From Mobula birostris (Eukaryota): 64,000 nt of DNA. The notes under the pieces were generated by a model. That model did not search any database. It was given only the letters and a program-made list of their open reading frames with translations, and was not told the origin of the DNA. Below, piece by piece: positions 1 to 64,000 of the stretch (position 1 is its first letter; every line of letters begins with the position of its first letter). Location of the stretch: positions 7,332,613 to 7,396,612 of the forward strand of contig NC_092392.1 of assembly GCF_030028105.1 (NCBI RefSeq), in the 5' to 3' direction. The position numbers were made by a program, and so were the translations under genes.

Positions 1-29
1 TTCATTGAGGGTAATCAACAGTATCTAAT

Positions 30-195
30 TAATCGTCATGTCTTTGGAATGTGAGAAACAGAAAACCTAGGAAAGTACTTGTGGTCATGGGGAGAATGTG
101 CCAGCTGCACACAGACAGCATCTGAGATTTGGATTGAACCCAGGTCTTTGGAGTTGTGAGATAGCATCAAATATTTTTGCACCATGGTGGCGCCC
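30..195 (-). mobile_element. Degenerate tRNA-derived SINE (V-SINE/HE1-like)
   Basis: The reverse strand has a B-box-like GGGTTCAATCC (gattgaaccc near 132-141). The body resembles the better-preserved SINE at 4550-4835. Confidence 0.6.
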
Positions 196-689
196 TAATA
201 AGAGGTTCCCTTGCTGCTGCATTACCATAGCAATTTAGGTCAACTTTCTTCAGTTAAAATCACTATCTCCTTTCTGCTAGGTTGTTCCAGCAGTAGGATC
301 CATACATGCACATGACTATCATCAAGGAATGTACATTTTCTCATGGCCAATTCAGATGTGTTTTTTGCAGAAGCTTTCATTGTTCTCTGCAGTTTTTATA
401 AATGTGTGGGCTGTTTGGGACGTGGTGACAGTGAAACAAGGCTTTCTCTTTGATGTTTTTTGAAGGGGTAGTCTTGTATTTCTTTAGCACTGTGCACAAC
501 CCCAGTATTTCCTACCATGTTTCAGAGTCAATGAAGTACTTTTACAGTAACATTAAAAATAAATGGTGTAGAAGTAGTCCTTTTGCCTCCTTCACTGCCA
601 CTCAATGAGATTATGACTGATGGTGTACCTCATCAGCACGTTCCTGGAAGGCATCATATCCCTTCATTCTGTTACTATTGAAGTATCAA

Positions 690-1470
690 ATCCCTGTCTT
701 GAATGTACAATAACTTTTCCTCTCCAGTCACCCTTCATTCTTTTGAACTCTGGTTTAGGCCCACCGTGGTTGATCTCTCTTTGTAAGACAGTCTTTCCTT
801 TCTGGAAGTTAGTGGTGAACCTTGACTGCACTTCCTCTATAGTAATCTGGGTAGGGAAACAGATCTATGAACAATATTTATGTTCCAACCCCAGTTGGGG
901 GGGCGGGGGGAGCTGTACAGTTGCAGTAAGACATCTTTAGTCCTTTATTCTAATCCCTTTGCAATAAGATCAACATGTCATTTGCTTTCTTGCTACTATA
1001 TCTGCATGTTAAACTTAGTGATTCTTGTTCATTGCTATCAAGCTCCTTCAGAACATCAAATTCTTTCAGGCTCCTGCTGCTTTAGAATTACTCTTTTTTT
1101 TCTGCCAAGATCCATAACTTTATTTTTTTCTCTGTTATATTCTTTTGTTATGTTCTCCATCTGTTCACTTGGAATGTTCATATTGCACTAAAGCCTTTCT
1201 CTTTATACATCACAACTCCCCAGCTTGTAATACTTGGTTTACTCATCCAAGTCTTTGATATAGTTGATGAAAACGGGGTTGAAACTAATTTCTTCAGCGC
1301 TCCATTAGCTGCAACCTTCCAATCTGGAAGTGGCTTATTTATTCCTACTGTTTTCTGCTTGTGAGCTGTTTTTCAATGCATGCTAGTGCATTATCCCAAT
1401 GGAAGAAAAATGTCACACTGTTTAATAACCACTTGTGTTGCAGATTATCCAAGGCTTTTTAAAAAGTCAT
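690..1470 (-). mobile_element. Ancient CR1 LINE fragment (RT to 3' region)
   Basis: Diverged similarity to the minus-strand CR1 at 53300-53990 (e.g. tccaagtctttgatatagttg, ttatccaaggctttttaaaaagtc). No intact ORF. Confidence 0.45.
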
Positions 1471-1579
1471 CTTTGTTGTGATTGTAAACCAAAATTGAGG
1501 GAGTTAGATTTTTGTGTGAGTTTCTCTTCGGTATCTTATGCTGCTAAAGCAAAGAACACTGAAAATGTTGGAAAATTTA

Positions 1580-2210
1580 CGAGGGGTGATTGATAAGTTC
1601 ATGGCCTAAGGTTGAAGTAGTAAATTTTAGAAAACCTAGCACATTTATTTTTAAACATAGTCCCCTCCTACATGTACACACTTAGTCCAGCAGTCGTGGA
1701 GCATACAGATCCCTTCTTTGTAGAAGTGGTCCACAGTGGGGGTGGGGGTGGGGGGGTGATTGATAACTTTGTGGCCTAAGGTAAAAGGGATGAGTTATTA
1801 GCTTAAAACTTTCTGCATTATCACTCAAAGAGTTGAACTGCACGTGCATGTAACGAGAGCATCTTGGACCTCCAGGTGGTCCACACAGGGGTGATTGATA
1901 AGTTTGTGGCCTAATGTAGAAGGAGATGAGTTATACAGCTCTCGTTACATGCACGTGCAGTTCAACTCTGGGTGAAAATGCAGAAAGTTTGAAGTTTCTC
2001 CTCATCTCCTTCTACTTTAGGCCATGAACATATCAATCACTCCTGCTGTGGACCACTTCTGGAGGTCCAGGCACCGACTTCTACAAAGAAGGGATCCGTA
2101 TGCTCCACAATAGCTGGACTAAGTGTGTAAATGTAGGAAAAATAAATGTGCTAGGTTTTCTAAAATTGACTCCTTCTGGCATAGGCCATGAACTTATCTA
2201 TCGCCCCTCG
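1580..2210. mobile_element. Mariner-derived non-autonomous element (MITE) with nested inverted repeats
   Basis: TIRs cgaggggtgattgataagttcatggcct / aggccatgaacttatctatcgcccctcg are flanked by TA (1578-79, 2211-12). 2079-2138 encodes FYKEGIRMLHNSWTKCVNVG, a mariner transposase C-terminus motif. Confidence 0.85.
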
Positions 2211-3496
2211 TATTAGAGCTGTTTTGTGGTGCTTTTCTGGTTTTTTTGAAAAAAAGGCAGATAGCTGGTACAATTTCTTTAATAATAAATGCAAGTTTTT
2301 TACTCTTAGAGGTAGCCATGAAATTGCTGCTGAGTGCTCCCATATCCATTTTCCTCCACAGCTGTAAGCAGTTATCATTATCTTTAGATTAGGACAGGTT
2401 TAGCTCTGTTATCCTCCTATGATTATTCAGAATCTATCACTTTACCTGCCCCTAAAAATCAAAAGCAGATTTTATTGTGCTAAAGTAGAAGAAAGTTTAT
2501 TACTTCCACTGACTTCTATTTGTACACTTGCTATGATGACCTTGACTGCAAAATGGAAAAAACTGGTAAGTTACATAACTTTACTTCAAAATGCTTGATG
2601 GCAACAGCATTTTATGTAAGTAACAAACCTTCAAGTATATTTGGATGTCAGTACAGGTGTAATGAGATGTATGTGGCTCAAAAGTATCCAAATGCTGCAT
2701 TTTGAGTTACATTACCTGAAATGCCTCAGTTGGATAAATGGCCACGAAATGATGTTCTCCTTTGAGATGTAAGCATTTGTTAGCTTGCACTGTCATATTA
2801 AAGCATATTTTTTTTGTAAGTTTTGTTAATTTGTGCTTTCATATTGAAAGGAGAAAAAAAATCAGTTGTTAAAGTCGTAGCTTTCAGAGCAGGCTTTATT
2901 TTAAAAAATGCAATCACTAGTTTAATTGTTGGAGACTTTCAGATTCATTGCATTTTCAGGTTGCCAAAGAAAATTGTGTCATTGGTTAGATTCACTCTTA
3001 AGAGGCATCTAATGAACTAGCACCTTGCTGGGTGAGAGAAGATTGTAGTGTTTCTTGTTAGCAGTGCACTTTAAAGCTGCACCTTTTGAAAGTAGAGAAA
3101 CTATTTATGAATTCTGCTAGGATGTAAATTGAGCTAATGTCAGTGGTGAATTGTATGTTATTTTGACAATGGCTAGAAATTACGTTGGTTAGTGGTATTT
3201 GAATTCTGTTGATAAGACATTGTGGCCTCATTTCCTCAGTTTGTAAAGCATATTTTTGCTTCATGGCAGACACTTTTTATATCATTATGAATGTAAATAT
3301 TTTATTGGTATTGTGATTTCTCAGAAACATAAATACAGTAAAATGTCATTAGGATAAATATTTGCAGCATCTCATGATCTCCCTAACTTAGTCAAATAAG
3401 GAAGGCAAGTGGGATTGTAATCTTTTGTGAAATAGCGTTACATGTTACTTTGCTAATGAGTACTAGTGACAGACCTTATCTTCAGATTATAAAAGG

Positions 3497-4046
3497 AACT
3501 TGGAGTACTGTATTCAGTTCTGGTCACCTCACTACAGGAAGGATGTGGATACTATAGAAAGAGTGCAGAGTTGATTTACAAAGATGTTGCCTGGATTGGA
3601 GAGTGTACCTTATGTGAATAGATTGAGTGAACTTGGCCTTTTCTGCTTGGTGCGACAGAGGATGAGAGGTGACCTGATAGAGGTGTATAAGATAATGAGA
3701 AGCATTGATCATGTGGATAGCCAGAGGTGTTTTCCCAGGGCTGAAATGGCTAACACTAGGGGGCATTGTTTTAAGGTGCTTTGAAATAGGTACGGGGGGA
3801 TGTCAGGGTTAAGTTTTTTACACAGAGCGGTGGGTACATGGAATGCACTACTGGTGACAGTGGTAGAGGCAGATACAATAAGGTTTTCTTAAAGACTCTT
3901 AGATACGTATATGGAGCTTAGAAAAATAGAGGGCTTTGTGGTAGGGAAATTCTAGGCAGCTTCTAGAGTAGGTTACCTAGTTGGCATAACATTGTGGGCC
4001 GAGCGGCCTGTAATGTGAGTAGATTCACTTGTTCGATGTTCTATGA
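3497..4046 (+). mobile_element. CR1 LINE 3' fragment
   Basis: Encodes LEYCIQFWSPHYRKD and RMRGDLIEVYKIM, typical of the CR1 ORF2 C-terminus. Ends in a gttctatg-type tail. Confidence 0.9.
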
Positions 4047-4164
4047 AAGCAGTTTAATGCTATTTCTCCATCATTCCCTTTTTAAGGAATAAGTAGTAAC
4101 TATAATATTCATAGAGATGTTTCATTGTTTACAACTGCATTTCATTTAGTGTTCACTGGAAGTA

Positions 4165-4250
4165 TTGGATCAGCCCATGATTGAATGGTGAAGCAGACTC
4201 AATGGGCTGAATGGCCTACTTCTGCTCCTATTTCTTATGATCTTATGGTC
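4165..4250 (+). mobile_element. CR1-type 3' tail fragment
   Basis: gggctgaatggcctacttctgctcct followed by a (tcttatga)-like repeat tail. Confidence 0.75.
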
Positions 4251-4480
4251 TAACACACACACAGTGCTGGAGAAACTGAGCAGGTCAGGCAGCATCCATG
4301 GAGTGGGATAAAGAGTCGACATTTCAGGCAGAGAACCTTGTTCAGGACTCTTGTTGAAGGTCTTGGCCCGAAATGCAGCCTCTTTATTCGTCTCCTTACA
4401 TGTCTTCTGATCTTCTGAGTTCCTCTAGCATTTTGTATGTGGTGTTCTGGATTTTCGGCATCTGCAGAATCTCTTGTGTT
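4251..4480. mobile_element. Fold-back mini-element derived from the Penelope terminal repeat
   Basis: Inverted arms (acacacagtgctggagaaactgagcagg ... tctgagttcctctagcattttgtatgtg) match the 3' end of the Penelope at 11510-11610. Degenerate hammerhead motifs lie at the centre (4314-4349 minus; about 4350-4381 plus). Confidence 0.75.
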
Positions 4481-4549
4481 CGTTTCTTTTAATAGTTCTG
4501 ACTTGCAAGAATCTGATTTCAAAATAAATAAAACTAATTTAACCAGGAT

Positions 4550-4835
4550 TTATTTATTTATTTATATTGAGATACTGTGTGGAACGTGTTCTTCTGGCCC
4601 TTAGAGCCATGCTGCCCATCGGTCTCCAATTTAATCTGAGCCTGATCATGGGACAATTTATAATGACCAATTAACTTGCTGACTGGTACGTTTTTGGATT
4701 GTGAGAGGAAACCAGAGAACCCGGAGAAAATCCACGTGGTCACAGGAAAACATACAAACTCCTTACACACAGCGGCAGGAATTGAACCCGAGTCACTGGT
4801 ACTTAAAACATTGTTGTAACCACTACACTACCGTG
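4550..4835 (-). mobile_element. tRNA-derived SINE (V-SINE-like)
   Basis: The minus strand starts cacggtagtgtagtggtta (A box), contains gggttcaattcc (B box) and ends in an (aaat)n tail. Confidence 0.8.
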
Positions 4836-5374
4836 AAAGAATTCCAGATTTGAGCAATTCTTAATGTATGTATTTCTTCTACACTAAATTCTCCTACTCT
4901 GATTTTAATGTTCTGTGTACTCTCTTGTGTCCAGTAGGTTCTCCCCCCCCACCTCTTGAACCAACTTCATTCAAAATGTGAAAGTAAAGTAATTGTCCTA
5001 AACTTCCTGTACTCTGGGGAATGCAAATGTAGTTAACCCAACGAATCCTAATAACTTAACCCTTGAAGATGTGTGCATTTCAGTCCTCAACAATGTGGAT
5101 CTTGTGTCAGATATTGGTTTCTACTGGGGCTCTCTTCGCTAAGGTGGTTGTAACCAAAGATGCATGCTCTGATGTATTCATTGCTATCATGTTCTGTGGT
5201 ATCAGGTGAAAAAGTACAATACAAGTGAGGTTATTGCCATCTGAATCTGTTGCATGCTTGCTTTTTGTTTGAAGGTTAAATTAATCTGAGACTTTGCAAA
5301 TCAAGGTGTTGATGAGAGAGGGAGGAATCTGAGAACTTTGTTCCTTATGTGTAAACAATAATTATTTTGTAATG

Positions 5375-5530
5375 AAAACCAAAAAATCAGCAAATAACCA
5401 GCAATTCAAGCAGTTTCTGTGGAGGGTGAACATTAAAAAAAAGCTGGAAATTGAACTGATGAGGGGCCTTCAACCTGAAATGTTAACTTTGCTTCTATTT
5501 CCTGAAATGATGCTGGGCTTGATGGAGTGT
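5375..5530. mobile_element. Degenerate Penelope-derived fold-back repeat
   Basis: Contains CTGATGA (5456-62) and GAAA (5477-80) followed by tgttaact, with flanks like the other copies. Confidence 0.55.
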
Positions 5531-5539
5531 TTCTTTATA

Positions 5540-7107
5540 CAGGTATTCCCCACTTTTCGAACGTTCGCTTTACGAAACCTCACTGTTACGAAAGACCTAC
5601 ATTAGTGCCCTGTTTTTGCTTTCAGAAGGTGTTTTCACTGTTACGAAAAAAAATTCAGCGCGCGAAAAAATCAGCACACGATAAAAGACAGAGCACGCCC
5701 CGAGCAGCCACTCTCCCCCAGATTGGGAACTGCATCTCGCTGGCATTGCTATAACACGTGCCTGTGAGCAGCTGTTTGCAAGATGAGTTCTATGGTATCG
5801 GAAAAGCCTGAAAGAGCTCGTAAGGGTGTTACACTTACGGTAAAACTAGACATAATTAAGCGTTTCGATCGTGGTGAACAAAGTAAGGACAACGTGAGTT
5901 TGGCTTGTGGAAGCTGACGAACATGATGTTGAAGAGGTTTTGGCATCCCATCACCAAGAACTGACAGATGAAGAGCTGATGCAATTGGAAGAAAAAAGGA
6001 TAACAATCGAAACTGAATGAGTAATGATAAAGTATGACTTTAATTTTGAAAGGGTACGCCGGTTTAGGAGATATTTGCAGGATGGTTTGAGTCCTTATTA
6101 AAGAACTGTGTGATAGAAAAATGCACGAGGCTCAGCAGTCAAGCGAGCCTTCCACATCAGCCACAGCAGACGACGAACCTCAACCTTCGACATTGAGGCG
6201 GGCAGTCATAGGAGAAGATGAGCTGCCTGCCCTGATCGACGATGAGATGACACCCCAGTGTCCCACCACCCCAACCCCCAGGCCCCGGACAGATACCGAT
6301 TCGCAGAAAATGCAACAGTAGCCGGGACGCACACAGCACATTTTTAAGCAAAAAGCCGAAATGATCATGCTAATTAATTAGGTGCCGCCTAGCACGTAAT
6401 TGTCGGTCCAGATCAGTGCCGATGCAATCGGCAATCACCTCTGACCTGCGCCGACATTTACGTGCTGGGCAGCACCTAGTTAATTAGCTTGTTTATTTCG
6501 GCTTTTTTCTTAAAAATGTGCTGTGTGCCTCCTGGCTACCCCTGCGTGCTTTGTGGCAATGTATCAGTTGGCGGCCCGGAGGGTGAGGGCCACTGCACCA
6601 CCCAGCCTGTGACGACTCAGTCTAACACACCATCATCAGTGCGTTCGATGTCTTCCCAATTCCGGTAAGTGATACTACACTGTACATACATATTTTCTAC
6701 TTTATATAGGCTGTGTATTTTTACGTGTTATTTGGTAGATTTGGCAGCTTCATAGTTTAAAGGTTACTGGAGAGCGTGTTTATGCCAACAGCGCATGCGT
6801 GAGATTTTCTGCTGAGAGCGCTTGCGTGAGATTTTCGCAACGGAGATCTGTGCAGGCAATCGTTGTAGAGAAGTATTTCTACTTTATATATGTGTATTTA
6901 TCATATCATTCCTGTTTTTACTATATGTTACTGTTATTTTAGTTTTTATGTGTTATTTGGCATGATTTGGTAGGTTATTTTAGGGTCTGCGAACGCTCAC
7001 AAAATTTTCCCATATAAGTAAATGGTAATTGCTTCTTCGCTTTACGACATTTCGGCTTACAAACCGTTTCATAGGAACCTCTACCTTTGGATGGCGGGGG
7101 AAACCTG
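5540..7107 (+). mobile_element. Internally deleted Tigger/pogo DNA transposon
   Basis: TIRs caggtattcccc ... gggggaaacctg with TA TSDs (5538-39, 7108-09). From 5783 it encodes MSSMVSEKPERARKGVTLTVKLDIIKRFDRGE (CENP-B/psq HTH), joined to a C-terminal DVEEVLASHHQELTDEELMQLEE segment. The DDE domain is missing. Confidence 0.85.
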
Positions 7108-7235
7108 TATCTGTGAAAGCTGACACCTATTGCCTGCAAACAACAGGAATTCTGCAGATGCTGGAAATTCAAGCAACACACATAAAAGTTGCTGGTGAAC
7201 GCAGCAGGCCAGGCAGCATCTCTAGGAAGAGGTGC

Positions 7236-7271
7236 AGTCGACGTTTCAGGCCGAGACCCTTTGTCAGGACT
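7236..7271 (-). ncRNA. Minimal type-I hammerhead ribozyme motif (core variant CTGACAA)
   Basis: Minus strand reads AGTC-CTGACAA-AGGGTCTCGGCCT-GAAA-CG-TC-GACT. The G8 position is mutated. Confidence 0.55.
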
Positions 7272-7304
7272 CACAGGCCAGGCAGCATCTCTAGGAAGAG
7301 GTGC

Positions 7305-7340
7305 AGTCGACGTTTCAGGCCGAGACCCTTCGTCAGGACC
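7305..7340 (-). ncRNA. Minimal type-I hammerhead ribozyme motif
   Basis: Minus strand reads GGTC-CTGACGA-AGGGTCTCGGCCT-GAAA-CG-TC-GACT, with an intact core. Confidence 0.75.
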
Positions 7341-9454
7341 TATTGCCTGTGCTGTAGCAACAATATTTTTGTATAAATAATGGGAAAGTTAATTGAATAA
7401 TTTTGATAGAGTAATTAAAATTGTTACCACTGGCTAAATTTGGTGACAGCAGAATTATTATTAAGAACCAAAAATAAGGAAAGGTAAAAATGTCTGTTGT
7501 TTTTAAAGTGTGCAAAGTGATTTGGACTTTCCTGTGATTGAAGCAGTTTTGTTTGTAACTTTGAAAAGATTTTCAATATAAAATTGAAAAAGAATATAAT
7601 TGTAAACACGAGGAATTCTGCGAAGGTTTGGAGAAAGGGGGATAGAATGGTGCTATTTAGTTTGCTGTTTATAGATTAGTGAGAGGTTTAATGAGCTGAT
7701 TTGCTTCCTGAACTGTAATTCAATGGTACATTGGTAACTAATGTCCATGTCTGATGGATAAATTCTTACATTTTCCCCTTGTACTTTCATGTCATTGGGT
7801 GCCTTGTATTCAGGTATTGGGGACCCTAGATGTGAAGTTTCCTCTAGTTTTTTCTACTATCATCCTTTAAAGATTCTACTCCTTTAACAAGCCTTTTGGT
7901 CATCTAGCCTGATAGCTTCATCTTTAACTCAGTAGCTATTTTCATCTAATTAATTTTCAGCAGTTTGTGTTTTTTGCTCAAATTCTAACATTTTTCCTCT
8001 CTTGTATCTCCATGTTATAAGTGGCATTATAATAGTAATATGGATAGGAGCATTACTGTGTATAGTTGTATCATGTCCTGATGGGAAGACTTCAAAAAGT
8101 GGAAAACCTTTAGTCACATTTAAAATTCTAAAATATTCTATAAATTTAGGCAGCATTGAGGCTATGTTCTAACCGATTGGTATGTAAGTATCTGTTGCAG
8201 TCCAACATTCTCAATCTGGAAAAAATTGGACAAATACAATTTTAAAAAAAGGTTTTGAGATTTTATTCTGGGATTCCAAATGGTGGACATCATAATCGAG
8301 CTTGGACCGATTGTTATGAATGATTTTTTGCTCTGTTTGAAACATCACTCAGGAATTATTTGTCATTCATTGTCAGCTGGTGACAAAAATGACAAAAGTT
8401 CAAGGAAGTGTGTTCCTGCTGACTTGCAAGTTGAAGGCTGATTTGTATAGTTACTTCCTTGGATTTCCTCCTAATGGGGGAATGAACAGGTACTGCATAG
8501 AATAGCAGATACTCATTCTGAAGTATTTTGGTCAAACAACATCAGTATATTCATTAAATCAGACTTTAACCTCCATTCTAAATCACTTATCCTGAACAAT
8601 GTCTTATTGCAGCTACATTTGTGGTGCCTTTGCCTACCAGTGCTTTTGCTGGCTATAAAAGCAGTGTGAATCCATTATTTTTGTCTCTGGAACTAATTTG
8701 CCAAGGATTTGAAATTTAACAATCAACAGTTGATTTCAGTTTCTATATACTGTTATAAATTATCTAGATCTGAAAGTGTGCTGGTATGGTGTACAAGAGA
8801 TGCAGACAAGAATTCATTGCAATCTGATGCCATTTAGTCTGATCACTGGATAGAAAGGCCTCCAACATTCCCAATGTAACAGAGCTCAGAAAAATAAATA
8901 CTGGACAGGTGAAATGGCTTTCATTGATTCCTGTTTTTTTTTCGGCTGGAGTTATTCACAGAGAGAACTGAAGTCACTTCCAATCTGCTGCTGAGGCAAG
9001 AAAAAAAACTGATGTTGATATTTTTTATGTTGAATGGTATCTGGAAAATTTGATCCATTTAAATGGCAATTTTTTTTTAAAAAAAGCATCAGCAAAAGAC
9101 ATTCCCAAATGAATAACACAGTTGCTGTTTTCTTCCAGGCTGAAAATGTGCCAGTTTATTTCTTATAGCTTATAATTCATCTGATGGCATCAAGGTCATT
9201 TGGCACCTGCACCTCTAAGCTTCAGTGTAGATGAGTTGGAATTTTTTTTTATTTTCAAAGTTGACCGAGTTGCTTACTAGTTCAAAGGAAGTGCATACTA
9301 GGAGTCCAGAATGAAGGAACTAAAGGCTTGGAATCTTTCTGAGTGCTACACACATCTTCTAGTTAACCGTGTATTGGATGTTTAGGTATTCATTTAACCA
9401 ATTCATAGTTTATTGGTAAAAATACTATTTTATTTCAAACAAATTATGTGAGAC

Positions 9455-9855
9455 ATGAGACAATAAATGCTGGAATCTGAAGCAAAATTCAGAGCTGCTG
9501 GAGGAACCTGCAGCAACTGTGGAGGTAAATGGTTAGTTGATATTCAGGGTTTAGATGCTTCGTCTGGACTGAACGAGGAGATGACCTGTAGGGGTGAGGA
9601 AGAGGAGTGGGTCAAGAGCTGGCAAGTAGTTGGTAGATCCAGTTTTTGGGGGGATGTGGTGCGGCTAATAGAAGTTGGAGGATAGGTGGAGGCAACAAAG
9701 GGCTGCAGATTATGGAATTTGATGAGAAAGAAGTGAATAGTGGTGGACAGCTGGGGAGGGGGTGATGGGGATCCTGTGGGAGCAGTGTCATTGATGGGCA
9801 GATGAAGAAGGTGAGGGAGGGGAAAGAAACTTGGTGATATACATTGGGAGTGGTG
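9455..9855 (-). mobile_element. Older Penelope-like 3'/terminal fragment
   Basis: aaatgctggaatctgaagcaa ... gcttcgtctggact followed by a purine-rich tract like that of the adjacent element. Confidence 0.55.
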
Positions 9856-9856
9856 G

Positions 9857-10582
9857 GCAACACACACAAAATGCTGGAGCAACTCAGCAGGCCAGGCAGC
9901 ATTTCTGGAAAAAGAGTACAGCCGATGTTTTGGGCTGATACACTTCGGCAGGGCTGGAGAAGTAAAGCTGAGATTAGATTTAAAAGGTGGACGGAGGGGA
10001 GAGGAGAGAGAAACATAAGCTGATAGGTGAACCCTGGAGGAGGGGAGGGGTGAAGTAAAGAGCTGGGAAGCTGATTGGTAAAAGAGATACAGGGCTGGAG
10101 AAGGAGGAGTCTGATAGAAGAGGGCTGAAGGAGTGGGTATATAGTAGGAGGGGACAGAAAGCCATGGAAGAAAGTAAAGGAGGAAGGAGCACCCGAGTGA
10201 GACGATGGGCAGGCAAGGAGATGAGATGAGAGAGCGAAAAGGGGATGGAGAATGGTGAGGGGTTGGGGCATTACTGGAAGTTCGAGAAAACGATGTTTAT
10301 GCCATTAGGTTGGAGGCTACCCAGATGGACTATAAGGTGTTGTTCCTCCAACCTAAGTGTGGCCTCATCACAACAGTGGAGGAGGCCATGGAGAGACACA
10401 TCAGAATAGGAATGGAATGTGGAATTAAAATGGGTGGCTACTGGGAGATCCCGCTTTTTCTGGTGGATGGAGCGTAGGTGCTCAGTGTTGCAGTCTCCCA
10501 ATCTATGTTCGGTCTCACCGATATATAAGAGGCCGCGCCAAACACAGTATATGACTGCAGCAGACTCACAGGTGAAGTGTTG
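9857..10582 (-). mobile_element. Penelope-like element, 3' part with GIY-YIG endonuclease remnant
   Basis: ORF 10271-10645 encodes VIYC..GLLYIGETEHRLGD..EHLRSI...PVATHFNS...RLEEQHLI..LGSLQPNGIN (GIY-YIG). It is followed by a pyrimidine-rich UTR and the terminal repeat. Confidence 0.9.
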
Positions 10583-10905
10583 ACTTTCCTTTCTTTTGCC
10601 TTCCTCCCTTCTTAAAGAGTGGAAAATAGCACTATAGCCCAGCAATGTAAGATGATCACTGGAAGCTCTGTAATGAAACTCAAAGAAACTTTCCTTTGTC
10701 CAAAACCCACAACCTTAGGAAATGCTTGAAGCGGTTAATACATTGAATAAAAGGACATTCAGAGAGAAGGGGGTAGTGTTTGACAGACAGATTTAGATGA
10801 TTAAATAGCGAGGTTTGAGTTGAGCATAAATACTACCAAGGATTGATGGCTAAAATGAACTTTGCCTGTGTTGTAAACCAATGTAAAAATATTACAGTGC
10901 ATGCT

Positions 10906-11610
10906 TTGAGGCGACACTTCACCTGTGAGTCGGCTGGGGTGACATACTGTGTCCGGTGCTCCCGATGCAGCCTTCTATATATTGGCGAGACCCGACGCAG
11001 GCTGGGAGACTTTTGCTGAACACCTACGCTCTGTCCGCCAGAGAAAGCAGGATCTCCCAGTGGCCACACATTTTAATTCCACGGCCCATTCCCATTCTGA
11101 TATGTCTATCCACGGCCGCCTCTACTGTCAAGATGAAGCCACACTCAGGTTGGAGGAACAACACCTTATATTCCGTCTGGGTAGCCTCCAACCTGATGGC
11201 ATGAACATTGACTTCTCTAACCTCCGTTAATGCCCCACCTCCCCTTTGTACCCCATCTGTTATTTATTTATTGTATATATTTTTTTCCCTCTGTCCCTCT
11301 CACTATACTCCTTGCCCATCCTCTGGGCTTCTCCCCCCCCCCCCCCGTCTTTCTTTCTCCCTAGGCCTCCCGTCCCATGATCCTCTCATATCCCTTTGCC
11401 AATCAACTTTCCAACTCTTGGCTCCATCCCTCCCCCTCCTGTCTTCTCCTATCATTTTGGATCTCCCCCTCCCCCTCCCACTTTCAAATCTCTTATTATC
11501 TCTTCTTTCAGTTAGTCCTGACGAAGGGTCTCGGCCTGAAACGTCGACTGTACCTCTTCCTATAGATGCTGCCTGGCCTGCTGCATTCACCAGCAATTTT
11601 TATGTGTGTT
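10906..11610 (+). mobile_element. Penelope-like element, 3' part with frameshifted GIY-YIG endonuclease
   Basis: Encodes RHFTCESAGVTYCVRCSRCSLLYIGETRRRLGD, then after a frameshift FAEHLRSV...RLEEQHLIFRLGSLQPDGMNIDFS. The terminal repeat carries a hammerhead motif. Confidence 0.9.
11514..11549 (+). ncRNA. Minimal type-I hammerhead ribozyme motif in the Penelope pLTR
   Basis: AGTC (11514-17), CTGACGA (11518-24), stem II, GAAA (11538-41), CG, TC^ (11545), GACT (11546-49). Stem I pairs and the stem III region is the palindrome ACGT. Confidence 0.8.
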
Positions 11611-11999
11611 CTTTGAGAAGGTTGTTGCTTTGTTGTTTCAAATCTCTTGTGATTTTGACACTTTCCTATTGAGAATAGCTCATTTGGCTCAAGAATTATA
11701 TATGACTGAGAATATCTCTCCCTATTTGTCTCAGATACACCTGCCTTGACCAGTTGAATAACTGGGTGTCAGATTCAAATAGTTTTAGTTTGGATAGATT
11801 ATTTACAACAATCTGGCTGTTCTTGGCAGATGTGAAAATTGCCAGCAATTCAAGAAAATGGATGAAATAGTCAGCACATATATGTTATTGCCACTCTTTT
11901 AGCTAGGAAAAAAGTCAGTAAAATGTTAGGCAGAGTTGACAAAGTCTTGTGAAGTTGAACATCTTTAGCAGACCTAGACTTTAAATCATAGTTGCATAG

Positions 12000-12690
12000 T
12001 TGAGTGGTGTGGCAACCGCAAGCTTGCAACATGAAGGAGCTGATGCTGGACTTCGGGAAGGGGAATTTCGGAGAGCTCGTGCATTTTTCATTGAGGAGGG
12101 GTCATCAGTGGAAAGGGTGAGTAGCTTCATGTTCCTGGGCATCAACTTATCAAAGGATGTATCTTGGGCCCAATGTACTAATGCAATCGTGGCAATGGTT
12201 TTACTTCATTAGGAGTTGGAGGAGATTTGGTATGTCACCAAAGCCTTGTGCAGTATTCTACCGATGTATTGTGAAGAGCATTCTGACTGGTTGCATCACC
12301 ACCTGGTATGGAGGCTTTGAAGCACAGGATCGAAGAAAAGCTGCAGGTTATAGACTCTGTGTCTAGCTTCATCACGCACTAGTCTCCCCACTATCAAAGC
12401 TGTCTTTAAGAGGCAGCACCCATGATTAAGAACCCACACCTTGTTACTACCTTTGGGGTGGAGGTACAGGAACCCGAAGAGCCATGCTCAATACTTTAGG
12501 AACAGCTGCTTCCCCTGCACCATCAGATTTTCTGAATGGTCCATGAACACTATCTCGCTATTCTTCTTTTGTGCTGTTTGTTTATAGTATTTCTATAAAT
12601 TATGGTAATCTTGTCTTGTACTGAACCACTGCCACCAAACAAAAATTTCATGAAATATGTCAGTGATAATAAACTTAATTATGATTCTGA
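12000..12690 (+). mobile_element. Rex/Babar LINE 3' fragment
   Basis: Encodes VERVSSFMFLGINLS and FYRCIVKSILTGCITTWYG. Tail is tgataataaac...gattctga. Confidence 0.85.
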
Positions 12691-13204
12691 ACTGATAAGC
12701 TATTTATATTGCAACCATTTTCTAAATTGGGAAATCAGTCAATGATATGTGAAGAATTGTATTACTTTTTTTTGGTTCAGTTAAATGGATGTTTCAGGAT
12801 AAGTAAATATTTTCAATATTTCATCCAGTGTCAGCTCCTACATTGATCTCAATGACTGTTAAATAGATGTTGAGTAGAACTCCATCTGTGCTACTCTGGC
12901 CCCAAAACAACGAGTGCCTGCTGTACAAATATGACATGTTAATCTTCCATGTCAACAATCCCTATTTCACGTATGAATTGTCCGCAATATTTCAGCATGT
13001 TCCTGTGGGTGGAACTGCTTGTTGTGATTTGAATGTGATTGATGGTGTGTGTGATATTTGAAGGAGATTGACAAATATTTATTTTTGTGAGAAACTAGCA
13101 TTTAATTACAATGCGTCGAAGGTATTTATTGACAATGAAGAAGCCCACACTACTTTTTGGTGAACTCACCAAGAACTTCTCTCCCCATCCCATCTCCTCC
13201 TGGT

Positions 13205-13920
13205 AAGATGGAGGCAAGGTGTCAGCTGCATCTCCGGGTCCAACTGAAAGTTCGTTCTTCACGTCTTTTTTTACGATTGCACGACACTGCTGGATATTAA
13301 GAACAAGTACTGCAGGTCTACCCCATCAGCAAATTGCTGATCAGTGATGGAGCTGTAAATAGTGCGCATAGCATTATCACCTGGAGTTGGTGTGTACCCT
13401 TGTTGTGTGGAGGCAGTGCGCAGTGCAACAAATGGTGCAGATGATTGTCTGGGATGTTTTTATAGTGATCTCAAAACCCTGTTGGATATTGGTAATGCAT
13501 GATATAATAAGCTTGGATCTCTGCGTTGCCTTGGTTGTTGCACAGACCAGGCTCTCATGCTGTTCTGTTGCCTGATGCGGTCACCCAGAAGAGGACACGC
13601 TGGAGGCAGTGTGGGAGAGACCAGAGGCCTCTGTGGGCACACTGGAATCCATACCAGGTTGGAGGCTGGGCCCTTCAGTTTTCGTTTGGTGGAAGATGAG
13701 CTGGACCAGAACAACATCCTATGCACTGTCAGTCAACTGGCCATGCCACTTGGGCACTTGGACTGTATTTTTTTTGATGGTTTTTCTGCTTTGGTAATGA
13801 TATCTGCTATGTTTGCTGTTGGTACTGTGCTTTGCACCTCGGCTCTGGAGGAACACTGTTTCGTTTGACTGTGTGTGGCTGAATGGCAATTAAACTGGAA
13901 CCTGAACTTGACGTGAACTT
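13205..13920 (+). mobile_element. Probable non-autonomous retroelement of unassigned family
   Basis: GC-richer island starting aagatggagg and ending aattaaactggaacctgaacttga, a LINE-like short-repeat tail. No TE protein recognised. Confidence 0.45.
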
Positions 13921-14692
13921 TCTTGTGGAAATAGTCAATAAGAAACTGCATAGCCTTCAGGTAGATTTCCTCTGTTGACTTAATGTATTCAGTTAATATT
14001 GCACTTCAATGCACGGTGGATGAAAATGGAATTCTATGATTTGTATTCATGTAAAGTTGTTAAATGTGAATCTCATTTCACTCCTGATTTATTGATGAAA
14101 ATGCTTTATTTTGTACCACTTTCACTATTGGTGAAATAGTGAAAATCCAGTTGAGTTCAACTCTCAGTAGACCCAACTTAGTTTTTGCTTTACCAAGAAC
14201 AAATATTAGAGAGATTTCTTTAAAAGTTCTTTTTAAAAAGCTTACGTTGGCAGATCTTGATTCTGATGATTGGTATCCTTTTTAAGCATCACATAAAATA
14301 GTTTTTTTTGCTGTGAGCATATTTTCAATCAACTTGCTTGTCAGTTGTTCAATTGGGCCAATATTTTAAAAAGCTAAATGAGTTCCTGGAAGAATTGTTG
14401 TCTTCCATGTAATGGTAATTGAATCTTGACTATTGATTTACCTTTAAACTGAAAAGTGTTTGTGTTAGTGTCTCATATCTGGTTAAATAATTAATGTGAT
14501 GCTTCTGATTTTCACAGTGTGTTCGTGCAACAAGAAATTCCCTGTATTAAGAAGTCAGAATCACTACTTGTTCATTTATACAGCTCCAACCCAGCCTTCA
14601 GATCAGGAACAGAATTTTCTTTAAAATTCCCTTGAATGTGGGACTGCTTTTTCTTTCATATAGTGATGGTAAATAGCTACATTAAGGTTAGG

Positions 14693-15417
14693 GTTAGGGC
14701 CAACTAGTGGAGTGGTGCCACAGCAACAACCTGGCACTCAACATCAGTAAGACGAAAGAGCTGATTGAGGACTTCAGGAAGGGTAAAACGAAGGAACACA
14801 TGCCAATCCTCACAGAGGGATCTGAAGTGGAGAGAGTGAGCAGTTTGAAGTTCCTTTGGTTTGTCAACAAATACACACAAAAAGACTTCTACAGATGTAC
14901 CATGGAGAGCATTCTGACAGGCTGCATCACTCTCTGGTTTGGAGGGGCTACTGCACAGTACTGAAAGAAGCTGCAGAGAGTTATAAATTTATTCAGCTCC
15001 ATCTTGGGTACTAGCCTACAAAGTGCCCAGGACACCTTCAGGGAGCGGTGTCTCAGAAAGGCAGTGTCCTTTATTAAGGACATCCAGCACCCAGGGCATG
15101 CCCTTTTCTCACTGTTACCACCTGGTAGGAGATACATAAGCCTGAAGGCACACACTCAGCGATTCAGGAACAGCTTTTTTCCCTTTGCTATCCAATTCCT
15201 AAATGGACATTGAATCCTTGGACACTACCTCACTTTTTTTTTACATATATTATTTCTGTTTTTTGCAGGATTTTTCATCTATTGAATATACATATACTGT
15301 AATTGATTTACTTATTATTTTTCCTCTATATTATGTATCACATTGAACTGTTGCTGCTGCTAAGTTGACAAATTTCAAGTCACATGCTGGTGATAATAAA
15401 CCTGATTCTGATTCTGA
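14693..15417 (+). mobile_element. Rex/Babar LINE 3' fragment
   Basis: Encodes WCHSNNLALNISKTKELIEDFRK, FYRCTMESILTGCITLW and HPGHALFSLLPPGRRY. Tail is aataaacctgattctgattctga. Confidence 0.9.
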
Positions 15418-15529
15418 CATTTTCATGGTTATCTCATTCCCTCTCATGCTTTCTCAACAGAAATATGGTTATCTCCCATTTTGTGTGTGAGTGCAGATCT
15501 TCTCAATATTTTTCATTACTTGGTAATTA

Positions 15530-16125
15530 ATTTAGAATATAAAAGCAAAGATATAATGTAGAGAATTTATAAAGCACTGGTGAGGCCTCACTTGGAAGAT
15601 TGTGAGCAGTTTTGGACCACTTATCTTAGAACGGATGTGCTGAAACTGGAGAGAGTTAAAGGAGGTTCACAAAAACGATTCCAAGGTTAAAGGATTAATT
15701 TGCAGGTTGAATTGGTGAAGAAGGTGGTAAACACAATGTTAGCATTCATTTCAAGTGGACTAGAATATAAATTGAAACTGGAGTGGGTTCAAAGGAGGAT
15801 CATGAAAATGATTCCAGGATCGAATGGCTTGTCATATAAGAGCATTTGATGGTTCTGAGCTTGTATTCAGGAGAATGAGGGGTGACCTCATTGAAACCTA
15901 TTGAATGGTGAAAGGCCTTGATAGAGTGGATGTGCAGAAGATGTTTCCAGTGGTGGGAGAGTCTGAGACCAGAGGACACAGTCTCAAAATAGAGTCCTTT
16001 TAGAATGGAGATGAGGAAGAATTAATTTGGCCAGAGAGTGGTGAATCTGTGGAATTCATTGCCATAGGCAGCTGTGGAGGCCAGGTCTTTACATATATTT
16101 AAGGCAGAGGTTGATACATTCTTTG
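15530..16125 (+). mobile_element. Rearranged CR1 3' fragments
   Basis: Remnants of YKALVRPHLE..EQFW, RMRGDLIETY and QRVVNLWNSLP. Confidence 0.8.
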
Positions 16126-16480
16126 ACCTCACCCACTCTAGACATTCTCTCCTTCCCTCTCTCATTGGGTAAAAAAGCCTGAAACCATTTACTACCATGC
16201 TCAAGGGCAATTTCTAATTGGCTGTTATAGGAATATTGAATGGTTCCCTGGTGCAATAAGATGGAATCTTGACCTCACGATCTTCTTCATTATGATTTTG
16301 CATCTTATTGTCTACTTGCACTGCACTTTCTCTTTAGCTGTGGCACTTTATTCTGCATTCTGTCCTTGTTTTAGAACATAGTACTACTTCGATACACAGT
16401 AATGAATTGATCTGTATGAACTGTATGCAAGACGAACTTTTCACTTGCCTTGGAACATGTGACAATAATAAACCAATTTA
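16126..16480 (+). mobile_element. Rex/Babar-like 3' UTR fragment
   Basis: cattctctccttccctct...accatgctcaagggcaatttc and a tail acatgtgacaataataaacc. Confidence 0.55.
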
Positions 16481-18238
16481 GTATTCACCAGTGCAATTCA
16501 CCAGGACCTTGACAATTGTGGGGTTGGCTTGAGTGTATAGATCTTCAGAAAGAGGATATGCTGGAGTTTTTGAAAGGTATTAAATTAGATAAGTTGCCGG
16601 GGCTGGATGAGATATACCCCAGGCTACTGTGGGAAGTGAGGGAGGGATTGCTGAGCCTCTGGTGATGATCTTTGCATCATCAACAGTGATGGGAGAAGTA
16701 CCAGAGGATTAGGAGGTTGCAGACTTTGTTCCCTTGTTCAAGAAAGGGAGAAGAGGTAACTCAGGAAATTAAAGACTTTTGAGTGTTATTTCAGTGCTGG
16801 ACAAGTTGTTGAGGATCCTGAGAGGCAGGATTTATGAGCATTTGGAGAGGCATAATCTGATTAGGAATAGTCAGCATGGCTTTGTCACGGGCAGGTCATG
16901 CCTTACAAACCTGATTAAATTCTTTGAGGATGTAACAAACACATTGATGAAGGTAGAGCAGTGGATATAGTGCATATGGATTTCATTAAGGCATTTGATA
17001 AGGTTACCCATGCGAGGCTTATTCAGAAAGTACTGAGTCATGGGATCCAAGGAGACCTTGCTTTGTGGATCCTGTATTGGCTTGCCCACAGAAGGCAAAG
17101 GGTGATTGTGGATGGATTGTATTCTGCATGGAGGTCAGTGACCAGTGGTGTTGTTTAGGGATCTGTTCTGGGACCCCTCCTCTTTGTGATTTTTATAAAT
17201 GACTTGGACAGAACTGGGCTGAGAAGTTGCTGATGGAATTCAACCTAGATAAGTGTGAAGTGGTTCATTTCAGTAGGTCAAATTTGAAGACAGAATATAA
17301 TGCTAAGACTCTTGGCAGTGTGGAGGATCGGCAAGATCTTGAGGTCTGTGTCCATAGGACACTCAAAGCTGCTGCACAGGTTGACAGTGTTGTTAGGAAG
17401 GCATATGGTGTGTTACCTTTCATCAACCTTGGGATTGAGTTCAAGAGATGTGAGGTAATGTTGCAGCTATATAAGACTTTAGTAAGACACCACCTGGAGT
17501 ACTGTGTTCAGTTCTGGTCACCTCATTAAGGGAAGGATGTGGATGCTATGGAGAGGGTGCAGAGAAGATTTACAGGAATGTTACCTGGATTTAAGAGCAT
17601 GCCTTATGAGAATAGGTTGAGTGAACTTGGCCTTCTGGAGTGACAGAGGATGAGAGGTGACCTGATAGAGGTGTATAAGATGATGAGAGGCATTGATCAT
17701 GTGAATAGACAGAGGTTTTTTTTCCCAGGGCTGAAATGGCTAAAATGAGAAGGGCAAAGTTTTAAGGTGTTTGGAATAGGTACAAGGGGGATATCAGAGG
17801 TAAGTTTTTCACACAGAGTGGTGGATGTGTGGAATGCACTGCCAGCGAACGTAGTAGAGGCAGGTACAATAGGGTTTTTTACGAGACTCTTAGATAGGTA
17901 CACATTGCTCTGCAACGACACCGGTGCCAAGCTGTATTTGCCCTGGTGCCCTTCCCTTGGACAACATCGGTGGCGTGGAGAGGAGAGACTTGCAGCATGG
18001 GCAACTGCCAGTCTTCCATACAACCTTGCCCAAGCCTGCGCCCTGGAAACCTTCCAAGGCGCAAATCCATTGTCTCATGAGAGTAACGGATGCCTATAGA
18101 TAGGCATGGAGCTTAGAAAAATAGAGAGTTATGTGCGAGGGAAATTCAAGGCAGCTTCGAGAGTAGGTTAGATGGTCAGCACAGCCCCATTGTGGGCAGA
18201 AGGACCTATAATGTGCAGTAGATTCTCTGTTTCGATGT
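16480..18238 (+). mobile_element. CR1 LINE (RT domain to 3' end), interrupted
   Basis: Encodes SQHGFVTGRSCLTNLIKFFE, DFIKAFDKVTH, GSVLGPLLFVIFINDL and LEYCVQFWSPH, with stops and frameshifts. Confidence 0.92.
17899..18096 (+). mobile_element. 5'-truncated SINE-like insertion inside CR1
   Basis: A GC-rich 198-bp block interrupts the CR1 3' region. Flanked by direct repeat tagatagg (17891-98, 18097-104). Strand and family are inferred. Confidence 0.6.
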
Positions 18239-18989
18239 AATTCCAGTTCTTACATTTTTTGTGGTTCAGTTTTGGTGTTTGGGATTAAATGCAATTTGCT
18301 TAGGAATCAGTGTATATTTTTTGCTGTAATGTGGAATGAGTTTGAACAGTAACAAGACTCCAGTAGATCTAGCTCTGTCCCACTGCTATTTAGCTGCTAC
18401 TATGCAATTCCAGTGACTTGGCTTCAATTCTAACCTTCAGCGCTATTTAAGTAGAGTTTGCTTATTCTCTGAGATTCCTGGGTTGTCTTTGGATGCTTTG
18501 GGTTTTCCTGTATATCTTGGATTGTAAATTGTTCCAGGTGTAGGTGAATTGTGGATTGTGGGGAAAGTTGATGGGAATGAGGGGAATATAACATGCTATT
18601 GGGGTGTTTGATAGTCCGCACAGATCCAAAGATCCTGCTTCTTTACCCAATGTCTCGAAAACTGATTAGTCAGACATGATTCTTCTCTCATTAATGCATA
18701 TGCTGACTTTACTGCCATCTGAATTTATAAGTCTCATTCTGCTTGCCTGGAAGTGACACCAAGTACATCAAAATACATAGTAATTTTTTTATTTATGACA
18801 AACCTCAGGAAGAAAATGCTAGAACTGCTCAGCGGGTCTATCGACTTGGGAAAGTGAAACAGTTCATGTTTAGGGATTGGGCTCCTTCAACAGAACTGAG
18901 AAATATTAAATGTTTCTCTTTATGGCAATGTTGCCTGAAGAAGAGCATTACCAGACTTTTATGTTTTTGTTTTTCAGCATCTGCAGTAT

Positions 18990-19575
18990 TTTTTATTAAT
19001 TTTTTAATAAGTTTCTACAATGCAACAAAAAAAAGTAAAAAAAAAAGTTTATACAGTGCAAATCAAACATATCAAATATACAGTTTATAACAGTTAAGGA
19101 AAAGCACCTGTGGTAGAATCGTACAAAGTTAATTACCACCCCACCCTCCCACTACCCAACTCCAAGCCAACCTTACGATATATAGAAAAGTTAATCAGAA
19201 CTTTTATCACCACAGAGCTGTATTTATAAAAAAGGTATATTGCCTACTACCTGAGCTACAATGTGTTTACACATAAAAAAAACGTAAATCTTAACCGAGA
19301 GAAGGTGAAAGTAAGGGATTTAAATGCAAAAGAAAAAAAAAGGAGGGATGAACCCTTAATCTAAACAGGAATTATGGAAAAAAAATTTAAGAAAAGGTCC
19401 TCACACCTTTTGGAACTTTATGTCAGAATTAAGAAGTGAATAATGAATCTTTTCAAGGCCTAAGCAGGACATAATGTCTCTGAGCCATTGAGCATGAGTG
19501 GGTGGGGCAACATCTCTCCACCTAAGAAGGACTGCACGTCTGAGAAAAGAGAGGCAAAAGACAATGTATGCAGTA
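18990..19575 (-). mobile_element. L1/Tx1-clade LINE 3' end
   Basis: The minus strand encodes RRAVLLRWRDVAPPTHAQWLRDIMSCLGLEKIHYS. T-rich tail at the left end. Confidence 0.8.
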
Positions 19576-20134
19576 TTTTTTTAAAATTTATTTTATCTCT
19601 TGGCCTTTTAAAGTGGAATTTATTGAAGGGTTAGACAAGTGACTTAAGTTGTGGCTTGAAGTATGTAATGTTCGAAAGAAAAATGTATGAGAAGATGATG
19701 GAAATTGACTTTGCATCGGGAGTAGAAGTTTCATGGAAGGATTTGAGGACAATGATTTGTTTTTTGCTAAATTCATGTAATGCCTTAATATTATAAAATA
19801 ATCCAAACTTCGTCAGTGTTGCTTGATGAAGCTTGTGTATTTTATGTTAGCATTCGAGGATTTCTAATTTTATCCCAAGAAAATATATTTGGTTTAATAA
19901 AAGCAAAAGAACCTACCTGCAATACTATGAAAGTCTTATAATGTCCCTAAAGGTGCAGTTAAAAATGAGATCATAAATTGCTTCCACTGTGCTGTGTTTG
20001 ACCTTATTTTTGTAAACTTATTCTGCAAATTAAAATCGAAGTCTCTCTAGGCACCACCTGTAACAGTTATGAGGATGCTTTGTTTGACTAGATTTTGAAT
20101 GTATACTTAACTATGAAGCCATTTCAAAATGCAG

Positions 20135-20768
20135 GTTGTTTGGGAAAATCAGGTTGGTAATGGATTTCAAGAGAGTGAGTTTGTTGACTGTCTCTGAGAC
20201 AGCTTTTTAGAGCAGTTTGTCATTGAGCCTAGTAGAGGATCAGCTATACTAGATTGTTGTTTTGTAATGAACTGGAGGTGATAAGGGAGCTTAAGGTAAA
20301 AGAACCCTTCAGAACCAGTGATCGCAATATGATTGTATTCAACTTGAAATTTGATAGGGAGAAAATAAAGTCTGATGTAACAGTATTTCAGTGGAGTATG
20401 GGAAATTACAGTGATATGAGAGAGGAGTTGACCAAAATTGGAAGAAGATGCTGCTGGGCGGACAGCAGACCAGCAATGGCGTGAGTTTCTGGGGAAAATG
20501 AGGAGATGCAGGCTAGATGTATTCCAAAAACAAAGAAATACTCAAATGGTAAAATAGTACAACCATGGCTGACAAGGGAAGTCAACGCTAATGTAAAAGC
20601 AAAAGAGAGAATGCATACAACAATGCAAAAATTAGCGGGAAGACAGAGGACTAGGAAGCTTTTAAAATCTTACAAAGAGCAACTAAAAGAATCATTAGGA
20701 GGGAAAAGATGAAATATGGAATCAAGCTAGCAACAATATCAAAGTGGATAATAAAAGCTTTTTCATAT
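20135..20768 (+). mobile_element. CR1 ORF2 fragment (end of endonuclease and linker)
   Basis: Encodes SFLEQFVIEPSRGSAILD and TSDRNMIVFNL. Confidence 0.8.
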
Positions 20769-21925
20769 AACGATATAACAATTACAACACGGAAACAGGC
20801 CATCTTGGCCCTTCTGGTCCGTGCTGAACTCTTACTCTCACCTAGTCCCACCGACCTACACTCAGCCTGTAACCCTCCATTCCTCTCCTGTCCATATAGC
20901 TGTCCAATTTAACTTTAACTGACAACATCAAACCTGCCTCAACCACTTCTGCTGGAAGCTCGTTCCACACAGCTATCACTCTCTGAGTAAAGAAGTTCCC
21001 CCTCATGTTACCCCTAAGCTTTTACCCTTTAACTCTCAACCCTGTGTTTAGACCCTGTGTATCCAGATAATTATATATACCATCTCTAAGAATACTTTCC
21101 ATCAATTTACCCACCACTGATGTCAAACTCACAGGCTGATAATTGCTAGGTTTACTCTTAGAACCCTTTTTAAACAATAGAACAACACGAGTAATACGCC
21201 AATCCTCCGGCACCATCCCCGTTTCTAATGACATTAAGAAAAGAAATTGTTCAAAATCTCCCCCATCTCTTTTGGCTCCGCACATAGCCATCCACTCTGA
21301 TTCTCTAAGGGACCAATTTTATCCTTCACTATCCTTTTGCTATTAATATAACTGTAGAAACCCTTTGTATTTATTTTCACCTTACTTGCCAAAGCAACTT
21401 CATATCTTCTTTTAGCTTTTCTAATTTCTTTCTTAAGATTCTTTTTACATTCTTTATATTCCTCGAGCACCTCATTTTCTCCAAGCTGCCTATATTTATT
21501 GTAGATCTCTCTCTTTTTCTGAACCAAGTTTCCAATATCCCTTGAAAACCATGGCTCCCTCAAACTTGTAACCTTTCCTTTCAACCTAACAGGAACATAA
21601 AGATTCTATACCCTCAAAATTTCACCTTTAAATGACCTCCATTTCTCTATTATATCCTTCCCATAAAATAGATTGTCCCAATCCACTCTTCAAAATCCTT
21701 TCGCATCTCCTCAAATTTAGCCTTTCTACAATCAAAAATCTCAAGCCTGGGTCCAGTCCAATCCTTCTCCATAATTATATTGAAACTAATGACATCGTGA
21801 TCACTGGATCCGAAGTGCTCCCCAACACATACCTCTGTCACCTGACCTATCTCATTCCCTAACAGGAGATCCAACACTGCCCCTTCTCTAGTTGGTACCT
21901 CTATGTATTGCTGCAAAAAACTATC
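20769..21925 (-). mobile_element. Internally deleted CR1 LINE
   Basis: 3' tail at the left. Encodes GMVPEDWRIT..LFKKGSKSKPSNYQPVSLTSVVGKLMESI and FLQQYIEVPTREGAVLDLLL. Confidence 0.88.
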
Positions 21926-22350
21926 TTGCATTATGCTTCTTCCACCATGCTTCACAGTTGGAATGATGTTTTGGTGTTGGTGTGCAGCGCCCTTTTGCCT
22001 CCAAACACAGGAGTTTGTATTTCTGCCAAAATTTTCAACTTTTATTTCATGTGTCCGTGATAATGTCCCAGAAACCTTGTTGAACATCCAGATGGTCTTT
22101 TGCTAACTTGAGACATGCAGCAAATTATTTATTTATTTTTTTTTGGAGAGCTGTGGTTTCCTTCGTGGTGTTCTTTCATGGACATTCTTGTTCAATGTTT
22201 TTCTTATAGTGGACGCATGAACAGAGCCTTTAGCAAGCTCTAGAGATTTCTGCAGATCTTTTGCTGTTACCCCAGGTCCTTTTTCACCTCTCTCAGCATT
22301 GCACATTGTGCTCTTGGTGTGATGCCCACTCTTAAGGATGATTTATACTT

Positions 22351-23290
22351 TTTTAAAAAATCTTTTATTATTATTATTATATTATTCAAAAATAACACGA
22401 GTACATCAAAGTAAACAACATTTACAATGTCTCAAGGAAAAAGAACATTATTTTAAGGATTGAAAAATTTTGGTGATAATAAAACAAAATCCTACTAAGC
22501 AGAAAAAGTGGGGGGAGAAAAACCCCATTAGGTGTACAACCCGAAGCCATGCGTCATACAAGAAGCTTCTAAAGATAAACATCAAACGGCCAGCAAGAAA
22601 AAAATATACCAAAATTACAATTAGATCGTGGAGGAAATCTGTCAATTAACTCAAATGATAATAACAAGCAAATGAACCCCATCTTCTCTCAAAATCAAGT
22701 AAGGGTTCAAAGGTTTGACTTCTAATTGTCTCCAAACTAAGACGTAGCATCACTGGAGAGAATCATTGTGACCAAATGGGAGCTGATGTATCCTTCCACT
22801 TCAACAAAATGGCCCTCCTAGCTATCAATGTAACAAATGCAATAACATGTTGGTCAGACACGGACATACCACAGATATTTTGAGGAATTATTTCAAAAAG
22901 CACAGTTAATTTGTTAGGTTGTAAATTAATTTTAAGTGCTTTAGAAATTGTCGAACAAACTGACTTCCAGAACTGTTCCAGTATAGAACAAGACCAAGAC
23001 GTGTGTCAGTGTAGCTGTCTCAGTTTTACATCTATCACAATAACTATCAACATTAGGAAATATTTTAGACAGTCTCTCCTTCATCAAGTGGTAACGATGT
23101 ACAATTTTAAATTGAATCAGTGAATGACTTGCACAGATCGAAGAATAATTAACCAGCTTCAGAATCCGCATCCAGTCCTCCATCATAAAAGTCAAATTAT
23201 GTTCCTTTTCTCAATCTTGTTTAATCTTAAATAAAGGACACTTATCCCATTATAATAATAAATTATCAATTCTTCCAATAGAACCCTTCG
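22351..23290 (-). mobile_element. L1/Tx1-clade LINE 3' fragment with 17-bp TSD
   Basis: Encodes LIQFKIVHRYH...SYCDRCK....LTHV (zf-RVT). TSD aagg(a/c)tgatttatactt at 22334-50 and 23291-307. Confidence 0.88.
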
Positions 23291-23291
23291 A

Positions 23292-23855
23292 AGGCTGATT
23301 TATACTTCTGTGTAGGCTCTACGCCGTAGCCTATGCAAGTGGCCTATGCCATTGTGAGCATTTATGCTTGTGCGTTGGTGTGTCTGCGTCGCTCTGCAAT
23401 TCACCGCCAAAGCACTAGTTGGCAGTGGGGTTTCTATGCCACTGTGTTGAACAACTTTGTGTACTTTAAACAATGGCGACAAAACTGAACACATCATGTT
23501 GGAGTTGGAGCTAATAAGTGTTGAACAAGCGTTACTTTTATTGAAATTACAGCAATGCAGAAAAGAGAGAAGACGTTGGAGGAGATGTTGTGTACGACCA
23601 TTGAACGGATTGAGGCAGAAGGAGGGTGAATTTTCTGTGCTTGGCTGGCCACTGAGAGACATGGACGAGGAAGTGCATTTCAAATATTTTTGGACGTCGG
23701 CAGGTAGATTTGGCGATTTGGTTTATCGTTCAGAAGCAACTGGAAATGCGATGCTACCAAGCGGACCAATCACAGTTGTTGTGGTCAGGCTACGGCATAG
23801 GGTATGCAGCCACGCCGTACTTACGGCGTCAATTTGACGCAGAAGTATAAATTGC
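23292..23855 (+). mobile_element. PIF/Harbinger non-autonomous element
   Basis: TIRs gatttatacttctgtgt / acgcagaagtataaatt. ORF 23457-23837 contains VRPLNGLRQKEGEFSVL..PLRDMDEEVHFKYF..S..RF.DL, resembling a Harbinger transposase N-terminus. Confidence 0.8.
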
Positions 23856-24894
23856 AAAAGTACTAAATTTCTTTCATTTATGGACATCTTCTCGTACTGT
23901 GGACTGATGACTACTTGAGGTTTTAGAAATGCTTTTGTAGCTTTTTCCAGCTTCATGCATCTCTACAATTCTCCTAGGATCCTCTGAAAGTTGCTTATGT
24001 TGAGGTATCATGCACATAAACAGATCTTTTTTGAGAAGAGCAGGCTCTGTCAAGTAACCTGACTTTGCGTGTCTTTTTCATCGGGCAAGGCACCTCTACA
24101 ACCCACACCTCCAATCCCTTCTCATTGATTGGAACGCCTGACTCCAAATAGCTTTTGTTAGAAGACATTACCCCAGAGTTTCCCATGCTTTTTTGAGCTT
24201 AGACTGTAATTGTTTAAATGGTGTACGAGAAGAAATACAATTGTTCATGTACAGTATTCTTTGTTTAGGCAGATTGAGTTTGTTTATTATTTTGACTTGG
24301 GTGAAGATCAGACTAGATTTTGAGTAACTAATGCAAAAAATCATGTAATGTTAAAGGGTCCACAGATTTTTTTCTTGAACTGTATTTTTTGATCCTTAAC
24401 TGATTGTTGTCGCGCATCCTTGTGTGTTAGGTACTGAATGGAGTGTGAGAGTGCCTTCTAGGTAGATGACTAACAAGTAAAATAAATAGTGGCACATTTG
24501 TTCCTCACCTCTCTGTCTCTTGTGTGTTATTCATGGCCACCCAGCTTTCCAGTACCATGAACATAACAGAAGCTGTAAGTGAAATAATACGGTAATGCTA
24601 TGCTGCTCGTGAGTGATATAAGTGTTTAAGATGGAGGTTGGAGTGCCAGTCTAATGGATTGAATGATATGGTGCTTCTTGACTTTTGTTGAAATTGCATT
24701 CATCAGGCCAAGTTCAAATTATTCCATTATGTGCCTGAATATTACTGGAATGATTTCAAGTTGTCAGTGTAAGTGCAAGTTTACGCAATCAGTGGGATAT
24801 AGCAAGAATACTGTTTTGGACCTGGTCCAGTTAAATTTATGCCAAGTTGCAACCAGATAATGGGATTGAAGAAAAATGATTAATGCTATTTAGT

Positions 24895-25710
24895 GATAAT
24901 CAGAATCAGGTTTAATATCACTGGCATATGTCATGAAATTTGTTGTTTTGTGGCAGCAACACCTAATAATAAAAACGATAAATCACAGTAGGCATGTATA
25001 TGTGTGTGTCATTGGTGACATACCAGGTCTCCTCAAATTCCAGTGAATATAGCTGCTGTCATGATGCCTTTGTAATTGCATTAATATGTTGGGCCCAGGA
25101 TAAATCTTGAGAGACATTGAAACCCAGGATCTTGAAAATGCTCACCCTTTGTACCCTGTTGTCTTGATGATGACTGGTGTGTTCCCTCGACTCCCCTTCC
25201 TGAAATCTGCAATAAATTCCTTGGTCTTACTGACATTGAGTGCAAGATTGTTGTGCAAAACCACTCAACTAACTGAGTTATCTTGCTTCTGTATGTTTCC
25301 TCATCACCATCTGAGATTGTGCCAACAATAGTACTGTCATCAGCAAATTTATTGTTGGGATTTGAGATATGCCCAGGCACAGAGTCATGGGCTGAACAGG
25401 CATTCATGAGGGGCATCAGTGTTGATTGTCAGGGAGAAGGCGATGTTATTTCCAACCCGCACAGTCTGTAGTCCCTTACTGAGGAAGTCAAGGATTCGGT
25501 TGCAGAAGGAGGTACAGAGGCCCAGGTTTTGGTGCTTGTTGATTAGGACTGGGGATGTGATTATGTTCAAAGCTGAGCTGATATCAGTAAGTAGCAGCCT
25601 GATGCAGGTATTACAATTGCCCAGGTGATCCAAGTCTGAGCGGAGAGCCTGTGAGATTGCATCCGCTGTGGACCTAGTGTGGCGATAGGCATATTGTAGT
25701 GGGTGCAGTG
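24895..25710 (-). mobile_element. Rex/Babar LINE fragment (RT core plus deleted 3' end)
   Basis: Encodes IRLLLTDISSALNII, NRILDFL and KFADDSTIVG. Tail appears as aatcagaatcaggttt on the + strand. Confidence 0.85.
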
Positions 25711-25854
25711 GTGGGGGGGCAGGGGGTTGCTGATTAGATTCTCATTTGTTGCAGTTAATTATTGCTTGGCATTTGTGGGGCATGACCTTTCCTTGCTACT
25801 TCAGACAAAAGACTGAGGAATTAGGAATAGCATTGCAATTCCTCATCTCAGCTA

Positions 25855-26000
25855 TTTTGTATAATAGAGGAATTAAAGGTTATGGGGAAAAGGCAGGTAG
25901 GTGGAGATGAGTCCATGGCTGGATCAGTCATGATCTTACTGAATGGCAGAGTGGGCTTGATGGGCCAGATGGCCTACTTCTCCAATTTCTTCTAACCTTT
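25855..26000 (+). mobile_element. CR1 3' end
   Basis: Matches the reverse complement of 52810-52940. Confidence 0.75.
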
Positions 26001-27469
26001 ATTGCAAGAACTTTATCACATGAGCTTACGAAGAAGTATAAGAATATTTTCCTGATGAATTCCTCCAATGATGTGCAGTGACCATAGCCATAATCCTTTC
26101 TACTAGATCAGGCTATAGCGAGTGGAGAGCTTCTCCTGATATGAATGGGCTTTAAATGCTGGTGAGACTCCTTGACCACATGTTTGATCATATGCTACCT
26201 TGATGCTGAGGCGAATTGCTCTCACCTTTCCTTCAAACTACAGCACTCTTGTCCATAATTGTACTAGTAGTTCTAGCCAAATCCTCTTTTATGCTTTCTT
26301 GCGCAGAGTATATGTAATTGTGGAATGTGTGCCTGGCTCTTCATAAAAGTGAGAAGGTTTGAGGTCGAGGGTAGTGGCTATATGATGAGAAGGGAAACCA
26401 ATAGTTGCAAGAAATTCATTTTATTTTTCTTTGCTCATTACCAAGGTAAGGAGTTGAGAAATGTCAGAGAACATGAATCAATAAATAGATGGACAAGGTG
26501 TTTTTAATAGTCTTTGGGGAGCATTTTTTTGATTACAAGAACTTGAGTGTCATGATTTTGATGGAAGTTTTTATTAGTAATAAACCAGTAGAAATGGGCC
26601 AGAAGTTTGAGCTAGTGATGTGAGCAATAGAAGTTGCACTCTATGCTCTTATTAAAACATTATTTTGACTTGTTTTCAAACAATTGATTGAATTAGGAAG
26701 TCCATCCTATTGAGTTTCTTAGAATATATGGTCCTAAACTCCTTGAATATGTCTTTCAGCATCTTCAGTTTGAACTACAGAAGTGGGAAATTTAGTCCAA
26801 CCAGCTTGTTTTGTTCTTAATATCCCATGTGTCTGTAGCCGTTCCATCACGGCTTTCCAGGATGTCCTCAGTTCTCTTTTCCTTGATATATTCTCTATAT
26901 TTTTCTTTTCAACTTTGAATGAATTGAATTGAGCACTTGTAGTATTACTACAAATTAATTGCTCTCGAGTTAATAAATTCTTGTCTTTTGGAATTATTGC
27001 TTATTATCTTATTATGACCACTAACATCTCATATATCCCTCCCATTTTTAAGAAAAAGGCAGGAAGTATTTTTGCACCGTTAACATTTCATTTCTGCTAC
27101 CATCCTCAAATCCCTTTTCTCACTTCAGAGATTCTTTGTTCACAATTTGTAGTGTAGAAATTTGAGAAAACCAGAAAATACTAGAAAATATCAACAAGGC
27201 AGACAAAACTGGTTGAAGACCCTTTGAAACTACTGATTTGCCTGATGAGTCTTCCAGAATGTTCTGTTTTATTTTGCAATTTTAATCATTTCTTCCTCTG
27301 TATCTTTAGATTCCTTTTTTCTTCTATTCAGTTCCTTGTTTTCATCTTATCGTGTACCTACCATTGTGTGGCACCTCAAATGCATCTACTTAATTAACTT
27401 AGTTCTTTGTGAATTAACTGGAGTCTGCAGGTTTACTATTTTAAAAAAATAGTCTTTCAGTACAATATG

Positions 27470-27900
27470 GAATGGGAAGAAAAAGAGACTACAAGGATGT
27501 GCACATGATCCACATCATAACAGATTCCAATAACAGCCAGATTGACCACAGCCTTTTTCAACTGCCCATCAACGTGGATCCAAAAGAATGCAGCAACAGA
27601 AACACTTACTTGATCATTTGAAAGCCACGGTCTCTGAAACAGAAGTTTTCTTAGTCAGCTCCTTAGGCAATTCCAAATCAACAAAGGCCAAAGAAGATCC
27701 ACAGTGAGAGGATTACTCTAAAGTCCACCAAAGTTTACCTCTGTAAAGAGATTCATGGATACATGAGTACTGGTTTAAGAATTTCTAAGAGATCTGGGAT
27801 CTATCTAACAAATCACATGACATTCTTGCATTTTAAGCTGTATCATAATTCAAGAAATGAAAAAAACTTTACTGGCAAAAAAATGACAAAGAAAAAATAG
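27470..27900 (+). mobile_element. Highly degenerate RTE-like fragment
   Basis: A-rich block with remnants of DVH.. and DH motifs and gagtactggttt. No clean frame. Confidence 0.35.
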
Positions 27901-28053
27901 ACTGTAAAGAGATCAGCAACTAACCATTAAATTTCTTTTAAATGAAGCAGATACCATAGAAGTGTGTCAGGTGCATTAAACAGACACATGGTGGACCATG
28001 TGTAGGCAGATGGGAATAGTTAGATTTGCCTCATGGTTAATACAGATACAGTA

Positions 28054-28348
28054 TGTGTGGCCTGGGGAAAATTACACACACAGGACAACAAATACTTTTT
28101 CGGGTCTTTACTTCCTTAATCTGTTTTAGATGTTTTAATGCAGAAAGAGGGTATCAAAATAAAAACGATGAAATTAATTTAAATAAGAACATAGTTCCCA
28201 CTGTTACAATCTCAGCATAATTTCAGACCACTCCCTTGTTACGTATGCAGCAGGGAAGTAAATAAAACAAAATATGCAAAACCAATACGTAGTGACAATT
28301 CTAAAAAAATACAAACGTTAGAATCCCACCAACCCTGTACCTTCTACA
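28054..28348. mobile_element. Possible short solo LTR
   Basis: TG...CA termini (tgtgtgg...ttctaca) with imperfect flanks cagta/cagca. Confidence 0.3.
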
Positions 28349-28720
28349 CAGCATCAAAAATATAAATAAATACATCTTATCCAATTAAGATGTAGTCTGC
28401 CACCTGATAGCTCCAAGAAAAATGTAGGGAGCAGCATACTTTTTTTTTCTATTTGATATAAGGCTTGACTCTTTTATTCTGGCTGTGCTGTGGTGAATCC
28501 TTATCAAATTTACACTAATAAGTTTGCTTGCTTTCAATGTGTGCAGTGCAATTGCATGCAGGCCATAAATCTAATCAATAAGTCTATTGTATCCAATTGC
28601 CGGCCAAGGCTAACTTGAGCTGTGCAATTTTTCCAAATCTCTTCGTAATCTTCCTTGCAACATTATTGCAGCTCATAAAAAAAACCTTCCAAAGGAGTGG
28701 AGCTAGTCTATAGATCAAGA

Positions 28721-30077
28721 CATTGGGCCCCAACCACCGGGCCGCAGACCAGTACTGGGCGGCAAAGCAAGTGCACCAGACCACGAGGAAACAATATGAT
28801 TTGGCGATATAAGTCAGCTGCACTTTTCCTCATTCCCTGTCATGCCCACTGTTGAACTTGAACGCACATGAGGTCATTACGCACGTGTCATCCATGTCAG
28901 CGAGGGAAGAAAATCAACTCCTCGAGCTTGCAAATGATGGTGGGCTGAAAAGTATGTTTGACATAACATCTCTGCCAACATTCTGGATCAAAGTCAAGGC
29001 TAAATATCCTGAGATAGCCACGAAAGCACTGAAAACGTTGCTTCTATTTCCAACATCATATCTCTGCGAAGCGGGATTTTCTGCAATGAATGCAACAAAA
29101 ACTAAATTGCGGAATTGACTGGACATAAGGAACCGCCTTCGAGTATCACTGTCTCCCATCACCCCTCGATGGGACTGTCTTGTTGCAGGGAAACAAGCCC
29201 AGGGCTCCCACTGATTCAGTGATATTGGTGTGTTGCAATGATTTTATATGTTCATACGAGGAAAATATGCACAGTGTGTTTAATATCCAAATGTTACTTA
29301 AAATGTTATGATGTTATTAACTTATTGACTTATCACTATATTCATGCGAGGAAAATATGCGCTGTGTGTTTAATATTAGATTCGTTAGATAAACACTTTT
29401 AGAAATAAAATTGAGTATGTTAGCCACTTATGAGTGACTTAAAGTTGACTTATCACCTATATTCCAGTTGTGATTAACACCTCCCTCCCCTCCCCAAACG
29501 CTTGCCAACTGTCCCGTATTAGCCGGGACATCCCATATATTGGGCTAAATTGGTTTGTCCCATACAGGACCGCCCTTGTCCCGTATTTCCCCTGCTTAGG
29601 TAGAGCGTTCCTATGAAACTGTTCATGCCGAAATGGCATAAAGCGAAGAGGCAATTACCATTAATTTATATGGGAAAATTTTTTGAGCGTTCCCAGACCC
29701 AAAAAATAACCTAACAAATAACACATAAAACCTAAAATAACACTAACATATAGTAAAAGCAGGAATGATATGATAAATACATAGCCTATATAAAGTTGAA
29801 ATAATGTATGTACAGTGTAGTTTCACTGAACAGAATCACCAAAACCGATTTGTAGAAAAAAAATCGGCACGTACACTCGTGCACACAGGTGCCCGCGCAA
29901 GGCTTCATGGTCATGGTAGTCTTTCCTCAGGGTAAACACAAGTGTCCCTGCTACTCTTGTTCCTTATTTGGGAGTGAGACAGTTAGCAACCCTTCCCCCC
30001 GCCCCGGGTCAACCAATCTGCAAGAATATTGTCAATATTAAACCAGTCTGCGGTGCGATAAAGGTTGGGGACCCCTG
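28721..30077 (+). mobile_element. hAT Charlie/Buster deletion derivative
   Basis: TIRs cattgggccccaacc / ggttggggacccctg with imperfect 8-bp TSD gatcaaga/aattaaga. Encodes the hAT dimerisation motif FWIKVKAKYPEIATKALKTLLLFPTSYLCEAGFS. Same family as 34488-36465. Confidence 0.9.
29499..29993. mobile_element. Nested TIR element (Tip100-like ends) carrying Tigger-derived sequence
   Basis: Ends are gcttgccaact / agttagcaaccct with tgtcccgtatt subterminal repeats. The block is absent from the sister element at about 36390. 29605-29810 is homologous to the reverse complement of about 6870-7080. Confidence 0.65.
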
Positions 30078-30492
30078 AATTAAGACACTGTTTATTCTTT
30101 GTCATCTGAACTGTAGTACTATAACAGATTTGGAGTTTGAGAGGTTTGATGAGTCTACAAACTGGTAACAGTGATTTTTTTGCAAATGAAGCATGAGACT
30201 CTTACTGGTCTGCTTGAAAATTGATTTGACAGACAAATTATTTTAGATGCAATAACATCTGTAATTAACTATTGAATTTGTTTTGCTGGTCACACTATTG
30301 GATTATAGTTATTTATTAGTAGATTTTTTTTGAATACAATGAAGTCTGCATGACCCATCTACATCAATCAGTCAAGATATTTCATTAATTTGGAGACATG
30401 ATTTAGGATATTTTATGAATATTCAGGATCTAAACAAAATCTGTTTGAATCTGTTTATAAAGAACTTGGGGATTGGTGTGGGTCATATAGCC

Positions 30493-31051
30493 TGTTGTAG
30501 CATGGATGAAATTACCGGAGAGACAGAGTCACTGGTAGATACAAAGCAGCTTCTTTATTCGACACAGCAAGGTACAGTAGGCATCATACGGACGGAGGCG
30601 CTTTCCGCAGAAAGGTCTGCTAGCTAAAATGTGGGCTCGATATTTATATGCTAAACACAAAGGCAATCGCTACTTAAAAGTTATAGACAATGCTTCCTTT
30701 TGAAGCTACATACAAACATCACACTTTTGGATTTCATCCTTTCCTTCTGACGCCAACATGTCTGGGTTGGTATCCACAGCCTTTAGGAATGTAAGTTAAG
30801 TCTACGATACATTTATTTGGCATTTCCCGTGCTAACATAGAAGACAATTAATATTTATAATGTATAGGTGATACTGCCTTCAAAACTACAGCATCAGGCA
30901 CCAGAAGCATCTGGTATTTACACCCTTTAGGAAGCCCATTGTGGTGGACTCAATCCACAGTCCTTTGTCAAACAGTTAAAATAGAAGTCTGGTGGCCAAA
31001 GTCATTTAAGTGTTAACAAATCATCTACCCAAAAAGAAATCCACTCTAATA
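30493..31051 (-). mobile_element. Solo LTR with 5-bp TSD
   Basis: TSD tagcc (30488-92, 31052-56) and termini tgttgtag...ctctaata. The minus strand has TATAAA (about 30643-48) upstream of AATAAA (about 30554-59). Confidence 0.75.
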
Positions 31052-34000
31052 TAGCCCTGCAAGCTAATCAATCTAATCTTCCTCCATGTATGTATTTCCC
31101 AACACTTTAACAAATGTATTGCTTAGATTTAAAATTATATGTCAGAGCATCAGTTGCTCTTTGTGGAAGAGCTCATGCGTGTGTGTAAATTTAAAAATCG
31201 GCTCCCAGTCTGAGTTTGAGTCCATCGATAGACCCTTGTAAAACCTTGACAATGTTAATCAAGTCATTTCATAACACAGAAATTTGAAAGGATGCAGTCC
31301 TACTTATTTAACTTTCTCTTGTAATTTCTAGGTGTAAATCTGGCAAACTGACAATGGTCTTCCTCCAAGGACAAAACTATAAAGCTATCATAGGTTGTTG
31401 TGCCTATAACTAAACACATTACTTCTGATCTGGTATAACTAGATCTTTGTCTGCAGAGTAACTTGTAACACCTACCTTCCCCATCCTCCAACAGACATAC
31501 ACAGTGTCTACTGGCTCCAGACATTTAGGCGAGTATGTATTTCATTTGCCTTGTTGATTATAAGATATACTTGCCCTGCTAAGGAAGCAGCAGAGGTAAA
31601 CAAGGACAAGCAGGTTCAATAAAGGATTAGACCTCTTGGATAACTAAGTATGACTGATTTTCTGACTATAATGAGAATAAAAATCAAAGAAACAAAATAG
31701 TAATAAAATTCTTCTGGCATCATCATTTTTAAATTTACAAAGGAAAGTTAGATGAGAATAGGGTCATTAAAGGGTTGATAGAACAAAATTACAGGCAGAG
31801 ATAATGTGATGGCAGCAATATTAAATAACTACTTCGGTTCAGAATTTACCAGTGGGACTCATCAGGCAGGCATTACATAAAATGATGAAATTTGAAGTGA
31901 GTTAACAGCATTTAAAATACATAAGTTTACATATCAGTTAATCACAGGATGTGTAAAGGAGGTAGAATCCGAAAATACAGAATTCTTTCTCAAGTGGTCT
32001 CTCAGAGTTGTGAATAGCTTCTTTATCCTCAAGTTCTTTAAGGAGGTTGAGTTCAATTTGGGATCTAAAGACTCTGCCCTGGTTGGTGCAGGAAGTGTTT
32101 AATGGGGTAGGTAGTATGAGAGACGGTGCACATTTTTTTTATATATATGCAAAGAGACTTGTGATGTTCAGTGCCATTCCAATGCTGCTTTCCCATCAAC
32201 CTGATCATTCTGACTAGTTCTGTTTAAAAGGGCAGACAAGAATACTCTTGAAGCATTTCCTCTGCTCTTCTGGTCATCTCTTGTGAAAGAACTTAAAGTA
32301 CATGTTCTGTGAATTTCGTGTTGAGGTGACAGTGATGTGGGCTGTCTGTAGGAGCTGGTTGAATGTAACTTGAATGGCAGTACTACAAATAATGGTATGG
32401 GAGAGGTTACTGCACTTGCTTATTTCAGAGGAATTAGAGAGAAAATGCATGTTGTTCTCTATTAATTTGAGATGCCCATGCCTAGCAAACTGCATTTGGA
32501 CTGAAAATCTTAAGTATACAATTTCCTGTAACGATGCGGAGGATTTCTTCAGGGATCAACCTTGCAAGTTGTGAAAGTTTATCCTGAATCCACACCTGTG
32601 GATCATACCAGTTACAATTAGTCTTATGATTGTACCAGCTTTAGTTTAATCTTGTCCTTTGCTTTTTGTTTTTGATAATTATTTTCTCTTGCTCCAATGG
32701 TAGTGAATGCAGCCCTGTTTGGTGTTTGGATGAATAACACTTTTACCATTTCCTTTAGTTCAGTCAGCTTTTAAAGTTCATTATAAGCCTCTTAGTACCT
32801 AAAGACATACAGGGATATGGTCAGCTTTTTTTGTCAGGCCTCATTTATCATGAATTATGTTTTTGCTGTGTGTTTGTCTACAAACATGCAACTTGGGGCA
32901 GAACCAAAACAGATAACAAGTTGGCTTAGGACAAAAAGAAGTGAATTTAAGCAAGGATAGTTATTCGGAAAAGATGCCTGTTGAAACACCTGTCCAGAAT
33001 GATTTTTAAATTTGTGGGTAATATAACCCTGTGAGAATTATGGAGTACTGTTACAAATTTTACAATAATTTCAATAAACATCAGAATAGCATGTAATGAA
33101 AAAATGATTTTATACCTACATAACTGGGTCATATTCAGTTTTGTTAATATTAAATTTTGGAGAAAAAATTGAAAAATAAGTCACTTGGGAAATAAGAATC
33201 TAAATTGGATAATGGAATAACGGGATCTGAGAGTACAAATAGTCAAGTCTGTGATTATAAAGGTTAATAAAACCATATGAAAATAAACCAAGCAAATAAA
33301 ATTTACTTCTCGAGGGATAGAAAGGAGAGGAGTACAGTAAGCATGATGAATTTTGGATGGTTCAAAAGTGAAATGCTATGTTTAGTTTTGTTGATATTCC
33401 TTGAAATAGTAGAGGAACAAGGAGGAAAGATGGAAGTATAAATGATCTACAAAGATAATGCCCAGCTCTGTAAGTTAACTCCTTCAGGAGAGGATTAAGT
33501 GGCTTCTACTGTTTTAGGCCAGAAATGATGTAATTCAAATATTTTTGTTGCAATTTCTGTCATTGTAGTGTATTCAATATTTTAGTAATATTGTAATTAT
33601 ATTGCATAAGTATTTGTTTATATAATTTGTTATGGGTAATATGTAAGAAGTACATACATGAAATGCATATGTCATGATGGCACAATATCATATGTAAGCG
33701 TCTCACTTTTTAAAAAATGGTCGGGGGAGGGGGAGAAATTAAGTAGATATGTAAAGGGTCTAGTGCTTTCCTGGTGTGTATGATGCATAAACTCTTCTCG
33801 GGCTTCCAGCCATTGCATAAAGAGAAGGCAAGGCTCTTTGGTCTTCCTTCTGAGGTGCCCGTGAAAATCAACACCTGTACCTGGCCAGAGAAGAGTTTAT
33901 TCATCATATATACCGAGAAGGTACTAGATCCTTTTGACTTGCCTCTACAGGGAGGAAGTTCACTGCAATATTTGTTGCTTTAAATAATCGTGTACAGAGA

Positions 34001-34487
34001 AGGTGAGGCTTCTTTGGTCTTTGGCCTTCCTTCTGAGCTGCTGGTTAAAATCAACACCCATACTCGCTGAGAAGAGTTAAGAAGTAGACATTTTTCCCGG
34101 CTCCTTGTGCTTCTCTTTTGATTAGTTTCTGGAGCTAAAGAAATGCCACTAGTGAAGAAGTAGTTTTAAATTGAACCTGAGATCACTACCTACCCGTTGA
34201 AGTGCAGCACATTTTTCTTTGAAAGGAGAGAGGGAGACATTTGAGTTAAGACAAAAACAAATGCTGTTCTGAAGGAGAAGAGAGCCTTTGAAGTTTTTTT
34301 TTAAAAAGGCAGAAAATGGGTGAAATTCACAAGCACCGTGTACAACCATGGATTCATAAACAGTGACTACCAAAAAGCTGAAATTGCTGGCTACATCGGA
34401 AAGATAGACAAACTCGATTGCATAACAGATAACTTGGTGATGTATACTGATCGAACTGAGCAGTGTTTTGAAGTAAATGAAATAGCC

Positions 34488-36465
34488 TAGTGGTCCCCAA
34501 CCACTGGGCTGCAGACCGGTACTGGGCCGCAAAGCATGTGCTACCGGGCCACGAGGAAACGGTATGAGTCAGCTGCACCTTTCCTCATTCCCTGTCACAC
34601 CTACTGTTGAACTTGAACACACGCGAGGTCATTACCCACGTGAAGACATCAGTTGGTCATTAACCTACAACTACTTGATGAATAAAAAACAAATGTCGCC
34701 TGAGAGTTTCTTTGGAAGAGATGGTAGGGGACATAAAAGGCCTAACGATGATGATAACACAGAGACAGCTGAGGCCGGGACTGCAAAAAAAAAAAGAAAG
34801 CTTCCTTCCATAGAAAATACGATGAGTCGTACATAAAATATGGCTTTATTGCGACCGGTGACTAGCACGCTCCAAGCTCCCTGTATGTGATATGTGGAGA
34901 CAAGCTGTCTAATGAGGCAATGAAGCCCTCAAAACTGCTTCAGAACCTTGAGTCCAAGCACAAGACAAACCCCGTTGAGTTTTTTGAGCGGAAAAAACGT
35001 GAGCAAGCGGAACAGAAGCAAGTGCTGAGAGCCACCGCCTCCACAAATGCTGCTACTCTGAGAGCGTCATACTTAGTGGCCAGCCGTATTGCTAAGGCTA
35101 AGAAGCCTTTCACTGTTGGTGAAGAATTGATTCTGCCTGCTGCCAAGGACATGTGCCGAGAACTGTTGGGAGAAGCTGCAGCTAACAAGATGGCACAGGT
35201 TTCTTTTTCTGCTACCACAGTTTCAAGGAGAATTGAAGGACATCGAAGCATAGCCTTTGGGATGGCTTAACGAGTCTGGTTTCACTACCCGAGTCAAAGA
35301 GGTTGCTCCTGAATGCCAGTCTACACACTGTCACACACAGGGAAATGCTGGCTAGCCAAAAAATGTCACCTGATGTTAACAGCGTATTGAGTGACGATGT
35401 TGAAGTTATCAATCACATCAAAGCCAAAGCCCTTAACTCATGTCTGAATGAGCAGCTTTGCGAGGAAATGGATGCAGAGCACAAATGCCTTCTCTTACAC
35501 ACTGAAGTCAGGTGGCTATCAAGGGGGAGAGCCCTGGCCAGTGTTTTTGAGTTAAGAGAGCAGCTACAGAGATTTCTTTCAGGAAGAAAGTCACCACTGG
35601 CAGCATACTTCAGTGACGAGGAGTGGATAGCAAAACTCGCTTATCTGTGTGACATCTTCAACCAGCTCAATGAACTCAATTTGTCACTTCAGGGGAGAAT
35701 GTCAACTGTCTTCAAGTTGGCAGATAAAGTGTCTGCTTTCACAGCCAAACTGGAACTGTGGGGACAGTGAGTGGACAGGGGCATATTTGACATGTTCCCA
35801 ACATTAACTGGGATTTTGGGAGAGACTGAGGCTGCACCGTCCTTCTTACAGCTGGTGCACGATCACCTATCTTCACTGTCGACAGAATTGGAATTACTTC
35901 CCAACCGCAAATGACCCAAGATGTGCAAAGGAATGGGTCCGTGACCCATTTGTGAATGTCCCCGGTGAATCATCTACGTCAGCACGGGAAGAAGATCAAC
36001 TCCTCGAGCTTGAAAATGATGGTGGGCTGAAAAGTATGTTTGACGTAACATCTCTGCTGGCATTCTGGATCAAAGTCAAGGCTGAATATCCTGAGATAGC
36101 CACAAAAGCACTGAAAACTTTGCTTCCATTTCCAACATCATATCTCTGCGAAGCGGAGTTTTCTGCAATGAATGCAAGGAAAACTAAATTGCGGAATAGA
36201 CTGGACATAAGGAACCTCCTTATGACTTATAATTGACATCACTATATTCATGCGAGGAAAATAGGCGCTGTGTGTTTAATATTAAATTCATTAGGTAAAC
36301 CCTTTTAGAAACAAAATTGAGTTTATTAGCCACTGATGACTTATAGTTGACTTATCACCTATATTCCGGTCATGATTAACACCCCCCTCCCCGCCGGTTG
36401 CCGGTCCACAAGAATATTGTCAATATTTAACCAGTCCGTGGTGCAAAAATGGTTGGGGACCCCTG
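34488..36465 (+). mobile_element. hAT Charlie/Buster transposon (ZBED5/Buster-like pseudo-transposase) inserted in Gypsy gag
   Basis: TIRs tagtggtccccaacc / ggttggggacccctg. Encodes BED finger ICGDKLSNEAMKPSKL..LESKH, LLLHTEVRWLSRG and FPTSYLCEAEFS, with frameshifts and an internal deletion. Confidence 0.93.
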
Positions 36466-38141
36466 ATGTAAAATGAGTGCCAGTGTTGCTGAGTGGAATA
36501 GGTGGAAAAGCATACAATTTGCTTAGAGGTTTAACTGTTTTAACCAAACCAGTGGAAATTGGCTTTGCTGATATCATGAAAGTAATGCAGGAACATTTAG
36601 AACTGAAACCTTTGTTGCTTACAGAACACTATAGGTTTTATAAGCGGAATCAAAATGAAGAGGAGTCCATTTCAGTTTACATGTCTGAATTTAAGTAATT
36701 GTCCAAGCGTTGCCAGTTCAGTGATGATCTAAATGATGCACTTAGAGATCATTTAGTTTCTGAAATCTTACACGAAAGCATCAAAAGCGGTTCCTGGCTG
36801 AAGCACAACTCACATTTAGAAGAGCAATTAAAATCGCTGTATCAGTGGAAATAGCAGAGACTCAACTGAGTTGCTGTCAGTGAAAGTGAGCGTGAACAAA
36901 AGTACAACGTCTAAGCAGAAACCTGCCTGTCCAAACAAATGATTTTACTGTTATGGCAGGGGCTCTCATACACCAGACCAATGCAGGTTTAAAGCTGAAA
37001 CTTGCAAAAAGTAGAACACGTGCAAAGAGCATGTTGGGCAGACAAAAATAAAAGGATGCAACAGGGAAGAGGAAAAATTACGTCAAGTTGCAGTTCCACA
37101 AGAGCACAAATCTGCATGCTGTTGATGGAAATTCTCATAATGGTGAGGCACAGGACTGCATAACCTTGAGATGTACAGTGTGAAACAAACAAGAGATGAG
37201 CATTGTGGCTTACACCAGAAATGAATGGCGAATTAATTAAAATGGAATTGGACGCTGACTTGGCTGTTTGAGTTCGAACACCATTTCAAAGATACTGAAC
37301 TGAAGCCTGCAGATATCCAACTAAGAATTTATACTGGAGGAAAGATAACTCCTGTGGGAATGACGTTTGTAACAGTCAAATACAACAGCCAGCAAGCCAC
37401 ATTGGGCTTGTATGTGGTAAAAAAAAAAAACAGGAGGGCCTGCATTGTGGGGCCACGATGGCTGAGACAACCACAACTTAATTGGAGATCCGTCCACTGT
37501 TTGCATGCCACATCAACTGCAATGGAGCCAACTGAAAGCAAATTAAGAAAGATACTGGATGATGCCACGGCAGTGTTCAAGAGTTGCATTGGAAGACCCA
37601 AACATATCAAGGGTAAAATAGTATTCAATGAAAATGCCACACTCAAGTTTTACAAAGCCCATCCATGATAATGTAGCCAGTGAGCTAGATAGCACGTGGA
37701 CTGAAGTTTTTTTTCCAGTATTGAGTGGAGCCCATGGGCAGCACCAGTGGTCTCAGAAACCAATAAGGATGGGTCTGTCGGGATCTGTGGTCATATTAAG
37801 GTCACTATTAACCCATTACTGAAAATTGATCAATATTGTCTGCCCAGGATAGCAGATATCTTTGCAAGCCTTCCTGAAGGGAAATGCTTCAGAAAAGTGG
37901 ACTTAGCTGAGACCTACTGACAGATGGAGATGGAAGAAGAGTCCAAAGTGTTTTTCACCATAAACACTCACAAGGGGCTTTATCACTACAAAAGGCTTAT
38001 TTTTTTGAGTGGCATCTGCACCTGCCCTGTGATAGAAAGCTATGGACTAGCTGCTGCAAGGCTGGTCATGTACTCTGTGTTACCTGGAGGATATCATTAT
38101 TACTGGTGAAGATGCCAAGGAGCATGTCCTAAATCTCAAGG

Positions 38142-38167
38142 CTAAATCTAAATCTAAATCTAAATCT
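38142..38167. repeat. (ctaaat)n microsatellite inside Gypsy RT
   Basis: About four tandem ctaaat units. Confidence 0.85.
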
Positions 38168-40352
38168 GAAAAGGTTTAGAAAATTGTGGGCTTAGAGCAC
38201 AATGCAACAAGTGTTAATTCTTTAAACCAGGCATCACTTACTTCGGTACACCATTGATGCACAAGAATTACACAAATGTGCTGAGAAAATTCAAACAGTG
38301 ATGGATGCCCCAAAACCAAAGAATGTGCCACAGTTACGTTCTTTTTTAGGATTTGTCGATTACTATAACAGGTTCCTGCCAAACCTGCCTACTGTGCTCT
38401 ACCCCTTGAACTCATTAATACAGATCGGGAAGAAGTGGCAATGGACAATGCAGTGTGAAGTGGCTTTCCAAAAGATAAAGGAAATGGTATTATCAGACAC
38501 TACTCTCACATTATGATCCACATTGTCCAATGATGCTTGCCTGTGATGCCTTGCCTTCTAGTAGAGATGCAGTCATGTCACATGTTATGAGTGATGGAAG
38601 TGAATGTCTCATAACCTTAGCATCATGTTTCCTTAACGCTGCAGAGGAAAGTTTGTGCACAGATTGACAGAGGGTCCTTGAATCTGGTTTGGGGTGTAAA
38701 ATGCTTCAACCGATACTTGTATGAGAGAGAATTTATCTTCATTACTGATCATCAACCACTCGTGTCCGTTTTCAATCCACAGAAGGGTGTTCCACTAACA
38801 GCAGCAGCACGAATGCAGAGATGGGCTCTGTTTCTACTGCTACTGTGTTTTACCCCTTGAACTCAATACTTCCGATCAGGAAGAAATGGCAATGGACAAA
38901 ATAGTGTGGGGTGACCTTCGAAAAGACGAAGGAACTGGTGATGTCAGGCACTGTACTCACACCAATTGATTCACATTATCCAGTAACGCTTGCTAGACAC
39001 TTTGGGATGCCAACACCTTCAGAAGAAAGGTATCCAGAACTGTCATAACATGTTTCTGCAGTCTCAGAGTCAAATCCTATGACTGTCGTGGAGGAGGCCC
39101 CACAACTGAAATTGTTTCACTGCCACAAGTTTCAACATCTCACTTGCCAAGCAGAGAGACTTCCCCCCACCCCCGCACAAGAGCCCCCCAGTCTGGAAAG
39201 AAAAAGGCAAAAAAAAAGACTAAGTAGACATGTTATCCCGGCTCTTCTGTTTTTCTTCCGATTAATTTATGGAATTAGAAAATATAACACATGACTAATG
39301 TCATATTATTATCTTTTTTAATGAATGAAGTGAGATGATTGTATTGAAAACAAGAAGGCTAAAGGCTATAGCATTAGAGACTGATGAAATGAGAAAGCAT
39401 TTGCTAGAGTAGGCAAAGAATGCTACCATCTTCAGAGGAGCAAAACTGTAAATTATTACAGCAAGACAATAAGAAATGAAATAGGGGATTTGAAAAATCT
39501 TTAAACTACAGAGTGGTCAGAATGTAGAATTCATTATTTAAGAACATATTTGAGGCAAGTATGACAGGATTTTAAAGGGGAGGTAAACACATATGAGGCA
39601 GAGGGAACCCAGTGTTATCTGATTTGGATGATGACTTGAAAGGAGCATTAATAGGAACCTAGATTGGTTGGGCTGAGTGGCCTGGTTTTTTTTAGTTGTG
39701 CAGCACTTAATTAAATAAATGTCTGAAGTCATTGAAATGATCTGTAGATGACCACTTTTTACAGCTTTTAACGTTTCAGATGTATTCTGACATAAATCTG
39801 TTGTAAGAATATTCATTGCCAGCAATGTCAGACAATGATTTGAAGGTAGGGCCGGGTGTTTCCACTTTCAGTATACTTCTGTTGTACAGCAGGCAATGTC
39901 ATGTTCATCTGTAACTTACAATCTATTTGGAGAGAATATGGAACAAAATTATAGCTACTTCTGCGATTAAAAGTAGGTTAATGTTTTCACAGAAATGTAG
40001 AGGTGAAGGGTATAAATTATGTGGAAACAATCAGCAGTGTGGTTACCATGCTTGATTGACAGAGGATTTATTCAGTAATCTCCACTCTAGCTGGTTATAG
40101 CATTGTTACCAATGCAGCCTGTTATTATGAACTAAGTGGTATTTATCAAGCAACAGAAAATGTGCATCCCAGACTGACTGGCACACCCACTTCACAAGTC
40201 AGACATCTCATTCAATTCAGCATTTGGTTTGCCTATTTACAGTACACATTGACTCTTTTTATGTTGTTTAGAATATGTTAACTTTTCAAACGTACATTAC
40301 ATCGTCTGATCAGATTTGTTACCTGTTGCTTAAATATATCTTCAGAAGTCTG

Positions 40353-40456
40353 AACTGTTTAATATTGCACTCGATCTGAGAACGTTAGATCACTTAACTG
40401 TTTAATATTGTTCTCGATCTGAGAACGTTAGATCACTTAACGTTTTATCACTTAAC
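40353..40456. repeat. 43-bp tandem duplication plus partial copies
   Basis: aactgtttaatattg(ca/tt)ctcgatctgagaacgttagatcactt at 40353-395 and 40396-438, then aacgttttatcacttaac. Confidence 0.9.
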
Positions 40457-40744
40457 GAAGTATGTTACGGTTTATGTACAGGGATGATGTTTCAAAGAAT
40501 AGTTCCATGGTAGTTGTTAGTCAAAAGAGATGTATGTTTTTATTTTGGAGACTTGCAGCTATTGTTTTGCCTCATTATTTTGTCACTAGTTTAAATGCTC
40601 ATTTAATTGGTGAATGTGAGATCGATAGAATGATGCCAGTGAGAGCTGTAGAGGAGACATTAAAGATGAATATGATTTGATGTTCTTAAAGAGTAAGAGG
40701 TTTTGGAAAATTTGATGGAGATAAAAATTGAAAGTTTCTTCTAG

Positions 40745-41055
40745 GCATGGAGTCCCATAGCAGGGAACCAGGCCTTTCAGCCCAATTCACCCAGGCCACT
40801 TCTGTCACCTGGTGAGCTTGTTCCACCTGCCCATGTTTGACCCATAGCCCTCTAAATCTGTACTTGCCTAGATGGCTCCCCTGCCTCACTTACTATTTTG
40901 GCAACTCATTGCAAACATGCACTGGCCTTTGCGTGAAAAAGCTCACATTTGTCTGGTTTGATCTCCCAAACTACAATACCTAACATTTATGTGGATTAAA
41001 AGTGATTTGCTAATCCTTAGCCCACATATCTAGCTGATCAAGATACCCCTGGCAG
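40745..41055 (-). mobile_element. CR1 3' fragments
   Basis: Minus strand encodes QGYLDQLDMWAKD. The 3' tail appears as caggcctttcagccca on the + strand. Confidence 0.65.
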
Positions 41056-41150
41056 GTAGCCTGTAAGATTAGATTACATGGGACACAGAAGATTACATTT
41101 ACAATCTCTGAGCAGTCATGCCTTACATATGAATCTAATATACTGTATGC

Positions 41151-42193
41151 CAGGGATGGCCAACCTATGGCGCATGAGCCTAAAGTGGCGCATTGGATGA
41201 TTAGAAGTGGCGCATTGCACCCCAGTGATAATGATAAAAAAGTAAGCCTACTCATGCAAAAAGTATTAACCAAAAACTGATTTGTAGAAAAAAAATCTAT
41301 AACAGGAATGCAAGTAGCTTAGAGCTAGAAATGGGTTTTACTGAGAATAAATCTAAAACTTAGCAATCATTTTTAGCAATTTTATTATTTAGTGCACATC
41401 TTTTGGCGAATGTTATCTTCTTTCACATTAATCTGTTTTCAATTTTTAAAAATGTTCAGTGAGTCAAACTAGGAAAGAAAGACTTTTGTACTGCAGTCGT
41501 TCCATAACTGTTCAATACAAGTTTGATACTTGCTTGATCCTGAGGTGCCAGGCGTCTGCACCAGCGGTGCGTCGCAGGTTTTTGCCAGTCAGTTTACAAT
41601 TGACACTCGTGCGCTACGGAATTGTGCTTTGTTCGTCCTTTGTGAACATTTGCAGTTTTGTACTTTTTCGAAAATTAAGCCTTATTTTTACATTCAGTTA
41701 CCCATCACAGTGCAAAAGAAAATGAGCAAAAGAAAAGCAGAAAGTGATAGTAAGCATGAATTCAACGGACAGTGGGAAAATGTATTCTTATTTATAGCGG
41801 GTCCGTCAGGAAAGCCGTTGTGCATTGTTTGTGAAAACGCTTTCTCATATAATAGAAGACATAGTGTCTATTAAGATCATAAAACAACATCAGACTGAAA
41901 TAGAAGGAAAATGGAAGCTAGTGCTTGGGTCTGAGTTATGGAAAGAATATATGATTAAGAAAAAGGAAGAAATCAAAAGAAGACAAAATATATTTGTTAA
42001 AAGAAGTCTCATTAAGGTAAGTAATGTTTATCTTGTTTTTGTATTAAATCAATATATCATGTAAAAATGCTAAATATGTCTATATTAACATACTTTTACA
42101 AGAATTGAGTGGGGGTACAAGAGTTGTATGGCACATCTGAACTCGTGTGTGGAAAAAATTGATGCATGGAATGTAAAAGGTTGGCCACCCCTG
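41151..42193 (+). mobile_element. Non-autonomous hAT element (SPIN/GTF2IRD2-like N-terminal remnant)
   Basis: TIRs cagggatggccaacct / aggttggccacccctg with perfect 8-bp TSD ctgtatgc (41143-50, 42194-201). Encodes MSKRKAES..HEFNGQWENVFLFIAGPSGKPLCIVCE, a BED-type zinc finger start. Confidence 0.9.
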
Positions 42194-43060
42194 CTGTATG
42201 CTGACAAGAGGTACCTTCCTTGCTCTCCTCATAGATATGATAGCCAAGCCTTACTTGAATATAGCTGTCTTGAGCCCAGCCTGTAATTATTACAAACAAA
42301 TGGCTACTGTCTTGTTCTCATGCTTATTAGGTCTTGAAGACCTTGGATCCTAGTGATACAAGCAATTGTCCAACTTATGGCTGCTGCTTTCTAAAGCTGA
42401 GAAAATGTTACATTGGGATATCGTGCCATGTATCTTGCCAGATTGGCTCATTCATGCTATTGCTGTGTTTATTTCAGAGTGTTAATTACTGTCAGTGCCT
42501 TTCCTGGAACTTTTCCTGACTTTGGAACCTTGTGATCAATTATGATTGATAGTTCACTTCATCCCTTTATTTATGTCATCATTAATCTTCTTGCTTAATT
42601 TTTCTTAATGTTTTCAGAGAAATTCATAGATAATATGGCAAACTCCAAAATTCTGTTATGACCCCACAATATTCGTGTCTCTAATCTGCGGTGACCATTT
42701 TAACCCTTTGACTACCACAATTTAATCAATACCTTTGCCATTTGGATGATATGACATGTTATATGCCTACACATCAGTCGATTGGCTAGCTTGATTTAAG
42801 TCAATCTATGTCCTGAATTTGAACATTCTTATACCATTCAATATCAAGTAACATTTTCAAATAGTAGTTGACTTCCTGTTTTGTTTTCCTATCTATTCCA
42901 AATCAATAGGGATGCCTAGTGAAATAGATGCAAGATATTAAAGCAAGCTAATGTTGAGGGTAGCTATTAGTTTCTTAATTATGTATTATTTTTAAGATAA
43001 CTTATAGATAAGAAGCTAGAAACAATTGTAGGGCAAGTAAAATTGAAACCTCTAAAGTTG

Positions 43061-45761
43061 TGATAAATGAAGTGGATAGACTAAAAATTAACATCATAAG
43101 AATTAGCAAAGTTCATTGGACAGGTGCTAGAACATGTCAGGATAGAAATAAAACACTAATTTATTCTTGTGGAACATCCCATACTAATGGAGTAGGAATT
43201 CTTATGGATGAAAACATGGCAAAAAGTGTTTTAGGACATTGGACAACATTAGAAAGAGTGCTGTTTGTTAGATTCAGAGGACAACCATTTGATTTAGAAA
43301 TTATACAGGTATTTGCACCAACAACAGATGGAACAAATGAGGATATAGCTAAATTCTATAAAGAGCTTGAACAAGCAAAGAATGGATGCAAATCTCAAGG
43401 TATTGTTGTTGTCATGGGAGATCTAAATGCTAAAGTAAGACAAGGTGCTGATGGAAATACCATAGGAAAATTTGGACTAGGGGAAAGAAATGAAAGAGGT
43501 GAGAAATAGGTAGAATGGTGCAAAATGAATAATCAGGTCATTATGAATACCTACTTTAAAAACCATCCAAGATGCTTGTGGACCTGGAAAGGTTCAGGAG
43601 ATAGCACCAGAAATCAAATTGACTTTATTACTATAAACGAAAGATTTAGAAACTCAGTGACTCAATGCAAAACATATCCAGGTGCAGACTGTAATAGTGA
43701 CCATAACCCAGCAATATGTCATGTAAAAGTCAAACTTAAAAAACTAAAGAAGCAAAAACCTGAACAATCCCTTGACTACTTGCAATTAATTAAAGAAGAA
43801 AACTTAAGACAAAATTTACAATTGAAGTAAGGAATAGATTTCAAAGTCTAGAAATAGAATCTGTTGAAGATGATAGCAATGATGTAGAAATCAAGCACAA
43901 GGAATAAATGGATGATAGATGAAATTAAAAATCTAATGGAAGAAAGGAGACTGAAGAAAGCAAATCCTATAGAATTTAAGTCCTTAGATAAAAAAAAGTT
44001 AAAAACTTATGTCAAAGAGCCAAAGAAGAATGGTTAAACCAGGAATGTGAGCAACTAGAAAGAATCCCTATTCCTGATCCAGAAAGGGTACATCAACAAA
44101 TCAAGAATATTACTGGTAAAAAGCTCCTCTGTTCTTCAGGTGGATGTTTGAAAGCAAAGGACGGTACCATTATCATGGAAAAAGATGAGATTATGAACAG
44201 ATGGACTGAGTATATTCAGGAATTGTTTGAAGATGATCGAGGCGAAAAACCAGAAATTAAGAAGAACATTGAAGGTCCAAGAATTTTAAAATCTGAAGTT
44301 CATAATGCAATAAATAAGATGAAGAAAGGAAAGGCAGCAAGTCCTGATGAATTAGTAATAGAACAAATTTTCGCCTTGAAGATTATGGAATTGAAAAACT
44401 TACTGATTTAATCGATGACATTTATAAGACTGGAATAATACCAGAAGAGATGAAAAAATCGGTATTTATCACTCTTCCTGAGAAACCTGGAGCGATAGAA
44501 TGTGAATGACGTAGGACCATAAGTTTAATGAGTCATATCACTAAGATACTTCTAAAAAATTTTGATGACAAGAGCTAAAAGTAAGATACAAGCTGAAATA
44601 GGTAAAGAACAATGTGGTTTTGTGAAAGACGAGGGTACAAGAAATGTAATATTGATGTTTAGGATACTATCAGAACGAGCTATTCAAGTGCAATACACAA
44701 AAACATTTGATAAAGTGACGCACAATAAGTTATTTGAAATATTACAGGAAAGTCTGAATCTAGATTCGAAAGACTTCCGCCTAATCAGAAATCTGTACTG
44801 GGAACAAACTGCCGCCGTTAGACTAGATAGAGAAGTGAGTCAGTTTACGAAAATCAAGAGAGGCATTAGACAAGGGTGTGTTTTCTCCCCTGATTTGTTT
44901 AATGTGTATAGTGAAACAATATTACAAAAAATAAGAGACATCTTGGGAATCAAAGTTTGCGGTGAAAACATCAATAATTTTAGATATGCTGATGACACTG
45001 TGTTAATTGCAAGTACGGAGGAAGAACTACAAAACTTAATTGATATAGTTGTTGAAGAAAGTGCAAAAATGGGTCTATCTATCAATTGCAAAAAGACAGA
45101 ATGTATGGTGATATCCAAAAATAAGGAGAATCCTATCTGCAGGCTGAAAATAAACAGGGAAGACATAAAACAGGTACAGAACTTTTGCTGTTTAGGAAAC
45201 TGGGTGACATCAGATGGCAGGTGCGACATGGACATCAAACGAAGAATAGGGATGGCAAAAGCCACCTTTACGAGAATGAAGAGTATAATGACCAACATTA
45301 GCCATGACAACCCACCTCAGAGCACTGAAATGTTACTTTTATTCAGTTATATTATATGGCTCAGAATGTTGGATAATATCTAGTAACATGAGGAAACGAA
45401 TTGAAGCAGCAGAGATGTGGTTTTTGAGGAGGATGCAAAGAATATCATGGACGAAACGAATATCTAACGAGGATGTCATGAACAGAGCAAGCACAAAAAG
45501 AGGAATAATGTATGAGATCATGAAAAGGCAACGTAACTTCATTGGACATCTGATTAGGAAAGAGGGGTTAGAATGCATGGTAATTATGGGAAAGATTGAA
45601 GGAAAGAAAGCAAGAGGAAGGCAAAGACGAATGGTGATGGAGACAGCAGCCAGAGAACTGGAAATGAATACCAATGAATTGATCCTCTTAATCCGAAACA
45701 GGAGTGTGTGGGCCATGGCAGTCAAAGCTCAATCTGGGCATGGCACCTGATGATGATGATG
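43061..45761 (+). mobile_element. RTE-clade LINE, 5'-truncated, APE endonuclease plus RT pseudogene
   Basis: APE motifs VMGDLNAKV, NQIDFI and SDHNP. RT motifs GIRQGCVFSPDLFN and FRYADDTVL. (tga)n tail and TSD aagttg (43055-60, 45762-67). Confidence 0.95.
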
Positions 45762-45823
45762 AAGTTGCTTTTATGGGAATGCCCAAGAATTCTATAAAGG
45801 ATTACAAGTGTCTATAAAGGATT

Positions 45824-46237
45824 GGCTGGGGCACGTGATAAGGATGCCTCCATGTCTGCTACCCCGCAGAGTGTTATACGGCCAGCTACATCATGGTCGA
45901 TGCTTAGCTGGAAGGCCGAAGAAGCGCTATAAGGATCAGGTGAAGAATGCTTTAAGGAAGTGCAAGATCAGACCCACCCAAAGACCTGGAGGAGGTTGCT
46001 GCTGACCGTACCACTTGGCGACAGCTCTGTAGGGATTGAGATCGTATTCTGGAGATGGAAAGAGCTACCAGAAGACAGCAGAAGAGGGAAATGCAGCCAT
46101 GGTTGCCACCATTACTACATATACATGTCCCACCTGCAATAGAGCTTGTGGGTCTAGGATAAGACTGTATAGTCATCAAAGATCTCACCGTTAAAGGAGT
46201 GGACGTCGTCATCGGATTTCGATGGACAACCGAAGAG
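45824..46237 (+). mobile_element. Second RTE-family 3' fragment with C-terminal zinc finger
   Basis: Encodes WLGHVIRM..LPRRVLYGQL..G..GRPKKRYKD and CPTCNRACGSRIRLYSHQRSH. TSD ataaaggatt (45814-23, 46238-47). Confidence 0.88.
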
Positions 46238-47079
46238 ATAAAGGATTAATCCCCAATCCCATTTTCCTTATTCCTGATCAATGCATTTTGTCTCTACACA
46301 AGTAATTTCTCATCAAATGAATATGATGCAGGATTTTCTTAAATAATCGAAAGGTTTTCACGTCCTGCACCAAATACATGCATTTGGTGTTCTGCAACAA
46401 AGGTAATAAAATACTGAGAATTGTGACATCATGGTCTAATAGCAGTATAAACTCAGCAGTGAATTTTATTTCATTACAATGCCTTGACCTGTGAAAGAAA
46501 CAAAATAATTACAAAATATCTGGATCTGCCAAAGATATCATATCTTCTGCTCTGCTGTTGTAATGTAGACACTGGCCTATTTTGAATTATTGCAGTCTGA
46601 CTTGCAACAAAAGTAATGGGCTGACAAGCAAGTGTGGGGTATTTCCAACAAAGCGTAAAAAGATTTAAACAGTAAGAGTGCATTTTTCTTTATCCTATTA
46701 ACACATCGTCTCACCAAATCCATTTTTTAAGAAATCTATGATAGGTTTTTCATCCTTTTTGCTTTTTTGTTTTTTCTTAATAGTGCATTATGTAGAACTC
46801 TTATTATTTGTATATTTTTAATCCTTTCCAAATTCTCTTTGCTAATTTTCAACTCCCTTTGAATAATTAATGTAAATTAACATTTACCAATCCTCCCCTG
46901 AGTCACAGTTCATTAATAGCACTTATTGAGAAGTTAGGTTATACAGTTGTAAGGTATCTTGCATATGTTCTTCAGTCAGCATCACTTAATGATTGGGTAA
47001 TGTATTTGACCTCCCAGGCTTCAGCTTCTCCAATTTGTAAAGGCTGTGACTTATCCATTACATTTGCCTTTTATTTCAG

Positions 47080-47134
47080 GCAGTTCTGTAACTGGTGCTG
47101 ACAGTGCAAAATTTTTAAAACTTACATGCAGCAA
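47080..47134 (+). other. Candidate 55-nt host micro-exon
   Basis: Acceptor tttgccttttatttcag and donor gtatga, within a stretch where I recognise no repeats. One frame is open (SSVTGADSAKFLKLTCS). Gene not recognised. Confidence 0.3.
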
Positions 47135-48619
47135 GTATGATAACAGTAAAAGCATGTGCTTGTTTTTTCTGTTTGAATGGGTTTATTTTTTCTTTGTTTT
47201 TGGACTGTTATATGTGGTTATTATGCCACTTTTTTAAAACTAGTCCCTCTGAATCTGCCACAAGGTATATGCACTTGGTAATTGTTACTTTAAACTTGCC
47301 TAGTTTTCTGATTTTTGAGCAGGGCTTTCTTACTATATGTTTCGATCTTAAAAGTGTTGGACTTTTCCAGTTTCCAAAATTGTGTTGATTGATCGTGTAA
47401 CTGGAAGATGTTATATAGAGGAAGGGGGAGAGATAATCTGACTGAATAGCAAAATGAGGGAGTGTGGCTAGTTAAATATAGTAAAGGTAATCGTGAATAT
47501 TTGATTAAATAGTTTCAAATCAATCATTAGAAAAATGACCTGTTACAAAGGACTTAATTCTGCAGATTTTTAGGTAACTAATTTAACTAAAGGCTAATAT
47601 CGGTTTATAAGAAAAAAGTGAAACGAAATGTAGTTCTTTTCAAAGAGATGATTCAGGTGGAAAATCAACAGAATCCTAGTAATTTGACTTTCAAACTGCA
47701 TTTGACAAGTTCCCTTAAAGCAGATATCTCAAGTGAAATATCAGTGTGGGATTCTCACGGAAACTATGGGTTTAATAAAAAAAATTGGTCTGAAATAAGC
47801 TGCAGAATGTATGTAGTTCTAAAGGGTAATTATTAAAGTTGGGTAGAAGTGACTATTGCTACTCCTTTGGGAAATTTCTAGACTTGTATCATTTATAAGT
47901 TTTATTAATAACCTTACCAAATGAATGATTCAGAACCAATAAATTTGCTGATGGTGCAAAATATCCTACTTAGGATTGAAGTACCACAAAAATATTTAAA
48001 TACTTAAGGAATTAATGTGCACGGAAGTCTGTAATTAGCAATACACTTAAGTGTTGTTCATATCTTATTTAAATTTCGTATGTGTATTTGGGAAAAAGAT
48101 AATCAAAAAATTGTGCACTAAATTGTTTTGTTAGCGTCACTCAATGACTGATCAGCATGGTTTTCAAAATGAGTAGAACAAATTAAGTGAAACCTGTCCT
48201 AAGGCCAGATCATCATGATATTGTATCCCATAATTTTAGAGAATTATCTAGTGTGAATGATTATTGTAAAATGGTAGCATTTGGAAAGGTCATCAAAGGC
48301 AACCAGACGAAGAGGACAGAAACTAATTGATATTTGTGTTAGATAAAATGGTTTATATTTTCACCCTGTATAATTATGAAACCAAAATGATGAGATGAGT
48401 TGGTTTGAAGAAGTGTAATTGTCAGTCAGTTAGCACTGATTTTGTGTAAGTGAACAAATAAGTTAGAAAGGAGTAAACCTTCAGAAGAGTTATTGAGAGT
48501 TTGTTATAATTGCCTTACTTTTGATCCTCACACTCAGTTGGGGAGAGGATTGAGCGAGTGAGTGGTGGGATCGCAAGCATCAAGAAGGCTGGAAAGTAGC
48601 AGCAAGTTGAATAGCCCAT

Positions 48620-51002
48620 GATAGGGAGAGGAGAATGGGCTGGAAAGCCCATTGGATTAAATTGTATTTAATTGCAGGGGCCTGACAGGTAAGGGCTTCG
48701 ATAGTAGGTCTGAGATATTATAGCCATTTTGAAAACCTGGTTAAATGAGGTACAAGACTGGCAGTTTAATTTTCTGGAGTGCAGGTGCTTGAGGCGGTAC
48801 AGAGAGGAGGGGGAATTGCATTTTTGATTAAAGGGAATGTCACAGCATTAGTGAAAAATGGATGCATTAAGGCTTTAACTGTGGAGTTGAGAAGCAAGAA
48901 GACTATGATCACTTACTTTCACCTCAAATAATCAATGGGAATGAGAAGAAAAAATATTCAAAGTTCAAAGTAAATTTATTATCGAAGTACATAAATGTCA
49001 TTTTGTTGCAGGCATACTCAATAGCCATACTAGATTAATAACCATAATAGAATCAATGTGAGGCCGTTTGTCTTTTGTTCAACCAGTGTGCAAAAGACAA
49101 CAAACAGCAAATACAAAAAGAAAGAAATAATAATAAATAAGTAATAAATATCGAGAACATGGAGATGAAGAGTCCTTGAAAGTGAGTCCATAGGTTGTGA
49201 GGGCGTTTCAGTGATGAGGCAAGTGAAGTTATCCCCTTTGGTTCTAAATGGTTGAGGAGTAATAACTGTTCCTGAACCTGATGGTGTCAAGGGAGTTAGT
49301 GCAGAGTTGTAAGAATATTAGAGATGTCATGGTAGGAGATTTCAACTTTCTTAAAATACACTGGAGCTACTATAATGTTAAAGGGCTTAGATGGGGTAGA
49401 GTTTGTTAAATGAGTTCAGTAAAGTTTTCTTCAGCAATAAATCGAGGGCCTTACTAGGAAGAGCGAAGCTTAGTATACTCTCGGTTAATAGAGCAGACAA
49501 GGGACTGAGGTAATATGGCACTTTGGGACCAGTGGCCGTAGTTCAATTTGTTTTAAAATGGTTATGGAATGAGACAGAATTGGTCCACAAATTTAAGGTG
49601 AATTGGGGCAGGGTGAATTTTGACAGTATGAGACTGTATCTAAAGGTGAGGTAGTGGGAGCTCAAGGTCTGCATGTTCCTGTGAGAGTGAAGGGCAAAGC
49701 TGTTAGGACTAGGGAACACTGCATGATGAGGAATATTGAGACCCTGGCCAGGAGAACAAAGGTACATGGAACTGGAATCAAGTAAACCCCTGGATTCATT
49801 TATATAAGGCGTATGTACAACCGGAAAGACCGGTTGATTATGAGCAGTCAGCATGACTTTGTGCATTGGAGATCATGTCTTACGAACTTTATTCAGTGTT
49901 TTTTGGTAAGGCCCAAGGAGGTTGTTGAGGGCAGGGGGGTGGTTTACATGGACTTCAGTAAGACCTTTGATAAGGTTTAACCTGGTGGGCTGCTCTGGAT
50001 GGTTAAATTGTATGGAATCCAGGGGGATTTGGCTAATTGGATACACGGTTGGCTTGATGTTAGCAAGCAGAGGGTGATGTTAGAAGGTTGTTTCTCAGAC
50101 TGGAGGCCCGAGACTGGTGGTGTGCATGAGGGGTCAGTTCTGGGCCCATTGTTGTTTGTCTTTTTATTTCAGTGATTTGAATCAGAACATATGAGGCATG
50201 ATAGTAAGTTTGCAAATGACACTAAAATAGTTGGTATATTGGACAGAGAATAAGGTTATGAACAATTCCTGGGGGATCTTGATCAGTTGAGTAAATGGAT
50301 TAAAGAATGGCAAGTGCAATTTCATTTGGCTAAGTGCAAAGTATTACATTTTGGAAAGTGGAGTCACAGGTAGACAGAGTGATAAAGAAGGCTTTGACAT
50401 GCTGGCCTTCATAAGTCAGACATTAGTATGAAAGATGTGAGGTTGTACAGGACACTGTTGAAGCCACAAATGGATAACTCTGTTTAGGTTTGGTCGCCCT
50501 GCTAAACAAAAGGTATTATTAAACTGGTAAAAGTGTGGAAAGATTTACAAAGATGCTGCCGCGACTTGAGGGACTGAACTATGGGGAGAAGTTGGACAGG
50601 CTGGTACTTTATTCGTTTGGAGCATGGGTAACTAAGAAGTGATCTATAGAAGCGGATAAAATTATAAGCAACGTATAATTATATGATGAATGCATTCAGT
50701 CTTTTCCCTAGAGGATCAGTATCAAGAAGTAGAGGGCATAGATTTAATTGAGAGGGATAAGATTTAATAGAAACTTCAAGGGCAACTTTTTTTATGCAAA
50801 AGGTTGTCCCTGTGTAATGAGCTGCTAGATGAAGTAGTTGGGGCAGAGATAGTACCATCTTTTAAAAGACAGCTGGACAGGTGCATGGATTGGAAAAGGT
50901 TTGAAGGGTTATGGATCAAGTTCTGGTAAATGTGGCTAGATTGGATGGGGCCTCTTGATTGGCATAGGCCAGGTGGGCTGAAAGGACTGTGCTGTATGTA
51001 CA
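48620..51002 (+). mobile_element. Old, deleted CR1 ORF2 remnant
   Basis: Remnants of APE (MVGDFNF), RT (VYMDFSKTFDKV, GSVLGPLLFV, KFANDTKI) and the 3' tail. Confidence 0.85.
48955..49290 (-). mobile_element. Rex/Babar-like 3' UTR nested in CR1
   Basis: ttcaaagttcaaagtaaatttatt tail on the + strand and gtaataactgttcctgaacctg at the right end. Confidence 0.6.
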
Positions 51003-51409
51003 CAGCGATCTCACTCTTTTAAAATAGCTCTATTGTGACAGCAGAGAGCTGCTTGACTTCAGTAGTATGGAAACAAATCACATTGTATGTAAGACAAAAC
51101 TTGTTTCCCAGTGTATGCATTCATATAGGTGAAAGTAGAAAATGTTGGAAATGTTCAGTGAGTCCAGCAGAATTTGTGTATAGGGAAACAGAGTTCACAT
51201 TTCAATTCTGGGATCCTTTGTCAGAACCAAACATCAAAGGGGTCACAGAATTGAAGCATGAATTGCTTCTTTTTTCATAGATACTGTCTGACCTGAATGT
51301 TCTCAGTATTTTCTTTATTTGTTTTGCTTCCAGCTGTTTTTAAATTTTACATGCTTAAAGATATATTGTTCAATTTTGGGACTTCCAACTGTCACAACCA
51401 ATGGTTGAT

Positions 51410-51755
51410 CTTTTAAAACCGTGAGAGGCATAGATAAGGTAGAAATTCAAAATCTTCTCCCTAGGGTAGAAATGTGAAACACCACAGGATATGCTTTTAA
51501 GGTTAGAGGGGGTGAAGCATGAGAGGCAAGTTTTTTTAAAATAACGGTAGGTGTCTGCAGAGGTTTACGAGGGATAGTCATGGAAGCAGGTAGTTTGTGG
51601 AGTTTAAGAGGCTTTTTTGTGGAGTTTAAGCTGCTTGCATATGAAATGAATGGACGGATATGGATGATACACAGGAGGATGACGTTTTGTGTAAATTGGT
51701 ATCAAGATTGGTACAGCATTGTGGGCTAGTGCTGTATTGTTCTATGTTCTGTGTG
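51410..51755 (+). mobile_element. CR1 3' end
   Basis: gagaggcatagataaggtaga ... gtgctgtattgttctatgttct tail. Confidence 0.75.
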
Positions 51756-52809
51756 ACTAGGAGGCATTCTGATATGGGTTGGCCAAATGTACAGAAGAAC
51801 AAAGGTGGTAGCACAGGTAGATTGGATACTGACTAACTCTTGGAGTTACATTGAACTTTTAAGCTTCAAAACACTGATGAGATCAATATGCTATGATGTG
51901 ATGTAAAAAGTATCAAGTGGATGAAAAGTGCCATGGACACTGGGGCTCAAGGGTTAGAGGATATAGGGTTTAAGCCACTAGGCATTTTAGAGTAAAGATA
52001 TTTGGCATTAGCTATAAATATGTTGGAGTTTCACTTGTGCTCTAGAGTGGCTTTTTGAAGATTAAGACAAAATTCTCAAATCTTATGTGGTATATTACCT
52101 CTGTCAGTGGCAGTTGGATTAGCCTGCCATTTATCTGTAGGGCCATGCTGCATGCAGCCTTAATGTCTTGTTTGCCTGTGTGTAAAGTGCTTTGGAATAG
52201 ATAGTGGTTATTTAAAAGATATAATTGTCACCTTTGGAAATTACATAAGTAACTCATGTCTGCCTTCATGGAAGAAGACTCAAAAATAACCCACCTGGAA
52301 ATAGTGGTGAACGGCAAATCAAGAGTGAATGACTAGCTGTAGAAAGTAATGTCAATAAAATTAATGGGACTGCAGGCTGATAAATCTCCAGGACCTGTGG
52401 TTTCCACAGGAGCTGAAATGAATCATCAAGAAAAGTGTCTAGGCTCACTAACAAGTATTTAATGTGGATGATTTGGAGTTTTTTTTGGAAAGCATTTCAC
52501 CCAAAGGGGTAAGATAACTTGTCCAGGCTTCAAGACAGCTGAAAATCACCTACTTGGAAAAGTAGCTAAACGGAATTAGGCTTCTTTCTGTCTATCTACC
52601 ACTCAGAGGATCCTAGGGGCCTAAAAGGATATTCAAGGGATCAAATCTTCAAACGGTGCGGGGATCAAACAAAAAAAAGCCTGGAGAATTCTGGGGAAAA
52701 AGTGCTTCTCTGACAAGATCACACCACTCCCTTGTTGAGTGATATTCTGTGAAGTATAAGCTTGATGACTGCGAATTGACCATAATCAAAGTTCTTAGGT
52801 ATCCATTTA

Positions 52810-55800
52810 ATAAGAACATAAGAAACAGGAGCAGGAGTTGAGCCTACTCCACCATTCAATAAGATCATGGCTGATCTGGTCATGGACTCATCTCCACCTC
52901 CGTGCCTTTTCCCCATAACCCTTAATTCCCCTACTACGAAAAATCTATCCAACCTTGTCTTAAATATATTTACTGAGGTAGCCTCCACTGCTTCATTCGG
53001 CCAGAATTCCACAGATTCATTACCCTCTGGAAAAAGCCGTTCCTCCTCATCTTCCTCCTAAATCTACTCCCCCGAATCTTGAGGCTATGTCCGCTAGTTC
53101 TAGTCTCACTTAACAGTGGGAAAAAACTTTCCTGCCTCATATCTATCCTTCTCATAATTTTATGTTTTTATAAAGTATTCTGTTATTCTTCTGAATTCCA
53201 GCAAGTACAGTCCTAGACAATTCAATCTCTCCTCATAGTCTAACCCCCTCATTTCTGGAATCAACCTGATGAAACTCCTCTGCACTGCCTCCAAAGCCAG
53301 TATATCCTTCCTCGAGTAAGGAGACCAGAACTACACGCAGTACTCCAGATGAGGCCTCATCAGTACCCTGTTAAGTTGCAGCATAACCTCCCAGCTCTTA
53401 AATTCAAACATTTTAGCAGTGAAGGCCAACATTCCATTTGCCTTCTTGATAGCCTGCTGCACTTGCAAACCAACCTTTTGTGATTCATGTACAATCACTC
53501 CCAAGTCCCTCTGCACAGCAGCATGCTGCAGTTTATTACCATTTAAATAATAAACTGCTCTTTCATTTTCCCTACCAAAGTGGATCACCTCGCATTTACC
53601 AACATTGTACTCCATCTGCCAGATACTTGCCCACTCACTTAGCCTATCTATATCTCTCTACAGACTCCTCATATCTTCGGGACAATTTGCTTTTCCACTG
53701 AATTTAGTATCATCAGCAAACTTGGGTACACTACATCCCCTCTTCCAGATCGTTAATGTATATTGAGAACAGTTGTGGGCCCAGCACCGACTCCTGCCGC
53801 ACGTCACTCACCACTGATTGTCAACCAGAGTAACACCCATGTATCCCAACTCTCTGCTTTCTGTTAGTTATCCAATCCTCTATCCATGCTAACATATCAC
53901 CCCCAACTCTATGCATCCTTATCTTATGGATAAGTCTTTTATGTGGCAGCTTACCAAACACCTTCTGGAAATCAAAGTAAGTAACGTCCATCTGTTCCCT
54001 CTATCCAGTGCACTTGTTATATCCTCAAAGAACTCCAGTAAGTTTGTCAAACAGGACCTGCCTTTGCTGAATCCATACTGTGTCTGCCTGATGGATCCAT
54101 TTCTTTCCAGATGCCCCACTATTTCTTCTTTAATGATAGCTTCAAGCATTTTTCTAACTACAGATGTTAAACTAACTGACCTACAGTTACCTGCATTTGG
54201 CCTACATCCTTTTTTGAACAGTGGCATGACATTCACTGACTTCCAGTCCACCAAGACCTGCCCAGAATCCAGAGAATTTTGGTAAATCATCACCAAAGCC
54301 TCCACTATAAGTTCTTCCATTTCTTTTAGTACCCTGGGATGCAATCCATCAGGACCAGGGGACTTGTCTATCTTCAGGCCCACAAGTTTTCTCAGCACTA
54401 CTTCTTTCGTGATAGCTATCATATCGAGGTGCTCACCTCCCATCGCATCCATAGCATCTCTCTTTGACATGTTAGATGTGTCCTCCACCGTGTAGACCAA
54501 CACAAAATAGTCATTCAAAGTCTTGGCCATTTCCTCATTACCCAATATCAATTCCCCCTTCTTGTCCTCCAAGAGACCTACATTCACTTTAGCCACTCTT
54601 TTCTGCTTTATATAATTATAAAAACTTTTACTATCTGTTTTTATATTTTGTGCTAGATTCGTTTCATAATCTAGCTTCCCTTTCTTTATTGTTCATTTAT
54701 TGGTACTTAGTTGCTTTATAAAGTTTTCCCAATCTTTCAGTATCCCACTACTCTTGGTGACTTTGAATGTACGAACTTTTAGATTGATTCCTTCATTTAT
54801 TTCCTTAGATATCCAAGACTGACTCTCCCCACCCTTGCTGTCCTTGCTTTTAACTGGAATATACTGTTGTTGAGCACCATGAAAAATTCTTTTGAAAGTC
54901 TTCCACTGTTCCTCAGTTGACCCACCATATAGCCTGTGTTCCCAGTCTACACTAGCCAAATCCTCCCTCATCCCATTGTAGTCTCGATTGTTTGGGCATA
55001 ATACACTGGTTTTAGATTGAACTATTGCATCCTCCATTTGTATGAGAAATTGAGTCATACTGTGATCATTCTTTTGAAGAGGATCCCTAACTACAAATCA
55101 CTAATTTTACCTCTCCCATTTCACAGGACCAAATCTAAGATGGAACGTTCCCTCGTAGGTTCAGTAACATGCTGTTCAAGAAAGCCTTCATGGATGCATT
55201 CTATGAAGTCCTCCTCAAGATTACCTTGACCAACTTGATTCACCCAATCTATGTCCAAGTTAAAGTCCACTTTGATAGCTGCTGTTCCATTCTTACACAC
55301 CTCAGATATTTCTTTGTTTATTGTCTGTGTCACTGTAATGTTATTAGTCAAAGGCCAATAGATAACTTCCACCAGTGTTTTTTTTTTCCTCTTTACTATT
55401 CCTAATCTTTACCCAGATGGATTCAGCATTCTTCTTTTTGGATCTTATATTGTGTCTCACTATCGCCCTGATCTCATCTTTAATTAAGAGTGCTATCCCA
55501 CCTCTCTTACCTTCCTGCCTATCCTTCTGTATTACCTGATATCCTTCGATATTTAATTCCCAATCCTCTTCACCCTGCAACCACGTCTCTGTAATGGCCA
55601 CTAAATCATACCCCTTTGTACTGATTTGAGCCACAAGTTCACTGACCTTGTTTCGAACACTACAAGCATTCAAATAAAGTTGAATGCCTTACACTCATTG
55701 TGCTTTAAAACCTTGTAATATTTTACTCTTTTGCATTTAACTATTCTTCACTCCACTCTTGCTTTTCTCTTTTTTTTATCTTTGCTTTTGCTTGATCTTT

Positions 55801-56248
55801 ATCCACACTTCTTTTTTTACTTTATCCATACTTCTCCAATCTGTAGAACCCACCCTCCGGCTATTTAGTTTAAAGCTCTATCCACAGCCCTTATTATATG
55901 ATTTGCTGGGATCCAGGTCCCATCATGGTTCAGGTGGAGCCCGTCCCACTGGTACAACTCCCTCCTTTTCCAATAGTGGTCCCAATTTCCCATGAATTCA
56001 AACCCACTTCTCCCACACCAACCCTCGAGTCACACATTTAACTCTCTAATCTTCTTGATCCTATGCCCCTTTGCACGTGGCTCAGGTAGTAATCCAGAGG
56101 TTGCTACCTTTTTGGTTCTGCTTTTTAATTTAGTCCCTAACTGCTCAAATTTCATCAGCAGAACCTCTGTCCTTACCTATGTCGTTGGTACCCACATGGA
56201 CCATGACAACTGGATCTTTCCCCTCCCATTGCAAATTTCTCTGCAGGT
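52810..56248 (-). mobile_element. Near full-length CR1 LINE (ORF1 SGNH esterase end plus ORF2 APE-RT), inactivated
   Basis: ORF1 remnant WEGKDPVVMVHVGTNDIG. ORF2 encodes NACSVRNK..AITETWLQ, KSPGPDGLHPRVLKE, GFSKGRSCLTNLLEFFE and RPHLEYCV. Tail appears as ataagaacataagaa on the + strand. Confidence 0.95.
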
Positions 56249-56379
56249 CTAAGAATCATCAAATATTGAAGACGTGGCTGACATCAGCTAGCATTTTGCA
56301 CCTTCACACCATTCCATTGTTACAACCATGGATAAGGGTAGCATGTTTAAGGCACACAACATTGCAGCACTTTTGAAGC

Positions 56380-56930
56380 ACTGATAAACAAAACATTCAG
56401 GAAATTTAAAAGGTACAATATCAAGATGGCCTTGCAATTGTAATGTGCATAATACAACAATGAAAGATGGACACAATCCCATACAATTGTCCAAGATGAT
56501 GTTATCAGGTTTGCAAATGGAGTTTGGTTTTACACTTTAACAAGGTAGAAGAATTACCAGAATCTCATGCAGATATTGGAACTTCTGTGGCAGAGCTTAC
56601 AGAGGAGCTAGAAGTTACCAACGTACCAGCATCGTGAAAGCAGCTTCAAGATAGAAGGTTTCAGAAAATGATAGGTATCTTCAAAAATGATTATCCCAAC
56701 ATGGAATACAATGTTTGAAATGGCCCTGTGATGGAAAATATTGTGCTTTGCTTGAAGGATCTTTATCAGATGAGGTGAAATGAGGTGTCTATCAACATCA
56801 TCTTTCAGTTACAGAGACATTACTCATTGTACTTCATTCATAAGCTGTTGTATGAAAGACTTTGACTAAGTTGTGTGCCTGGTGGGAAGGGGCACATTTC
56901 TCAGTTGATCCTTACTCTTCCTATCCCTGG
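56380..56930 (+). mobile_element. Ancient RTE-like 3' fragment
   Basis: atgaaagatggacacaatcccatacaa resembles the M.DGR.PKQ motif. Highly degenerate. Confidence 0.35.
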
Positions 56931-58223
56931 AGAAGCACGTGACAGTATTTCACAAACCATTGGAAAATTTGGTACTTCTATATCATAAATAAAAGTTGTT
57001 GATCACTAGAATTATGTAAATTATTTAGTTTTTATTTACTGTTTAACTTCAGATGCAAAGAAGAGGAAAAATGATTTTTCTTACTTTTGACACAATTATT
57101 CTGCCCTTGAACCAATTAAGAAAATAACGCATTGGTAACTTTTGCAACAGTATGCTAACATAAAAGTAGGCTTACTTTGTTTTAGCTAAAGTAATATGCT
57201 GACAGGATTAGAAATTTTGAGATTTTTGCAGATTTCAACTTCAATGCTTCTCTTTCAAATATTTGTAAGTTGTTGCCATGGAAATACTATATTGCCAAGT
57301 ATATGGCAAAATTTGAGTAGAATTTATAAAGCAGAGAGATGTTTTGCAATATTTTAACTAATCATATTTAAAGCCTTTGGACTCTTAAACTATCAGCCAG
57401 GAATGCTAGGAATATTTAAGAATACAAAAGCTAAATACTGTGGATGCGAGAAATGTGAAATAGTAGAAAGCATTGTAAATATTTAGTTAAAGCTGTGAAG
57501 GGAGTAACAGTTTAACGGACAGAGTTAGCGGTGTAAATGTTTGAACAAAGTATGGAGGTAGGGAAACAGAGAACAAGAGTCAGACTGCTGAGGTGGAAGA
57601 CAGGAAAGATTAAATAATGACTACTTTGGAGAACATTTTGTACTTACAGGTGTAGTATCATTCCTGAACCAGTCTGCTAAATGTCTGTTGACTTGAGACG
57701 GTTGCCCTTGAAGATGGAGGCATATTTTGAGGGTGTTTTAAGCAGATTGTTCTGCCTCTGGCTTGATGCTCTTAGTTCCTGCTTATATGAACCTGTCTTG
57801 CCCAAGTGCAGTGTGGTGACCAGACTAATCTGCAGGGATCACTTTCTTTGTAATTTCCTAGTTGGCTCATCCCGCCCCATCCCCAGGCATATTTGTTAGT
57901 AACTTTAGTGGATGCAATATCACCTTGACCATCATTGAGGGCGTTCCTCGTGTGGCAACCCCTCCCCCATCATCCTATTTCTTATCCCTCCTCTAGTCAC
58001 ACCATTTGTCTTTCACCCCTCCTCACCTAAGTCCACTGATACTTGCAACCTCTTGCTACAGCCCCTTCCAACCAGCTTTTTAAAAGGCCATCTTTGCTAT
58101 GTTACCGTAGACGAGGAATGTTCCTTTAGACAAAGTTAAGAATCTCTGGGTACAAGACTTACAGGCATCAATATCTGAGGAAACTTGGAATGAAATTTTT
58201 AAACTGGTTAATATGTCATCGCT

Positions 58224-58355
58224 AACAACAGGATTCTGCAGATGATGGAAATTTAAGCAACACACATAAAAGTTGCTGGTGAACACAGCAGGCCAGGCAG
58301 CATCTCTAGGAAGAGGTGCAGTCGACGTTTCAGGCCAAGACCCTTCATCAGGACT
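58224..58355 (-). mobile_element. Short Penelope-derived insertion with hammerhead motif, inside L1
   Basis: Nearly identical to 7139-7271. The minus strand of 58320-58355 reads AGTC-CTGATGA-AGGGTCTTGGCCT-GAAA-CG-TC-GACT. Confidence 0.85.
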
Positions 58356-58949
58356 ATGTGCTTACCATTGCTTTATACAATTTAAGGTGGTACATAGAGT
58401 TCATATGACTAAGGATAAGCTATCTCATTTTTATTCAGATATATCTTCATACTGTGACAGATGCAATAACGGAGAAGCTTCATTAATTCGTATGTTTTGG
58501 ACTTGTCCATGTCTTGAAAAATATTGGAAGGAAGTTTTTCAAACTTTTTCTTTGCTTTTCAAAGTCAATTTTAAGCCTAATCCTCTGACGACCCTATTCG
58601 GTATTGTTGCTGGACAAGATATCAAGTTGAAGACATCAGGTTTACATATTTTGGCCTTTAGCTCTCTTATAGCTAGGAGGGCGCTTTTGTTTAAATGGAA
58701 CGATGTTTCTCCTCCTACTCATGCTCAATGGTTATGCAATGTTATGTCATGCTTAGATTTAGAAAGATTTGTTTTTCAATTTCTGAATCTCGTCAAGACT
58801 TTCAAACATTGTGGGGACCCGTTCTGAATTATTTTCGAAACTTTCAAAACCCTCAATTCGTTGTTTAAATTTAGATGTTGGCTATTATTAATTTTTATTA
58901 TACGAGAAGGTATTTTACCTTTTTTTCCTTCTTAATAAACAGCTTCGGT

Positions 58950-59041
58950 CTTGGTAAGGGTTAGATTTTTTTTGTAATAAATTAGTATTACAAAATTTTG
59001 TAATACTAATTTATTACAAAAAAAATCTAACCCTTACCAAG
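58950..59041. repeat. Perfect 92-bp palindrome
   Basis: cttggtaagggttagattttttttgtaataaattagtattacaaaa is followed immediately by its exact reverse complement. Confidence 0.95.
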
Positions 59042-59128
59042 TGAATAGTTTAGCTCATGGGGGAGCTGTGGGGCAGACTCAATGGGCCGAATGGCCTACT
59101 CCTGCTCCTTTGTCTTGTGATCTTGTGA
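59042..59128 (+). mobile_element. CR1 3' tail inserted in the L1 3' UTR
   Basis: gggccgaatggcctactcctgctcct plus a (tcttgtga)2 tail. Confidence 0.8.
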
Positions 59129-59560
59129 GTATATTTCAATATAACTTTGACTAACCTACATGAATATGGGGTAATGAGGTTATTATTATGAATAGATATA
59201 ATGTAATTGGTAGTTTTTTTGACTTTTATATTACTTCCTTGTACTCTGTATTCTTTTATGTAGAAACTAATAAAAATATTGAAAGAGAAAAGGCCATCTC
59301 TCTGCTCTTTCAATCCAGGTGAAGGGTCTCAACCCAATAAGTCAATTATCAATTTCAATTCATAGATGCAGCCTCACTCTCTGACTTTCTCCAGCATCTT
59401 GTGTGTGGTTCTCTGTGACCTAGAGTTGGTTACAGAGCTGCAGTAAGACATCAGAGCTGACTTGGGCTTGGGTAATGCAGTTCTGACATCTTAACCACAG
59501 AATACCCTAACACCCTGAGGCAGAAAACAGCAATGGGGAGAAAACATCTATGGATAAGAT

Positions 59561-59660
59561 GGTCCTGACGAAGGATCTCAGCCCGAAATGTTGACTGTAC
59601 TCTTTCCCATAGATGCTTCCTGGCCTGCTGAGTTCCTCCAGCATTTTGTGTGTGTTGCAT
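59561..59660 (+). mobile_element. Short Penelope-derived insertion starting at a hammerhead motif
   Basis: GGTC-CTGACGA-AGGATCTCAGCCC-GAAA-TG-TT-GACT (59561-96), then the shared tail ending cattttgtgtgtgttgc. Confidence 0.75.
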
Positions 59661-59863
59661 AGGGCCAACAACATTATTTTGCCTCGTACTGAGAAGCTTT
59701 TAAATTAAAACTATTAGGATTATTATTATAATAATTTATAAAATATAATCAAATTGGAAACACATTGAAAACATTAAAATAAAACAAAACTCCGTGGGAA
59801 AGATGTGGAAGGCTGTGGTTCCCTTAAGAACTGTCAAACGCAACCTGTGTGATTAGTCAGTGT

Positions 59864-60065
59864 AACACACGCAAAATGCTGGAGAAATTTAGCAGGTCAG
59901 GCAGCATCTATGAACGGAATAGAGTTGTGATTTGGGCTGAGACCCTCTCAGGCTTGGTCTTGGCCTGAAATGTTAACTCTTACTCCTTTCCATAGATGCT
60001 GCCTTGTCTGCTAAGTTCTTACAGCCATCTTGTGTGTGTTATTCCGGATCTGCAGAATGTCTTGT
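59864..60065. mobile_element. Penelope-derived fold-back mini-element
   Basis: Inverted arms aacacacgcaaaatgctgg...gcagcatctatg / catagatgctgcc...ttgtgtgtgtt. Confidence 0.7.
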
Positions 60066-62309
60066 TTATATTCAGTCAATCATATCTTTAACTTGGCAGA
60101 GGGGTGGCTTAGAAATTAGTGAAGCAGTAACAGTGGTTTCCTTAATATCTCTCTCCTTGCCATTACCTCCACTATCTTTATATTCCCTTTTACCTCACGT
60201 CTTCAACTTCTCCTTTAAAAACCTTCATCTATTATAGGCAACTCTGCAATGATTAATTGAAGGCTTTCTCCAATGCCAGCTTGACCTTTATCAGTTTTTG
60301 TGTTTTTTGTTAAAATTGCCTATTCTCTGTTATTGTGAAAATTCACAGAATTTATTTGTTCTCGAGACTCTGTTAAGCAAATGCGTAATATATTATTCTT
60401 TCAAGTTTCTCTAATTTGTGCCTTAAAAGTGCATTGAGGCCTATGGGAGAGAATAAGAATGCTGCTATTATTATTTATTCAGTGCCAGTTGTTTACCTGA
60501 GAATTGAGTTTATGAAATGCATTGTCATGTTGGGCTATACCCTAAAGGGACATATCGTATGCGGGTTTAGCAGAGCAGTGAGAGGTTGGACTGTGTTTGC
60601 TCAATCATCCCATCCTTGTTGTAAGAGGAGAGGAAGTGCGTTCCACCACATTCTACCAAGGAGGCCACCTACAGTGTCGAATGCAGTAACAAGATAGCCA
60701 AAAATGCACGAGTTGGATTGCAAGTTGCATAACAAAGGCAGCAACATCCTGTTCAGGACTAGAAAAGTAAACTTGCAGTAAATTGACAAAGTGATATTTG
60801 TCTAAACGGTGCATATTTAAGAGTTGTTAATGTTTATAGGGGTACCTATAATGAGCTATGGTGATTAGATCTAATTTAATATGTGGCAAATCAGGTTAAT
60901 TAGGAAAAAGTGATATCCCCAAGAAATGAGACAGGAGCACGATCGTTACAAGATTTTTGAATATGATCATCACACAGTTGAGAAAAATCTTTAAATATGT
61001 AAATATTTTAGGTTGTGTCTACATGTGAGATAAGGAATGGTAATTTGGAATAATCCAGGCTGGATTTTTGGACATTTTCAGCTTCAATCTTACTAATAAT
61101 TAATGATTAGAGATAAAATAACTATAAAGATATCAATGGTCTATTTGTAATGGGAATTTTTGTGGGTATTTTTGTGCAAGGAATCCATTTCACATATTGG
61201 TGGACAAATGTCATGTATTTATTGGAGCACCTTGTATTTGAATCTGAATGAAATGATTAAGGACCAACATTAGCATATTTCAGTGCAATGTAGGTGAAAA
61301 TATTGTAAAACTAAACAATGACTTGGCAGTATTGTGATGATACATTTATTGTTGGTCCTCATTTGCAATTTAAACCAAAGAATATAGTTCCCAGGTTAAA
61401 TCGTGAAACTTTACTTGAGATTAGGGATAGATAATCCTCTGCTTTTTCTGCCCATACAGAAGAAAGACCAAACTAAAGGAAGCCAGAGTTAAGCAGCTAA
61501 AGTTCATTAGTTTTGTATTTTTAGTAATCTTGGTTTTAAACACTGAAGTATGCTTCCAACCTCGTAATTCTCCATAATCATCCTTTATTGATTGCATCTT
61601 CTATCCTCAATGTAATTGTAGCAGTAACTCTAAATGTCATGTTTCTGGTATAACATTATTGAGTCCACGATATATATAGACATCTTGTGTAACTGAGCAC
61701 TATGTTAAAGTTTAGATCATTTATTGTACAAAAATCATGTCTTTTGATTTTAAATCAGGATTGTCAGCTTATTACCATGTTTTTGAATCGTAGGTTCACT
61801 GGCAGTCTCTAAGTCCAGTATAGAGCTTGGATGCTTTGCTGCCAGAGCTAACGTCCTTCAGAAGAAATGTTAACCTTAAGAATTTGCTTGTTCTGAAGGT
61901 TTGTCATTTTGGTAGACTCCAACTAACGGCATGTCCTGTCTAGGGTTCTTCAGTTTAAACAGCACATTAGGAAAAGAACTAATTCATCTCATTTGTCAGA
62001 CCTTGCTGTGCACAGTCTGGATTCTACATGAAATACTTAATTAAATGCGATGAGCTTAGAGATAAGTGGTTAGCTCTATCAAGGAGCCAGCATCGTCACG
62101 GTGTCGAGTGGCCACCTCCTGTGCTCTTTGATTCTGTGATTGATGAGGTACTCTGTAAATAAATCTTTCATTCAAGTTAAGCACCTCAATTTCATTTACT
62201 CAATCCCAGTGTTTTAACTCCGTGCAGCATTCAGAACGTTGGCATGAAGTATAGTTTTTGAGCTTGAATCCATCACATGTTTGATTGCTATGTAAATTAC
62301 TGAAAATAA

Positions 62310-63150
62310 TTAAATTGATGGAGTCGTAGATAGTGAGGAAAATTGTCAAAGGATTCTGCAGGATACAAATTGGTTATAAATACGAATGGAGAAATAGCAA
62401 ATGGAATCTCTGCTGAGCAAGTGTGAGTTTTGCACTTGGAGGTCAAGTATAAGGGGAAAATTTATTGTAGGAATATATAGTAAATGACAGGACCCTGAAG
62501 AGCACTGACGTACAAAGGTCTTGCCTCCCTGAAAGTTTCAGTTCAAGTATATAGGGTGATAAAGATGGCATATGGCATACTTGCCTTTATCGGTTGGAGC
62601 ATTGAGTGCAAGAGTCAGGAAGTCTTGCCACAGCTGTACAAAACTGGTCAGACTTCATGTGGAGTATAGCGTGCATTTTTGGTTGCCCCATTACAAGAAG
62701 AATGTGGAGGCTTTGGATAAAAGATGCAGAAAAGGTTCACCTGAATGCTGCCTGGATTAGAGAGTACTAACTATAAGGAGAAGTTGGAGAAACGTGAATT
62801 TTTTCCCTAGTGTGTGGAGGAGGAAAGACTTGATAGAGGTCTATAAAATTGTGAGAGTAGGGTAGATGAAGCCTTTTTCCATGATAGATATAGCTTGGAT
62901 GTAAAGAGGAGGAAAAAGTTTAAAGGAAATTTGCAGGTAAGTTTATTTTGCCTGGAAAGTGGTAGGTGCTTGGAATGTACTGATGAAAATGGATATGAAT
63001 TTGGCATTTCAGAGACATTTAGACATGCATGTGAATATGAAAGGAATTGGAGGTACATTGGATCATGTACAGGTGAATTGGTTTACTTTAATTTGGCATC
63101 ATGGTCTGTCGGGCCAGTTCCTGTGCTGTGTTATCCTGTGTTCTATAGCC
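62310..63150 (+). mobile_element. Degenerate CR1 3' part
   Basis: Encodes LVRLHVEYSVHFWLPHYKKNVEAL. Tail is cctgtgctgtgttatcctgtgttcta. Confidence 0.8.
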
Positions 63151-63574
63151 ACCCCTGACAGAATTACATCAACTTGCCTGTTTCCAGTGGAAGTATTCCC
63201 AAAGTTATTTTGGTCCACATTGCCACTGGTTAGATAACCCAAATAAAGCTGATACAATGAAGCCTAATATGTCCGACATCAATCTTCTGCTCAACTCAAG
63301 TCAAAGAAATTGCTTTTATTTGTCATATCACTCATTTAACGTGCGCTCAGAACAGATTTCTCCTCCCCTCCCATTTTTTCCTCTTTCGGAAAGATTCAGT
63401 CCAAACTATTTTCCCTTCTTATTGGTAATTTTGGAGAGCAAGGCCATTGTCTCTACTTACCCCTATAGTCTGATTTTACTGTCAGTGAATCCTTTAGCAG
63501 GCTTGAACCTCTTAGGCTTTTGCATGATTTCAGCTGTCAGATTAAGCCAGCTATCCAACAGCTTGAGAATTTCA

Positions 63575-64000
63575 TTGAGAGGTGATTGTGGACTTCCGGA
63601 AGAGTGAGACAAAGGAACACATACCAATCCTCATAGAAGTATGAGAAGTGGAGACAGTGAGCAGTTTCAAGTTCCTGGGTGTCAAGATCTCTGAGGATCT
63701 AACCTGGTCCCAGTATATTGATGCAGTTATAAAGAAGGCAAGACAGTGGTTATACTTTATTAGGAGTTTGAAGAGATTTGGTATGTCAACAAATACACAC
63801 AAGAATTTCTATAGATGTAGCATGGAGAGCATTCTGACAGGCTGCATCACTGTCTGGTATGGTGGGGGGTAGCTACTGCACAGGACTGAAAGAAGCTGCA
63901 GAGGGTTGTAAATCTGGTCAGCTCCATCTTGGGTACTAGCCTACAAAGTACCCAGGACATCTTTAGGGAGCGGTGTCTCAGAAAGGCAGCGTCCTTTATT
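63575..64000 (+). mobile_element. Rex/Babar LINE fragment, continuing past the window end
   Basis: Encodes VSSFKFLGVKISEDLTWS..KKARQWLYFIRSLKRFG..FYRCSMESILTGCITVWYG. Highly similar to 14760-15080. Confidence 0.9.

Follow-up and report, generated by a model that had tools for sequence, protein, structure and literature searches.

The window (the whole 64-kb stretch of DNA analysed, with positions counted from its first letter) contains an insert of 201 bp between identical 12-bp direct repeats at 7125-7136 and 7338-7349, and the minus strand of this insert carries two head-to-tail units, each with a hammerhead motif (Table 1). By a rough estimate, the chance of a 12-bp repeat across two 30-nt flank zones is ~1e-4. 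A tandem-repeat measure within the insert gave a period of 69 nt, 2.0 copies and 98%, and the 66-nt units 7205-7270 (unit B) and 7274-7339 (unit A) are identical at 65 of 66 positions. The architecture given in the original prediction, with 12-bp direct repeats around an insertion of roughly 200 bp and two head-to-tail 69-nt units inside it, is thus borne out. Unit B extends 68 nt (7204-7137) past the repeat, and the insert is therefore more than two units alone.

A contig with a second organism label also has the right junction and its flank, differing at 1 of 246 nt, so the insertion is likely older than the split of the two. Of about 151,000 contig pieces, 32 were listed, and not one of these spans the tandem junction by 31 letters to either side; a contig presumed to be RNA (X19 record 16) reaches 7278, only 7-8 letters beyond the junction, and was not counted as bridging. 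Two sets of contigs presumed to be RNA had zero cover over the unique right flank, a result with no bearing on expression. At 7601-7621, 250 nt from the insert, 21 nt resemble the outermost 3' end of the element (86%) and are possibly a tiny insertion.

Table 1. Features of the insert and of related copies in the window. Signed numbers are positions relative to hammerhead C3, the start of the core.
Feature	Positions	Strand	Remarks
Target-site duplication (TSD), 3' side of element	7125-7136		Identical to 7338-7349
Putative optional Penelope "tail" (~35 nt), to farther 3' end class (+125 to +130)	7137-7172	-	Contig loose ends 7136-7138; compare available parts of PMC11167929 and PMC8557442
Rest of element 3' end, to nearer 3' end class (about +92 to +98)	7173-7204	-	Contig loose ends at 7172-7174
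Unit B, same 66 nt as unit A	7205-7270	-	G8A at 7262 (CpG transition)
Minimal hammerhead B	7236-7271	-	Mutated core CUGACAA; C17 at 7240
Three non-repeat junction letters between units	7271-7273	-	1 base off family sequence upstream of hammerhead
Unit A, repeated 5' part of element, -3 to +62	7274-7339	-
Minimal type I hammerhead A	7305-7340	-	Intact core CUGACGA; stem II GGGU/GCCU around CUCG (or AGG/CCU); ACGU stem III half
TSD, 5' side of element	7338-7349		Last 2 nt (minus strand) overlap unit A start (microhomology)
Second long copy, more decayed	9857-10582	-	Head-to-head with 10906-11616 copy
Longer copy, same family	10906-11616	+	Frameshifted end of GIY-YIG-like ORF; pyrimidine-rich pLTR of 278 nt; hammerhead with intact core at 11518; tail absent
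Monomeric short copy	58221-58356	-	95% identity to unit B with tail; core CUGAUGA intact; start at -5

An abundant family with two 3' end classes

The insert is one copy of an abundant dispersed family, a context absent from the original prediction. A permissive search with unit B plus tail gave 11 matches in the 64 kb, namely the two units and nine other fragments with 68-95% identity. In run X1, 55,104 contigs fell on the stretch, with a summed depth of 8.2 million over the element and 9-28 over the right flank; such summed depth is not a copy number, and we read it solely as "very highly repeated." Short units start between -3 and -7 (n = 5: both units here and the copies at 58.3, 59.5 and 4.3 kb). 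The two long copies belong to different subfamilies (79% alike, about 320 nt apart), and their starts in the endonuclease region differ by no more than about two codons. Three other copies were tested for a TSD of at least 7 nt and none had one, as against the 12 bp found here.

Relative to C3, the 3' ends of the copies in the window fall at +92 to +98 (n = 5) and at +125 to +130 (n = 4), with one decayed end at +119 (n = 1), and the top loose ends of the contigs, at 7172-7174 and 7136-7138, mark the same two classes about 35 nt apart. On this analysis, we read the two classes as the optional 30-40-nt Penelope tail, which in the available text of PMC11167929 is tied to two reverse transcriptase (RT) start sites. 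Head-to-head pairs are found at 4252-4480, 59864-60066 and 9857-11616, and among contig joints 6 of the 15 rows shown (of 96) change strand. As far as the available parts of PMC8557442 and PMC3846280 go, Penelope-like elements (PLEs) show partial tandems, inverted 5' copies, TSDs of 8-10 bp and microhomology joins. The pairs at 4252-4480 and 59864-60066 are old hammerhead-plus-tail copies, joined at or inside the hammerhead.

The link to an ORF, and the clade

Both long copies run from an ORF end through a pyrimidine-rich pLTR to the same hammerhead, with 278 nt from stop to core in the copy at 11.5 kb. The ORF ends (10906-11240 and 10582-10274) match the proteins P0001 and P0003. Among 32 longer candidates, eight were relatives of the ORF end, six of which are labelled as Mobula hypostoma or Hypanus sabinus, which makes a ray the likely source of the window. 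Pfam GIY-YIG matches were obtained in six of the eight (E 3e-4 to 0.05, all below the gathering score), and the same search gave no GIY-YIG match on the ORF remnants of the window itself. The relatives have YxDD, read by eye, and CX3-4CxxC is visible in P0001-P0004, P0006 and P0008 (six of the seven fetched); we take these strings to be the RT motif and the linker, respectively. The window copies begin downstream of the linker. Because a CX2-5CxxC linker before the endonuclease is described as diagnostic of Neptune/Nematis (PMC8557442, available part), the linker in the relatives points to these clades, and the family is likely, judged from sequence, an endonuclease-bearing PLE of the Neptune clade.

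A more distant counterpart, L001 (49% protein identity), shares the core and ACGU, which lie about 130 nt beyond its ORF match; its stems I and II are changed yet paired. The combination of a Penelope-like ORF end and a minimal hammerhead lies at L001:1-1400, in a contig of an Endozoicomonas MAG, and is likely animal-host DNA contaminating the bacterial bin. A search of viral_contigs with P0001 found no relative, and the hammerhead family pattern had no match in metagenome_contigs or viral_contigs. The exact junction pattern also had no match in metagenome_contigs, which is uninformative because the family pattern is missing there too. Our literature searches found no report joining Penelope, elasmobranch and hammerhead ribozyme, and, of the papers on Neptune in sharks, none was on this Penelope family by title or opening of the abstract. 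The supplementary tables of bioRxiv 10.64898/2026.07.22.740005 may already list it.

The hammerheads and their predicted activity

Read on the minus strand, hammerhead A has C3 at 7336 and C17 at 7309, and hammerhead B has C3 at 7267, G8A at 7262 and C17 at 7240, with ACGU following GAA in both. Unit A has all elements of the minimal PLE motif (CUGANGA core, GAA, palindromic stem III, stems I and II), and unit B fails at G8. Two minimal Penelope-type hammerheads with ACGT as stem III, one core intact and the other mutated, had been proposed on this strand together with a downstream cut site at 7240/7239, and all of this agrees with our reading. The conserved G10.1-C11.1 pair is replaced by G.U in units A and B and in two more young copies; L001, where hammerhead A has its covarying counterpart, has G-C. 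A scan of the 64-kb window with Rfam gave no family at gathering score.

The double hammerhead that had been suggested can be drawn with standard or wobble pairs throughout, and core A then faces the 7240/7239 bond, which is the only site that an intact partner core could cut in cis according to this model, core B being without G8. The pairing thus stands, but folding predictions speak strongly against the active form: the ensemble constrained to the double hammerhead lies 23-26 kcal/mol above the free one (37 C, four sequence contexts), and that with one active site alone 13-15 kcal/mol above it (37 C, two contexts). These are nearest-neighbour energies that leave out Mg2+, tertiary contacts and protein and were computed with no active-ribozyme control, so they indicate only that the tandem does not favour the active fold in the model. 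In unit A, the TSD letters lengthen a competing hairpin that buries the core.

The change G8A is expected to inactivate a hammerhead; our search found no literature on G8A in hammerheads. In the available text of PMC11167929, G8C abolishes activity, the hammerhead studied there is uncleaved without the protein of its element, and no reads end at the cut site. Three of the five variable sites among four young units are CpG transitions, G8A included. The position of G8A and of two of the four other variable sites in CpG fits neutral decay.

Joints, the junction 10-mer and acceptor-like tracts

Among the letter-containing contig joints, 8 of the 12 shown (of 105) go back, and half of these 8 start at 7339/7340, with periods of 36, 39, 53 and 72 nt. 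The breakpoints of the 72-nt joint (X1) are nearly those of this locus. The pile-up at 7339 is partly forced because the reference stopped at the hammerhead edge, without the upstream pLTR, and a junction identical to the one in this insert would not appear as a joint. The window itself has one tandem of the 69-nt type. The joint from 7339 to 7310 (X1; 36-nt period, one row) lies elsewhere in the genome, and its upstream unit stops a single base short of the hammerhead cut site; RT may have jumped onto an RNA end left by cleavage, or the position may be fortuitous.

The 10-mer spanning the junction (7268-7277) occurs three times in the window, counting both strands: at this junction and, in the two long copies, 10 and 16 nt in from the 5' end. 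In 20,000 dinucleotide shuffles of the 711-nt copy, a match of at least 10 nt was found in 0.6%, and within the first 30 nt in 0.015%, in a test that was chosen post hoc, after the match was seen. Just where short copies start, the long copies have an acceptor-like polypyrimidine tract plus AG (11489-11515 on the plus strand, ending at -7 and -3; 9954 on the minus strand, ending at -3). Similar acceptor-like tracts lie elsewhere in the pLTR, at 5 and 9 sites in the two long copies. A Penelope intron in Drosophila virilis is described in the available part of PMC2377424, and according to that of PMC4209133 it ends at helix I of the hammerhead. We rejected canonical splicing between GTGAG at 10925 and the acceptor-like sites 11511/11515, which would give other junction letters, and also canonical back-splicing as a source of the junction, since no GT follows the last base of unit A in the monomer.

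Discussion

Our preferred reading, to which we assign a probability of roughly 70%, is that the insert stems from an abundant Penelope-like retroelement, likely a Neptune, of which it keeps only the 3' end (minimal hammerhead plus tail) after 5' truncation, and that the 69-nt repeat was made by an RT template jump during one target-primed insertion. Template jumping had also been offered in the original prediction as a source of the tandem, and it is the origin that we prefer. The anatomy, the family and its ORF link are observed, and from them we infer the jump, the order of events and the activity. The RT-endonuclease of the element would have nicked the target and started at the far end of the tail (7137), copied about 135 nt up to the 5' edge of the hammerhead, and jumped back to +62, so that the same 66 nt were copied again; the second copy would then have joined the target by a microhomology of 2 nt, leaving the 12-bp TSD. 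Deamination of a CpG likely turned G8 of unit B into A at a later time. The end of unit A is informative here: it falls at +62, 35 nt past C17 (+27) and at neither 3' end class, which means that the junction is not a ribozyme cut and that unit A is not an independent insertion. Unit B has the family's A at -4, which is missing at the TSD-side junction of unit A, and two of the three junction letters (7271-7273) match the family sequence upstream, as against one of three for the flank; these letters slightly favour an RNA template for unit B over a local duplication, in a case that turns on 1-3 junction letters.

Alternatively, a monomer may have inserted first and the repeat may have arisen later at the DNA level, through replication slippage or break repair. 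The 65/66 identity of the units speaks for it, the weak self-similarity of the family after +62 and before the core could guide slippage, and the insertion, seemingly common to the second organism label, leaves time for it. Such a duplication, however, should have carried TSD letters into the junction, where the flank is matched less well than the family, and its second start would happen to be the usual start point of the family, so we consider it unlikely. The three letters can also be reached from an internally deleted RNA template or by two jumps, the version with two jumps running from the hammerhead edge, over a skip of ~590 nt, to the 5' leader (4-nt microhomology) and thence to +62 (a second 4-nt microhomology). 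The restriction of the 10-mer to this junction and to the neighbourhood of both long-copy starts, with its shuffle values, speaks for the leader; the post hoc choice of that test weighs against it, as does the fact that the scheme accounts for three letters only, which one substitution or untemplated additions explain too, and we regard it as quite improbable.

The most far-reaching alternative is a propagating mini-retrozyme, in which the 69-nt unit is excised by the double hammerhead, circularised and reverse transcribed by rolling circle. It can draw on the formal possibility of the pairing, on the low activity of PLE hammerheads even as dimers and the circles proposed as their templates in the available part of PMC4209133 (where minimal hammerheads in pLTRs are mostly scattered single motifs from truncated elements), and on the accessible part of bioRxiv 10.64898/2026.07.22.740005, in which animal retrozymes are traced to pLTRs and have consensus lengths of 51 bp upwards. 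Several details of the locus speak against it. Ligated ribozyme ends could not make the first unit with a junction 35 nt away from the cut site, a 69-nt circle could not supply the 68-nt tail beyond the unit, the repeat has just 2.0 copies, the mutated core means that both ends are not cleavable in cis, and the four other joints shown at the same boundary differ in period. Further, the preprint saw no cleavage in eight of nine Xenopus dimers. We thus hold this origin to be very improbable, and copying around a small circle, as had been suggested for the tandem, is not supported for the same reasons of junction, tail and period. Least probable of all, the insert would be an assembly artefact or the product of independent insertions, one nested in the other. 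PLEs are reported to insert beside existing copies (PMC6765202, available part), and the contig pieces listed leave the junction unbridged; yet the end of unit A belongs to neither 3' end class, a single TSD surrounds the whole insert, and an artefactual doubling would not yield a one-base difference between units together with three distinct joining letters.

The term retrozyme-like is not supported for the locus as it is now. The non-LTR retrozymes of PMC7229834 are, in its available part, canonical hammerheads in tandems of 150-450 bp that are expressed as circles, and here the motif is minimal and the period 69 nt. The bioRxiv preprint, as far as its available text goes, extends to minimal motifs, to consensus lengths of 51-972 bp and to one chondrichthyan genome, reports cleavage in one of nine dimers and requires two consecutive complete motifs; the G8A of unit B leaves the second motif incomplete, although both may have been complete at the time of insertion. 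If the minus strand were transcribed, a double hammerhead could form in which only the 7240/7239 bond would be cleavable. The active fold is predicted to be rare, so that cleavage would be weak or absent without help from a protein, and no 69-nt circle would be released.

Compared with known systems, as described in the available parts of the sources, the locus is close to the Neptune EN+ PLEs (PMC8557442, PMC3846280). The likenesses are a hammerhead in the pLTR downstream of an RT-linker-GIY-YIG ORF, an optional tail of 30-40 nt, 5'-truncated partial tandems and head-to-head copies, and a short TSD with microhomology at the 5' junction. This copy differs from them in having only the hammerhead plus tail, without ORF or pLTR body. 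In addition, the classical tandem that forms a pLTR repeats the 3' end of the element, whereas the part repeated here is without it, and the TSD is 12 bp rather than the 8-10 bp cited for rotifer copies. The motif itself resembles the minimal PLE hammerheads (PMC4209133; Lünse et al. 2016/17 via PMC6765202) in its CUGANGA core with an extra nucleotide after A9, its short stem I, its loopless palindromic stem III and its dimer-dependent geometry; it departs from them in the G.U at 10.1-11.1 in place of the conserved G-C, in the G8A of one core, and in having partners 69 nt rather than kilobases apart. Poseidon of Anolis carolinensis (PAc; PMC11167929) shares the tail from two RT start sites and a hammerhead just upstream, but it is of a different clade, and protein-assisted cleavage and in vitro insertion without the hammerhead were shown for PAc, whereas our case is made from sequence. 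Non-LTR retrozymes (PMC7229834; bioRxiv 10.64898/2026.07.22.740005) are similar in their tandem type I hammerhead units and proposed origin from PLE pLTRs; the classical ones, however, have abundant circRNA and longer units with canonical hammerheads, in contrast to the non-repeated tail and broken core found here.

The most likely reading is thus that a truncated Penelope end of an ordinary sort acquired a short duplication as it inserted and has decayed neutrally since then. As a single locus it matters little, being one decayed copy of a very common retroelement end. The value lies with the family, whose short copies start at the hammerhead edge and whose contigs show varied tandem and inverted joints there, and a genome with so many copies could show, by junction counts, how Penelope tandems arise and what the hammerheads do in vivo. 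The start sites, the shared 10-mer and the acceptor-like tracts together hint at defined template ends and at jumps between them. Tentatively, and with the odds well against it, the family may have defined 5' ends of its template, one at the acceptor-like hammerhead edge and the other about 600 nt upstream in the endonuclease region, with the RT jumping there and routinely building very short hammerhead tandems. If so, the 69-nt dimer would be the seed of a vertebrate retrozyme caught in the act, and the mini-tandems of ray genomes would be a natural library for studying template switching by Penelope RT and for asking whether the ribozyme cuts in vivo.

Other features of the window lie apart from the family. 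An inverted repeat at 6269-6588 has arms of 155 nt that are 76% complementary and 10 nt apart, and we take it to be, possibly, a MITE-like remnant. Broken ORFs at 34866-36236, 43012-45750, 53893-55097 and 21234-22102 are presumably remnants of DNA transposase and of LINE endonuclease/RT, which they look like.
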